DNA of 64,000 nucleotides, from the NCBI GenBank assembly GCA_010093815.1, contig ML996573.1. The stretch is one strand, 5' to 3'. The translations under genes were made by a program, and so were the position numbers. Below the pieces are notes generated by a model. That model ran no database searches and had not been told where the DNA came from. It worked only from the letters and a program-made list of their open reading frames with translations. Below, piece by piece: positions 1 to 64,000 of the stretch. The DNA comes from Pseudovirgaria hyperparasitica. Taxonomy: Eukaryota. Within the stretch, counting starts at the first letter, position 1, and the number at the start of each line of letters is the position of its first letter.

Positions 1-613
1 TATATCGAGCCATGCTAACGGTGAGTAGTGACTAACTGGAACTTATACAGCTCTCTATAACATCCTATGTCAGTAACAGTAGATTTACTTGCAAGTTTCT
101 ACACTAGTTCCAGAGTACAACGTTTGCCACGATCAGCTCACGAGGCAAAAATCTTTCACATCGCTGCGGTGAGATATGTTTGGTTGCAGAGGACAGTGCA
201 CGGGCAGTGTACTGATATGACTCTGACTGACACTGTATTGATTATGGGTTGAGCATTAGATCGTTCTTTGGTTGGGTGTGTTGGGCCAGTGGAAGCATCT
301 GCGTTTGCGTGGGAATGCTATAGTGAGAGGCTTAGAATATCATTATATGAGGTATTCGGTCAGGAGATACGGAACAGAAAATAATGGAATTGAAAGGAAC
401 CGTAACGCAAGGATATCAGTGAAGAGACTCCTACAGGCAGGTGCTGGATTGTGTAGAGGGATGTTCATCGTTGTTTGTAGAAACAATGGAGTCGACAGCG
501 CAATTGAAATACTCAGGTCGAACGCACCTTCACATCAGTGTTATGTATTCTACATACGAGCATCAATGACTTTGCTTTTGATATCTATGAATTCCGTATT
601 CATGTTCCCGGGT

Positions 614-1627
614 TCAATACCAGCTCTCTGAGCCCTTGCTTCGTTTAGGATATGTCAAAGCTCCTGGAGTCTTCGCACAGTTGGTAACATACGATGCAGA
701 TGCATTGACAGGCTCGTAGTCATGGGCTTGAGGTTGGCCATACACGTGAGAGTAATACCATGCCTCCGAGATGACTGTGAAACCACGATCGGTTGTATTT
801 CTGCCCGCCACTGTCTCGTTGAACCGTGGTCCAGAGCATCCGATGAAAGGCAAAGCGCCGTAGGCCTTGTACAGTACATCCTGGAACTGAGTCAAAGAAT
901 ACTTTGTTTTGTTCGATGGCTTGATATCCGCATCAGCCAGCCAGTCATATGTTGGCAGGTCCTGGTAATACTTGATCGCTGTTTCGTAGTACTGTACGAG
1001 CTCCTCATGTTGAACATATTGAGGACCGTAGCATTCCACATCGAAAGTCGAAAAACAGGTAGCATGCTTCGAGAATTCATGGGCCCAAAGCTCGTGATTG
1101 GGCTGATTCTGGGCAATCCAGTACTTATTCATGTATTCGAGCAGATCGTATCGGTCGAACTTCTCGAGGAATGTGTCGACAGTAGGGCCATTGTACGGTG
1201 GGACTATAGTACCATTTGGCAAACCATTCGTTGTATTTGGCGATGGATGCGGATCATATTGACGTTTGAGATCGCAGCTTGAGAAATCAACACAGCTGAT
1301 AATAATCTACATGTCAGATGCTTACTATTGCGTATAACTTCCGTCGCAAAAATCAGGCCAGAGTCCGTGAATACCCCAGCTTTCTGCCGGTAGTTTTTGC
1401 CCCTTATCTTCACCTCCGGTATATGTTGACCAGAACTGTGTTGCAAGAACCAATCCTCCGAATGTCTCCACGCAACATGAGTCAACTTTTGCAGGATCCG
1501 CCTCAGTAGAGCACGAAAGAAATGGCTCTTGTAACACACAAGTGTGGTTTGCGGTGCTGCTGGTTCTCACTCCCGCCTCAGCAGCACTCACAAAAGCGAG
1601 GGCAGTAGCAACGGTCGTAGATCGCAT
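614..1627 (-). CDS. Secreted ribonuclease T2 family protein (2 exons; intron 1278-1325)
   Basis: Signal peptide MRSTTVATALAFVSAAEA. Catalytic motifs WGIHGLWPD and ELWAHEFSKHATC. A GTAAGC...AAG intron restores YTQY-CDLKRQYD. Confidence 0.93.
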
Positions 1628-2536
1628 TTCAGTAAGGCAATTGGCTGATCGGAGCACCGTCGCGTGTAGTCGAAAAGAAATGTAGAGTTTTATCAAGAAG
1701 AAACCACAGACGGTTTAAACACAAGGAGGAGCGCAACAGTCATTTAAACGAACAGGTGGATCAGTGGCGAGCTCCGTCAGCCACGAAATCAAGCATTGGG
1801 TGCGCTGTTTATGAATGCTGCTCACACGTGCGGAAGGGTGGCAGATTTTGAGGTTGTTCAAGCATGACAGTCTAAGTCCGAAAAGGAAGGTGAAGGCGTT
1901 GAGATTTCACGGTCCACAGGTGTATTCTGGTGCCTGGGATATATATCGGGGTAGAACCGAGTCATGATCTGGGATCTAGACGACAGACCGTGTAGATATT
2001 AACATCAATAATAAAACTTGAGATTTTGAAGGGATAAAAGCATAAGCAGAATGAGAGAATGAGAGGCCTTGAAGCTTGCTTGTATTAGGAGATCTAGTAT
2101 GATCTCTGCTGTGGTGTGCTCATAGATGCCGTGTTGGAATGTTCCGAGTCGCGTCCCCCGTGGCAACGAACCGAAATCCTGGAAGCCGCAGGACATGGGA
2201 TCCAAGTTCTCGTCATCGTCACTGCGTGGCATCGCGTATTGCACGTAATCAGCTTCGTCGACTTCTCACTTCTCCCGTCGGTCATTATAACATTTCGTCG
2301 CTCTTGCCTCTGTATCTTACTTCGTTTTCCTTTGTTACTAGGTCATTACTGCTTTATTCATGTGCTGTTCTGAGTTTCCCTCCCTCCAGCCTCGGTGATA
2401 TTTCAAACAGCATGTCTAAGGTATGCTTGCTTTCGTACTTTGCAGGCGCCTAAGCGACTAACACTTGCATAGAGCAGAGAAGAAGCCTGATCGTACTACT
2501 ATCCTAATACTCTCATACTGTTTCGCTACATAGATA

Positions 2537-3625
2537 ATGGCGGAGGAGCCAATCAGTCTCGAAGACCACTCGCCGATAACTCCAGCAATAGATACCGACT
2601 CAGAGGAGAAGTCAAGCCCGACAGAGAACATAGACATCTTGTATGAGAATCAGCGCGGGGCCTTCTGTTGTGGAATTCCTTTGTTCTCCGCAAATTCACT
2701 ACTTAATTTCGATCCTAAGCCCTGGGTAACCTCTACCTATAAACCGTCACCTGTTAATATCACAAATGCACAACTGCCAGACCCGAGCTGGGAATGGACT
2801 TGGAAGTCATGGTATGTGGACATGTCCCACGACGTGGATGAGGAGGGCTGGGAGTACTCGTACTGGTTCAGAGGCTTCTCATGGCACGGAAGCCACCCAT
2901 GGTTCCACTCGTTCGTCCGTAGGAGACGCTGGCTGCGCAAGAGGAATAAGAAAAAGCAGCGTACTAGGAAGGATCTAGAAGATGCACAGCCTCTGCGCAA
3001 AGACGCAGCAAGTATAGGTACTACGCTGGTACCTTCAAATTTTGTCATGAATACGAGACAACCATCGGTGGACGAGGGGCAAAGGGAGGAGATCACGAAC
3101 GTTCTCGCGTTAATGGCTGCTCTAAAAAAGTCTCCAATCGACAGAGAAAAGATTGTAGTTGTGAAGCAATTCTTGTCGCAAGGCGGCGAAGAGCTTCACT
3201 ATCTCGCTGAGAATGTAAGTCTACAGATCTCGGTGAGCCTTGAGAGATGATTCTCGCTGACAAATATATAGATACCAGCTATCATGGCTCAACTTGTTTT
3301 CCAAGATTCACGTCGCCAGCTACTTGCCACATTGACAGCTGAGCTCGATGCGGCGGGCGAACACCGTGAGGAACATAAGAACCGTAAACAACCCGAGGAT
3401 GAGATCGAAAGCCGCAGAATCGACAATCTTCTCAAAGCTGCCAATACAGCGGACGAGCAATGTCGGAAGCTGGAGTACTGGAGCGACATTCGAGGGATGG
3501 TGCGTGAGGGTGAAGCGAAGGGTGCGACAGATGCTGCTCATGGATGGGATGGCCATGGCTGGCAAGGAGTTGACTCGAGCGGACCGCCTCCAGGACGTGA
3601 TGAGCAATTGAGGGAGAAGGACTGA
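2537..3625 (+). CDS. Dysferlin-domain protein, Mug65/Spo73-like (intron 3215-3271)
   Basis: ILYENQRG, PDPSWEWTW, DEEGWEYS and VRRRRWLR are DysF-type motifs. GTAAGT...GCTGAC...TAG intron joins the ORFs at 2537 and 3284. The true 5' end is uncertain. Confidence 0.75.
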
Positions 3626-4531
3626 AGAAGAAGTCGTCTTCCAGTGACGAGCGCAAGAATCATTACGACGTTTGCATTGTTCCATACCCAGCATGATGGC
3701 GTTGGTAGTTCTGAAGGTTGTTGTTTATAACACAGGTGTACATACAAAGTTTACTTCACAAACCTAAGTGCAGTGCGATTTAGCGTCAGTATAGCCAAGG
3801 ATGATTATTCTACAGACATGAGTAGGATACGTATCTACGTCTGGAGATGACACTGGTCGTCTGCCATCGCCTGAGAGATACCGAGTCAATCACCAAGAGA
3901 TAAGGGAGGAGATACACCGAGTCAAGCCATGATGCTTCACGAGGAGCAGGACTCCATAGCTTCTGATTGGTCACATCATAACGCAGAAGGGAAATCTACG
4001 ATTCTGTCGAAAGTCGTCCTGCAAACATGCTGCAGGACATCGCATTAGCACCGGATTCCGATGCTGATTCGGGTATAGAAAAGATGGTCACAGGCGCCTG
4101 TTCACAACTAATTTAGTGGGCGGCTGGCAGGCGCACCGTAAGACTTTTACAGTTGCCGGATGGGCAAGTGACACAAGTGTTAAAGCGACCTGCAAGTCCT
4201 TATCTTTGGGATATTCCCGCGCATGTGTAGTATCCTAAAGTCCAAAGAAAAATTGCAAAATACCGTGACCTTGCAACTTGTCGCACAAGAAACGCGTCTG
4301 TTGCGTACTTGTGTTCGTCAATCCTGAACCCGCAGTGTGGAGACAGCCGCCGAATCCTTGTACCTAGACTTGGACCTCACAGACCGACCTCCTATCGCCT
4401 ACGGCGCGTTTCCATCTTCCCAGTTACAAATTCTTCTCATACCCTGTCCTACCGTGCTACAACACACACAAACACACGCAACGCCACTCGATAGGTCAGT
4501 ACGGCTGGAATTGGGTGGGACGTTGAGCGTC

Positions 4532-5281
4532 ATGACGAGACGAATTGTATATGGCGTGGGACTCTGGGTCGTGGTCGCCGGTATGATGAACTTGAGAAGC
4601 AGAGTCGGGAGACTTGATCCTAACAAGTGAACAGCGACTGCCCTGACACTGGCCTCAATCATCGAGCCTAGATGGTTAAGCTATAGACCCGTATGTCTCC
4701 TCCCCTCAAAGACCAGAAAGCACATTCTAGGGCTAGACATCGCGCATCTGCTAAGGCATGATACAGGAAGGCAACAGCATACGCTTCTCATACGGCCTGC
4801 ACCGTAAATGTTCCACCATAAAGGGTACATGCGAACCGTTCCCCGAGTTCGCCGACTGCCAGCTTGACCAGCGACAATTCTGTTCAATATGGCGCTCTGT
4901 GGGCTTTCTTATGAGCTTCTCCGTTATCATCGAGCTTGCAACCCTGGTCGCATACATCGTAGTCCTAGCAGGAGGAAAGCAAAAGCGAGATCAAGGTTGG
5001 AAGGTCACAGCATCTCTTCTGGGATTTTCGGCTCTGGTGCAGCTCATCGCTATGGCGCTTGTGGTGAGTTAAGATGGCAACTGGCATATGAGATGTACTG
5101 AGCAATTCGATAGGCTTACGTTTTCGACTCCGACGCACGCTTCTTTGATGGCTGGGAGCTTGACGCTTCTTGGATCCTATGTACTGTGTCTTGGGCTATC
5201 CTCGGCTTGTCTGGCGTCGGTCTCGTCGCCTCTGCCAAGTTCCTCAAGGAAGAAGGCGATTACGAGCTTATACCTAATTAA
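4532..5281 (+). CDS. Conserved fungal four-TM membrane protein (claudin/SUR7-like topology), several introns
   Basis: Spliced read MTRRIVYGVGLWVVVA-ATALTLASII...YGLHRKCS...FCSIWRSVGFLMSF...GWELDASWILCTVSW...GDYELIPN*. Hydrophobic helices and a GL-x-x-C extracellular motif. Confidence 0.7.
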
Positions 5282-6032
5282 ACATCTTACTCGATCAATT
5301 CAAGGACTTGAGTTATGACTGGACAGGCTCAGTCCGGTCTCCTATAGAGTGCTCGGATCTATAATCTCGGCGAACACGGCTCTCCTTGATCGACTCGATC
5401 AGACTATCGCGTAGGCCAGCAGGGACGCTTTGTACGACTTATGATACCCATGGTCATTTACAAGAAGGCTGCATAGTTTTATTGTGGTGGAATTGGATTG
5501 GTGCATTGCTATTAGCATTGTTTCGTTGATTTGTTATTTAGGCGCAAGGCATCTCACTCGACTCCTGCCTTTGAAGCAGCACTCTTCAAGGGCAACGAAG
5601 TATTAGTTACATAAGACTTATATATGGCGGATATCTCTAATATTATGCTTATTTGATTGCAAAACTAATAACGATAATATAAATTAACATTCCATGAAGT
5701 GAACAAAAACTCCTTCAAGTTCGGACCTGCAAGCTCAGGCTCAGGCTCCTCACCTCTCGACGGCCGCCGCGGCCAAACCTCTCGCACAGACGCCCGGCCC
5801 TTTTACGATCCACGGCCACTGGATTCAGCCCGTGCTCACAGACGTCATCGCAAGCTCACCCGGCACACTAGGTAGTAGGTACCTACCTACCTACCCAGCT
5901 CCAACCCTCTCCCCAATCCCAGCCGCCCAACTCATATAGCTCTCTCATTCCTCGCGTGTAACAATCAGGCATCCTCATCCCATCCATCTCTTCCAATCTC
6001 TCCCAACAATCAAAAGCCCATCACAGCCCACC

Positions 6033-6605
6033 ATGTCCGGACGCATCGTCAAAGTCCTCGGTGTCGGCGCCGCCGCCGGTGCCGGTTACTACCTGTACTC
6101 CGCCGGCGGCGACCCAAAGGTCGCCGAGAAGAAGCTCGAGCGTGCGTTCCTTCAGCTGGATTGTGTCTCACTGTGTAAACTGACCGTTCCTTAGACGACG
6201 CCGCGCGGCTCTCGTCGAAAGTCAAGAGCGAGCTGCCTGGGATCGAGAAGGAGGCTAAGACGCAGGGCAAGGTCTGGGGCGAGCAGGCCGGGCAGAAGGT
6301 TGACAGCGCGGTATGTGACCTATCTCGTCCACAAGTCGTGAAGCATACACACACGCGCATATCCTTTCTATCGCCGAACTGTCGATCAACATTTACAATG
6401 GCGTATTCTTGATGGTCATGCTAATCTAGACGCACAGGTCAACCAAGCCAAAGCATACGGTAAAGACGCCGAGAAGAGGGCCGAGGAGCTGAAGCGCGAG
6501 ACGGGAGCAGGTCTGAGCAAGGCCGTAGATTCCTTCGATAAGAATGTGGAGAAGGGTGCTGCGAAGACGCAAAGCTGGATTGGAAGCTGGTTTGGTGGGA
6601 AATAA
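6033..6605 (+). CDS. Small conserved fungal protein with N-terminal hydrophobic anchor and LEA-like Lys/Ala/Glu-rich body (2 introns); missed by the ORF track
   Basis: MSGRIVKVLGVGAAAGAGYYLYSAGGDPKVAEKKLE / DAARLSSKVKSELPG...KVDSA / ...WIGSWFGGK*. GTGCGT and GTATGT donors with CTGAC/CTAAT branch sites. High GC3. Confidence 0.75.
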
Positions 6606-7100
6606 ATGATAATGATTGTGATGACGGTGAATGGATGGAAAGCACAGGGCCTCGAGAGTTGATTCCCCCATGAAGCGACGGAGCGATGCAGCAATGTGAT
6701 AATAGTTCTCTCACGGTGTCAATATATGAGTCGTTTCTAGTGATGATGTGCCGAGTGAATAGTTGACTTTAATGCATGATGGTTACTGACCGAAAGCATA
6801 CATGTTTGACAAAATGTCGCGGTCTTCGATGATGCACCTGAGTTGGAGTTTCTATGGCGATTTTATCGCGCAGGTATATTTCTGATGATGCGTACGATTC
6901 ATCTCCTCCTGCACCATAATACTTTCGTCCATACGACCGTATTCTTCACATGTAGTGACAGATGAACACATCGTTCTCATGCCAACGACTGACTCCATAA
7001 CCAAAACACAAACGTCCTTTTGACACACGCCGAACACCAGCGAACAACAATTGGAAACCATCCCGTACACTCTGCTGATGCCTCACAGTCACCTCACCAT

Positions 7101-10100
7101 CTAATCCCAGCCCGCTTTCCCACCAAGAACACCACCCAATCCACCTCTTCCCCCGTACTCCCTGGCCTTCCTCCTCAACTCGCCTCTCCTCCTCTCTTCC
7201 GCTTTATCCAACACCTTCTTCCTCTCCGCCTCCCTGGCCTGAAAGTGAATATTACTCTTCTTACTCCCGCCCATCCTGACTGTTGGCGCCTCCACAGGCG
7301 TCGACGCGCCCGACGATGACACCGAATTCGACCTCGAGTTCGACGTGGACATGTTCGAGAAATTCGACGTTGCCCGACGAACGAGACTGGGCACTTTGAA
7401 GCCTGACCCGGTTATGCTGCCGGGTTTGGCGGGGGCGTGGAATGCGAAATGTGTGTCGCTGTTTCCTGCCACGTCTGTGACTGCACGGGAGAGACTGAGG
7501 CGGTCGACGATGCTTGCATTGCTGGATTGACGTGAGAGAGAAGCTGGGCCGCGAGGTTCCGAGTCAGATTCTGCGTCGCTGTCGGAGTGGCCGTCGAGCT
7601 GTGAGTCGGGAATGCGGTCGAGGGTATCTGGGTCGTCGAGGATAGATGATAAAGATGCCCGGATGTCTGTTTGGGCTAGGAAAGGCGCGGGACGGGGTGC
7701 GTTCGTGCGGCGGAGAGCTGGTGGAGGACGGATCGCGTGAATAGGCTCGGATGGGCGTTTAAGGGGGTTGAGAGGATTGCGATTTTCCTTATCCTCGGAC
7801 GGCGATGCGGAAACTTCCTTTGTCGCGAGACCTACTGGCGCTGCATCCTGCTCCATGGGTTCTTGCGAATCTGGCACCTCGTCCTCCGCTGGATGCGAGA
7901 TGTAAAAGTCGTAGTCCGGGTCATCGTCCATGTCCTGCACCGCACGCAGGAAAGCCTGTGTCTTGTCACCAGACAGCTTCTGCAGCTTCTCGTTCTTCAT
8001 GAGCGCGTTGTAAGATCTGCGGAAATCGGCCTGCTTCTTGCGGCGCATCTCATCGAGAGCATCAAAGTCATCATCAGCGGCTCCAAGAAGATCATCATTT
8101 GCAGCACGCTTGCGTCGGAGGCCGCCGTTTATAATATCCTTGTGGAGCTTTTGAACATTTTTCTCGTCTTCGTCACGTTCCCGCTCACTGGTGTGTTGTT
8201 AGTATGTAAATTTTAGACAGAAAAGGAGCGAACGTACGCATGAAGCGCTGCAATCTCGCGCTCTCTCTCATCGACTTTGCCGTGGTCAATCATCTTGGCT
8301 GTCTCCTCATCCATTTCTTCACCGCTATCGTCGTCACTGGCGCCACCAAGACCAGCGTATTCGTCCTCCGACTCGTCGGCTTGCTCCTCAAACATAGTCT
8401 TGGCTTCGCTCTTCTTCTTGTTAAAGGCATCCTTGGCTGCTTTCTTCTTTGATGCATTCTTCATGACTTTGAATACATCAGCATTGAGTTCAAAATCGTC
8501 TTCAGTGTCAGATCCAACATCGGGAACCACTTCGTCCTCATCAATGTCGGACAGATCAGGTAGGGCCTCCGACCTTTTCTGCAGACGCTTTCGCTGCTTC
8601 GGAACAGGCGTTTCTTGGGTAGGGAGTAAGACGGTCTCTGTGGTTGAACTTGGCATGTCGCGCATTCCTGCTGGTGTACGCACTTGAAATCCTGCGTCCT
8701 GTGTCGGGTCTGGGAGATCAGAAAACTGAGACTGGGTTTCTTCAGTCACATCTGGGAATTGAGATATACCAAGGCCGTTGCCTCCCGGTGTGGTAAACTC
8801 GTGTGGGACCTGCGATACCTCTTGCTGAGAAACTCCAATCTGGCTATTGGGAACTACGAGATTCTGTGAGTCATCCGCCATTGCCGTATCGAAGTCAGGT
8901 GCGCTGGACATGCCGAGACCACGAAGAAAGTCAAGAGACGGAATAGGGGCAGTATCACCGGGCTGGTCGCCATTTTCAGGCTGAGACGGCTCTGCCATGG
9001 TTCCGGCAAACATCTGCGTTAGTCCAAGTGCTGGCGAGCTTGCTATCTTGTCGAATCCAAATGCTGCGACTATGTCCTTCTTTGGGGTGGATTGTGTTTG
9101 GTCTGGAGGAGCTCGGGATGCTACGATGGGTAGATCGTCACTATCATCATCCTCGTCGTCCTCGATAATGTGTCGCTTGCGAGATGTAGTATGTGCACGT
9201 CCTGGAGCAGGCATGTCATCGTCAGACGCGGGTTCAGGCAAGCCTTTTCCATTGGTGACACTTTCATCATCTGTAGCATTCTCTCCAGTTTCTTCATCAA
9301 ATATGGCATGACGTTCTGTTTCTTGATCCTCGTCGGACACTTCGTCTTCCGATCCAGAAAGCTCTATCTCTTCCTCATCATCTCCATCGTCCCCAGCATC
9401 CTCGTCACTGTCCCTAAAGTCTGCATCGTCCTCGTCATCGCTAGGTAGCATCTGACTCTCATCAACCTCTCCATTCTTTTTAGCATCTGCTCTCTCCTTC
9501 TTGCCAAGCGCTTCTACATCCTGTCGGAGCTTATCCAATTCGTTTGCACGCTCCTCTTGCGCCTTCTTAAGCTCTTCAGGATCAACGTAGGTTCCATTGG
9601 CTTTAGCCTCTTCGATCTTCTCCATCAAGGCTGCGCGGGCTTGTTGTCGACCACGTCGAATGAGATTGCTCTGCATTTCTGTCACATTTACCGACGGTCG
9701 AGCATTCCTTCCTCGTGTCCTTCCTGGCGACGTCAAGTGGGCGAGGGCTCGAAGGGTAAGCATGGATCTAGACTCCTTCTTTTGTTTGGCGGGTAGATTG
9801 TCAAATACTGGGAAGCGACTGGCTTTTGCGGGTAATATCTCAAGGTCATCATCTGATTCATGGGTGGCAGATGGTCGGATACCAGCTCTGTGGACTTGAA
9901 CGGTACGAGATAATTCTGGAAGACCAGGCGTAATAGCTCTGGCTTTGCCTTTGTCTACAGTCTCCGCTTTCGTGAGTAGCTCATTGAGATCAGGTAGGTT
10001 TCCACCATCGGAATCGTCTAAATTACTTGGGACAGACATGATGTCTGTGTGATGCGTTACACCGAGGGCACCGCTCATTACATAGTCCTTCTGCGCCTTA

Positions 10101-11065
10101 TTATCCTCCTGGGTGTTATTAAGGGTTGCCGGGCTGGTTGGCGGCGTATCACTGGCATTGGCCATTTCCGCGTCAGATGAAACAGGCCCTATTATTTCAT
10201 CGCTAGATGCTTTCACCGGTAACTGTGCAGGAGCCTTCGTTTGCCTAAAGTTGAAAGTCTTGAACAAGTCATCCTTTGTGATCTTTTTCTTGGTCTTTGC
10301 CTGGTGAGTCAGTTGCAAGCTGCGATTGAAGCGTTGATTTTCTCGAATTTCTCGACTCATTTCTTCCAATGCTTTCCTACCGGCCTTTCGTGCATTGGGG
10401 CGTGTAGTCTCTTGTGTCAGCCGGGAGTCAGCTGCTTGTTCCGCTTCGTCTGGACTGCTGTCGGTATCATCTTCTTCGACGCGCTGTTTGCGCGCTTTCG
10501 ATGATAGTGCGTTGAGCTTCCTCCGCCTTTGTTCTTTCTGGTTGCGAGCACTTTCTTCTCTTGATAATCGTTCGGCGCGTTTTTCTGCCACCTTCCGTTG
10601 AAATTCCTCATCTGTGGCAAGCTTCCCGGTAGGTAGATCTGAATCTGAGTCGACGGGTGACACGCGAGCCGAAGGAGCACGCACGCGTGAAGTCTCACGC
10701 GAAGAAACAAAGAGTCCTGGGGAGGGCTCTCGAGTAGGTGACGTTTGAACGTCTGGACTTTTCGAAACAATTGGCGACTGTCGTAATGGAGATGTGGGTG
10801 AACCGTCTCGTGAAGCACTCGGGGGGCTTCTCTGTTTTGGTGGGCTTGATTCAGTGCTGGCTGATTTTCTGGACGCTACCGATTCGTTGTCGCTATTGTC
10901 CCCCATGTTCATCTTCTTCATATACGCTTCGTATGCTGCATCGGCTGCCGGATCTCTTGAAGCAGCTGATCTCGACCGTGAGGTATCACGGCTTTCTGAT
11001 TGCATTCTGGTGGCTGTACGGCCCCGAGGTCGAATTGGGCCACTGTCTGAGTCTGAAGCTGACAT
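7101..11065 (-). CDS. MRC1: Mediator of replication checkpoint Mrc1/claspin-like protein (intron 8188-8237)
   Basis: Large acidic/Ser-rich protein with LTQMFAGTM, many SQ/TQ sites and the MRC1-like segment FEEQADESEDEYAGLGGASDD. A 50-nt GTACGT...ACTAAC...CAG intron links the ORFs. MCB boxes upstream. Confidence 0.85.
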
Positions 11066-11151
11066 TTTGTAGCAATATGGAGTGGGAATGTTGGATAGAA
11101 ATGTTGTGACGGGAGCAAGACCAGTTGATGATGCTTGATTGAAAGTGGCAG

Positions 11152-11259
11152 ACGCGTTTTTAGTCGCGTCGCGCGTTGTCCAATCAGTATCGCTAGGCTA
11201 CCCAAAAGCCCCACAATTACGGCTGTATCCGAATGGGGAGGCTGGACATTCCGACGCGT
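11152..11259. promoter_or_regulatory. MluI cell-cycle boxes (ACGCGT at 11152 and 11254, plus ACGCGA/CGCG variants at 11164-11176) upstream of MRC1
   Basis: Exact ACGCGT motifs about 90-190 bp upstream of the start codon of a G1/S gene. Confidence 0.6.
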
Positions 11260-12732
11260 CCCATCATGCCTTCATTTGCACATCCTCCACCGTTCATAAT
11301 TATTGTGAGCAGAAACAGAAACGTCAAGATGCTCCCATCACTCTGCGATCATATGCCATCAACCTCCACCGCCTTTCTTGCTGAACGCAACCAGCAACTC
11401 CAGTTCAGCAATACCGTGAACTTGCAAGGCTGTCTATGAAGAAACAGAGACATCGATCGTGTTAATTAGCATCAGCTTTTAGTCTGCCTGACTAGTCCCC
11501 TTGTAGTTCGAAACATTTAAGCACAGTATTAATTAGGTGTCTGACTTTGTGAGGCACATTTAGCCTTGATCTCTTCCTGGCTCAGGAACTTGGAGATAAA
11601 GCACGAGCTCTGACATTTCTGCCCGGAAAGAAAGTGCTACAGGAGTGTTGACTTGGGAGACACCTTGTCTTTTCAAGAGTCGCGACAGGAATGCTACCGC
11701 GATGAATAAAACAGAGATGGGCCGTACTGTCAATCACTTTGACAAAAACAACATTCGGCTCACCCAGGTGATCAACTTTAGTCAATTGTGTAATGTAAGG
11801 GAGCTTAGAACCAATTATAACCTGCTTAGAGCCGAATTGTCTTGCACACAGTTTTTCCCGAACCTCGAACCTACGGCTCAAGTCCGAGTTAGAGGCTAAA
11901 GTCCCTGATGTTTCATTGTCACTGAACGTTTGGTGGATTCTCTGGCTATATTGGTGACCTCATATGTTTCCAATAATGACTTGGGCTGCATGAACAGTGG
12001 ACTAAACAAGACTTGAAACAGGGAGAATATCGAAAATGATCACGCAACTACAAATACTCGATCATGACAACTATTCCAAGCTTCAGTTCAGTCTGTAAAT
12101 TAGCCATCTTGCTCATGGAGATTGTCGTATTATCTTCATGACAAGTACTACATGTATGCAGTAATGAACAATGAGACTTGGCAGAACAGCGACGATCCGT
12201 GAGAATGGCTTACGGAGTTGATATTCATTGTAACAGGCTTGGGTTTATATGCTCTAGCTTACCAGCTAAGGGATGTTATGGGGGGAACCTTGTTCGCCCG
12301 ATACTAACAGTTCCAGCACTCTCACCAAGTACGCTGATCTCTTGGACCGGCATTGTATTCACAATGATCATGATGGTATGCGGTACATGCCTCATATATG
12401 TAACGGCGTCACCCATCAGGAAGAATGATTGGCAATGCGTAGCCATCATGCTTGAATTCTCTGCTTCTTCAGAAGATCAATCGAGTTCCTAAGTTCGTGA
12501 TGTCCAGTCACGCACAAGCATACTAGATTCGATGAGGTGCTTCTGCTACCGAGGGTTCAGAGATGAGTATGTGTAATAGAGCCTTTTGATATTCGCCCTA
12601 ATGTAAAATTACCTTTCCCGTCTATTGATAGTCTGAGTGAGCCTAAAATGACACATCCAACTCATGCACCTTGATTAACAGTTGCGGCGTTACTGCCTAA
12701 TGGTATCTTCAACACATGAGAGTACAGATCAT

Positions 12733-14283
12733 TTAGATGGTCACTGATTTATCCTCCTCTTCTTCCTCAACACTAGACCCATCTGTCGACAGAGTCTCGT
12801 CATCGTCAGTGACATCTGGGCCTGTCCACGCGACCTCAATGACTGAAAGAATCGACCCAGGGGTATGCGCTATTCTGGTGATCTCGAAGCGCGGATCAGC
12901 CATCGCTAGAAGTTTACCCCAATCCTCGACATCACGTTCTTTTGAGTTGAAACTGTGTTTCATTGCAAGATCATAACCACTGCTATTCGTCAACATCTGC
13001 TACGCAACAGTCGCATAGCTCAACATACAGTATGACTTGGATATGATATGGTTCCAGGTCGTCTGCTTGAGGTAAGCAGACTTCGTTAAAAATGATCCTA
13101 GCCCCGGGTTTCATTGCAGGGACCAGGTTTCGGATGATCTGAACTGCATACTTGTCCGACCAGTCGTGGAGGATAGACCGGAAGAAGTATACATCAGCCC
13201 CTTTCACAGGCTGTGGCATGAAAAAATTGTACGGTTGGAACTCAATCCGGTCTGCCACGTCTTCTGGCACCCGTGCGGTTGTGACGACTTCAGGCATATC
13301 CTCGATGATACATCGCAGTCTTGGGAATCGTCGTAGAAGTTTGATCGCAACGGATCCATGGGACCCGCCAACGTCCACCAGTAGCTTTGGACAGGTCTCC
13401 TCTGTCCAGCCGAGATCTCTGAATAGATGCGAAATGTCGAATATGGGATGTGACTGAAGATACTGCATGCCATCTGCAAAGCGTTGTGCTCGAAGCTCGT
13501 TAGACCTCAGTGCGTCCCATAGCGATTGGCCGTGCGCCAACGCATACCCTGTTTCCGTGGGTTCCTAACAGTCGTGAATAAACTGACAAACTTGATAGTT
13601 TGAACAGGAATTACCTCTGATCCGGGCCATTTCTGCATGCTATCGACGGTTCGTGCCTACTACATATTACTATTACTGCCTCGAGTATATTGAAAAATAT
13701 TCTTACCCCAGCAGCCCACATCTCATCTACCAGGACACCTATCCACTGATGTAGTAAGGGGCTCTGAACGAGAAGCTTGGATGTCGCATTATGACGTATA
13801 TAGCCTTTACGTGGTTCTTCGAAGATGTAGAAGGCAACAGCCAGCCGTAACAGGCGTTTGAGATCACTCGGGTCTATCCGGCATCGAATGGCGAGCTCCG
13901 CATACGAGACCTCTTCGTCAAACGAGAGTGCAAGAGCAATGCGATATCGATATATGGCTTGAAGACTCATGAATACATTGTTCTATCGTCGCGTCAATAA
14001 GGAGCCCCAGTCTCAACAACTACGTTTCGGATCATACCGTCGGACTCGCAAGGCGTGTCAGATGAGTCAGTGGTCCATTTATGAGTACCTGTAATTCACT
14101 GCTCGCCTGTAACACCTCGCTCTGAGCTTTGAACAATTCCAACGGCAATGAGGCCTGCGGCGGGGCATCCACCGACAAGGACGGACTAGGGAGACCCTTC
14201 TCCCTCAGATAGCTATCGATCTTTCTGGTCCCATCGGCTATTATAGCGCTCAATTCCAGTAGTCTACTCTGGTCGGTCGCCAT
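12733..14283 (-). CDS. SAM-dependent O-methyltransferase, fungal secondary-metabolism type (about 5 exons)
   Basis: SAM motif LVDVGGSHG. GADVYFFRSILHDWSD carries the catalytic His-Asp. C-terminal NSKERDVEDW. Exons join through canonical introns. Confidence 0.9.
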
Positions 14284-15932
14284 ATGTTCTGATAGAACGT
14301 GCTGAGACAGCAACAGCGCGCAAAGGACCCAGATTCAAGGTTACGAAGCACGTTTGGAAGCCGCGGTGTTCGGCAGTTTCAAACAGCGATGCGGGCCTGG
14401 TGTTCATCGTTCAGAAGTAGTACCAGCACCAGCACCAGGCCAGGAGACTGACAGCTCGAGCCGGAGCGCACTAGATAGGCGATGATCTGGAGACAGCTAA
14501 CATACGAATCCCTGGTTGAACAGCAGCAGCTGTTCTGTCCGCATGAGTATATAGTATGCCCAAATGCTGGGGGCCGCCCCGCTTAGTCCACTACAGCTGC
14601 AACCGTTATAGGTCAAACTTAAAGTAAGAGTCTATAAATAGAACTCCAAGTCTTCCTGCTAAGGCAATCTGTAAGTCGATCAGTTGCCCCTTGTTGTGGT
14701 TTGGCGAACAAGAAGCCGTTAAACCACAGGCCAGTCACAAAATCCTCACGTCCAATTCGTTTGGCCCTTGCCCGAATGGAGTCTTGTCAGCACAACGCAA
14801 GGCTTATATCTCTTGGTGAGCTTCTCACCGTCATTTCCAATCGGACGAAGATCCCGAGCCACTGAGCGTCAGTTTCGATCATCGGTCTTTATAATTTTGA
14901 TGACAGAGAGGACAAGCTATGATCCACAAGCTGCGATTGTCATCAATTTCATATATACAATCGGATCGCCTCGTCACACTCGGATATTGCTAACCCGTAT
15001 ATTTGTCTGCTGCCTGCCGATGCCGGTATGTCAGTCACTCGGCATACTGACTGCATCGATCCAACGATGGGTCGATACTGCTGACGGTCATCACGCAAGC
15101 AGCTAGTGATAAGATCCTTGCACCGACAAACGTGGTAGTCTGACCTGCAGCTAGACACATATAATCATATTGCTGTTAAACCTACCAAGAGGTAGGCGTT
15201 GCCGGTTCAACCCAGGTAGCTTGTAAATCAGCTTCGGCCTCCCGCACGATGAGTGTAGGAATAACCCGTCTATAAGATTACCTGGGAAACAGTTGATGAG
15301 AGCCGAACGATGTCTACGCAGATCATGGTAGAGAAACATGGCGAGCGACATAACCGTTGATTGAAGCTTATACATCTCCATTGTCCCAGTAGTTATCCGT
15401 TATTCCGATGCTCGAGATCAACAAAATTCGCGCGCAATGCACATGTAGTCAAAGCACTACACGGAACATTTATCGGTAAAAGTCGTAGGGCCGACACTGC
15501 CCTCAAACCCTTCAATTTTGTGGACGAATCTTCGAGCTCCGGCATTTCTGCGTGTGGCACCTACAGTAAATTTCGCGTCAGAATCTTCAAGATTCAAAAT
15601 TCTATACAAGTGACAAATGGAATTTGACTACACAGACAAGAGTCTCCGGGATATGGATACTGACGAGTGCATTATTTCGTCGCCCGTCCAGATTTATATT
15701 GAAATTCGAAGCTCAAGGATTGCTACACGAACATCTGCCGAGATTTGAGGTCAATTTTCGCATCCAATCGTCCACGTTCCGTGAGTCATGACATCTGGCA
15801 GTCTGTAAGCGCGTTTTGTGAGTGATTATATATTATCGGAGGCTCGATCTATCATGATTGTGCTCTTGCGGGGAGGAGTAGGGCGATGTGCTAATTATGA
15901 TAAGAGGTGGCGCCTGTGAACGACAAGAGTAT

Positions 15933-17195
15933 TCAACCCTCTTTGAGTCGCTTTGCAGGCCTACCGATGAGAGAATCGTCCGGTAATCCGCTCCGTTTCG
16001 TTCCAGGCACGCTCGAGGTGCGGATATCATTATCTTCCTGACTAACCCGTCGATGTGGATACTCGATCTTCACACTCCCAAAGCAGTTCTTGGATGGCTT
16101 GTCTGCTTCTCCACCAGCGGTGAAGTAGGGATGTTGAAGCGCTTGCTCGGCCGTTAGACGCTTCTGTGGATCGTACTCGAGGAGTCCTTGGAGTAGATCT
16201 CGACCCTCGTCTCCTGGTGAGTTACCCTGACCTGGAGAGTATTGGTTGTTCTGCATGGTAGTCTGCCACCAATCCTTCAAAGTTCTTGTACGGCCACTGG
16301 AACGCATAGTGCTCCCCAAAGCCTGCAGCTGAGCATATTCTTGCATGGCGGTCAGCAATGGCCATCTCTCCTTCGTAGGCATCCCAAGGACTTCGATGAT
16401 TTTCATCATCTGATTCCGCTGAAATGGTACAATCTTCTTACTGTCCATCTTTGCTTCTTCTCCTTTAAAGATAGGCCGCAAAGAAAGAAGTTCCGCGAAG
16501 ATACATCCTACGGCCCAGAGGTCGACAGCCGGCGTGTAATGCCGGCTTCCAAGCAGAAGCTCAGGTGCTCGGTACCAGATAGTCACAACAACTTTGTCAC
16601 CAGTGAACAGCGAGTGTAATGGCTTATAAAACAACCGAGCAAGTCCCAGGTCGCCAATCTTAACTTCTCCAGCCTTGGTGACCATGATGTTTGCGGGTTT
16701 TAGGTCTCGGTGCATAACCCAATTTCTATGCAAGTACAGTAGTCCGTTCAGAAGTTGCCATAGTATCGATTTAATAGCCTTAGCAGCGATCGCTTTTCGT
16801 GATTGTTGAGTGTGATAATGAATGATCTGTAATAGATCATGTTCGGCATATTCGAAGACAATGAAAATGCATTTGTCTTCTAGAATGATCTCTACCGTAT
16901 GGATGACGTTTGGGTCTGTAAGTTCCGTACAGAGCGCCATTTCACGGATTGCTGACTGTGATATGCCCGTATATTGAACCTCACCCTCCTTATCCGGCTT
17001 GAATCTACGACACGTGGTCAGTCACGGCATTTGAGCTCTTCAGATTGCTTTGACTAACTTCTTGATCGCGAATTCTCTAGTTTCACCATTTCGGCCTTGA
17101 GCTTTGTACACACGACCATACGTGCCACTGCTAATGAAACCGATGATTCTATAACGCTCGTTGACACGTTTCTTGCTCGTATAGCCACTTAACAT
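15933..17195 (-). CDS. SSN3: Cyclin-dependent kinase Ssn3/Srb10/CDK8 (intron 17005-17058)
   Basis: ISSGTYGRVYKA, GISQSAIREMALC, HRDLKPANI, DLGLAR and VVTIWYRAPELLLG. Confidence 0.96.
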
Positions 17196-18155
17196 CGCCT
17201 TTGACGATGACTCTGATGAATCTGAGACGGCCAGAAGATTACTAACTGCACGCGAAAAGAATCGAAATTTATGGTCGAGGCTATGGTTCTGTGGAAGACA
17301 AAAAGGGTCGTCAAGGCAGAAAAGGTTAGGGTGTAACGTGAGATAATGAACACAAAAGTGACCTGAGATGAGGAGCTGAAGACACGATGGCAAGATAGAC
17401 AACAGCACAGAACAAAAGGATTATAGTACAACGAGCTCGGTCCGATAGAAAGAGTCGCCTGCAAGGAGATGCAGCTTGAGTCGCGTGAACAACTGCGATG
17501 ACGCAGAAGACGCAGAAGACGCAGACGATTGTTGTGTATTGAGAAAGGATGCTGAAGCGTGGAAAGGACTTACCGTTGAGGGCGGTCGGAACGCTACTAG
17601 TAATATTACTGCTGCTTTTTAGCTGATGCGCCTGGCTAGAAGGAGGATTCGATGTGGCCGCCATTACGCAGGCGCATGTGGGTCTGCGGTGTCTCTTAAG
17701 TCATTTCTGGCTCTTTGCGTCCTCGCGATCCGCAGTCGCTCTCCTTGTGATGGAGTTTAGACAATGTCAAGGTATTAGTGCCCGCCGGAAGAGATATCGG
17801 CGATACTTGTGCCGCGTAAAGTGCTTGGTGCCGTTTTTGGCAGGGGAGCTTCCCGAGCTGAAGCTGGGGCAGCGCCATCACCATCGCATCGCCATCACCC
17901 TCTGCTACATCTCCACGCATGCAATATGGCAATTTGAACGCACATTCGCCAGCCATAGCTATATTGCTCAGCCCGCTCCTCTTCACTGTCCCTGATACAG
18001 CTACTTCGTCGAAGGAATTCGTCTCGATCACCTTGCATTAGGTGTTTAACAGAGAGTTCTTGCGAAGCATTGCAGCGACTCTACCATACAGCAAAGGCGT
18101 GCACTACGCAGACTTCGCTCGAAACCTCCTCAATACTACAATACTAGACTAGAAA

Positions 18156-19765
18156 ATGGATCCACGGACTTGGTTCAAGGACCTTACGCCCTACTTCATT
18201 TACTTGCTACTGTTCGCTACGACCGGACCTCTACTGTTTGGCTTTCACTTGGTACTGCATTCTGAAACGTATGTTATGAATTGGGCTCACAAAAGGACTA
18301 GGCTGAATTAAACGCGCCCGAGGATGTCATTCGCTGTAAAGCTAAATCCGCTACCTCAGCGAATCTCCCGCAGTGTATGCCCATGACATCTGCGCAATGG
18401 GGTCTTGTTGGCTCGATATACACACTGGGAGGCTTCCTGGGAGCTGTGATATCAGGAACACTATCATCTAGTTATGGGCGGTTAAGAGTCATGCAATTGA
18501 ATACGGCTTTCTTCATTGTTGGACCAATCTTGCAAGCTCTGGCACCAAACCTCACGGTTCTGGGTATCGGTCGTTTCATATCCGGAATAGGTGCTGGAAC
18601 AGCAATGGTGGTTGCTCCTCTATACGTTTCAGAGATATCACCGCCTGCAGAGCGCGGCTTCTTTGGAGCTTGCACACAAGTCATGGTCAATGTCGGAATC
18701 TTGATTGCCCAGCTGCTAGGATTCTTTTTGAGCAAGGGCCAGCTTTGGAGAATTATTCTTGCCGCTGGCGGTGGTATAGGATTAGTGCAGGCCCTGGGTC
18801 TCTTCTTTGGAGTAGAAAGTCCAAAATGGACCGCAGAATACAGAAACGTGTCCGAAGCAAAGAGGAACCTGCGCAGAATCCGAGGAGAGGACTATGATAT
18901 TAGCGAGGAAACTGGCGGATGGAATACTGAAGATAGCAATCTGACAGACGGTAAGCAAGTCATCATGGTCGACAGTCAACATCTAACTGGACACCAGAGC
19001 ACGAAACGTTGCTCAGGGGTGAGGAGGAGCTTTCGAATGTTGCGATGAAAGCTGAAAGAAAGGAGAATTTGAGCATCTTCCAAATCTGGCAATACCCAAA
19101 TCACAGGCGTGCTGTTTTCGCCGTTATGATGGTCATGGTCGCACAACAGTTTACTGGTCAGGAATCGAAGACTTTCATATCAGGTCAAAAATGGCTGACC
19201 TAAAGCAGGTATCAACAGCATCGTCATGTATGGCGTTGGCCTGCTGTCCAGCCTACTCCAGTCAAACTCCGCACTCCTTAACCTAGTTGTTTCGGCACTC
19301 AACATCATAGTCACGGCAGCCACTGCTCCTCTTGTCGACCGACTAGGCCGCAAAGTATGTATCTTGAACTCGATCTTTGTGATGGGAGCGTCATCCTTGC
19401 TTTTGGCTATCGGTATCATCAAGTCGATCAAAATACTATCTGCAGTAGCTGTACTACTCTTCGTTTCCGGATTTGCCCTTGGTCTAGGTCCGGTTCCGTT
19501 CATCCTAGCAAGTGAGCTGGTCGATCCTGAAGCCGTTGGTGCTACTCAAAGCTGGGCCTTATCGTCCAATTGGATATCAACATTTTGTGTTGCACAATTC
19601 TTTCCCATTCTAAACGAGCAATTGCATGGCAAGGTATATCTAATATTTACGGGACTGGCAGCGTTCTTTTTCGTCTTCGTTACCTGGTATGTACCCGAGT
19701 CGAAGGGCAAGAAGACTGCAGATGAGGTTTGGGGAAGAGAATCGAGCGCGAGGAGGGTTGATTAG
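18156..19765 (+). CDS. MFS sugar-porter family transporter (Vps73/YBR241C-like), 3 introns
   Basis: GPLLFGFHL-AELNAP, PLYVSEISP, VESPKW, AQQFTG-INS, DRLGRK and VPESKGK are sugar-porter signatures. Confidence 0.88.
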
Positions 19766-20174
19766 ACCGCCTTTTCGAATAGATCAAGTATACGAGTCGC
19801 AAGACAGATTCATTCTGCACGTTCAGTCTTCGTCATGATCCTCCGGGGATGTCGTCTCCAGCAACAGCGCAGCATGCACGGACCGAGTTCCTTATGGAAA
19901 GCTGACAAACCCCGGAGGTTTTCGGCGAGGGTTCAGCGCGATCGGCTACTGCTCGGTCACCTAGGTAGGTCCCTGAGGTGGTAATAGCTTGCTTTAGCCT
20001 TTGCCGTCTGCTCCCTCGCACGTCAGACGAATAACGGGCCCCCGCCTCGGTCCCTCGCAGCTACGGCATCAAAAGGTTGGTCCCAGTCAAGGTCAGTAAT
20101 GTCGTTGCCATTGCTCACCCTGCGCTTCCTTTCGCAATATACCTGCGACCCAGCTTCATTCTCTCCCTGCCAGA

Positions 20175-21291
20175 ATGACTACACTGCCGGCGCACGCATC
20201 TCCGGCCCTCACCGCTGCGCAGGATCATACCGACTTTCCTGACCTCGATTTCCAATCACATCACAGAGAAGAACTCCGGCAATTGTCACAACCTCCGCCT
20301 CCTTCACTGATATCGCCCAAATTCACACCACCTTCTACACCAAGTCTCAACACCACCTCTTTCAACGAAAGAAGTGCTGCATCATACCCTGTCGAAGACA
20401 ATCCGGCTTCGTCCAACACTCCCGAGCTAGTCAAGAAGCTCCCAGAAGTGACATGCACCGTACGCGCAAGAATACCCACCACAACAGGGCAAGAGATGTG
20501 GCTACATGTATACAAGAATGATATTGATACGAAAGAGCATCTGGCCATCGTATTCGGCAGTACCATCCGAAGCAAAACCTTGGATGCGCCTCGTCCCGGT
20601 GAAACGGAGATGGATCGTATGATTCGCGGCGCATACCAAGGACGTCTGCACCCAGGTCGCACAAGTAGCAAGCTGAAGAACGCTGGTTCAGGACAAGCGT
20701 CTGATGCACAGGTGATACAACAAGCACCGCTCGTACGAATACATTCTGAATGCTATACCGGAGAAACAGTATGGTCAGCTCGATGTGACTGTGGCGAGCA
20801 GCTGGATGAGGCTGCACGACTCATGGCACTACCCAGTGCAACAGGAGGAGTTATCATCTACCTGCGACAAGAAGGGCGAGGAATTGGCTTGGGCGAAAAG
20901 CTCAAAGCATATAATCTTCAAGATCTTGGCAATGACACGTATGAGGCAAACATATTATTAAGGCATCCGGCAGATGCCAGAAGTTATGGTCTGGCTACGG
21001 CCATGCTTCAAGACCTAGGCTTAGGCGGCGAGACTGGCATACGTCTCCTAACCAATAACCCCGATAAAGTCCGAGCCGTCGAGGGCCCTGGAAGAGAGGT
21101 CGTCGTCAAGGAGAGAGTTGCTATGGTACCTCTAGCTTGGAAGACACACGGTAAAAGCGGTATCAACAGTGATGAGGTGGAAAAGTACCTCAGTACCAAG
21201 GTATACTTCTGAATAGCCCTCGCCAAGAGCTCAGTTAGCTAATTCCTACTCATAGATTGAGAAGTTTAAGCATATGCTGGACAGAGCTTGA
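20175..21291 (+). CDS. RIB1: GTP cyclohydrolase II (riboflavin biosynthesis); intron 21201-21255
   Basis: [30 protein letters not shown] and LLTNNPDK. The final exon reads [11 protein letters not shown]. Confidence 0.95.
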
Positions 21292-21883
21292 GCATAAAAT
21301 AGAATAATTAGTCCCACAGGAAGTGGTAAGGCTTCCGGACCGCTGTTCGGAAGAGATGAGTCGATGATACCTTCTGACCAATATCTGGAGTATAGCTAGC
21401 TGCTTGCCGATGATTACGATGAAAGTGGGAAAGAAGCCACCTAGCAGAAGTACGCCCATATAAGCGGACTATCGCAACCGAATACTCTAGATGTATCTCA
21501 ATCCGGAAGTACCATACTACAAGAATCGTCCCTCCATTATTGAAAATGCTCAAGAATCGGGCGGGACGACTGTCCAGGTACATCTATAATAGGGATCAAA
21601 TGCCAGGCGAATGAGATTTGTCAGGCTGTGTATTAGAAAGAAAGTCATCAGGACGATGTAAAGGAGGTACCCAGATGATGTACAGCAGGTTTGGTAAATA
21701 AATGTTTATACAGGAGATACTTGGAAGCAGAAGTCAAGATCGCTTGCAAGAACCTTTTGGGAAACAATCCGACCTACCCCTCTAGCCCCACTATGGAGGG
21801 CAATAACAAGAGCTCAACAATCAAGAGCCCTTGCAAGCTCCTTCAACATTTCCGAAGCATTTTCTTGACACTCATTGCCCATA

Positions 21884-22870
21884 ATGATCAACTTCGGCGT
21901 TGTAGGCACGGGCTGGATCACAGAGTCATTCATCGCCGGCGCTCATAACACCAAAAAGTGGCAACTCGCAGCCGTCTTTTCCCGCAAACAAGCCACCGCG
22001 ACAGAATTCGCAAGCAAATACAACGTTTCGACAACATATACCTCTCTTGAATCCCTTGGGGCCGACTCAGATATCCGAGTAGTGTACATTGCCTCTCCCA
22101 ACTCGCTCCACTTCTCGCAAGCCTCCATACTCCTCCGTGCGAAGAAGCACGTCATTCTTGAGAAACCCCTTGCCTCAAACTCCGCCGAGCTCGATTCCCT
22201 ATTCACGCTCGCAAAGGAGAACGATGTCTTCTTAATCGAAGCATTTCGCCATATCCACGAAGTGAACTTCCGTGTCTTGCAATCCAACCTTGCGCGCCTA
22301 GGCCCTATCTACGGCGCATCGTTGAACTACGCGTCATACTCTAGCAGATACAACAAGGTGCTCGACGGCGAAGTGCCCAATATCTTCTCGCTCGAGTACT
22401 CTGGTGGCTCACTCGCGGATCTGGGCGTGTATCCGATCGCTGCAGCCGTCGCGCTGTTTGGCGAGCCTCAGAAATGCATATACAAGCCTGTTATAATTGC
22501 TACCGGAGCGGACGGTGGGGGCGTGATACTCCTAGAGTACGACACGTTCGGCGTGAGTGTCAATGCGAGCAAGATATACACGAGCACGGCGCCGAGTGAG
22601 GTATACGGCGAGAAGGGGACTCTAGTGATCAATGCTGTAACGGACATTGACAGCGTAAAATTCTTGGATGCAAAAAGGAAGAACACTGAAGAATTGGCAC
22701 AGGAGAAGGCGGAGCAGAATCTGCAGGAAGAGGCGGATGTATATGCAGACTGGATCGAGAAGAAGGATATCAAGGCGGTAGGAATACAGGAGCAGATTAG
22801 TAGAGCGGTGTTGAGGTCAACGGAGAAGATGAGGAAGGATAATGGTCTCATTTTTGCGACTGAGAAGTAA
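21884..22870 (+). CDS. Gfo/Idh/MocA family oxidoreductase (YgjR/IolU-like), intronless
   Basis: GVVGTGWI Rossmann motif, YIASPNSLH, HVILEKP and GGSLADLGVY. Confidence 0.9.
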   Translation: MINFGVVGTGWITESFIAGAHNTKKWQLAAVFSRKQATATEFASKYNVSTTYTSLESLGADSDIRVVYIASPNSLHFSQASILLRAKKHVILEKPLASNSAELDSLFTLAKENDVFLIEAFRHIHEVNFRVLQSNLARLGPIYGASLNYASYSSRYNKVLDGEVPNIFSLEYSGGSLADLGVYPIAAAVALFGEPQKCIYKPVIIATGADGGGVILLEYDTFGVSVNASKIYTSTAPSEVYGEKGTLVINAVTDIDSVKFLDAKRKNTEELAQEKAEQNLQEEADVYADWIEKKDIKAVGIQEQISRAVLRSTEKMRKDNGLIFATEK

Positions 22871-23124
22871 TGATAGGGTAATGGAGCATCATACATAATA
22901 ACTAAACGACATGGCACACTTATCAATACAGGAAAGCTAAACAGGGCTCTTGAACCGTCCTCTAATAATGAGAATTCAGCACAATACCAATTTATCTGAC
23001 AAAGGATCCCAACGGGTTTCCAAGTAAGTAAGTATAAGAAGAACCTACAATTACCACCGCCAAAGATCGGGTAAGTGTAAGTAAGCATGGTGATGCCAAA
23101 GAAAAGAATAAAATGCAAAAGACA

Positions 23125-23210
23125 AGCGCCGATCGTGGATCGAACACGAGACCTCGGGATAACTGATTTGGTAACTGCAATCCTGCGCTCTACCACTGAG
23201 CTATCAGCGC
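23125..23210 (-). tRNA. tRNA-Cys(GCA) with 14-nt intron (23161-23174)
   Basis: Reverse complement GCGCTGATAGCTCAGTGGTAGAGCGCAGGATTGCAG[TTACCAAATCAGTT]ATCCCGAGGTCTCGTGTTCGATCCACGATCGGCGCT. It has a 7-bp acceptor stem, A/B boxes, GCA anticodon, U73 discriminator and downstream T-runs (Pol III terminator). One mismatch in the anticodon stem. Confidence 0.92.
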
Positions 23211-24152
23211 TTGAATGACGTGTTATCCGAAAAAAAAATATATAAATCGCTAACCCATCTGCAACGAAAGCTCGGCGATTTCAACGCTGAAGATCTCGCT
23301 AATAGCTCCAATTGTCCAGGCCGGTCGAAATGCAGCATGTGCCCAGGTGGCGATGGAGAGCGCCGAGAACAGCAGCTGCAACAAGGGGCCGCGTGCGGCG
23401 CTTTTCTGCGGGGAAGGCGCCGCTGCAAGTTCTGCGTGACCAGCCAGATGCACAATATACCCCCGCGAGCCCCCGCCCTTACCCGCAAACCTTCTCTAAT
23501 CGGTGTCGGCGTCGGCTCCCTTTCTTTGATGATGTGCAACGGAACTGCCCTAGGCCTCAGGCTGAAGGAGTGACACTGGCGATTGGGCAGACTGACATTG
23601 GACAGGCACCAATCACCAACCGCTTCCGTCATATTCACCATCTTCCACTGTTGCAACTTCTTGATGTGTACCTTCTGATCATCTATCATCTATCATCTCT
23701 CTCTCTCCCCTCCACATCAACATATCAACAAAGGTCACTCTACAGTAAGATCACGCATCGAAGGTTTGCACTATTCACCAGTGGACCGACCCCAGGAATG
23801 CACGCGCAGGCCAATCCGTCTTGATTAGAGACCTGCACAACACCGTTCTAGCCCCACTGGCTCTCATCTCCGCCAGGGTCTCTACCGCAACAAGACGACC
23901 TGTTGCACATATTGCACGACCTGGACGTCTTGTCTTCCTTACCTGGTGCATCATTGTGTAGCAAGGAGACTTCGAGACTGTTATTATAAGAGTAACGATC
24001 CAGCCTGCAGCCCATCTGGCCCCTGCAAGCTGAAACTCGCTAGGTACACCTTGCGTACCGTCCGTCCTTACACCGCGTCCTTTGCATCACATACGCCTGT
24101 TGCAACGGAGAATGTCTCTTGCAGAAGCACATTACGTCGAGTCACTGTTGCT

Positions 24153-25217
24153 ATGAATACTCTACCTGCTCTTTTAGAGCACGTCACTCTCAGCGAAGGC
24201 GCGAAAATGCCTTCTAGCACGCTTGTTTCCAAAGCCAAGCTGATGGCAGAGCACAGCGAGAACAGCAACCATCAACAGACTCACGACGCTCATATGGAGA
24301 ACTCCAGGCTTGAGACTGAGACTCATGATGAAGTATGTGAGATCTTTCAACCTCGGCCGTCAACTCCAAGACGCTCGACTGAGCCCTTCTCTCCTTCACT
24401 CCTCAATCCTCTCGGTCAACCTCGACAACGCAATCGCTCCCCATACTCTAGAGCCCATTATCGCTCACACTCTGGATCTTCGCCAGCCGTGGCACCACCT
24501 ATGACACGAGCCCACTCTCTTCCAGCCGTGATGTCACACAGCTCTCCTCCAACGCTTGTACCTACAGTGCCACTCCTACGGCCATCGAGCCCGCTTCGTT
24601 CGCCTGTACGCGCTCGTAGCCCATACCGACTGGGCGAAGACTCATACTCTTACGCTGGAACGCCCAGTGTACCCGATATCTCAGAAGATGCAGAGCTTGA
24701 CCTCACACCCAAGGCCATGCACAGCGATCGAGGTGTAGCTTCATTGCCTCTCTCGAATTTCAACATGAGTAACACATTCCCACGCCGGCGCCGGCCCGCC
24801 TCACCTCTTCACCAAGTCGCAAGCGCGAACTCTAGCAACTCGTTTTATAGTACACCAACATCGTCAGCGAGCTCATCTCCGATGCTCTCTGCAATCAAAT
24901 ACAACGAACCATTCCCAATTGGCTTTCCTACTTCGCTCTCGTCCTCCGTACCTTCCACGCCAACATCTACACGCTCCCGCTCTCCTAGTATTTCCAGCTT
25001 GGAGACTATCCCAGACACCCCAGATGCCGAAGCCGAGGCCATTGAGGAAGATCGTATCGCCAAGCTAAAAGCTATTGAGGAGGGTCCTAGGAGAGGTAGT
25101 TTAGACGAACCGACTAAGCGGATCAGCTTCACAAACCGAGACAAGAGAAAGCGTTGGAGTGTCTGCGGAGGCGAGAGACGGCAAGATTTGGATTTGGAGA
25201 CGATATACGAGGACTGA
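24153..25217 (+). CDS. Ser/Pro-rich disordered protein with a conserved-looking C-terminus
   Basis: Long ORF ending RSRSPSISSLETIPDTPDAE...KRKRWSVCGGERRQDLDLETIYED, recalled from uncharacterised Pezizomycotina proteins. The start codon is uncertain. Confidence 0.7.
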   Translation: MNTLPALLEHVTLSEGAKMPSSTLVSKAKLMAEHSENSNHQQTHDAHMENSRLETETHDEVCEIFQPRPSTPRRSTEPFSPSLLNPLGQPRQRNRSPYSRAHYRSHSGSSPAVAPPMTRAHSLPAVMSHSSPPTLVPTVPLLRPSSPLRSPVRARSPYRLGEDSYSYAGTPSVPDISEDAELDLTPKAMHSDRGVASLPLSNFNMSNTFPRRRRPASPLHQVASANSSNSFYSTPTSSASSSPMLSAIKYNEPFPIGFPTSLSSSVPSTPTSTRSRSPSISSLETIPDTPDAEAEAIEEDRIAKLKAIEEGPRRGSLDEPTKRISFTNRDKRKRWSVCGGERRQDLDLETIYED

Positions 25218-26366
25218 CGCTGGCTGACGTTGAACCTCTTCGTCAAACCATACTAGTTTTGACACCCAAGAACATTTCAGTCTGCTTCAAAGCAGCATAC
25301 AAGACGATTCTGCTGTCTACACATACCCGACGCGCATCGCGAATCTTTCACTGGGTCTGAGACTGATACACTCTACTGAGATACCACATTTGTCTACTAG
25401 ACATGTCATTCACCGCATGAGCTATTCATTATGCATTATCGAATATACCACGTCCAGGGGCCAGGACCCAACAGCGTTGTTACAACGGCGCATTTTGTAT
25501 TGAAATAGGTCTCGTTATGAGCTGTGGAACGGCGTTATCAGGACCATCGTATTCGGGATGTGGGACCACTACCAGCCCGCGACTGCATGATCAGCCGGGC
25601 ACAGAATAGTCCTTGGGACATGGCGATTCTTGGTGTATTTGGGATATTGTTATTAACATCGAGACTGCTAGGCATACCTCGAACCAAATCAATTTATTCA
25701 ATCTCTTACATGTCCAATCCACACTTGCTTGCCAACCGTGATTGTAATACGTAATACCAAGATCACGCAATATCGCGGCATATGTTTGCATGCCTTGTGC
25801 ATTCGGAGTTTTCATATGGCATCCAGTAGATTAGCTCGACGTGCAAGTTGCATACCGCCCGACATGGAGATTAGTCTGGCTGCTTCTTCATCCCGTTATA
25901 CAGAGGCACAGGAAACGTAATCGCACCATGACATGGCACACACAGTGAGGTAAGCGAGTCTTCGTCCCGGAGTAATTGCGAGTGCTCAGGGAACGCTGGA
26001 TGAAACCAATCTTATGCAGATGGGAATCGTTCCATACGTATCAAAGTGTTATGCAAGTGGACGATTAGACGAGAGAAAAACCCAAAAATCATATAACGTA
26101 GAGTACATGTCCGTTTAAGCTTCCTTTCTGCTGGCAAATCCACGCACACGTTTCCGAGCCGTTCGCCAAACATCCCCAAATATACGGGGATTCGACGGGC
26201 CAGATTACAGTTTCAAATACATACAGCCATGCCCATATTGTCAGATGCATTATCGCGGTTTACCAGCCCCGAGACGAACATGGTTATTAAGAGGCCCTGA
26301 CACTTCACAATATGGCCCAATCAGTCTGTTGAATCGTTGGCGCTTAATGCTTGTCGCCGAGTGCGT

Positions 26367-27217
26367 TTAGCAGCTGGAGTCGGCACCGCGGGAGTTCATC
26401 AGGAGAGCAACGATAAGACCGTATAGACCTAGGAGAAAGTTAGCGAGGCATCTCACAAACCGGCCCATGTCGCACGTACCCAAGACTTCAGCGAAAATGA
26501 GAATGAGAATCATGCCGACAAAGAGTCTTGGCTGTTGAGCGGTACCACGGACACCGGCGTCACCGACAATACCGATAGCAAAGCCAGCAGCAAGACCAGC
26601 GAGACCGACTGACAGACCAGCGCCAAGCTGAATGAAGCCAGTGAAGAGAGATGATTCTTGCTTTAGGTTGTTGGAGATCAAAACGGATACGACGAGACCA
26701 TAGATGGCAATGATACCAGCCATGATGACGGGAATGATGTCTAATGAAGTCAGAATGCCTTCTACCTCTAATGAGTAATCGAGTCGCACTTCTCACGATC
26801 AAGTCAGGTCGTAGGACACCCATGGCGGAGATACCGACACCAGACTTGGCGGTACCGTAGGCGGCACCGAACGAGGTGAAGACAATGGCTGCAGTGCAGC
26901 CCATTGCCCCGAAGAAAGGCTGTTTTATATCGTCAGGATGTGCATCATATTACAATGTTGAGGATGGAGCTCTCGGAAGCTGTTGGTGCGAGGTTGCTTC
27001 GGTATCGTTCGTCGTAGCGGAGGGAAGTCAGACTTACGGCATAGACGGGACTGTATTACATATGATGTTAGCAGAGACTCTTACATTTATCGAGACATTG
27101 AATGTATAGTATGACGATAATGTACAACATGATCGTCTCACTAAGAGCTGAAAGGTATTCCGAAGCAACAGGGGAGCTCCGCGAGTGCTTCACTCACCAT
27201 AGATCAGAAACAACCAT
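26367..27217 (-). CDS. VMA3: V-type ATPase proteolipid subunit c, with a 13-nt microexon at 27038-27050
   Basis: Spliced [25 protein letters not shown]...[17 protein letters not shown]...[30 protein letters not shown]. Confidence 0.96.
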
Positions 27218-27582
27218 CTTTGCGTATCCTAGAACTTGTATGTAGGATATTGGTTTACAATGGCATCAGTTACGAGATGTTGTGACGACGTTGATGAGCT
27301 TCGTGAGCGTGATGGAATGTCAATGGAGTAGATGACGATGGTGAAGTGAGGTAGACGAGGGAAACCAAGCAGCCTATACATCAAAGACTGCGGCACGTGA
27401 TGCACGCGCTAACGCACTGCACTCCGACCACCATACAAAAAAAATTGGAGCTTGACCTGCTTTTGCATGTTAAAGATACTACGTTTCTCGACCACATTTG
27501 CGCCCGTGTGAGCTTCGCTGCAGTGATCCGGCGCATTATAACTATCCAAAGTTACCCCCAAATCAAACCTGATCTTCCAAAC

Positions 27583-28072
27583 ATGTCGGCTGAAACTTCC
27601 GCTGCGTGGCCCGTCGCCGACCAGCAGATGACCCAGGAAATCCTAGATGTGAGTCGCATACCGGCAAAACCAAGTGTCTCGCAGTCACTGACTTTAGGAT
27701 AGCTTTGCCAACAAGCCGCTCATTACAGGCAACTCAAAAAAGGTGCCAACGAGTGTACCAAAGCCCTCAACAGAGGTATTGCTGAAGTTGTCGTCCTTGC
27801 TGCCGACACGACTCCTCTCGCCATCATTCTTCACCTTCCGCTCCTCTGTGAGGATAAGAATGTTGCATACGTATATGTGCCATCGAAGAGTGAGTTGATA
27901 CTTGGAACTTATACTTGATTTACGGTAGTGCTGACTTCTACTAGTGGCTCTCGGTCGTGCTTGCGGTGTCAGTCGTGCAGTTATCGGATGCTCAATTACC
28001 ACGAACGAGGCCAGTTCTCTCATGGGACAGATCCGAGCCTTGAAGGACAAGGTTGAACGTCTTATGATCTAG
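27583..28072 (+). CDS. SNU13: Snu13/15.5K RNA-binding protein (2 introns)
   Basis: [13 protein letters not shown]...[17 protein letters not shown]...[32 protein letters not shown]. Confidence 0.96.
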
Positions 28073-28258
28073 AGAACATGTTCATATGGATATTGTGGAG
28101 ATTATCATAGGCGCTGGGTTCTGACATGAATTTGGAACCCAAACGTTCCCATGAGACAGACGTAGATAAGCAAGTTGAAAATTTGCACACCGTCTATTGA
28201 CCTCTATGGCTACATTTTTGACCCCGGCATTCGTCTAGTGTACTCCGTTAAGACCATC

Positions 28259-29239
28259 TCATTTCGAAAACTCATACGATATCTCGAAGCTATAGTTAGG
28301 ATTGTAGTGCATCTCCCAGTACGCATCCCAAATAGTCTTCGTGACAGGACCGATCAGCCCATCGCCAACGGGCTTTCCATCAAGCTCTGTGATAGGCATA
28401 ATACCGCCCGCCGTTGTGCACATAAATATCTCCTCCGCACTGTACGCCATCTTGACCGGCACCCTCTCAACCCTAGCCTCCACCCCTTTCTCCCTCGCAA
28501 CGTCCATCACACTCAACCTCGTCACACCCTCCAACACCCCACTTGCAGGTGTATACAACACACCTCTGTTCACAAGCACAATGTTGTATCCCGGCCCCTC
28601 TGTCAATGCCCCCTGGCCATCTGTCAAAAACGGATATTTCGCACCCCGATCCCGTGCCTCGAGCACACCCCGTGTAAAATCTCCCCACTGGTGATTCTTG
28701 ACCGTTGGATCCACACTATGCTCCGGAGTCCTGCTTACTGTCTTAGTGATCACCGCTGCTCCCGTGCCGGCAATCTGCATCTCCGGCGCCATGACCCAAT
28801 AGTACGGCTTCATGATGATATACAAATTGTTCACCTGCTCGGCCTCAGACACTAGCATTGCGGGGAGCATACCCCGCGTCACGATGATATGCACATACAC
28901 ATCGCGCATTCCACTCAGCGCAGCCATCTCGATCAATTTCGCCTTCAGTTCCTCACGTGAGAGGGGGCTCTTGTACCGCATCTTGCTGCATGAGCGTTCA
29001 AATCGGTCCAGGTGGTCGTCGAGGCGGAAGAATCGCCCGTCCCAGATCGCAGGGACATCGTATGTAAGATCGCTCTTGAGGAAGCCTTGGTCTGTGATGG
29101 GAATGCGGGCATCGGCGAGAGGGACGAGTGTGTTGTCAATGCACGCGATACCGGCGGCGTATCTGTTACTAGGATAAGTTGACTGGAGGGTCGAGAGGCG
29201 AGACTGGTAGGCGGCGAAGACTTTTTGCATTGTCGCCAT
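28259..29239 (-). CDS. PLP fold-type IV aminotransferase, (R)-selective amine transaminase-like, intronless
   Basis: DQGFxxSDLTYDV, WDGRFFRLDDH, DPTVKNxQWGD (catalytic Lys181), LEGVTR and CTTAGG. Collinear with the recalled Aspergillus terreus R-ATA. Confidence 0.9.
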   Translation of the reverse strand: MATMQKVFAAYQSRLSTLQSTYPSNRYAAGIACIDNTLVPLADARIPITDQGFLKSDLTYDVPAIWDGRFFRLDDHLDRFERSCSKMRYKSPLSREELKAKLIEMAALSGMRDVYVHIIVTRGMLPAMLVSEAEQVNNLYIIMKPYYWVMAPEMQIAGTGAAVITKTVSRTPEHSVDPTVKNHQWGDFTRGVLEARDRGAKYPFLTDGQGALTEGPGYNIVLVNRGVLYTPASGVLEGVTRLSVMDVAREKGVEARVERVPVKMAYSAEEIFMCTTAGGIMPITELDGKPVGDGLIGPVTKTIWDAYWEMHYNPNYSFEISYEFSK

Positions 29240-30136
29240 ATTGGAGCTCTGGTGCGTGAGTTACTGATCGATCTACAGCACCTAGTGTGCGAGAAGAGTG
29301 TGTTGTGCCCCACTTCGAATGAGGAGGGCCTGAAGCTGTCTCTTATCGCAAGTCACAGAGCTGGCAATCGCAACCACCTCCTAAAAGTATGAGTGCTATA
29401 ATCTTTCATCTTGAGTATGGTAGAGGTGAGTCCTGGGACTTTCCACTTTTTTCTTTGTCGTCAGCCTCCCTTTGCTTTTAACAATATGCCAAGATGTATC
29501 TTACGTTCTCTAAAAAGATCTAGAGTATCTACATTGCCTTACAAATACATGTGTACAGCACTAGAGCTGAAAACAATGTCATATGGTGCATCATTGGACC
29601 TAAGGCCGTGTTGTGCATCCTAAAGTGTTCACCTTCATGATTCGAAAGCGTACAGTTGCGAGACTTTTATCTCTTTTGGATGTCAACACGTGGTGGAAAG
29701 TTAGCGTTCGAGACGGAGCTTAACAGTAGAATTCGAAGACCAGTTGAGAAGAGACGGAAGAGTCCGGATGTGGGATGAACAAGTTTCAATTGAACACATG
29801 GACAAGAAAGGAAGTGGTAAGGATCTCATCTGAGCGGATGAGTTGAAGCCCAGTTTGCCCCTTTGAGCGACCGTCCTACCTCGAAATACGCGCAGATGAT
29901 CATCTCTTTATGGCACCGGGTCCTGTACGTTACTTATAGATTTTGTACGCCACGTCAATGAGCAATGCATGGTCGAGATAGCCTGATCACTTACACAGTA
30001 TAGAGCTTTACCATGACAGTGTGTGAAGATCGTTGAGTGAAATAGACGTAGCTTTGAAACAAAGCATTTGAATTATATCATTTCTCGGGGCTCATAATCC
30101 CAGTAGTAGAAGCATGTCAAATTGACCCCCATGTCA

Positions 30137-33100
30137 TCAACAGCCCTCCAGCTTCGTAATCATGCCCTCTTCTACTTGCACACATCTACTCAAGAGTCGT
30201 CCCCAAACATCCTTACTCTCACGATCTTTATCTCCCTCAGTCAATGTCTTACGATCTCCAATTATAATGACGGCAGTCTTTGCCCTCGTCATAGCAACAT
30301 TGAGCCTTCTCATGTCATTTAGGAACCCCAGTTCATTGTGATTGTTACAGCGAACAGAAACGAATATAATGATGTCTGCTTCGCGACCTTGGTAGCCGTC
30401 GATGCTGCTGATTTCATAAGCGAATATAAGTTTCTTGAGATTCTCGCATTGCTTGGAGTATGGGGCCAGAATGGCTATGCTAGGCTTGAGAGGAGCTTGA
30501 GCATCGGACGTCGCAGAAGGAGCCGCAGGCGTGCTTAGTAGCTCGCAAATCGTCTTACATAGTTTGGCCTGGCCTTGATTGCTCTTTGACTTCTGCCCAA
30601 GATCTTCCGGAAAAGAGCACTGTATGAAGAGGCTGCGAGCAAAAGGAGCATTAGCTCCAATTGATTGTCGTGGCCATGGGAATAGAGTGTCTGGTAGATG
30701 CCTTGCAGATTCGAGTACTTGAGTATGTAACCTGCCAGCGTAGAATTCCATAGACGGAAAAGCGCAAATGTCTTGGTGCATCCGGTATTGTGTATCCAGC
30801 ATGACTTTGCCGACGCCATCACGATTGGGCATGTTGTAGTGACGCTCGAATAGAGAAATATCGAACTCTTGGTTGAGAGCATGCTTCTGCACAGTGGCAC
30901 GTAGCTGCACATGGTCTCCTACCAGGACAGCCCGTTTACAGCCCTTCACAAGAGGTATCAACGTTTCCGGCTCTGTCATCTGAGATGCCTCGTCAATTAG
31001 GACGAATTCGAAACGTTCTTTTCTAAGAAGCCCTAAGCTTGCACCTGCACAAGTAGTAAACACTAAACGAGCTTCCTTGACGCGTTTCTGTGCTGCCTTG
31101 CGCCCTTTGAAGTCTGACGAGAGATCTTTGCCAACCATAGCATCACATGTATACTTCTTCATATCAGGGGATACTTTAAGCAGGCTTGTAGACACTCTGA
31201 CAGGCTCGACACCGGTGCTCTTGACTCCATCCTCCGTGATGAACTTCCGCAACACGTTATCAACGGCATTGTGGCTGCTGCACGCAATGAGCAAGCGCGA
31301 CTTAGGTGCCTCGTTTAAAAGGTCCCTGATGATCTTCACAATTGTGTATGTCTTTCCTGTGCCGGGTGGGCCCCAGAGAAAGCTCAGTGGGTACTTCATC
31401 GCAGCCTCCAAAGCCTGATTCTGGCTGACATTGAGGGTATCGTCTGATGTAAAAGCCAATTTATCGATTGAGGTTGGAGCACCATAATCGGGTAGACCAG
31501 CAATGCCTTTGTACAAAAAGCAGCAGGCCTCACGCTGTGTGTATAACGCAGTAATAGCGTCGAGCATTGACTTCGTGGTCACGAACGATCCACAATTCAC
31601 CAAAGTCCACGAGCATTTGTCTACGTAGTTTGGTGGTGTATGTAGACATCGGAAAGTTGCAGAGCCAAGATCTGATTTTAGGACCAGGGCGTCTATGGAA
31701 CAAGTGGGAGAAAAGGGCGAGTTTTGTGGTGCATTCGTGACCGTAAGTTGTACGTGATCTCCTATCTTCAGAGCGCCTGCCGTAGGAGCATCAATACGAA
31801 GTGTGGCCTTGACAACTGAGAAGCCATCATCTTGCACGGAATCGAATGTGAGACTTAAGGTGTCTTGCCTCTCGATCTTACTCTCGACAGCCTCATCAAC
31901 GTAATTTAGTGCTGTACCGATGAGATTTCTCACGAAATTTCGAATCGCAAGTGGGCGCCCCACTAGAAGCCGAGATGTCTCTGGTTCAAGGGCCTCGAGG
32001 AACATGTCAAGGACAAGGTCAGTAGATCTGACAGTCAGAGCTATCAGTTCGACAAGATCTGCAAAGGCTTGGAACGTCAATTGCTTTAGTTGCATCAAGA
32101 GCAGCTTGAACGTGCCTAGCGCCAAACTCTGAAGGTTGTTTCCTGCTAGGACGATATTTCGAAGCATAGTGGGCGCAAGTTGAATCAACTTGTCTTCTAG
32201 GAACTCTTTGTTATTCTTCCAATATTCAGATTGGAGGAATGGTGTAATTAGATATGGATGCGTGATGAGAAATTCGAGTAAGTAAGTTGCAAAGACCGTT
32301 TGCGAATTCCGGTTAGACCAAGCACTGATGACGGTCAAAGCCCGCATAAAGAGATCTCGGAAGAGAGTCTTATTGTCGAAGGCAGAGAACAATTCGAGTA
32401 CAGACCTCATTTGGTCTGAAGCTGAGATCTGATCGAGCACCTGAAGCTTACCACGCACGATTTGCTTAAATGCTGCAGGATGGGCTGTCCAATCAACCTC
32501 TTGTGGACTCGGAACGGTATACTCTTTGTTTTCTCGTTCATACAGAGGAAGAATCTCGTCCGTGTCTACGTATTCGAGCCATTGGTCTAGGAGCTGCATA
32601 GACTGGACGTCCCTATTGCTGATCGCGTAGATTTCCTGTAATGTATTAGTTACAGCCAGCATCATAACCTATTGAATGAGAGTAGGTGATATATATCAAG
32701 GCTACCCAAGGTCTGGCGGATAGCTTCAATATGAGATGTTGTACATACCGCTTGCAGGATGCCGGACCTCCGGATTCGTCCGACATGTCTCTGGATATCT
32801 GAGCTGATCTTTGCAAGATTGACACTTGCTACGCAATCGAAATTAACTCCATGATCGATTGTTTCTTGCCGTCGTCTCCGCCTATCAGTGGCATTCGTAG
32901 TATTGCGGTACGTAGAGTCATCAGATGCTGCAGCGTTTAAGAACACCCAAGTGTTAGCTCTCTTATTCTCGTAGAGTTGAAAACATGAGTGATCACAGTA
33001 TATCCTGTAGTTTTGTTTCGTCGGAACCACACGATAGGACGTAGATGCAGAGCCCTGAGACCGTGGCAATGCAAATACACGCACCGAAGAGTCAACCTGG

Positions 33101-35507
33101 AATTCTTGAGCTCGCGAGATCTTTCGGGGCACATAGATGGCCAAAGTGAGTCGCTCGTCGACCGAGAATATAATGAGCTTCTTGTGAAACAGCTCAAGCG
33201 TTCGAGTTGTTGTTTCCAGGAATCGTCCCATTCGATCTACACCCGAACTAAAGATGCGCTTCCAATGCAATCTGTGATCGTCAAGCTGAAATCTCTTCAG
33301 TTCCATAGGCTCGACAAGCTCGGATTGCAGTAGACCATTCCACACGAGACTTGGAGCTTCCTTGCTAGGTGGCAAACAATTCGAAATCCAGAGCTTCTGC
33401 TCATCTGACAATGTGCAGAAGTCAAAGAAATCCTGAAAGTCGAGGATGTTTACTTTGTGCGCCTGACACCATTTCATGGTGAGCTGGATTAATTCGAATT
33501 CGGACATGGCTATTCTGTCTCGGTTTAGGAGTAGCTCCATAGCACCAAATGAAAGGCCTTCCCATTGGTTAGAACCTCGCTCTAGGCGGCTTTGTATTAT
33601 CTCTTCGGCTGAGCGATGCAAAACATCGAGCACGAAGTCAGTCTTCTCTGGGCATTTGGGTGGGTCTTCGAGGTTGGGAGGCACCTTAATTCCGACACCG
33701 TCCACGCATTGACTGAACAAACGATTAAGCTGCTGGCATTCAGGGCTCATAGCACCTTTCAATCGAGCCCAGTCCAAGAACAGATGGTTTACTCTACCAA
33801 GCGATGCGTTCGTATAGCGAGCAAAATAGTCGGCTCGATCAGCATCAGACGTGCCTCCAAAATATACTGGCTCTCTCCCGGCCGGATATTCCGCAGGTTG
33901 TGACACAGTTCTCGGCACGATATCTGGATCCCAACAAACGAAGACTATAATCAGGTCAGAGGGCATTACGTGTGAATCAAAAGGTTTATACTTACACTTA
34001 TCGCCGTCTAAGTCGCCTCCAGACATTAGATCCGCACTCGGACGCTTACCTTGGGTTGAGAATATTATACAGTCCCTCAGATGAGACCATTCAGGGATTT
34101 CCACAGCCTTGAACTTTTGCAGATCGCCTGGGTGCAAGCACGGATTTCGCGTGACTAGGACCTCAGTATTCACGACGGTGCGCGCAATCCCATCGCCAAT
34201 TTCAGTGACTCTAACCATGCATTCACCTTCCCTCAGTCGTCCAGGAAGATTCATTGCAGACGATGGATCGCAAATCCCGAAGATCAGTCGTGACTTCGGA
34301 AGCATGATCCGGCACTTTGGCTCGCCTTTCTTATTCAGCATTTTGTCGTACTCTTGAAGTACAAGCTTCCGAGTCGATAACTTTACTGCATCTGCGCCTT
34401 CCATGAGGAGAGTTTCCACCAAATCAGTCCTGTCGCAGTATGAAAGAAATTGAAATGCCAGCATGAGATTATTTTCATCAGCTGCTCGAGCTAGAAAATC
34501 GAGGTACTGGTTCTGCTTCTGTAGCAGTACATCATTTGAGATACCGAGCGCGCTCAATAGCAGAACGATTTGGTCGTTCAAGTAGCCGAAAGTATAAGGC
34601 TAGCCTATATCAGAGCCTGTGATGTGATATGAATAAAGGAGAAACATACTTTAGAATAGGCTACCACTGAGAATGACAGGTCTGCGGCGTCTTTGAATTT
34701 TAGCATAGATTCGCGGAATTTGGCTTCAAGCTTTGGACCTAGAGACGGTTCCAAGGATAAAACACCTTTGTAGCCGCGATACCGTATCTGGAAAACCGAA
34801 GGCAGATACCTTTCATTGCGGTGAACGATACTCCTTCGACGTGCTAGTTCCTTAGCAAGGTGCATTGAGATTATGCCGCAACCATCAGTGAAATTGTAGT
34901 CTCCAACTAACACGTCTGGTATGTCCTCGCAACGTTCCGGCGAGAGGTTTTCGAAAACCGCCTCGGCACTCGAGAATAATAGGCCAAGCCTCTTTGCTTT
35001 CTTAGCAACTGTCTTAAGCTTCGAGAAATCGCCCATTGCATTGATCTTCTCGCTTATCCTGTCCTTCGTATCTGCGAGATTGAAGCATGACCTTGATTTA
35101 AGCTGGCTATTGCTATGTCCAAAGAAGTAGTAGGGTACCCCATTAAGGATAATACCAGTATTGAGCAAGCGAGAGACATATTCAGCAGATTCTCGGGCAG
35201 GTGCTTGCTTGTGTATTCCAGTGCTCTTGTCAGAAATCTGAAGTCTGAAGTCGGCGAAGGAGATTAGCATAAGCTTATCGAGAGATTCGGACTTTGTGAC
35301 GCGATTTGACGGTGCGCTTTCGTAGCGCAGCTGTATCTCCTGGCGCGTAGAAGAGGCAATGACAGATACGGCCTTGATTAGATTCGCTTTGTTCGTTGCT
35401 TGGACGTCAGGCAGGGATACGGTATAGCTCCAAGACTTGTCGCTGGCATTAATGCTATTCTGGAGAATACATCGGAAGCCTCTCGCGTTCTTCTGCTTTG
35501 CCGTCAT
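30137..35507 (-). CDS. RNA-dependent RNA polymerase-SF1 (Upf1/DNA2/NAM7-like) helicase fusion protein, ~1718 aa; introns 34600-34649, 33945-33995, 32636-32748
   Basis: RdRP motifs FFGHSNSQLKSRSC, KRLGLLFS, FTDGCG, FQIRYRGYKG, TRNPCLHPGD and SGGDLDGD. Helicase motifs GPPGTGKT, DEASQ, GDHVQL, QYRM, DGYQGRE and RLNVAMTRAK. Removing three canonical introns leaves 5157 nt in one open frame. Confidence 0.88.
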
Positions 35508-35912
35508 TGCTGAATAGCACCACGTAAGACGAGCCGAGCTGAGGAAGAATGCAGAGGACTTGATTCGCGCGCCACAATCTGGATCTCAACACTACGATTA
35601 TCGCACATGGGTCGGACCCCACTCCAACCAACAGGATCAGTTCCGCGCGATCAATAAGCACGTTTGATCTTTCACTGGTGAGCGAGTTGAACTCCTCTGA
35701 ACAAGCCTCAAACGTGCGCAAACAACCTTACCACAAACCAGTCATTCCGAGAAAGTGAATTTGCAACGAACAAGCCAGTCGTGACTGTGAACACATCAGT
35801 ACCAAACTGCCGTCTCGAAAGTTGGTCTCAGTATATGTCCCCCTTTTGATGATATATGAGCTTGCATCCGAAGCTCTCACGGTCAAAGGTCGCCATGCTT
35901 TCAAGAACCAAA

Positions 35913-36566
35913 ATGCCCCCAAACATTTACATCGTAGGTGCCCAATGCACTGGCAAGACCACGCTGGTAAAAGCTCTGGAGAAACACTTATCATCCCAGG
36001 AGATCGACGGAGTTGATCGAGGCCAGATCACGCCACCAACGATCATCACTGAGCTTGCGAGGACCATCATGAGGCGCCATGGCTATGATCGTTACGACAT
36101 CACCTCAAAACCGGATCGCGCTTTCGAGCTTCAGAAACTGATTCTGCAAGGTCAGGCTGAGATAGAGACGAAACTGGCGCTGGACAAGGCAGGATGGTAC
36201 ATTTCAGATCGCTCCGGTATCGATCCCCTCGTCTACACCAAGCTGTACCGCGGGAACGATGGCATCGAGGAGCTGATCAAGTCAGAGCCATGGCAGCTAC
36301 TCAAGGAGAAGATGAGACAGTCAGTTGTGATTGTTTGTGAAGCTGGATGTGACTGGCTCGTTGATGACGAGTTCAGGGTCATGCCTAAAGATGGAACAGA
36401 TGAATGGATGCAATGGCATTACGCTTTCTTGGAGCTTTTGCGGTCGCAGAGAATCGACTATCACGTCATTCCAGCTTCAATGAAGAGCATTGATGATCGC
36501 GTCAAAGCGGTGTTGGCATTCTTGAGTGGGTTTGAGGAGAAGAGAATCCCGCGGATGGAGAAATGA
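35913..36566 (+). CDS. P-loop NTPase/kinase of the NadR/Ttd14 (AAA_28)-like family, intronless
   Basis: Walker A GAQCTGKTT right after an N-terminal beta strand, then TELAR, ISDRSGIDPLVY (DR motif of nucleoside/nucleotide kinase-like P-loops) and lid-like DDEFR. Alternative in-frame ATGs at 35856 and 35895. Confidence 0.8.
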   Translation: MPPNIYIVGAQCTGKTTLVKALEKHLSSQEIDGVDRGQITPPTIITELARTIMRRHGYDRYDITSKPDRAFELQKLILQGQAEIETKLALDKAGWYISDRSGIDPLVYTKLYRGNDGIEELIKSEPWQLLKEKMRQSVVIVCEAGCDWLVDDEFRVMPKDGTDEWMQWHYAFLELLRSQRIDYHVIPASMKSIDDRVKAVLAFLSGFEEKRIPRMEK

Positions 36567-36974
36567 ATCGTTCTGGATGAATGGATGACATGAAGTCAAA
36601 GGAAGCGCGGCCGCACAAGGTTTAGTGTCACACTGCTGAGCTTTGGGGCAACCATCAATAGATCCATTCCCAAATAGAGACCAATCATTACGATACTCCC
36701 AGTGTTCATTTCAAATACATGGATTGGCTGAAGTCATTCACAAGACAGACTGCACACATACATACCCGCTCTTCCGTAAGCACCCAGTGATGATAGCAAT
36801 GAACGGCGTCGAAATGCATTGTGCCAAACTAAGTCCGAGTCATCTCCGGGTGAGCTAGGCTTCAGTGAACATCCGAGGTCCTGTCACTTTAGAGGACGCC
36901 CGGTATGCAATTGTAATATTACCAGTGCATTGGCAATAATCTACCATATAGAACATCTCCACAAACACACTGGC

Positions 36975-38621
36975 ATGGCTGCATTACGACCGTCTCTCTG
37001 GCGAGCCTTTCGACGTCTCAACACAAGAATAGCACAGCAGGCAAAGTGGGGAATCTTGCAAAGATGCACACCACTAAACAGTCGAGCCTTCTCCACAACG
37101 CAATCAAACCGGTTAATGGAAACATCAGGTTTCAATGAGGAGCAATTGACGGTTCGAGATGCTATACAGAAGATATGTTCGAATTATACAGATGTGCTAC
37201 AGCCTATCACACCCAACGCGATTTGACGCTAAGCTGGAATAGGAATATTGGATGGAACATGATCAGAGCGGAGAGTATCCACACGAGCTCCATGCAGCAT
37301 TGGCAAAGGATGGCTGGATAGGTATTGCGTTGCCAGAAGAACTTGGAGGTGCAGGTCTGGGTATCTCAGAGGCTACTATGATGCTTCATACAATCGCGGA
37401 GTGAGGCTGACTTCGAGATGGCGATATGTATTACTTATAAATTCTAGGAGTGGGGCCGGTATTGCTGGAGCACAGTCAATACATGCTAATGTTTATGCTA
37501 CACAGGTTTGCCCTCGAGCGAATGCTGAAGATGGATGCTAACACATACAGCCTGTTGCCAAGTTCGCTACCCCTGAGCAACGACAAGAATGGCTTCCAAA
37601 GCTGATCAGGGGAGAATCACGGACCTGCTTCGGAGTGTCAGTCACTTCTATTCCAATCCTCCTCAGCTACGACTGATAAGCCCAGCACTGAACCGAACAC
37701 CGGTCTCGAAACACTTAAACTCCGCACAACCGCCACTCGCGACGGCGACACGTACAGAATTAGCGGCCAAAAGATGTCCGTATACAACCAATGCCCCTTC
37801 CGTCATCTTCTTCCCTCTACTGAACTACACATAGCTGGATTTCATCCGCTCAAGTCGCCAGCCACATGGTGCTCCTGGCACGCACAACGCCCCTAGAATC
37901 CGTCACGAAAGCCTCCGAAGGCCTCTCGCTCTTTTATATTCCATTCGACCGCTCCCAACCAGGCCTAGATCTTCGCCGCATTCCAAAAATGGGTGGCCGC
38001 GCTGTCGATGCCAACGAAGTCTTCTTCGACAACTACACAGTCCCGGCATCGGCGCTCATCGGCGCCGAGGGTCAGGGGTTTAAGATCGTACTGCACGGCA
38101 TGAACGCCGAGCGCTGTCTTCTGGCAGGCGAAGCCCTAGGCCTTGGATATGCGGCGCTGGGTCGAGCGGCAAAGTATGCGCGCGAGAGGGTGGTTTTCGG
38201 ACGGCCTATTGGGATGAATCAGGGGATCCAGCACCCACTGGCGAGCGCATTCATGCATCTCGAGGCAGCCAAATTAAGCACCTATCACGCAGCGAGGCTT
38301 TATGATGCGAGTAGGACGGACTCGGGGGTGACGCAGCATGCAATTGGTGTGGCGTGTAACAGTGCGAAGTATCTTGCTGCGGAAGCAGCATTCGTAGCTT
38401 GTGAACGGGCGGTGATGGCATTAGGCGGGATGGGATATGCGCAGGAGTATCATGTGGAGAGGTATCTCCGAGAATGCTTTGTTCCACGGATTGCGCCGGT
38501 GAGCCGTGTAAGTATTATGCTGATGTCTACTTGTGATGGGATGGGATGTTGACAAAAGGGATAGGAGATGATCATGAACTTTATCGGCGAGAAGGCGTTG
38601 GGCTTACCGAGAAGCTACTAG
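36975..38621 (+). CDS. Mitochondrial acyl-CoA dehydrogenase (about 6 introns)
   Basis: Arg-rich presequence, GWIGIALPEELGGAG, CFGV-TEPNTG, ISGQK-WIS, NAERCLLA, ALGGMGYAQEYHVERYLRE and LGLPRSY*. Confidence 0.92.
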
Positions 38622-39827
38622 GCCTTGACGGTAGTAATGAAAATGCAAGAAACCGACGGCGTATATATAACGTGATATACATATGTATATATAGTCAACG
38701 AGAGAGCATTGTATTTTAACAATATCTCAAAACACACCAACCCCTTCCAAAGTGTAACTCTACAAAGTAATCCCTATCTTGATTCAACATCAGTAGTAGA
38801 AACTGTGAATGGTAGCTGATAACTAGGAATATCGGGTTCGACATTATGTACGTGTTGTGGGATCCCTTGTTCGTTGTGCTGATGGTGTTGATTGAAATAT
38901 ACGGCCACGATCACGAACTACAAGACTCACGCATTCTACAGCATATGAGACGCTCGATATCCGCCGGACAACCAGCCCAAATTAATGTACTCGGGATTGT
39001 ATTTTTGTCGGAGCTCACTCCATTCCTGGCTTGAGGATCGGTTTCAGAATCGTCCTGGTCTTTACATCGTCGAGCCTTCGTTTTCTGCTATCTGTGATGT
39101 GCGTGCCGATTGTGGCAGCGCCTCTACGCGTGAAGTACGGTGTTGAGTAAAGCGAGACAGTGCTCGGCCTCTGACTCAGCCCTTTCCATTTGGCAAGTGT
39201 TGCTCAACTGGGTGCTGGAACTGTCAGTGATGATTTTTTTACGTCCAGCAACTGAAGGGCTCTTCTGCACGCTTGCTATGATCATACATGTCCTGGATGG
39301 CCGATATGACGGGTGGAGTATTGGTCTCTGACGTTGTAACCCGTGTTGTGGCGCACGATGGTGGCTGTAGCCGTACGATAGTCACAGATCTCGTCCTCAA
39401 GAATCTCAAATGTTTTGGAAACGCTATCTTACGACCGCCTTCATAAGCGATGGTGATATAGTCATAGGAAATTATCGCATTGATACGAATGCCATCTGGT
39501 CCAGTCGGAGCAATTCATCGAGGCACATTCGTGGCATCTTGGGAAGGCCCAAGAAAGAAAGCGTCTACTCGAGAATGTCAGGGAGCTTGGGATATTGTTA
39601 TACAGCCGCGGGATCCGTGATGTTTACTGGTTGGCTGTTTGACACCATATGAGCCATGAAGTTTGACATGCAAGTATATCTCCACGTATCGCTGTCACAC
39701 ACAGCAAGCTGATTAGACAAAACGAAGTGGCATATGAATTGCCTAGTTTCATTCGTAGTTTGCTTTTAGATTTTGTAACTATACAGTCTATTAGCAAATC
39801 AACCATGCAATAGTTGTACAATCCGCC

Positions 39828-40955
39828 CTAGAGCATTCCTTTGCGCCATGCCTTCGTGCCAAGATCTTCGATCTCTTTGTAATCCACTATTCCCTTTAGA
39901 TCTTTTGTTTCCAAAGCCTCAACCACTGCCTCAGCAACGATGTCAGCCTTAAGAGGTTTCAGACCGCCTGCGCCCATTAACCATGTTAGACGATTGCCGG
40001 TCAAAGAATTCACCATAGAAGCCATGCCCCCAGCAACAGCTATAGGTAATGTGAACGTCCGAGAGGAGTCATAGAGAAAAGTTGGGCGGACGAAGAGGCT
40101 TCGCATGGAGGGAAATTTCGATGCTATGATCGATTCAGCTTCGCGCTTCGTGGTGATGTATCTTCCTGGAAGTATTGGTGCACCAGCAGCTGCAGATATG
40201 TATACGAAAGCCGGTACTTTGACTTCAGCGGCCTCTTTGGCTAAGAGGATGGCCGTGTCACGGTTCATGACTTCATAAGTGAGTTGTCCGTCCTTTTCTT
40301 GTGGCGAAAAGGTTTCTCCGGATTTCGAATCCAAGGGGTTCTGAGTGCCTTGCTTCGTCGAGCTAAAGGCTCGCTGTAAGCCCTGCCATGGTGACTCTTT
40401 GCCCTGCAATACTCCTTTATAGTCTGCTTCAAGCAATATCCCCATAGAATGTACTACGGCATAGGCACCTTCGAGATGCGATCGATAGGTAGAGGGTTGG
40501 AGGATGTTGGCCTTTTGCCATACGACAGACTTCGACCATGCCGGTGCTTCGGCAGAGGACGAGACTGATGACCACGTCGGCTCACCAGAGCGACTAAGTG
40601 CGAGTCAGTAATTCGTTTGCATGCAGTCATTGACGCCTCTGAGAACTTTGATCGGCGTGGGTCAAGCTAGTAGAATGAACCTGTGAATGCTTTGAAGACT
40701 GAATGCATCTTTCGTGAAATATGAACAATGAGATCACTACTCACCTTAAAGAAGTGACACTCCATCCTCGTGCAATTGCAGCTTTGCATATGCGAGTCCC
40801 TAAGCTTCACATCAGCGCCTGTAATCGCGGCCCATGCAGGTAGATGAAGCCTTGCTCCACTACCGGTCGCTAATGCAACCAGAATCAGCAAGCGACTCAC
40901 CCAAAAACCCGTTACCGCCACAGACGACCAGCTTCTTCTTTGCAGCAGAGGCCAT
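39828..40955 (-). CDS. Atypical SDR / NAD-dependent epimerase family, Coq11 (YLR290C)-like (2 introns)
   Basis: KKLVVCGGNGFLG-SRICKAA...VTSL-SRSGEP...VHSMGILLEADYK...YITTKREAE...RPTFLYD. Confidence 0.85.
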
Positions 40956-41513
40956 AGTTGTCACAGCAGGTGCATTGCCACTCTGGTGAATGAGCGGATG
41001 AAGTTTCGATGGGCTTGAGGAAGTGTTGACATCAGAGAAGCGAGCTAGCGGAGCTGCAACAGTGCAACAGGGCGTCTGGGCTGCAGGGATCACCTCCCTC
41101 CGCAGGCTCAGGCAGGTCTTTTGTTCGCTGTACAGTAATAGATGCCTCCACGCCGAACGACACGCGCCTCGTCCCCAGGCTCTGCGGGAGACTTGGACGC
41201 CTTTCTCGACCCTAAGACGGCCAAACAGCTCAGCAGTACCTTCAACGACTCCTACTACGACCGCAACAAGTCGCGTACCTCCTCAGCACCAAGCGCCAGT
41301 GGACCATCGATACCCAAGAAAGGCGCTGCGAAGAAAGGTACGTTACTGCGGTAGCCCCCCACACGCGCTTCAGCCAGTTTCAGAGCAAGAGGGGCAAAGA
41401 AGGCTACCTAGGTGCCAATCACCACCCTTCGTGCCCAGAATTATTTCGCGGCGAAGACAAACAACATTTCCACTTGCACATCGCAAAGGATCCGGCGCTG
41501 ACTTGTTCTCGCC

Positions 41514-42421
41514 ATGCCAGCTCCCGCAGGTACCAAGCGCGTCAAGGTACTATAGTTCACCCTCGTATCGTACTCAATAGTCGCATGCTAACGGCAGCCA
41601 GGGCAAGCGCATAACTCGAAGCTTCAGTACGTTCGCGACCTCCTGCTCGCGCACACACCTGCTCACTCAGAATTACAGTCATCGGATCCGAATCATGGCC
41701 ACTCGATGACACCAACCGCCATGAGGGCATTCCCAAAGATCACACCAAAGGCTGGCGTGTATATATCAAGAACATCGAAGGCGGGCCCGACATCACGACA
41801 TGGCTACAGAAAGTGCAGTTCAAGATCTTCCACTCGTACCCGAATCCTCATCGCATGATAGATAAGTGCAAGGATCAGTGCTTCGAGGTCCGCGAGACGG
41901 GCTGGGGCGGCTTCAATATCGACCTTCGGCTATTCTTCCAACCCGTCGCGCACGAGAAGCCGCAGTACCGCCTGCATTTCCTTCAGCTAGAGCCGTACGG
42001 GACAGAGGCAGACAAGCTCGAGCAAGTCGAGAAGAAGATGGTGCGCAGCGAAATTTGCGAAATGATAGAATTCAATGAGCCGACCGAGGCCTTTTTCAAT
42101 GCGCTCACAGACCCCAAGCAATTCGACTATCTGTCGAAGGACAAACATAAGGGCAAGAAAGGCGTCGGCACATTCGGGCTCGGATATAGTGTCGAACTTG
42201 CGGAACAAACGACACCGACAAATCCATATACGAAGGAGCTGGAAAGAAAACAGGTGCAGACCTTTGAGGCAGCGGAGAAGGTGGTTGAAAGATTGATGAT
42301 CGAGGAGAAAGGGCATACCGAGGAAATGGCGAAGCGCAAAGCGGCGCTGAAAGAGGAGGAGCGAAAGGTGCTGGCGGAGCTGGAAACTGTGCGTGCCGCG
42401 AAAAGGGCTGCTGCGGCATGA
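41514..42421 (+). CDS. YAF9: YEATS-domain protein Yaf9 (NuA4/SWR1 subunit); possible extra upstream exon at 41142-41337
   Basis: MPAPAGTKRVK-GKRITRSF-...HTKGWRVYIK...KVQFKIFHSYPNP...FEVRETGWGGF, with a coiled-coil C-terminus. Confidence 0.85.
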
Positions 42422-44318
42422 TGAAGCTCTGTATGTTATCACTTCCGATTCAGGGGCGTTCTGGGGATAGGCGTTCGTCAGAAAAGACGGGTATACTACG
42501 TGGCAGCCTGGCGTCTCACACTACTAGGAATCATATGAGAGTTGGTGCTTGTAAATATTTTAGTTCACATCTCCAGAAATATACGCACTGTCTAATTCCA
42601 CCTGCCCTTTCTCCTATTCACGCTATCCGCACTATCATGAATTGATTTGCTTCATGAAACACATCACAACACCCTGAATCAGGAGATAGCCCGACTCAGG
42701 CATTGGCGCTACTGTTGGTGTCGGCTTCTCAGCTATTCTTGTTCACCTGACGGTAATCTGCTGAGCCAGTTCATGCAAGAATTCTTCTGTTCAATAATCC
42801 CCGGGCTTTGGTGCTGGATCCTCATGGTCTAGACTCGTACCTGAGTGATTGATCATGGCGCGCGGCACGTTCTATCATTGTGCTGCAGGTACGAATCATG
42901 CCATTAAGTTCCCTAAGAATGATATCACATGCAAGTCCCATTGAGATTTGAACGAGTATACCAGCATTACCGGTACTAATCAGTCTTTACTCGAGGGCAT
43001 ATCCTATTTTAGATCCTACTGTGTGGTGATTGCCAGCCATTCCACAAACATGCACTGGACTAAATCGCAAGTAACCAGAGTGCGACGACGATTTATCGTC
43101 AACAACGTCGATTTGAGAGGCAAGGCGCGGGCGGGAATTGGAATCACTCAAGGGGCCAGAAAGCCTTGTGTTGTTTTCAGTAAGAAATTTTCTACGCGGT
43201 AGGTAGCGTGGCATAATGATAGAATGACACACGCGATCGGTTGGAGGGTGCACGTAACATTGCGATAGTTTGCTGTTCTATTGGCCAGACGACACTGTTC
43301 TGTGTTATGGATCTTGAAATCGCCTATGATCATGTTCGTAAATACGAGACTAAGCTCAGGTAGACGCTGTACAGACCAGCCTCGAAATGGATTGCCTGTT
43401 CTATCTTTTGCTTCGGTCTCCAATGACTATCGTTCTCGAATACAACAGTTCAACTGATTCATCTTGAAGACTCTATACCATAGTGTGAAGAAGTTCTATT
43501 TCTGGCACAGCCCCCAACGTGTTTTAGTACGCTCACTTATTTTATTTTGTCGGCCGAGCTAGGATACATGGATGGACACGTTTCTGCTCGGCAAACGTTT
43601 TTGAGTCTTCGCCGTAGGAACCTATCGAGTCTTTTGTCCAACGAAGATTTGAAACCAAAGGATGTGATCCCCCAAACTGACAGCGCGGAAAGAAAGGTCG
43701 CACTCACTGACATCCTATAGTTCCCGCAAACCACTCGGTCGCATTCACTCACGAGTACACGTGCACCATTATGTGCATATGGCTTTACAGCGACTTCTTA
43801 GACTCCTTGAACCTCTCTATTTGACGTCCCAAATTGGGTCTGGCTATATCCTGTGATCATCCTGTCCTTCGATTTGTCCCTGAAGTTTCCTAAGCTTAGG
43901 GCGTCGGCTGTCATCATCACTCCGCCCAGATTATCGGCTTACATGCAGGTACGGCCCGCCTGTAGGTACTGCACTTGAAAATAGACCAGGACCAGGCTAT
44001 GGCATAATCTCAATGGGGCGTGCAAGATTATGTTGGATGTTTCATGATGGATTATGTTCCATTGTCGCCCCGCAATCCATACAACGTTCTCATTTGCCAA
44101 GCGTCATGTTGGTATTCGTGGACATAGTGCGCCGCTCTATCCCTATCAAATCTTACAAGCGACAGACCTATGTGCTGTACTCATTCCTGAATCAGCATGT
44201 TGCTCACATCGCATAATCGCGGAACGCACCTCCAGGGCTAACGAGGCGTTCCATGGATTTATCTGACCATCCGCGCATCTCAGGGCTAGGCATTTCTGGC
44301 GACATGTTGTAGTCGTAC

Positions 44319-44325
44319 TATATAA
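44319..44325 (+). promoter_or_regulatory. TATA box upstream of the secreted Bys1-like gene
   Basis: TATATAA about 290 bp upstream of the ATG at 44613. Confidence 0.5.
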
Positions 44326-44458
44326 GGCCTTGCAATGCCACAGTAAGTTGATTTATTTGTCGGCCACCACTTGTTTTTCAATCCTCCATCTGAGTCGCAA
44401 AAGCACACGACCTGTTGCAATAATACCATACCAACGCATTGCCTACGTTGTGCATCGG

Positions 44459-44609
44459 ACCTTCTTCTTTCTATCCACAAGATCAAACCCTCCTTCTTTT
44501 CATCTATCCTCGAGGTCAAAACCTTCTTGTTTCTTTCCACAAGATCAACCTCTTCCTTCTTTCTATCCACAGGTCCAAATCCCTCTTCATTCTATCCACA
44601 GGATCAGAC
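44459..44609 (+). repeat. Five degenerate ~28-33 bp tandem repeats (core TTCTATCCACA(A/G)GATCA)
   Basis: Units: ccttcttctttctatccacaagatcaaa / ccctccttcttttcatctatcctcgaggtcaaa / accttcttgtttctttccacaagatcaa / cctcttccttctttctatccacaggtccaaat / ccctcttcattctatccacaggatcagac. Confidence 0.8.
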
Positions 44610-44612
44610 AAC

Positions 44613-45338
44613 ATGATCTCCAAGGCTTCATTTTTCCTCCTCGCTGTTTCCATATTGGCTGGCAACCCCACCGCAGCCAATGTTCTGCCTGCTCCAGGAG
44701 CGCCCCTTTCCGAATATGCCAATCTGACCCTCGCTGGAGAAGCTATCATTGTCAACAACTGCCCTTTCGACGTCTTTGCGTACTCCGTAGACTGTGACAG
44801 AGGGTTCACCGCAGCTGAAGAATTCATTGTCCGAAAACGCAGCGTTTACAAGGAGCCAATTCGGATCCCTTCTAACCTAGGGGGAATCTCTATCAAAATC
44901 AATACCATGAGCACTGCTGGACCTGCGCAAGTCATCACCCAGCTCGAGTACACTGTCGCACCCCCAACACCATACAGCGCAGATCCCGGGGTCTTCAAGA
45001 TGCCTGGCATGATCTACTACGACCTTTCATTTGTCGACTGTGCTATGTCGGCTGCTACTGGTGCAGAGCGCTGTCCTCTCTGGGTAAATGGTCTTGCCGC
45101 AATCTGTGATGGTGAAGATGAAGGCTGCGAAAATTTGGTCTGCCCGCCCAATACTGAGTGTCCATCAGCGGCATACTACGACCCGAGCGGGTCCGCGTCG
45201 GTCAGGCTTCAGCCGGACGGTACCTACAAGAATCAGCAGCCAAACTCAGCGGTTGTAGGCCTGGATAAATCCATCCGCTTCACGCTGTGCGAATCGACAA
45301 GTGCTCTCAAAAGGGGTGCCACAAGCTTTATCGCATAG
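44613..45338 (+). CDS. Secreted Cys-rich Bys1/thaumatin-like protein
   Basis: Signal peptide MISKASFFLLAVSILA, then AIIVNNCPFDVFAYSV, GGISIKI, ITQLEYT, YYDLSFVDC and several Cys. Confidence 0.75.
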   Translation: MISKASFFLLAVSILAGNPTAANVLPAPGAPLSEYANLTLAGEAIIVNNCPFDVFAYSVDCDRGFTAAEEFIVRKRSVYKEPIRIPSNLGGISIKINTMSTAGPAQVITQLEYTVAPPTPYSADPGVFKMPGMIYYDLSFVDCAMSAATGAERCPLWVNGLAAICDGEDEGCENLVCPPNTECPSAAYYDPSGSASVRLQPDGTYKNQQPNSAVVGLDKSIRFTLCESTSALKRGATSFIA

Positions 45339-46588
45339 GCAGTTTCTTCTTGCTGTTGTTGCATTCTTTCTTCCCTAAAGCAAAATATCGAAAAAAAACT
45401 GGGCATACCCAAGCGAGGTGTTCTTTTGGATGATTATATACCCCATTATTCCACTTATTGCTAGAATTTTAGCAGTTATTGTACATACGAGGTGAGGCGG
45501 TACTTTACATCTAGACTACTTAAAAACACAATAAAAAAGAGTCAAGTACATCATACACTATAGCTCGCACTCTGTAACTATATGCTAATATCGCATTGGC
45601 AACTCCATGTATAGGTTTTTTTCTCACCGTGCTGACCGGCATAAACTTATTTTCCACTTTATGCGCACACGCATCAACGTCCAACTTCATGGATTCCAGA
45701 AGGCGTTAGATCGTCCGCCCGACCCGTTCCGCGCTAGCGTCATGACGGCTAGATCCAGGCACGGCCTAGGTTTGTGCTCGAGCCTAGATCTATTTTCATC
45801 CCTTGCATCGCCCCCCAGCCGCCCTGCATGATGAACACACGTCAGACGTCGTTTCATGCGCCCCCCAAAACGTGGTGGCTGTGCCGATCAGTTTCGACGA
45901 TATGTTGGATACAACGCATGTACTGTGGAGATGAAGTTTGGTGTTGGTGGTGGTAGTGGTGGGTGGTGAGCTGAGCTGAGACGTTTGTAGCAGTACCTGT
46001 AGACTTAACGATTACTGTAACCCCACCTATTCAGTGGCTCCCCGCGTCCAAAGTCCATGATTTGCGCCCCTGCGGATTTGCGGTTTTGAGAAGAGATGGT
46101 CTTGAATCTTTCTGCATTGTTTGGTGATAGCAAAACTGTCATTTCACGAATGTTTCAAATCGTAGCAGCACTAGAACTCTTGCATGATGTGTAGCAATGC
46201 GAGTAAAGAAAGCCTTACGAGCAAATTAAAGGAGCAGATAGGCCCCTGTTATATGCCTGGGCATGTTGCCTCAAATGCTTACGATCCATGGCTATGTGAG
46301 ATATACGCGATTTCCATGTGAACCCTCAACCAGGCTTCCTTGACTGATCCCACCATGTGCCTTCAAGAGCGCATTTCCATTCTGACCGTAGCATAGTGAA
46401 TGCTGTGCAGTGTCTCAAATAAGTTCAGTAAACAGATGCTATGTCGTCTCTACTGCACGTGCGTACAGCCGTGGATATCGTTACGAAGGAAGGCATGCAT
46501 TTGCCTGTACTTTCATCGCCCGTTACGCCAAAAAAAGCCGACAGATTTTCCCATCCATTCCATGCCATCCCAAGGTCACGATTGTGTT

Positions 46589-48303
46589 TCATGAAGCACT
46601 GATACTGTCTTTCTTGCCTGGATCCCGATCGTCCACTCCCCCACCCAAGTAGTCTGCACCCTCCGCGTCTTCGTACTCCTTGATCAGATCCGTCGCTACC
46701 TCCCTCGCATCGTCAAACTCTTCGAATCCATCTGCGAACATGGCTTCTCGTTTGTACATCTCCAAGAACGCGTTGCGTTTCCGTAGTCTGTCGTATTGTG
46801 AGACAATGCGTTTGAACAGCGTCGAGATACCGGTATGATTGGCAAGCATCAGGCCGGACACACGATGTGATGACTGAATATATGGCGACTTGCGGGTGAG
46901 TGCGACCTGAATCGATGCTGGTCCCCACGGTATGAATGTTGCTAATCTCCGCTCGCGGATACGGAGAAGCGATTTGTGGACCTATTCTTGTCAGATCATA
47001 ACACTCCACGCTTCATTTGCGACTCACATCTGTTGGGTCAGCCTCGCCTTGAATGATGTTGAGTATAGATATGTAACAACTGGTCTTGCTTGGATTTGTC
47101 GATACCATGCGATTCTTTGGCTGTAACAGCCGCCGCATGACGTCTAGTACTGTTGTCTTTCGGACAGTCTTTGCTTGTTCGATGTTATCACTGGTAAAGG
47201 GGGTATAGGAGGTCATGAGGAAATGGCAGCGCGGCGTCGGGATGAGCGAGGCTACGATGCCTACGAGGTCGTTATGCATATAGCCTGGGTATCGAAGGGT
47301 GGTAGTACTGGCAGACATCACGGTCGAGACAAGCTGATTGGTTTGTTGGAAGGATGGCTCCTGAACGTGGAGTCGGTCTGCTGCTATCCTTGACAGTGCA
47401 CCGTTGTCAAGAACAACCTACAATTGTTAGAGATTCTATCTTTGGAAAGCTGTATCTCCACTTACAACTGAGTCGGCATGTTGTGTCAACCTCTTCATGG
47501 CCAGGAGGCTGTTATAAGGTTGTACGACGACTTCAGAGCTCTGCATATCAGGGAAGACTGAGTATGTTTGGACTAGCTTCTTTGGAAACCTGTCGCTCAG
47601 CCGCTCCAGCATGAAACTACCCATACCAGACCCTGTTCCACCCGCAATTGAGTGTAGTAGCATGAAGCCCTGAACTCGAATTAGTGAACAACGTCTTGTT
47701 CACGGTCTCCTTCCTCTTACCTCTAGTGAATCACTCCCATCTGCCTCGCGATCAATCATGTCTATAACATCATCATAGACCGACTCGCCCATAGAGTAGC
47801 CCTGCGCCCAATTGTTCCCCGCCCCGGTCCCCTCCTTGTGTATGTAGAAATTCTCGGGATTGTAGATGTTCTTGTATGCGCTTTGTTGAATGCCATGGAG
47901 GACTCGAGGTTCTAGATCCAGAAGAATCGCACGTGGAATGTATCTTGTATCATCGGACTGTTCACAAGTCAACATCGCGCGCCTCGCGCACTTATTACAA
48001 GCTGTACCTGGTAAAAGAACACGTCTTTCCTGTCACCGCCTTCAGTCGCAAAGTCTTCGAGATTGCCGTCGCGATTGATTCCATGCTCCTGACATAGTTG
48101 TTGCCAGAATTGACTACCCACTGAAGGCCACTTAGTATTGAGTTTGGAGCGATAGGTTCGTGGTAATGTTTGAGTCTCTTCTTGGAGGGGTATACGCACC
48201 GCTGTTACCACACTGGCCGGCCTGTATAGTGATTATTTCCCTGTTGCTTGCATCAGTCCTCATATCGCGCGTAGCCCCCGATTTCGAGTACGCACCTAGG
48301 CAT
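46589..48303 (-). CDS. TUB4: Gamma-tubulin (multiple introns; 8-nt first exon)
   Basis: [55 protein letters not shown] and [12 protein letters not shown]. Confidence 0.97.
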
Positions 48304-48564
48304 TGTGTGGGCTTGAGTCAAAACTGCGCAGCGATACTCTCTGCCCTGCGTATCAGAAAGTACGATGGATTGACGCGTTTGGTGGGGTCACGGCGCGTCA
48401 GGGTTGCTGCTAACCACACTAAGCTCTCATTGGTGTGGAGGGGCAGCATGGTATGTAAGGCGTGAACGATGATTTTGCTTGTCACAAATCAGGGGTATAT
48501 ATTGACCATTCAGAATTAGACATATTAGTAGGATTACAACTATCTTGAATTCTCATGCTACGTC

Positions 48565-49767
48565 TCACGTCAATAACGCCGTCGCTGTAGATATCCTCTC
48601 CTCCAACAGCTTCGTCGAAGGCTTGCAGTGATGGTTTATAGTAATATATCTCATACTAGCAGTCCTGACAATCTTGACATACTCCTGCGCTATGTCGGCG
48701 AGGGTGTCTACTACACAGCAGATCTCATCCTCTCCGATTGGAGTACGAACTGATTGTTGAACCTGTTGCACTAGACTAGATAATGACATGGAAGCGGTGG
48801 AGTCCCCGCGTCGCTTTTCTTGAGCGATGAGAGTGATGATATCCAAGACCTCTGAAGCTCGCGAAAGGGCTGCTTTTCGGGCAAGCTCCTGCTTGGAGAG
48901 TTGCTTCTTTGGCGACGCAGCAGCGGCTGCTTGCTTAGCTCGGATGCGGTCCAGAAGCGAGGATCCGCGCGATGAAGCAGAAGGAGATGGCGAAGGCGAG
49001 GGTAGGTTTTTGATTTTCTTTGTCGGTGTACTTGGCAGTTTTGCTGATGGTGACCTGGAGCCATTCGACTTGAGCTCTGCATAGAGCAGCTCGCCTCTTC
49101 GTTTGGAAGGGGTGAGTGCCTCTAGTGATGGACTCAGGGTTATAACTGCTCGCGGAAGTTGTTCAATGAACAACGCAACTTGCTCAGAAGACGGGACTTC
49201 CACAGACTTTGCTTTGGTAATGTTGTGACTTTTTGTCGAGATTGATGTTCCTTTTCGGCGCTTCTGAGGAGTGATTGAGGCGTCTTCAATGGTGCGCTTC
49301 CGTTTCTTAGGAGATTCCGGCCCGCTCGAAACGTCCTCGGCCACTTCAGACTGCACTTGAGCAGCGGACCACCTAGACCAGCTACCTTTCAGAGCCTCCT
49401 CGAAGACTTTAAGTAGCCGATCCTCATCAATTTGCCTATCCATAACTGAACCTCTCGTGAGTTCGCCGTCAAGTTCGATGCACACCCTTCCCCGACCATA
49501 GTCAGTAAGTCTAAGCTTCGTGATGCTGGGAGAGGAACATTCAGATGAGCTCTGTAGCTGGCCGATACAGATCTGTATATCATCAACAGTGACCTTTCGC
49601 TTGCGATAAAGTCGAGTCAATGAAGGAACAAGACTGGTTAGATCGACGGGTGCTGATGTTCCATTATGTGCGTAGTGTAAAGATAGCGCAGACAACATGG
49701 AAGAATGGAGTTGGATGAGATGGTTCAATTCGACTGGTAGTTCAACGCCACATGGCGGTTCGGCCAT
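48565..49767 (-). CDS. Cdt1-like DNA replication licensing factor
   Basis: LSLHYAHNG...DYGRGRVCIE winged-helix-like region and SLLDRIRAKQ...RKAALSR...QSVRTPI C-terminal region, recalled from fungal Cdt1-like proteins. Twin MCB boxes upstream. Confidence 0.65.
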   Translation of the reverse strand: MAEPPCGVELPVELNHLIQLHSSMLSALSLHYAHNGTSAPVDLTSLVPSLTRLYRKRKVTVDDIQICIGQLQSSSECSSPSITKLRLTDYGRGRVCIELDGELTRGSVMDRQIDEDRLLKVFEEALKGSWSRWSAAQVQSEVAEDVSSGPESPKKRKRTIEDASITPQKRRKGTSISTKSHNITKAKSVEVPSSEQVALFIEQLPRAVITLSPSLEALTPSKRRGELLYAELKSNGSRSPSAKLPSTPTKKIKNLPSPSPSPSASSRGSSLLDRIRAKQAAAAASPKKQLSKQELARKAALSRASEVLDIITLIAQEKRRGDSTASMSLSSLVQQVQQSVRTPIGEDEICCVVDTLADIAQEYVKIVRTASMRYITINHHCKPSTKLLEERISTATALLT

Positions 49768-49853
49768 TGCGATGAATATTTGGGCGAGTTGATAGAATAA
49801 GACTGGTGTTTATGATGCTTTCTTTGAAGATACTCGTTGGATGATAGAAGAAG

Positions 49854-49876
49854 ACGCGTCGGAAGACGGGACGCGT
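49854..49876. promoter_or_regulatory. Tandem MCB elements (ACGCGT at 49854 and 49871)
   Basis: Two exact ACGCGT 17 bp apart, about 90-110 bp upstream of the Cdt1-like ATG. Confidence 0.65.
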
Positions 49877-50475
49877 AAAGTGGTTTGGAGAACTGCATTA
49901 TTCCGTGTGGCTGGTTAGCGCAGCCACAACTTGGCATCGATGAAACACTAACGACACGTATTACCGTGCTACTGATCATATGCCGCGCAACAAGCCAAGC
50001 AGCTACGATGGGTCTCTCTATATCTTCCAGCGTTTTACGAGTCCGCCACTGGAATCGACGACACTAAGAGCAAAGACAAATGCCCATGTGGCTTCTCTTC
50101 TTTGGCGTTTGAGTTGCGTGACGGGTATATCACGCAGCTTGGCGGAACTCCAAGTACACTCACCCGGTGCTTGAAAAGCTTCATTCGAAAGTCGCTACAT
50201 CACTTAGACTTATCCTTTGACTATATCATACCGTACTGAGCCAATGATGACCCTCGTTCTATCAATTGGCAATAACATACCATCAGGGACAAAGAGAAGC
50301 CAATAAAAGTCAATCTCGAGATACCGGTCGATGCTCATGAGAATTCATTTATACTCGTTGCATATCTAGACTCATGCCAATCCAATCCTCATCCCAGCAA
50401 ACTCTGATACACCTGGTGCCAGAAAGGTGATATAGGTGCAGAGTTTCATTCTTCAGACGTGGTAGAGAATGACTA

Positions 50476-51132
50476 TCATAACTCGACCATAGCCAATAAC
50501 GTAACCCCTCTCTTCGTCTCTTCGATCTCCCCAGCGTCACGTTTCAACTTCTCAGCAGACGCTGGCTCATCTCCATCTGGCTGCGCACCATTCGCGGCCG
50601 AGTCAACCGGAACATTGATTCCTGGTCCAACCACGACACCAACGCCGCTCCCGCCCTCGCCTGTGCCAAGCTCAATCTTGGGCTGGTTCGTCATGGCCTC
50701 CTTTGCGTAGTCGAGGGCTTGCTTGAAGTCGCGAATCTTGAGCTTGCGTGCTGCGTCCGCACCGTCAGCTTCAACTTCGCGCTTCACATTTGGGATCGCT
50801 GAAGGGTCAAGGCTCTTGCGGATTGCAGCTGCTGGACTGCCATCTTCTGCTGCTTCGCCAGCCTCGACCGTGGGAGTCTCGACTTGCGCCTCGGTGGGTG
50901 GTGCACCCTCACCTTGTTCGCCCTCTCCTTGTCCGTTTGCTTGTGCTGCATCGGCAGCTCCTGTGGCGAGCGTACTCATCAACGTACTGGCTTCACCTGC
51001 TCCGCCAAGTGATATCTCTCCATCACCCACCACCAAAGCGGGCGAGTAGGCGCCCAGGTTGATGTTTAGGGGGACAGCATAGACCTGGACGGCGGCGAGG
51101 AAAGTGAAAAAGATAGGATATTGGAGCATCAT
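50476..51132 (-). CDS. Secreted fungal protein of unknown function
   Basis: Signal peptide, then PLNINLGAYSPALVVGDGEIS, with KR dibasic (Kex2-like) sites. TATATAA on the minus strand near 51312-51318. Confidence 0.75.
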   Translation of the reverse strand: MMLQYPIFFTFLAAVQVYAVPLNINLGAYSPALVVGDGEISLGGAGEASTLMSTLATGAADAAQANGQGEGEQGEGAPPTEAQVETPTVEAGEAAEDGSPAAAIRKSLDPSAIPNVKREVEADGADAARKLKIRDFKQALDYAKEAMTNQPKIELGTGEGGSGVGVVVGPGINVPVDSAANGAQPDGDEPASAEKLKRDAGEIEETKRGVTLLAMVEL

Positions 51133-52470
51133 GATCACGTTGTGATTCTGGTGAGTAATGTTCTATGCAGGTGGATAACAGGAAGAGAACTGGTAACTAT
51201 TCAGGGAACTCTGCCAGGAGCCGAGGATAAAGAATATGAAATGAGTAGAAGTGAATGCAGAGGCCAGCCTGATGGAGAACAAAGCCAGACATTGATCCTC
51301 CGAGCAGCCTCTTATATAGACACATGAATAGATACAGACAGCTGCCGGTCCATTCTCGACTGAACCATACACGCCAAGCGGCAGCATACAAGCTGGTGAA
51401 ACAACACCGAAGTCGGGGAGGTCTTTTGCCAGGCATGGAGAGCATAGTTATTCAGTAGTAAGAACCCCTCACTCCGTACAAACCAACCTAAGAAGCGCTG
51501 GTAGTTCCGAACACACGTAACGTGCACCTAGGCCAAGTCGTATCTGCAGCGTTTGAGAACAAGGATCAAATCCATCTCCCACACTGCTTGGCAGCGGGGC
51601 GGGACCTGGGGTATGGAACCTCGCCTGAACCCTCGACAAGGGACAAGCAGAGGTTTAGCGTCTTTTCTCCTTGGAAGCATGCATTGATCTCTCTAACAGA
51701 TTAGGCCGCTGCTGGGTGTCACAGCTGTGTCTTCGCCAGTACGTGCTCGGGGAGCTTGCCGTAGTTTGCCGAGTTAAGGTATAGAAGGGTTGTTGGAAAG
51801 GTTAGCATGAATCAATTATGTCTCACCAGAGTACCGGAAGCAATACAATCACAGCTTTATATGCTTGGCGGTGGCATAATAGAAACTACAGTGGCGATGC
51901 CGTAGCTCTTTCCGGATGATCTTGCACATGCAAGTATCGTGTCTGATATCTTAACATGAGTTTGTGTATTCGACTAAGCGAGTAAATTTAGGAACAGACG
52001 TTGCACTGGCTATTAATAAAGTCCTCTATCAGAACAGCCAAGTCATGCATTTCCATATGCAGACATTGCTTCGCAATGCTTATGCATATTTATACCTGGA
52101 CTGGATGACCAACAAACCTGGCACTCCAAGGTGAATATAATGCTAGCTTTTCCTTGAATGCTGATGTTATGTTGATTTTATTGCACAATGCAACCAAGTC
52201 TATGGTCCTAGTAGGTCTAGTTGTGAAATACAGCTACGTTACACTGTCGGTGAATACTAGTGTTTGTTTTATGTGTCGATAGAGCGTCATGTACGTTTCG
52301 AGAATTGCAACAGGCCTATATATGACAATAGATTCAATCAATTATAAAGCTCGTCTATTCGAGCACCCAAAACAAATCCAAAACGCCTATCTAATCGTCT
52401 ATGCCCGCATTCACAGTCTATGTACAGCCCGTCTCTTTCTACATCATCTGACCATTACATTAACAATCTC

Positions 52471-53607
52471 TTATTTCCCCTTCCCATATATTGCCTGCCG
52501 TACCCCGTAACGTAAAGCCATCACGATATCGTATGCCCATCCGCCCCAGCCTCTAACCTTCTCAATCGCATGCAGGATCTCCAAAAAGTTCTTGCTCATC
52601 AGCTCCGTATCCTCCCAGTCGTCCGCATACGCCTCCCACAGCGCTTGTTCAGGAATGTCCTTCCCAGCACCCTTCTGCACTAGTTGAAACTCTCCAGTAG
52701 TCTCGTTCTGCTGCAACTTGACCTTCGGACCAACGACAATCGCACGTCCGACAACCCGTGGGTCACTGACGAACCGCGAGGCAGCGTCGACGACATCTTC
52801 GACTTTTCCAGTGGCGCCACCTGCCAAGGCAATGCGGCCGGCTACAGGCACGATGGGTGTGTCGATGAAGTACGGGCACACCATATTGATCCGGATGCCG
52901 GAGACAAAGCACGTTGAGCGCAGCGCGCGGAAGAGACCGAGGACAGCATGCTTGGAAGACGTGTACTGCGGCTGTGGCGCAAGAGGACCGATGCTTGCCA
53001 TGCTACCCAGCAACAAGATGTGGCGATCACGAGGTCCGCGAGTCGTTGGGTGTGTGGTAAGGTCAACGTGGCGGTTCGAGGTCGGGTTGCGCGGGAGCCA
53101 GAATAGGGCCAAGTGGACGGTGTACAGCACGCCAAAGTAGTTGATCTGGGCAATGCGGAGATCTGGTGGGGGAGGCTCCGCAGCGTCTAGGTTTTTAGGG
53201 GTGAGCAAGGGGTCGACGTTCGCAATGCCGGCGTTTGCCACAACGGTGTCGATGCCGCCTGTTGGGGAGAGTTCGACGGCCTTCTTGAAGAACGAGACCA
53301 TGGACTGCCAGTCGAGCACGTTGGCGTGAATGAAGTAGACTGCTGTGCGGCCGACGGAGGAGTTGACTTCGGCCGCGAGCTTACTGCCGCCGTCGGTGTT
53401 GATGTCGCCCATGATGACGGTTGCGCCGTTGGTGGCCCATTTGCGTACGAAGGCAGCACCGAAGCCGGACGCGCCGCCCGTGATCAGAATCACGCGGTCT
53501 TTGACCCAGGCTACGTCGTAGGGAATGGAGAAGTCAAGGGGAGGCGACATCTTGATGATATGCTGCGTGTTAAGCCTGGCGGCTCCCTCTACTACAGGTT
53601 CTGCCAT
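52471..53607 (-). CDS. Short-chain dehydrogenase/reductase
   Basis: ITGGASGFG, VVANAGI and catalytic YTSSK. The start may instead be 53550. Confidence 0.92.
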   Translation of the reverse strand: MAEPVVEGAARLNTQHIIKMSPPLDFSIPYDVAWVKDRVILITGGASGFGAAFVRKWATNGATVIMGDINTDGGSKLAAEVNSSVGRTAVYFIHANVLDWQSMVSFFKKAVELSPTGGIDTVVANAGIANVDPLLTPKNLDAAEPPPPDLRIAQINYFGVLYTVHLALFWLPRNPTSNRHVDLTTHPTTRGPRDRHILLLGSMASIGPLAPQPQYTSSKHAVLGLFRALRSTCFVSGIRINMVCPYFIDTPIVPVAGRIALAGGATGKVEDVVDAASRFVSDPRVVGRAIVVGPKVKLQQNETTGEFQLVQKGAGKDIPEQALWEAYADDWEDTELMSKNFLEILHAIEKVRGWGGWAYDIVMALRYGVRQAIYGKGK

Positions 53608-54369
53608 GGTGGAAATATAGGGGAAACAGGGGATTGAATTGGAATCTGGGGTACAGTAGGGTCAATACCTTTCTTGGGGATGTTTGAATTATATAACTGC
53701 CACATAAACTAGTTACATATTAGGGTAGTTAGCTTTCTGCTTGACCACATCCAGATGCCTCGGTACAATGTAAGTCTAGGACGCCTTGGTGGAGGCACTA
53801 GGTAGATCTGTAGCCAGATTTGGCATTGCTTACGAGCTTTCGAAGCTTCCCAGACATCCCGAGGCACAAGTCTCAAAACCCGAAAGCTGTGGCTGGGATG
53901 AGTGTGAATGTATATGTTTACATTGTGGTTGTTGTTGTTATAGAATGCAGACCATTGACGTCGATAGCAAGCATGCATATACCCAGGGAAGGGCCACGTG
54001 CCGCTAGTACGGAAACGGAAATTCGACCGCGGACCACAACTCGCGTAAACGGGAGATTTACGTCTGCAGATGCCCCGCGTGCTCGGAGCCCGATCCCGAC
54101 AATATTAGAACCATGGCTCTCCATCTTTTTGCATGAAGCCTGATCTCAAAACAACACCTGTCAAGCGCACTCTCTCGCGCGTGTTCAGTACCGCGGTTCG
54201 ATTGTGAGACTGCCGGTACGCGTGGACGACGAGCTGCTGCGAACGACAAGTACGCGGACTCCAGGCGGCTTGATCAAGGAACTTTGACATCATCCGCCGA
54301 ATTCCCACACAAATTCATTTCACTGCGTCCTCTCGGGCATACACGCTTCCGTGCTTCGAACTCGTCGTC

Positions 54370-55536
54370 ATGGCTGCTCTCGCTGTTAGTCCTCCGCCGA
54401 CTGGCACTCACATTGTTGCGACATTGTTCTATTCAACCACTCTACCTCCTGAGGCTCGCATCCATCCCGATTCTACTCATCACAATCCCCATGACATCAT
54501 CCCGACCGCCTCTCTGACCTCCCTGACTCATGGCTCCGTACCAACTGAGAACATTGATAATTACCCCCTTGAGCCACCGACACCTGGCCCGAATCCCCTT
54601 GATCACCTTTATGGTTCATACATATCTCGGGGATGTCTGACGAGCTTCCGGCAAGCTTTAGCCAAGGTCATTCCAAACTTCCACGATAAGAGCGTACTAG
54701 AGAAGGCATTGGATAATCCGTCATGGCCAAGGGTGATGGAAGTCACGTTCTTCATTCCCACCGGATCACAGATTACGGTCGAGAGCCTGCGGAGGAACGA
54801 GACAATCTCCCGCTATGAGCGAGAATGGAGCATCGAGACAGTCTTTCAAGTCAATGACGTGTGGAGGAGGTACAAGAGACTGGCAGTATTCGACATGGAC
54901 TCCACCTTGATCCAACAAGAAGTCATCGACGAAATTGCGCGCGAGATAGGCGTGGTCAAGGAGGTCAGTGCCATCACTGCTGCAGCAATGAACGGAGAGC
55001 TAGACTTTGAGGAATCCCTTCGTAGGCGCTGTGCGTTACTGAAGGGAGTGCCGAGCACGGTGTGGGAGACGCTGAAAACGCGTATCACTCTCAATACCGG
55101 TGCAGCTGATCTCGTTAGAAGTCTCAAAAAGCTGGGTTTCAAGACCGCAGTCCTCAGCGGCGGTTTCACCCCCTTGGCGGGCTGGCTTGCCGGGGAGCTT
55201 GGCCTTGACTACTTCCACGCCAATCACCTGGTCGTCAGTGCAGATGGCGCGACGTTGACAGGAGAGGTCACTGGCGAGATCGTGCATGCCGAGCGGAAAC
55301 GCTTACATGTATTAGACATTGCGGCGAAAGAAGGCGTCTCCCTACAGCAGGTGATTGCTGTTGGTGATGGTGCAAATGACTTGCCCATGATGGGTGTTGC
55401 TGGTATAGGTGTCGCCTTCCACGCAAAGCCGAGAGTACAGATGGAGGCTCCCGCAAGGTTGAACACGTCGACGCTGACTGACGTACTGTATTTGTTCGGT
55501 CTCACAAAAGAGGAGCAAGAAGAGCTCTTGAGGTGA
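54370..55536 (+). CDS. SER2: Phosphoserine phosphatase (HAD family)
   Basis: LAVFDMDSTLIQQEVIDE, AMNGELDFEESL, LSGGF and GDGANDL. Confidence 0.93.
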   Translation: MAALAVSPPPTGTHIVATLFYSTTLPPEARIHPDSTHHNPHDIIPTASLTSLTHGSVPTENIDNYPLEPPTPGPNPLDHLYGSYISRGCLTSFRQALAKVIPNFHDKSVLEKALDNPSWPRVMEVTFFIPTGSQITVESLRRNETISRYEREWSIETVFQVNDVWRRYKRLAVFDMDSTLIQQEVIDEIAREIGVVKEVSAITAAAMNGELDFEESLRRRCALLKGVPSTVWETLKTRITLNTGAADLVRSLKKLGFKTAVLSGGFTPLAGWLAGELGLDYFHANHLVVSADGATLTGEVTGEIVHAERKRLHVLDIAAKEGVSLQQVIAVGDGANDLPMMGVAGIGVAFHAKPRVQMEAPARLNTSTLTDVLYLFGLTKEEQEELLR

Positions 55537-56377
55537 GCAATACTGGACCAGTGCAGGATCCACTGTCCATCTGTATGGAATAGCCTACCGAAGAGAAATA
55601 TACCCATTATTAGTTCATGCTTGTCAACAACTTATCACTGCCTTGTACTTACATGCGTACTTCCCTTGGACCTGATCTCATGCTCAATAAGATGGGACCT
55701 GCTAGATGCACACCAATAGCTGGAGTTGATAGATAAAGACTTGAAAGCGCCCGAAGACACTCGGGTATGGTGCAGGGGCATATGAACCAGAAATCGTAGA
55801 CAGTTTGTAGTACTACAACGTATTCTCAATACACTCGGAAAGTATGAGACTCATTAATTCTAAAGATACAGGTAGATATCGTACTAGTATACCAGGATAC
55901 CAGCGCCCCTGACCGAACTCATACCTAAATTAGAATAGTGGCTGGTGTAAGGTGTGGCGCGCTTGCAGTGGTTCCCCGAGCTTAAATCGACTGGGTTTTT
56001 CACGCTAGCAAGCATCGATATCCCAGCGCGAATCGGCGCCACAGGCTGACATCGCCGCTGTCGTCTTCCCTGTCAAGTACATTTACTACCTTAGGTTTTA
56101 GGGTGTAGGGTGTCCACAATCACTTCTCATTCACTGCTATAATTCTAGTGCATGCAGAACTCTTCTCTCCTCCAGTCGTGCGGGCGAGTCTAGAGAGAGA
56201 GCGCGGTGGCTAGATTCGCAGCTTTCTCTGCACGCGACTGCATCATCGCCTGCGCTGGAATGAGGTCATCCCGCGAGCATTTCTAAATTCAGTTCTACCC
56301 TCGTCTCGAGCCTCTTGGCTTTTTTGTACCACGTTCTCACGCCTTTTTGCCCAGAAGGCTGCTATTGTCTCACCGAC

Positions 56378-59300
56378 ATGGCTGACCTCCGCGACGAAGC
56401 TGACAATGCTGTTGTGCATACCGTGGTCCCGCCTGCCACCGACTTCCCATACCCATCGTCCAGCGACGCAGCATCAGAGACCTCGGTAGCGAAGCCGGCT
56501 CCTGAGACTGACAAAGAACCTCCAATACCCACCAAGAATGGCGTTCCCCAACCTCGCAAAGCGCAGACTGTACCAGCAGACCTTGGCGCTGTCAAACGTA
56601 GCAGTGCCGAGCTTCCTCGTAGAAAGAATACCCCGGGGCATCTCATGAGGATGGAAACGGTGCCTGACAACCATGAGCATGAAGAGTTGCTGAGGCGCAC
56701 GCGTTCAGATAGACCGCCAATCATAAAATCTTTGTCGGTCACCGGGGGAAGGAGGCGACCAGCCTTCAATGGATCACAGCGGCCGCACTCGCCCCCTGGC
56801 TTGACTCGTGCCATCACATATCGATTTGATGACTACTCCGAGGATGAAGGTGATAGTAGCTCAGACGAGGCTGTTGTTGACCATGGAGAGCATGTTGATG
56901 CTGCTGAGCGTCCGCGCGAGCACCATACGAAGAAGCAGAAGACCAGGAGACCTTCGAGCTCCGATCCTTACAGTCGTTTCTCTGTTGGAAATGATAATTT
57001 CAAAACGAAAGGAAGAGTCTCGAGACGCGATGGAAGACTCAAAATCTCTATCAAAGAGCACGCCACCACAGGATATCTCGCAAAAACGCTCAATGCAGGC
57101 ATCAAACGAACATTGCGACAGTCACAGGCTCATAAGCCTTCTCTCGCTGCTGTCGCTGAGAAAGCTGCCGGCAGTGCGATCATACCAGGCTTTCACATGG
57201 ACGATCGGCCTATACCAAATTTGAATATTGTAATCATGGTGATTGGCTCTCGTGGTGATATACAGCCTTTCATTAAGATCGGAAAGATTCTGAAAGAAGA
57301 GCATGGACATCGTGTACGTATAGCTACGCATCCAACGTTCAAGAAATTTGTGGAAAAGGATTCGGGCCTCGAGTTCTTTAACGTTGGCGGTGATCCGAGC
57401 GAGCTCATGGCCTTCATGGTCAAAAATCCTGGCTTGATTCCTTCCGTTGAGACTGTCCGGCAAGGTGAAATTGGTCGGCGGCGAGCTGCCATGTCCGAAA
57501 TGTTTGACGGCTTTTGGAGAGCATGTATTAATGCTACAGATGATGAGACTGATATGGCTAATCTCAAAATGAGTACGTTAAATCTATCGAGATGGCCACT
57601 GTGCTAACCTGGTCAAGTGGGCAACAAACGCGCATTCGTAGCCGACGCAATAATCGCGAACCCTCCATCGTTCGCACATGTACATATTGCGGAGCGTCTT
57701 GGAATTCCGCTGCATATGATGTTCACCTTTCCATACACCCCCACTACTCAGTTCCCGCACCCTCTAGCCAACATCAAAAGTAGTAATGTCGACCCAAGCT
57801 ATGGAAATTTCATCAGTTATCCACTTGTCGATATGATGACGTGGCAGGGTCTTGGTGATCTGGTCAACAAGTTTAGAAAACATACTCTTGGGATGGAACC
57901 AGTATCAACCCTATGGGCACCTGGTCAATTGTATAGGCTGAAAGTACCATACACATACATGGTAAGCATGGGCACACATTTTGATATGAATTTGCTGACA
58001 AGTCCCAGTGGTCACCAGGTCTTGTGCCAAAACCTTCGGATTGGGGTCCGGAGATTGATATCGCAGGCTTCGTCTTCTTGGAGCTCGCGTCCTCATTTAA
58101 ACCTTCAAAAGAGCTTTCAGACTTTATGAAGGCTGGACCTCCACCTGTCTACATTGGATTTGGTAGCATTGTTGTTGATGATCCTGAAGCATTCACAAAG
58201 ATGATTCTCGATGCTGTAAAGATTGCCGGAGTCAGAGCACTTGTTAGTAAAGGATGGGGAGGTTTAGGTGGTAACGATACGGCCCCTGATAACGTCTTCT
58301 TCCTTGGTAACACTCCTCATGATTGGCTCTTCCCACAAGTTCAAGCTGTCATTCATCACGGTGGAGCCGGCACAACAGCGATGGGTCTAAAATGCGGTAG
58401 GCCGACCATGATTGTGCCTTTCTTCGGCGATCAACCCTTCTGGGGAGCCATGGTAGCTGAGAAGAAAGCTGGTGCACACGAGTGTATCCCATTTAAAAGC
58501 CTTACTACCGAGCTGTTTGCCAAAGGTATCAAGGAATGTCTAACAGACGAAGCCAAAGAGAATGCACAAGTGATCGCACACAGCATTGAAGCAGAAGGTG
58601 ACGGCGCAGCGAACGCCGTGAAAGCTTTCCATCACAACTTACCAATGCAAGGCAGTCACTCTATGCGCTGTTCACTGTTAGAGGAGCGCGTTGCTGTATG
58701 GCATATGAAAGGCACCAAACTTCGATTATCGTCGCTCGCTGCTGATGTTTTGGTCGATCGCAAGAAACTCAAGTGGAGCCAACTCCGATTGATCCGCCAC
58801 AAAGATTGGAACGACTTTGGTGGACCTGGCGAGCCTCTGACGGGAGGTGGTACTGCGCTCGTTCGAACGACAGCAAGTGCAGCAAAAGGTGTCATAGAGG
58901 TGCCTGTCAATATGGTTCGCAGCATTAAAAGGCGCGAGAAACATGCCGAGAAGAAGAAGAAACTCCGTCAACGGCAAGAAAAGGAACTAGAGAAAGTCAG
59001 TTCGGATGGCCTTGCCGACGCGAAGATAGTTTCCAGCCATCCCGAAACCGATGCTCACCAGCCTTCCGCAGACCAGCTTACACGACAAGACACTGATCCT
59101 ATGCTCGACCGCGCTCGCAGGCCTAAGGTTGAACGCAACGATACAAATCTCAGCAAGATCTCCGCCGATCCCTCTGAGAATTTCGTCGAAGAAAATGTCC
59201 ATCACACCCTGCATTCCGCAGGGAAAGTCGGCTCCGCGATTCTCAAGGCGCCCATGGAGCTTTCACTTGCAGTTGCGCAAGGCTTCCACAACGCACCGCG

Positions 59301-60249
59301 TCTGTATGGAGACGAGACAGTGCGTCGCCCTATTCGTGTATCTGGCTTCTATTCAGGCTTGCGCGCTGGAAGAGACGAATTTGTGTACGGCATATACGAC
59401 GCATTCACCGGCTTGTATACGCATCCCAGGGATGGGGTCAAGAGGGAGGGTGCGCTGGGCCTGGTAAAAGGTGTCGGCACAGGCGTAGGCGGACTAGTTC
59501 TCAAGCACCTCGCAGCCGTCATCGGGCCGGGCGCATATGCAGCGAAGGGCGTGCATATGGAATTCCGTAAGAGACACCAACCGACAGGCTTCATCCGGCG
59601 CGCACGGATTCTCCAGGGGCGAGATGACATTGATGGGATCGACAAGGGCGACGAAGACGATGTCGTGGATACCGTGCTACGCGGTTGGAGCATCGTATCG
59701 GACGTAATTGAACTGCAGAACAAGCAGCATGAGCGCGAGGAGAAGAAGCACCATGGCACTGTGAGCAGCTTGTTTGATAAGAGCCATCTCAATGTCAAGC
59801 ATCTCGGCGAGAACTATAGGCAACGTCGCACTGTTGGAAAGTTACAGAGCGTCGCCGTGGCAGAACGTACACTGCAAGCACAAAAACATGGGATGAGCTT
59901 GGAGGAGTTCGAGAAGAAGAAAGTCCAGAATCCCGAAGGAGAGAAGGAAAGCAAGTCTGAAGACACAGGTGGTTGGCGCGGGCGCTTCAACAGAGAGTCC
60001 CGGCGAAATCAAAAAGACAGCAATGAGCGCTCGTCCAGCAAGGCTAGCAAAATCGTAAACTCTAAAGATGCCTCAAGAACGCATTCGGAACCAATTGCGC
60101 TACAGAGTAATGGTTTACTGGTGGCTGAAGACAACAACCTTGGGGAAACTATTAGCAGCAAACCAATGAATGGAACGACACAGTGTGCAGATTTCGCGAC
60201 CATTGATAAGGGATTGGGAAAGGAGAATGAGCGTGTTGCGGTCGCATGA
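56378..60249 (+). CDS. Sterol 3-beta-glucosyltransferase-like (GT1, Glyco_transf_28 N-domain), 2 introns
   Basis: [50 protein letters not shown] and [10 protein letters not shown]. Confidence 0.92.
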
Positions 60250-61321
60250 TCGTACATGTATGGCTGTGTGTGAAGGATTGATCATTTTTCTGCGATGGAT
60301 ACCCCTTTTATGCGTGTAGTGCGTACGTAGAGAGACGGAAGACCGGTGAAATCAAACGAAATGTTCATCTACCATCTTTTTGTGCTTAGTAAGAGCTGCG
60401 TGTGCAGTAGTTTGCATTACATGCTTGAACCAACGAATGATTTGCGAAACACGAGTAAAACATACAGCATTTATAGCTATTTGTGAACCTTAGAGAATGA
60501 AGATCTATGTAATTGCTTTTTCGTCCGATGGGGCAATATAAGAGTTTGAACATGGAGAACAGTGTGTGTTTGAATGGATCTCTTAGAGGCTATGTAAACA
60601 GTTCTCGATATTGCTTTGTTCTGTCGCACATGGGTGGAGAATGCCTTCGATGGCTACGTTAATAAATCCCGGAAGAGGAATTCCATAGGGATGATTGGTG
60701 CATGGCTTCGTGGCAAAAGGGGACTACTTTGCTTGGGGATTTACTGATGACTAGGGCTTTAGTCTACGAGAAGCACTTTTCAGACTTGTTCCTCCTTAAA
60801 CATGTGGTTCTTTGGATGCTACTTGGGCCTGGAACTCCCCATATATAGGTATCTCTTTGGTCTTGTGGACTGCAGTCTCTGGTATCTTTACTTTTGAAGC
60901 ATGAGGATTATCTCTATTGCTGACTTGCATTCTATTCGTTGCTCACCCAGACCCTCTTTCAAGTATACTGTGCGTGCTCGAAGACTCATTTAGTCTCTTG
61001 GTTCCGAGTAAATCGCCACAGTATTCACAAGCCTGAATTCTTTTTCGACGAAATCATCTCTGATATCGGATCCATTTTGGACAGAGCTCAGACCAGTCAC
61101 AGAGCCATAGAAAATGAGCGTGGTTGCGTGCCAAATGACGGTAACGCCCATAAGATACAGTATTGATGTTGCTAAGAAGTCAGATCAAAGCTTCGGGAGA
61201 TGAGGTCGAGCACGTGAAAGAGCTAGTCTGCATTAAGCTTAGCTCCCCTTTCCGCGAAAGTGCCACATCGCGTGTATCATGGACATTTCTGGGTGGTCTC
61301 GGTCATCACACAACACCAACC

Positions 61322-62150
61322 ATGGAGTCGTTATATCGATTGCTGAGGCTGCTACTTTTCATCACAGCGCTCCCACTGGTGACTGCCCTTAAGTTCGACA
61401 TCAAAGCGCACCCGGGTCACGAATCCGCAAAACACGAACGATGCATACGGAATTTCGTTTCACGAGAGCAACTGGTGGTTGTTACCGCTATCGTCAGCGG
61501 TCACCGCGGTGATGGACAGACCTTGAACATGCATGTCAGTATTGGTGCCCAAACAGCCACTTCTGCCTAGGTTAGATATCCTATACTGACTCAATTGGCT
61601 TTCAGATTCGGGATGCTGTTGGTAATGACTATGGAAAGCCCAAAGACGTTTCTGGAGAGAATCGATATGCATTCACGTCACATGCGGACGCAGCATTTGA
61701 CGTTTGCTTCGAGAACATTCGGTCTGGAGGTGTGTCATCCAGTAACGCCCAGAGCCGCCCAGTCTGACTTGTTTACAGGTGGCTCCCAATTTCTCTCAAG
61801 GCACGTCGAGCTCGACATCGACATCGGTGCTGACGCCAAGGACTGGTCGGCTATACAAGCCAAGGAGGCTCTGAAGCCATTGGAAGCAGATCTGCAACGG
61901 ATAGAGGAGAACCTGGCGGAGATTGTGCACGAGATGGACTATTTGCGCGGCCGGGAGCAGAAGTTGCGGGACACAAATGAGAGCACAAATGAGCGAGTGA
62001 AGTGGTTTGCGTTTGCAACAATGGGCGTTCTAGTCTCACTCGGTGCATGGCAGGTCATATACCTGCGAGCGTACTTTCGGTTGGTATCGTCCCTTGACGA
62101 CCATGCGACAATGCTAACGCACAACTTTCAGGTCCAAGCATCTCATTTGA
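61322..62150 (+). CDS. ERV25: p24 cargo receptor Erv25/TMED10 (3 introns)
   Basis: Signal peptide, [37 protein letters not shown] and C-terminal YFRSKHLI*. Confidence 0.92.
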
Positions 62151-63078
62151 TGAACCCTCCATATTTTTTAAAAGACAGTCTTCGAGAGTATATGTCCGCA
62201 TTACCTATGGCCTTGATACCTCGTAATATTACCGCGACCCTAAATAAGGTCAGCATCTGGTATGCCTAGACGATAACGAGATAAAAGATGCAGGAATATA
62301 TCAGCAAATCGATATGAGCACCGCAAGATTGAGCACGTCGTATGAGTATCCACCTATGAAGCAAGGGGCTGCTGTGAAAGACTTTTGCCCGCAAAGATGC
62401 GCAAGCTCACGAAGGGATGCACACCAAGCCAGCAGCTGATTCGATTTGAACCACTTCGAGTATTGGCTTTGCACGCATACGTGTATGCGTAACTATATTT
62501 CGTTTTATATTAAAGCTCTATTGTGTACACGAAGTTCCTACGTCTACTTTTCAGTTCTTCCATTAAGACTGCAACAAACAAGTGCACTCTAGAATCTTAA
62601 TTTCTCATGTATCATTCTGGCATGTAAGACATCATGTACCGTGTGTCCGAATGTCAACAAATCAAGAGCTAGGACATTATGACCAAGTGTGGATGGGAAC
62701 CGAGTTCAACGATTCAGGTACTTCGGGAGCATCGGAAGTCATCCTTGAGTACCAACGACCAACGTCATTTTTGGTGAAAATTGACAAAAGAAATCGCGGT
62801 GAGGTAAGGCTGAAACCCCCAATGTCTGTGCGGGCAGTGACGTAGAATGTTGATGTTGATGGCCCGGGTCGCTCCTTCGAAAACAATGGGATGAACACTG
62901 TTGGCTTGGCACGTTGGCGCGTCGTGCCACGGAGATTTTCATCTGACCCCAACAGAACCCCAAACACAGGACCTGTTAATACTTCCACTGTCCGCCTTCC
63001 TCTGCGCACATCCTATACGTTCCCTCCTACCACCTGAACCTCAACATATTTCTAAATCGTCGTTTAAATCGTCGCATC

Positions 63079-63936
63079 ATGTCTCTTGCGCGCAGCGATA
63101 CCTTTGGCGAGCACGTCTACATTCCCCCGACCGACGACGACGATGACTCTCCCGATCAGACCTCCTCTTGCGAACCAACTCACAATCAACCCACTGCTCC
63201 ACGCTACATGCATCGCATGCTACGTGCCTACCATGCCAGTCCTACCGGCGAGACAACTGCCCTGAAGAAGCCCGATTCGTTCCACAGTCTTACGCACTGG
63301 TTTGTACTATACGTCTACGCCGTGAATGGCCGCGACGATAACTATCTCGGCCCTAAGAATGACACTACTGAGTCATTCTCTAGACCCGACGAAAATCTAC
63401 AGAACATATGTATGGATGCCATCCGCGAGTACTTTCGCTTGCGAAACCTTGCCGCAACCCCCTTCCGTATCGAGTATCTGTATAAGTCTCTGCCCAATGG
63501 TGAAGGTGACCTTATGAAGAAGTTCCTGCTCCAGACCGTTGCCTGGAGACTTACCAAGGAAGGTCCATCCACTGGATTCAAGTCGGCCCCTCCTGAACCC
63601 CTCTCTATCTGGGTAAAGGAGAACACGGCCAGCAATGCGCGAAGCCTTTCTCCAAGCTTCTTACATATGCTCGACAGGAATCATGATATCTGCCGAGATT
63701 TCTGTATTGTCATGTCCAATGTTTCGATCGTTGGCCGAGACGCTATGAAGGATGCTAGACAGGGCCCAACGGAGAAGTGGCATGTGGGAAGTGTTCAAGC
63801 GTCCGATGGAGGTGTCAAGATGCAGCGAGAGAGCTCCAAGGATTCAGGTTATGGTGATGAGATGAATGAGATGAAAGAGGCTACCGAAAACTTGAGGAAT
63901 ATCTCGCTTGGTTCCTCGGTCGCCGCTGGTGCCTGA
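63079..63936 (+). CDS. Hypothetical protein; the middle resembles the helical segment that follows BTB domains in fungal proteins
   Basis: 285-aa ORF with coding-like composition. LYVYA...LQNICMDAIREY...IEYLY...MKKFL pattern. Confidence 0.55.
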   Translation: MSLARSDTFGEHVYIPPTDDDDDSPDQTSSCEPTHNQPTAPRYMHRMLRAYHASPTGETTALKKPDSFHSLTHWFVLYVYAVNGRDDNYLGPKNDTTESFSRPDENLQNICMDAIREYFRLRNLAATPFRIEYLYKSLPNGEGDLMKKFLLQTVAWRLTKEGPSTGFKSAPPEPLSIWVKENTASNARSLSPSFLHMLDRNHDICRDFCIVMSNVSIVGRDAMKDARQGPTEKWHVGSVQASDGGVKMQRESSKDSGYGDEMNEMKEATENLRNISLGSSVAAGA

Positions 63937-64000
63937 TTTATCTGGTCGAGTAATGTCGGGCAATGAACGCATACATGGCGTTTATGGATACGTGTTGTTT

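Follow-up and report, generated by a model that had tools for sequence, protein, structure and literature searches.

A single-chain RdRP-helicase gene of Pseudovirgaria hyperparasitica, probably orthologous to Fgrdrp5, and its AAA_28 neighbor

The window analyzed here is a 64,000-nucleotide stretch of Pseudovirgaria hyperparasitica DNA (assembly GCA_010093815.1, contig ML996573.1). Its minus strand carries three stop-to-stop open reading frames, at 34605-35585 (ORF1), 32662-34599 (ORF2) and 30137-32668 (ORF3); the ORF ends given in a preliminary description of this DNA differ from these by a few bases only. Excision of three introns joins the frames into a 5157-nt coding sequence of 1718 codons plus a stop, with 0 internal stops. 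Exon 1 (34650..35507; minus strand, like every feature of this gene) starts with the ATG at 35507 and encodes residues 1-286, the N-terminal part of an RdRP (positions 13-238 of the Pfam RdRP profile), and this N-terminus aligns with the N-termini of homologs. Intron 1 (34600..34649; 50 nt, GTATGT..TAG) is followed by exon 2 (33996..34599; residues 287-487), which encodes the catalytic part of the RdRP and ends just past the DLDGD motif. Intron 2 (33945..33995; 51 nt, GTAAGT..TAG) precedes exon 3 (32749..33944; residues 488-886), which supplies the remainder of the RdRP domain and then a conserved region without a Pfam family; the Pfam RdRP match stops at about 33673 within this exon, and homolog alignments A1 and A4 both have conserved columns in it. 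Excision of intron 3 (32636..32748; 113 nt, GTATGT..ACTAAT..CAG) joins the RdRP frame to that of a helicase. Exon 4 (30137..32635) encodes residues 887-1718 and the stop, so that the order along the chain is RdRP, conserved region without a Pfam family, helical domain, beta-barrel with stalk, and the two RecA domains of a Upf1-like helicase core.

Splicing was examined in two public runs, X1 and X2, which come from one sample of one study with no library kind on record and count as one line of evidence. Each run has one contig over 30000-35700 that lacks precisely 113, 51 and 50 nt at the predicted introns, and the intron ends in these contigs read CT..AC on the plus strand. All three junctions are also gapless in an alignment of 10 homologs. 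Together, the coding sequence, the spliced contigs and the homolog junctions bear out the proposal of the preliminary description that the three ORFs form a single 1718-aa frame connected by GT..AG introns. When intron 3 is retained, however, the RdRP frame terminates at the stop at 32662-32664, and the locus could then specify two proteins: an RdRP without a helicase, which ends at 32662, and a helicase initiated at its own start, with ATG codons at about 32664-32659. This arrangement could draw on the intron itself, in which the upstream frame meets a stop and the downstream frame has ATG codons, and on the public protein model P0121, which ends at 806 aa without a helicase. Yet the truncation of P0121 stems from a spurious intron, placed at about 33084-32928, that produces the tail of this protein; the X1 and X2 contigs contradict the intron, and we rejected it. 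Both contigs make the exact 113-nt skip at 32636-32748 and are colinear elsewhere, the peptide across the intron 3 junction (GILQA/EIYAISNRDV, with the slash at the junction) is kept in 10 of 10 aligned homologs, and among the representatives of 1400 aa or longer, 44 of 46 have both domains. We therefore regard two separate proteins as very improbable, although the contigs are compatible with a minor intron-retaining isoform. A pseudogene was also considered, but the intact frame and the complete, intact set of motifs led us to reject it. A 34-codon upstream ORF (35504..35608, minus strand), the TGA of which overlaps the main ATG (ATGA), falls within the cover of the X1 contig, which extends to about 35821.

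The polymerase half matches PF05183 with 145 bits in ORF1 (profile 13-238) and 194 bits in ORF2 (profile 243-538), against a cut-off of 23.8. The intron-free P0121 scores 380.6 bits with the same family and places the RdRP at about residues 64-580. The DLDGD motif maps to residues 482-486 (34000-34014), in agreement with the coordinates of the preliminary description, and is intact, and GGDLDGD is at least 90% conserved across the 45-47 aligned homologs of A1 and A4. Among chains of solved structure, plant RDR2 is matched at 8.5e-22 and QDE-1, the one of QDE-1, SAD-1 and RRP-3 that was compared, weakly (1e-9). By its PF05183 match, the protein belongs to the eukaryotic cellular RdRPs. The preliminary description had named an N-terminal eukaryotic two-barrel RdRP with an intact DLDGD; the eukaryotic RdRP part of this assignment is upheld by PF05183 and the RDR2 and QDE-1 matches, all of which are comparisons of sequence.

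In the helicase half, ORF3 matches AAA_11 with 148 bits and AAA_12 with 160 bits, and the SF1 core of two RecA-like domains spans 30149..31429. Its motifs map to 31349-31372 (GPPGTGKT, Walker A), 30980-30994 (DEASQ), 30902-30919 (GDHVQL), 30779-30790 (QYRM), 30380-30391 (QGRE) and 30278-30307 (RLNVAMTRAK, motif VI), which we take to follow the SF1 numbering I-VI, and the motif residues are invariant across 47 sequences. Among PDB chains, Upf1/NAM7 is matched at about 9e-51 and ZNFX1 at 3.7e-27. An AF2 model of the ORF3 protein (pLDDT 89) has Upf1 (2xzo_A) as its best Foldseek match with an E of 1.5e-37, followed by SETX, IGHMBP2, DNA2, Sen1, ZNFX1 and Aquarius. In this model, a beta-barrel followed by a stalk helix (31586..31876; ORF3 residues 265-361) precedes the first RecA domain, at what is presumably the position of the Upf1 1B barrel. 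The Foldseek alignments to Upf1 cover 640-680 columns, which exceeds two RecA domains, and the model has the Upf1 helicase-core fold, accessory barrel and stalk included. In none of the three ORFs did Pfam match a family of the Upf1 CH zinc domain at E<=0.01, so the earlier claim of a complete set of SF1 motifs without this domain holds. The C-terminal half is a Upf1-like SF1 helicase but neither Upf1 proper nor its ortholog: Upf1/NAM7 is its best match in both sequence and fold, whereas the CH domain is missing here and a large RdRP stands at the N-terminus instead. Between polymerase and helicase, the model predicts an all-helical domain (31883..32611; ORF3 residues 20-262). A phmmer search with this region matched Fusarium and Pleurotus proteins and 0 of the 10 non-Dikarya fused proteins tested; judged by sequence, the domain appears to be restricted to Dikarya homologs.

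We next turn to the relatives of the whole chain. The RdRP is combined with AAA_11 and/or AAA_12 (PF05183 with PF13086 and/or PF13087) in 120 of 120 long relatives among the matches listed. One of them, Fgrdrp5 of Fusarium graminearum (FGSG_09076), from a different class of fungi, has the same architecture and nearly the same length (1721 versus 1718 aa), and a single HSP of 1741 columns aligns the two proteins end to end with 44.7% identity (residues 9-1717 against 8-1713). The gene groups with Fgrdrp5 in an ascomycete clade of eight rows, with SH-aLRT values of 97 in the RdRP tree and 98 in the helicase tree; the two trees recover identical groups, and both are quick searches without unfused outgroups. 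According to passages of a 2024 study (PMC11237814), Fgrdrp5 carries RdRP, DEXDc and AAA (PF13087) domains, forms a branch apart from QDE-1, SAD-1 and RRP-3, and has a knockout phenotype in which ascospore discharge falls to 47.6%. Its helicase is termed DEAD-box in that source, whereas Pfam, PDB and Foldseek comparisons place the one described here in SF1, as Upf1-like. We conclude, with a probability of roughly 85%, that a single expressed gene of four exons occupies the locus and encodes a protein of 1718 aa, the ortholog of Fgrdrp5 in a fungal RdRP lineage that is always fused to a helicase.

The reading of the locus as one gene for a single-chain RdRP and CH-less helicase thus stands, but the novelty that the preliminary description had implied does not, since both domain trees group the gene with the already published Fgrdrp5. 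The fusion is not new: Fusarium and hundreds of other fungi have it, and it belongs to a widespread RdRP lineage, conserved across Dikarya, whose Fusarium member already has a name and a published knockout. Database relatives with the fused architecture also come from Glomeromycota, sponges, rotifers, amphioxus and green algae. The fusion may or may not have a single origin across kingdoms: against the helicase described here, fused helicases from outside Dikarya reach 153-209 bits and Upf1 reaches 176 bits, in a comparison that contained no unfused outgroups. A metagenome scan with exon 1 found four loci, all of them distant RdRPs (22-41% identity, short pieces), and no helicase or AAA_28 match. 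Our literature search found no paper on this clade beyond those cited here.

Other helicase-polymerase pairings differ from this one in order, helicase type or linkage. Dictyostelium RrpA-C and Naegleria proteins also combine a cellular RdRP with a helicase in a single polypeptide, but in reverse order: their N-terminal helicase is of the Dicer type (SF2 DExH), whereas the one here is C-terminal and belongs to the unrelated SF1. In S. pombe RDRC (Rdp1-Hrr1-Cid12), Neurospora SAD-1/SAD-3 and Arabidopsis RDR6/SDE3, a cellular RdRP likewise works with an SF1-type RNA helicase, which is a separate polypeptide there and covalently joined here. ZNFX1 is a relative of Hrr1 and SAD-3, and the present helicase scores closer to Upf1 than to ZNFX1. 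SAD-3 and Hrr1 are cited in the discussion of PMC11237814. In animals, the Branchiostoma belcheri protein P0184 has the RdRP first (PF05183 at 109-595) and the helicase after it (AAA_12 at 1565-1751), and a figure legend of PMC6396948 marks AAA_12 in BL02069 of Branchiostoma lanceolatum. The animal RdRP-AAA_12 proteins share about 30-34% identity with this gene in the RdRP part, but their middle region cannot be aligned to its own, and those of sponges and rotifers bear an extra N-terminal AAA_28 domain.

Upf1-like helicases are 5'->3' translocases, and an RdRP proceeds 3'->5' along its template. The interest of the lineage lies in how two such enzymes cooperate on one chain. By analogy with RdRP-helicase complexes such as RDRC, we tentatively propose, at slightly less than even odds, that the chain is a built-in counterpart in which the helicase prepares the RNA that the polymerase copies. 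Loaded on a single-stranded transcript, the helicase would travel toward its 3' end, clearing away structure and bound protein on the way, and pass that end to the tethered polymerase, which would synthesize the complementary strand. As suggested by the knockout of Fgrdrp5, the dsRNA formed in this way could feed Dicer-dependent production of exonic siRNA. For members of this lineage, the activity of the polymerase, the polarity of the helicase and the coupling of the two are all inferred. Because the opposite polarities allow no simple co-travel on one strand, the two might equally well be coupled in other ways, for instance by releasing the product or by acting on the non-template strand.

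It is unlikely, though by no means negligible, that the enzyme instead acts outside Dicer/Argonaute silencing, in RNA surveillance or RNP remodelling. The helicase would then pick out aberrant or stalled mRNAs, which the polymerase would tag or turn into duplexes for degradation; alternatively, the polymerase would influence the processing of rRNA, in either case with no production of siRNA precursors. The likeness to the NMD helicase Upf1/NAM7 is in keeping with such a role, but the chain lacks the CH domain, through which Upf1 binds UPF2. Published work points both ways. Genes with reduced expression in the Fgrdrp5 mutant are enriched for ribosome biogenesis in passages of PMC11237814, but the abstract of the same study names Fgrdrp5, alongside Fgrdrp1 and Fgrdrp2, as contributing to the biogenesis and accumulation of ex-siRNAs. 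The preliminary description had raised a possible antiviral or anti-transposon role; the published Fgrdrp5 phenotype lies in exonic siRNAs and the discharge of ascospores. The authors of PMC6396948 speculate that RdRPs of amphioxus, where a homolog with AAA_12 exists, act outside RNAi. Deletion of Fgrdrp5 leaves the sexual silencing induced by tandem repeats (TRISS) unaffected in passages of PMC12366691, an observation that runs against the siRNA mechanism.

Two results go beyond the preliminary description: the public protein that stops at 806 aa, and the identity of the neighboring gene. The description had predicted that such fusions are easily auto-annotated as an NMD helicase, and database names of relatives do include 'related to NAM7'. 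The lineage is easily missed altogether: besides the 806-aa model here, an Aspergillus fumigatus preprint counts two RdRPs, and a 1655-aa member of the clade is listed from that species.

The neighboring gene (35913..36566, plus strand) is divergent to the RdRP-helicase gene and encodes a 217-aa P-loop protein of the AAA_28 family (NadR/Ttd14-type; PF13521, E 7.4e-23) that is 100% identical to database protein P0367. It has a nucleoside/nucleotide-kinase fold and matches thymidylate kinases and NadR in structure. An AAA_28 gene adjoins the RdRP-helicase gene in all five other fungi that could be checked, which we take to span three ascomycete classes; its orientation and spacing are known from the window alone. 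Together with the N-terminal fusion of AAA_28 in sponges and rotifers, this suggests that the neighbor is probably a third component, encoded separately in Pezizomycotina. At about even odds, the three enzymes would constitute an ancient AAA_28-RdRP-helicase module, fused in sponges and rotifers and adjacent in Pezizomycotina (head-to-head here), with AAA_28 serving the polymerase by acting on nucleotides or on the 5' ends of RNA. It is also quite possible, though somewhat doubtful, that the neighbor is an unrelated housekeeping enzyme such as a nicotinamide riboside kinase, and that adjacency is inherited synteny without functional meaning. On the neighbor, a profile built from the AAA_28 domains that are fused in animals scores 67 bits and the generic Pfam model 82 bits, so these profiles lend no support to specific orthology, and the single known orientation and spacing likewise leave room for inherited synteny. 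Against this stand the adjacency in five of five species plus the window, the fusion of the same Pfam family to the RdRP-helicase in animals, and the invariance of the Walker A and other polar residues in 40 sequences. Within the scope of the same literature search, no paper was found that connects a cellular RdRP with AAA_28 or NadR, and the passages of PMC11237814 and PMC12366691 tie no AAA_28 gene to an RdRP. As a conserved neighbor that is fused in animals, the AAA_28 protein is a concrete and testable candidate for a third component of the pathway. JGI automatically names AAA_28 relatives nicotinamide riboside kinase.

The minus strand carries three stop-to-stop open reading frames, at 34605-35585, 32662-34599 and 30137-32668. 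In Pfam, the first two match profile positions 13-238 and 243-538 of 582 in PF05183 and are thus consecutive stretches of the eukaryotic RNA-dependent RNA polymerase (RdRP) profile, and the third contains AAA_11 and AAA_12 domains. The preliminary description had joined these frames into a single gene through three introns, and this model proved sound. Removal of the GT..AG intervals at 34600-34649, 33945-33995 and 32636-32748 (the last with an ACTAAT branch-point-like element) gives one frame of 5157 nt that runs uninterrupted through 1718 codons to its stop. Every RdRP and helicase motif was found at its predicted position, and the Upf1 zinc-domain family is absent from the Pfam matches of the three frames, in agreement with the proposed lack of a CH zinc domain.

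We then considered public sequencing data. Only two runs, X1 and X2, contain this DNA; they come from one sample in one study, and the kind of library is unrecorded. One contig per run (5613 nt in X1 and 5756 nt in X2) spans 30000-35700 with no mismatches, and both skip exactly 50, 51 and 113 nt at the three introns, which read CT..AC on the plus strand. Because the introns are present in the genome and exactly these GT..AG intervals are missing from the contigs, the contigs are most simply cDNA. They count as a single line of evidence and are silent on transcript ends and rare isoforms. A MAFFT alignment with 10 homologs, from ascomycetes and one basidiomycete, is gapless at all three exon junctions, and the fusion junction between ...GILQA and EIYAISNRDV... 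falls within a conserved block. Two independent kinds of evidence, homolog alignment and contigs, therefore show that the splice model is real, and the gene has no sign of decay. The X1 contig also covers the leader (35504-35821, minus strand), which has three upstream ATGs and a 34-codon uORF at 35608-35504 on the same strand. The TGA of this uORF overlaps the main ATG as ATGA, an arrangement that may serve translational control.

The gene is mis-annotated in this genome, and in that narrow sense the preliminary description did uncover something hidden. The public protein, P0121 (Pseudovirgaria hyperparasitica, 806 aa), is 100% identical to the spliced model over aa 1-774, beyond which it departs into a 32-aa tail read in another frame from 32927-32832 (minus strand). 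This indicates a spurious intron at about 33084-32928, a region over which the X1 and X2 contigs are colinear with the genome. The public model is thus cut short and the helicase is lost.

Both halves of the product resemble known enzymes. Against solved chains, the RdRP half matches plant RDR2 (8.5e-22) better than QDE-1 (about 1e-9), and GGDLDGD is at least 90% conserved among aligned homologs. The helicase half matches Upf1/NAM7 best (E about 9e-51), followed by IGHMBP2, SETX/Sen1, DNA2, ZNFX1 (3.7e-27) and Aquarius. An AlphaFold2 model of the exon-4 frame, built with 46 homologs (pLDDT 89.0, pTM 0.86), has a helical domain at aa 20-262 of the frame, a beta-barrel at 265-361, a stalk helix and two RecA-like domains. 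Foldseek ranked Upf1 first (2xzo_A, E 1.5e-37), and its alignments of 640-680 columns indicate that the barrel and stalk are covered besides the core. All 47 aligned sequences share the Walker A, DE, Q, GD, QYR, QGxE and RxNVxxTR residues without exception.

The fusion had also been put forward as possibly new. That part fails, since the protein falls in a clade already characterized as carrying RdRP and helicase together. When the search was confined to proteins of 1477-4215 aa, 249 of the 8000 candidates scored were relatives, and all 120 of those listed combine PF05183 with PF13086 and/or PF13087. The listed relatives are mostly 1650-1790 aa long, come from many Pezizomycotina and Agaricomycotina, and bear names such as 'RNA dependent RNA polymerase-domain-containing protein' and 'related to NAM7'. 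Among them is Fusarium graminearum FGSG_09076, to which the spliced model aligns as a single HSP (aa 9-1717, 44.7% identity). The sections of PMC11237814 on this protein name it Fgrdrp5, place it on a branch apart from QDE-1, SAD-1 and RRP-3, and assign it additional DEXDc and AAA (PF13087) domains. In quick IQ-TREE analyses run without unfused outgroups, our protein lies within an ascomycete clade with Fgrdrp5 in both the RdRP tree (40 rows, SH-aLRT 97) and the helicase tree (32 rows, SH-aLRT 98). Thus, the proposed anatomy was right and the novelty wrong; the lineage is known, named and widely annotated. The listed proteins include a 1655-aa member of the clade from Aspergillus fumigatus, P0099 (cluster of 91 sequences), whereas a preprint puts the number of RdRPs in this fungus at only two in its introduction (10.1101/2024.05.24.595671), so the clade seems to have been overlooked there.

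The architecture extends beyond Dikarya. HMMER, run exhaustively with the RdRP frame, returned 2917 representatives at E<=1e-3, of which 144 reached E<=1e-30. Among the 150 representatives listed, the helicase profile matches 44 of the 46 proteins of at least 1400 aa, the exceptions being the database proteins P0167 and P0223. The first, a 1730-aa protein of the crinoid Anneissia japonica, carries two stretches of RdRP and lacks the helicase. Examples with both domains, identified by Pfam or precomputed lists, come from Glomeromycota (Diversispora, Gigaspora, Racocetra), amphioxus (Branchiostoma belcheri), sponges (Ephydatia, Dysidea, Oopsacas), rotifers (Adineta, Rotaria), green algae (Edaphochlamys, Gonium, Chlamydomonas schloesseri) and one diatom protein, P0362 (Seminavis robusta). 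A figure legend in PMC6396948 likewise gives AAA_12 for amphioxus BL02069. Ascomycota, Basidiomycota, Glomeromycota, green algae and a sponge-type cluster recur as groups in both trees. The fusion may have arisen once or more than once: against our helicase, the non-Dikarya fused helicases (153-209 bits) as a group score no more than Upf1 itself (176 bits). In both trees, P0362 forms a long branch that falls in the sponge-type animal cluster; contamination, a long-branch artefact or horizontal transfer could account for this. The C. schloesseri protein, P0262, has an N-terminal cytochrome P450 piece and is probably a merged gene model.

Each run thus yields one spliced, mRNA-like contig; the polymerase site and helicase are intact, and both are conserved as one chain. 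In the mechanism we favor, at a probability of roughly 45%, the helicase would load on single-stranded RNA, move 5'->3', clear RNA structure and protein, and then bring the 3' end to the polymerase joined to it, whose product would form dsRNA for Dicer. Upf1-like enzymes have 5'->3' polarity. Helicase translocation and template reading are opposite in polarity, so coupling by product release or by action on the non-template strand would be as plausible. For Fgrdrp5, PMC11237814 describes a role in exonic siRNA (ex-siRNA) accumulation in common with Fgrdrp1 and Fgrdrp2, and a fall in ascospore discharge to 47.6% upon deletion. By analogy with this relative, our protein could contribute to ex-siRNA accumulation and sexual development. 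The main rival, a surveillance role outside RNAi, appears less likely to us; for the amphioxus RdRPs, action outside RNAi is raised in PMC6396948 as the authors' speculation.

The surroundings are an ordinary metabolic neighborhood. A class IV aminotransferase (28259-29260, minus strand), an acyl-CoA dehydrogenase (37824-38552, plus strand) and a YEATS-domain protein (41615-42421, plus strand) flank the gene, with a sugar transporter and GTP cyclohydrolase II farther away; no other silencing gene, including Dicer and Argonaute, lies near it in the window. Head-to-head with it, with 405 nt between its start and the start codon of the RdRP, is a plus-strand gene (35913-36566) for a 217-aa AAA_28 protein (PF13521, E 7.4e-23) of the NadR/Ttd14-type kinase fold. 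This conserved candidate partner is the only lead here for which the literature searched gave no earlier report. The AlphaFold2 model of the neighbor (pLDDT 89.3) has structural matches to thymidylate kinases (E about 1e-5) and deoxynucleoside kinases, and also to the kinase domain of NadR (8x7f_A, TMq 0.69, rmsd 3.0). Walker A (G9, T13, G14, K15), D99-R100-S101 and further polar residues do not vary across 40 orthologs.

Many animal RdRP-helicase homologs of about 1900-2100 aa, including those of sponges and rotifers, carry an N-terminal AAA_28 domain. A profile of the animal domain matched 93 of 366 proteins with a start within the first 85 residues, and gave such a match in none of the 120 Dikarya relatives listed. 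It scores 67 bits on the neighbor versus 82 bits for generic Pfam, so kinship holds at the family level only. Five species are named in both the RdRP-helicase matches and the AAA_28 orthologs: Stemphylium lycopersici, Diplogelasinospora grovesii, Oculimacula yallundae, Saxophila tyrrhenica and Cudoniella acicularis. For all five, the GenBank accession numbers of the pair follow one another directly, on contigs of equal length, and in three so do the locus tags. We read consecutive accession numbers as adjacent genes, with orientation known from the window only. With the window included, AAA_28 lies beside the RdRP-helicase in six genomes, which we take to span three ascomycete classes. Fusion in animals and adjacency in 5/5 other ascomycetes suggest that the two genes are tied.
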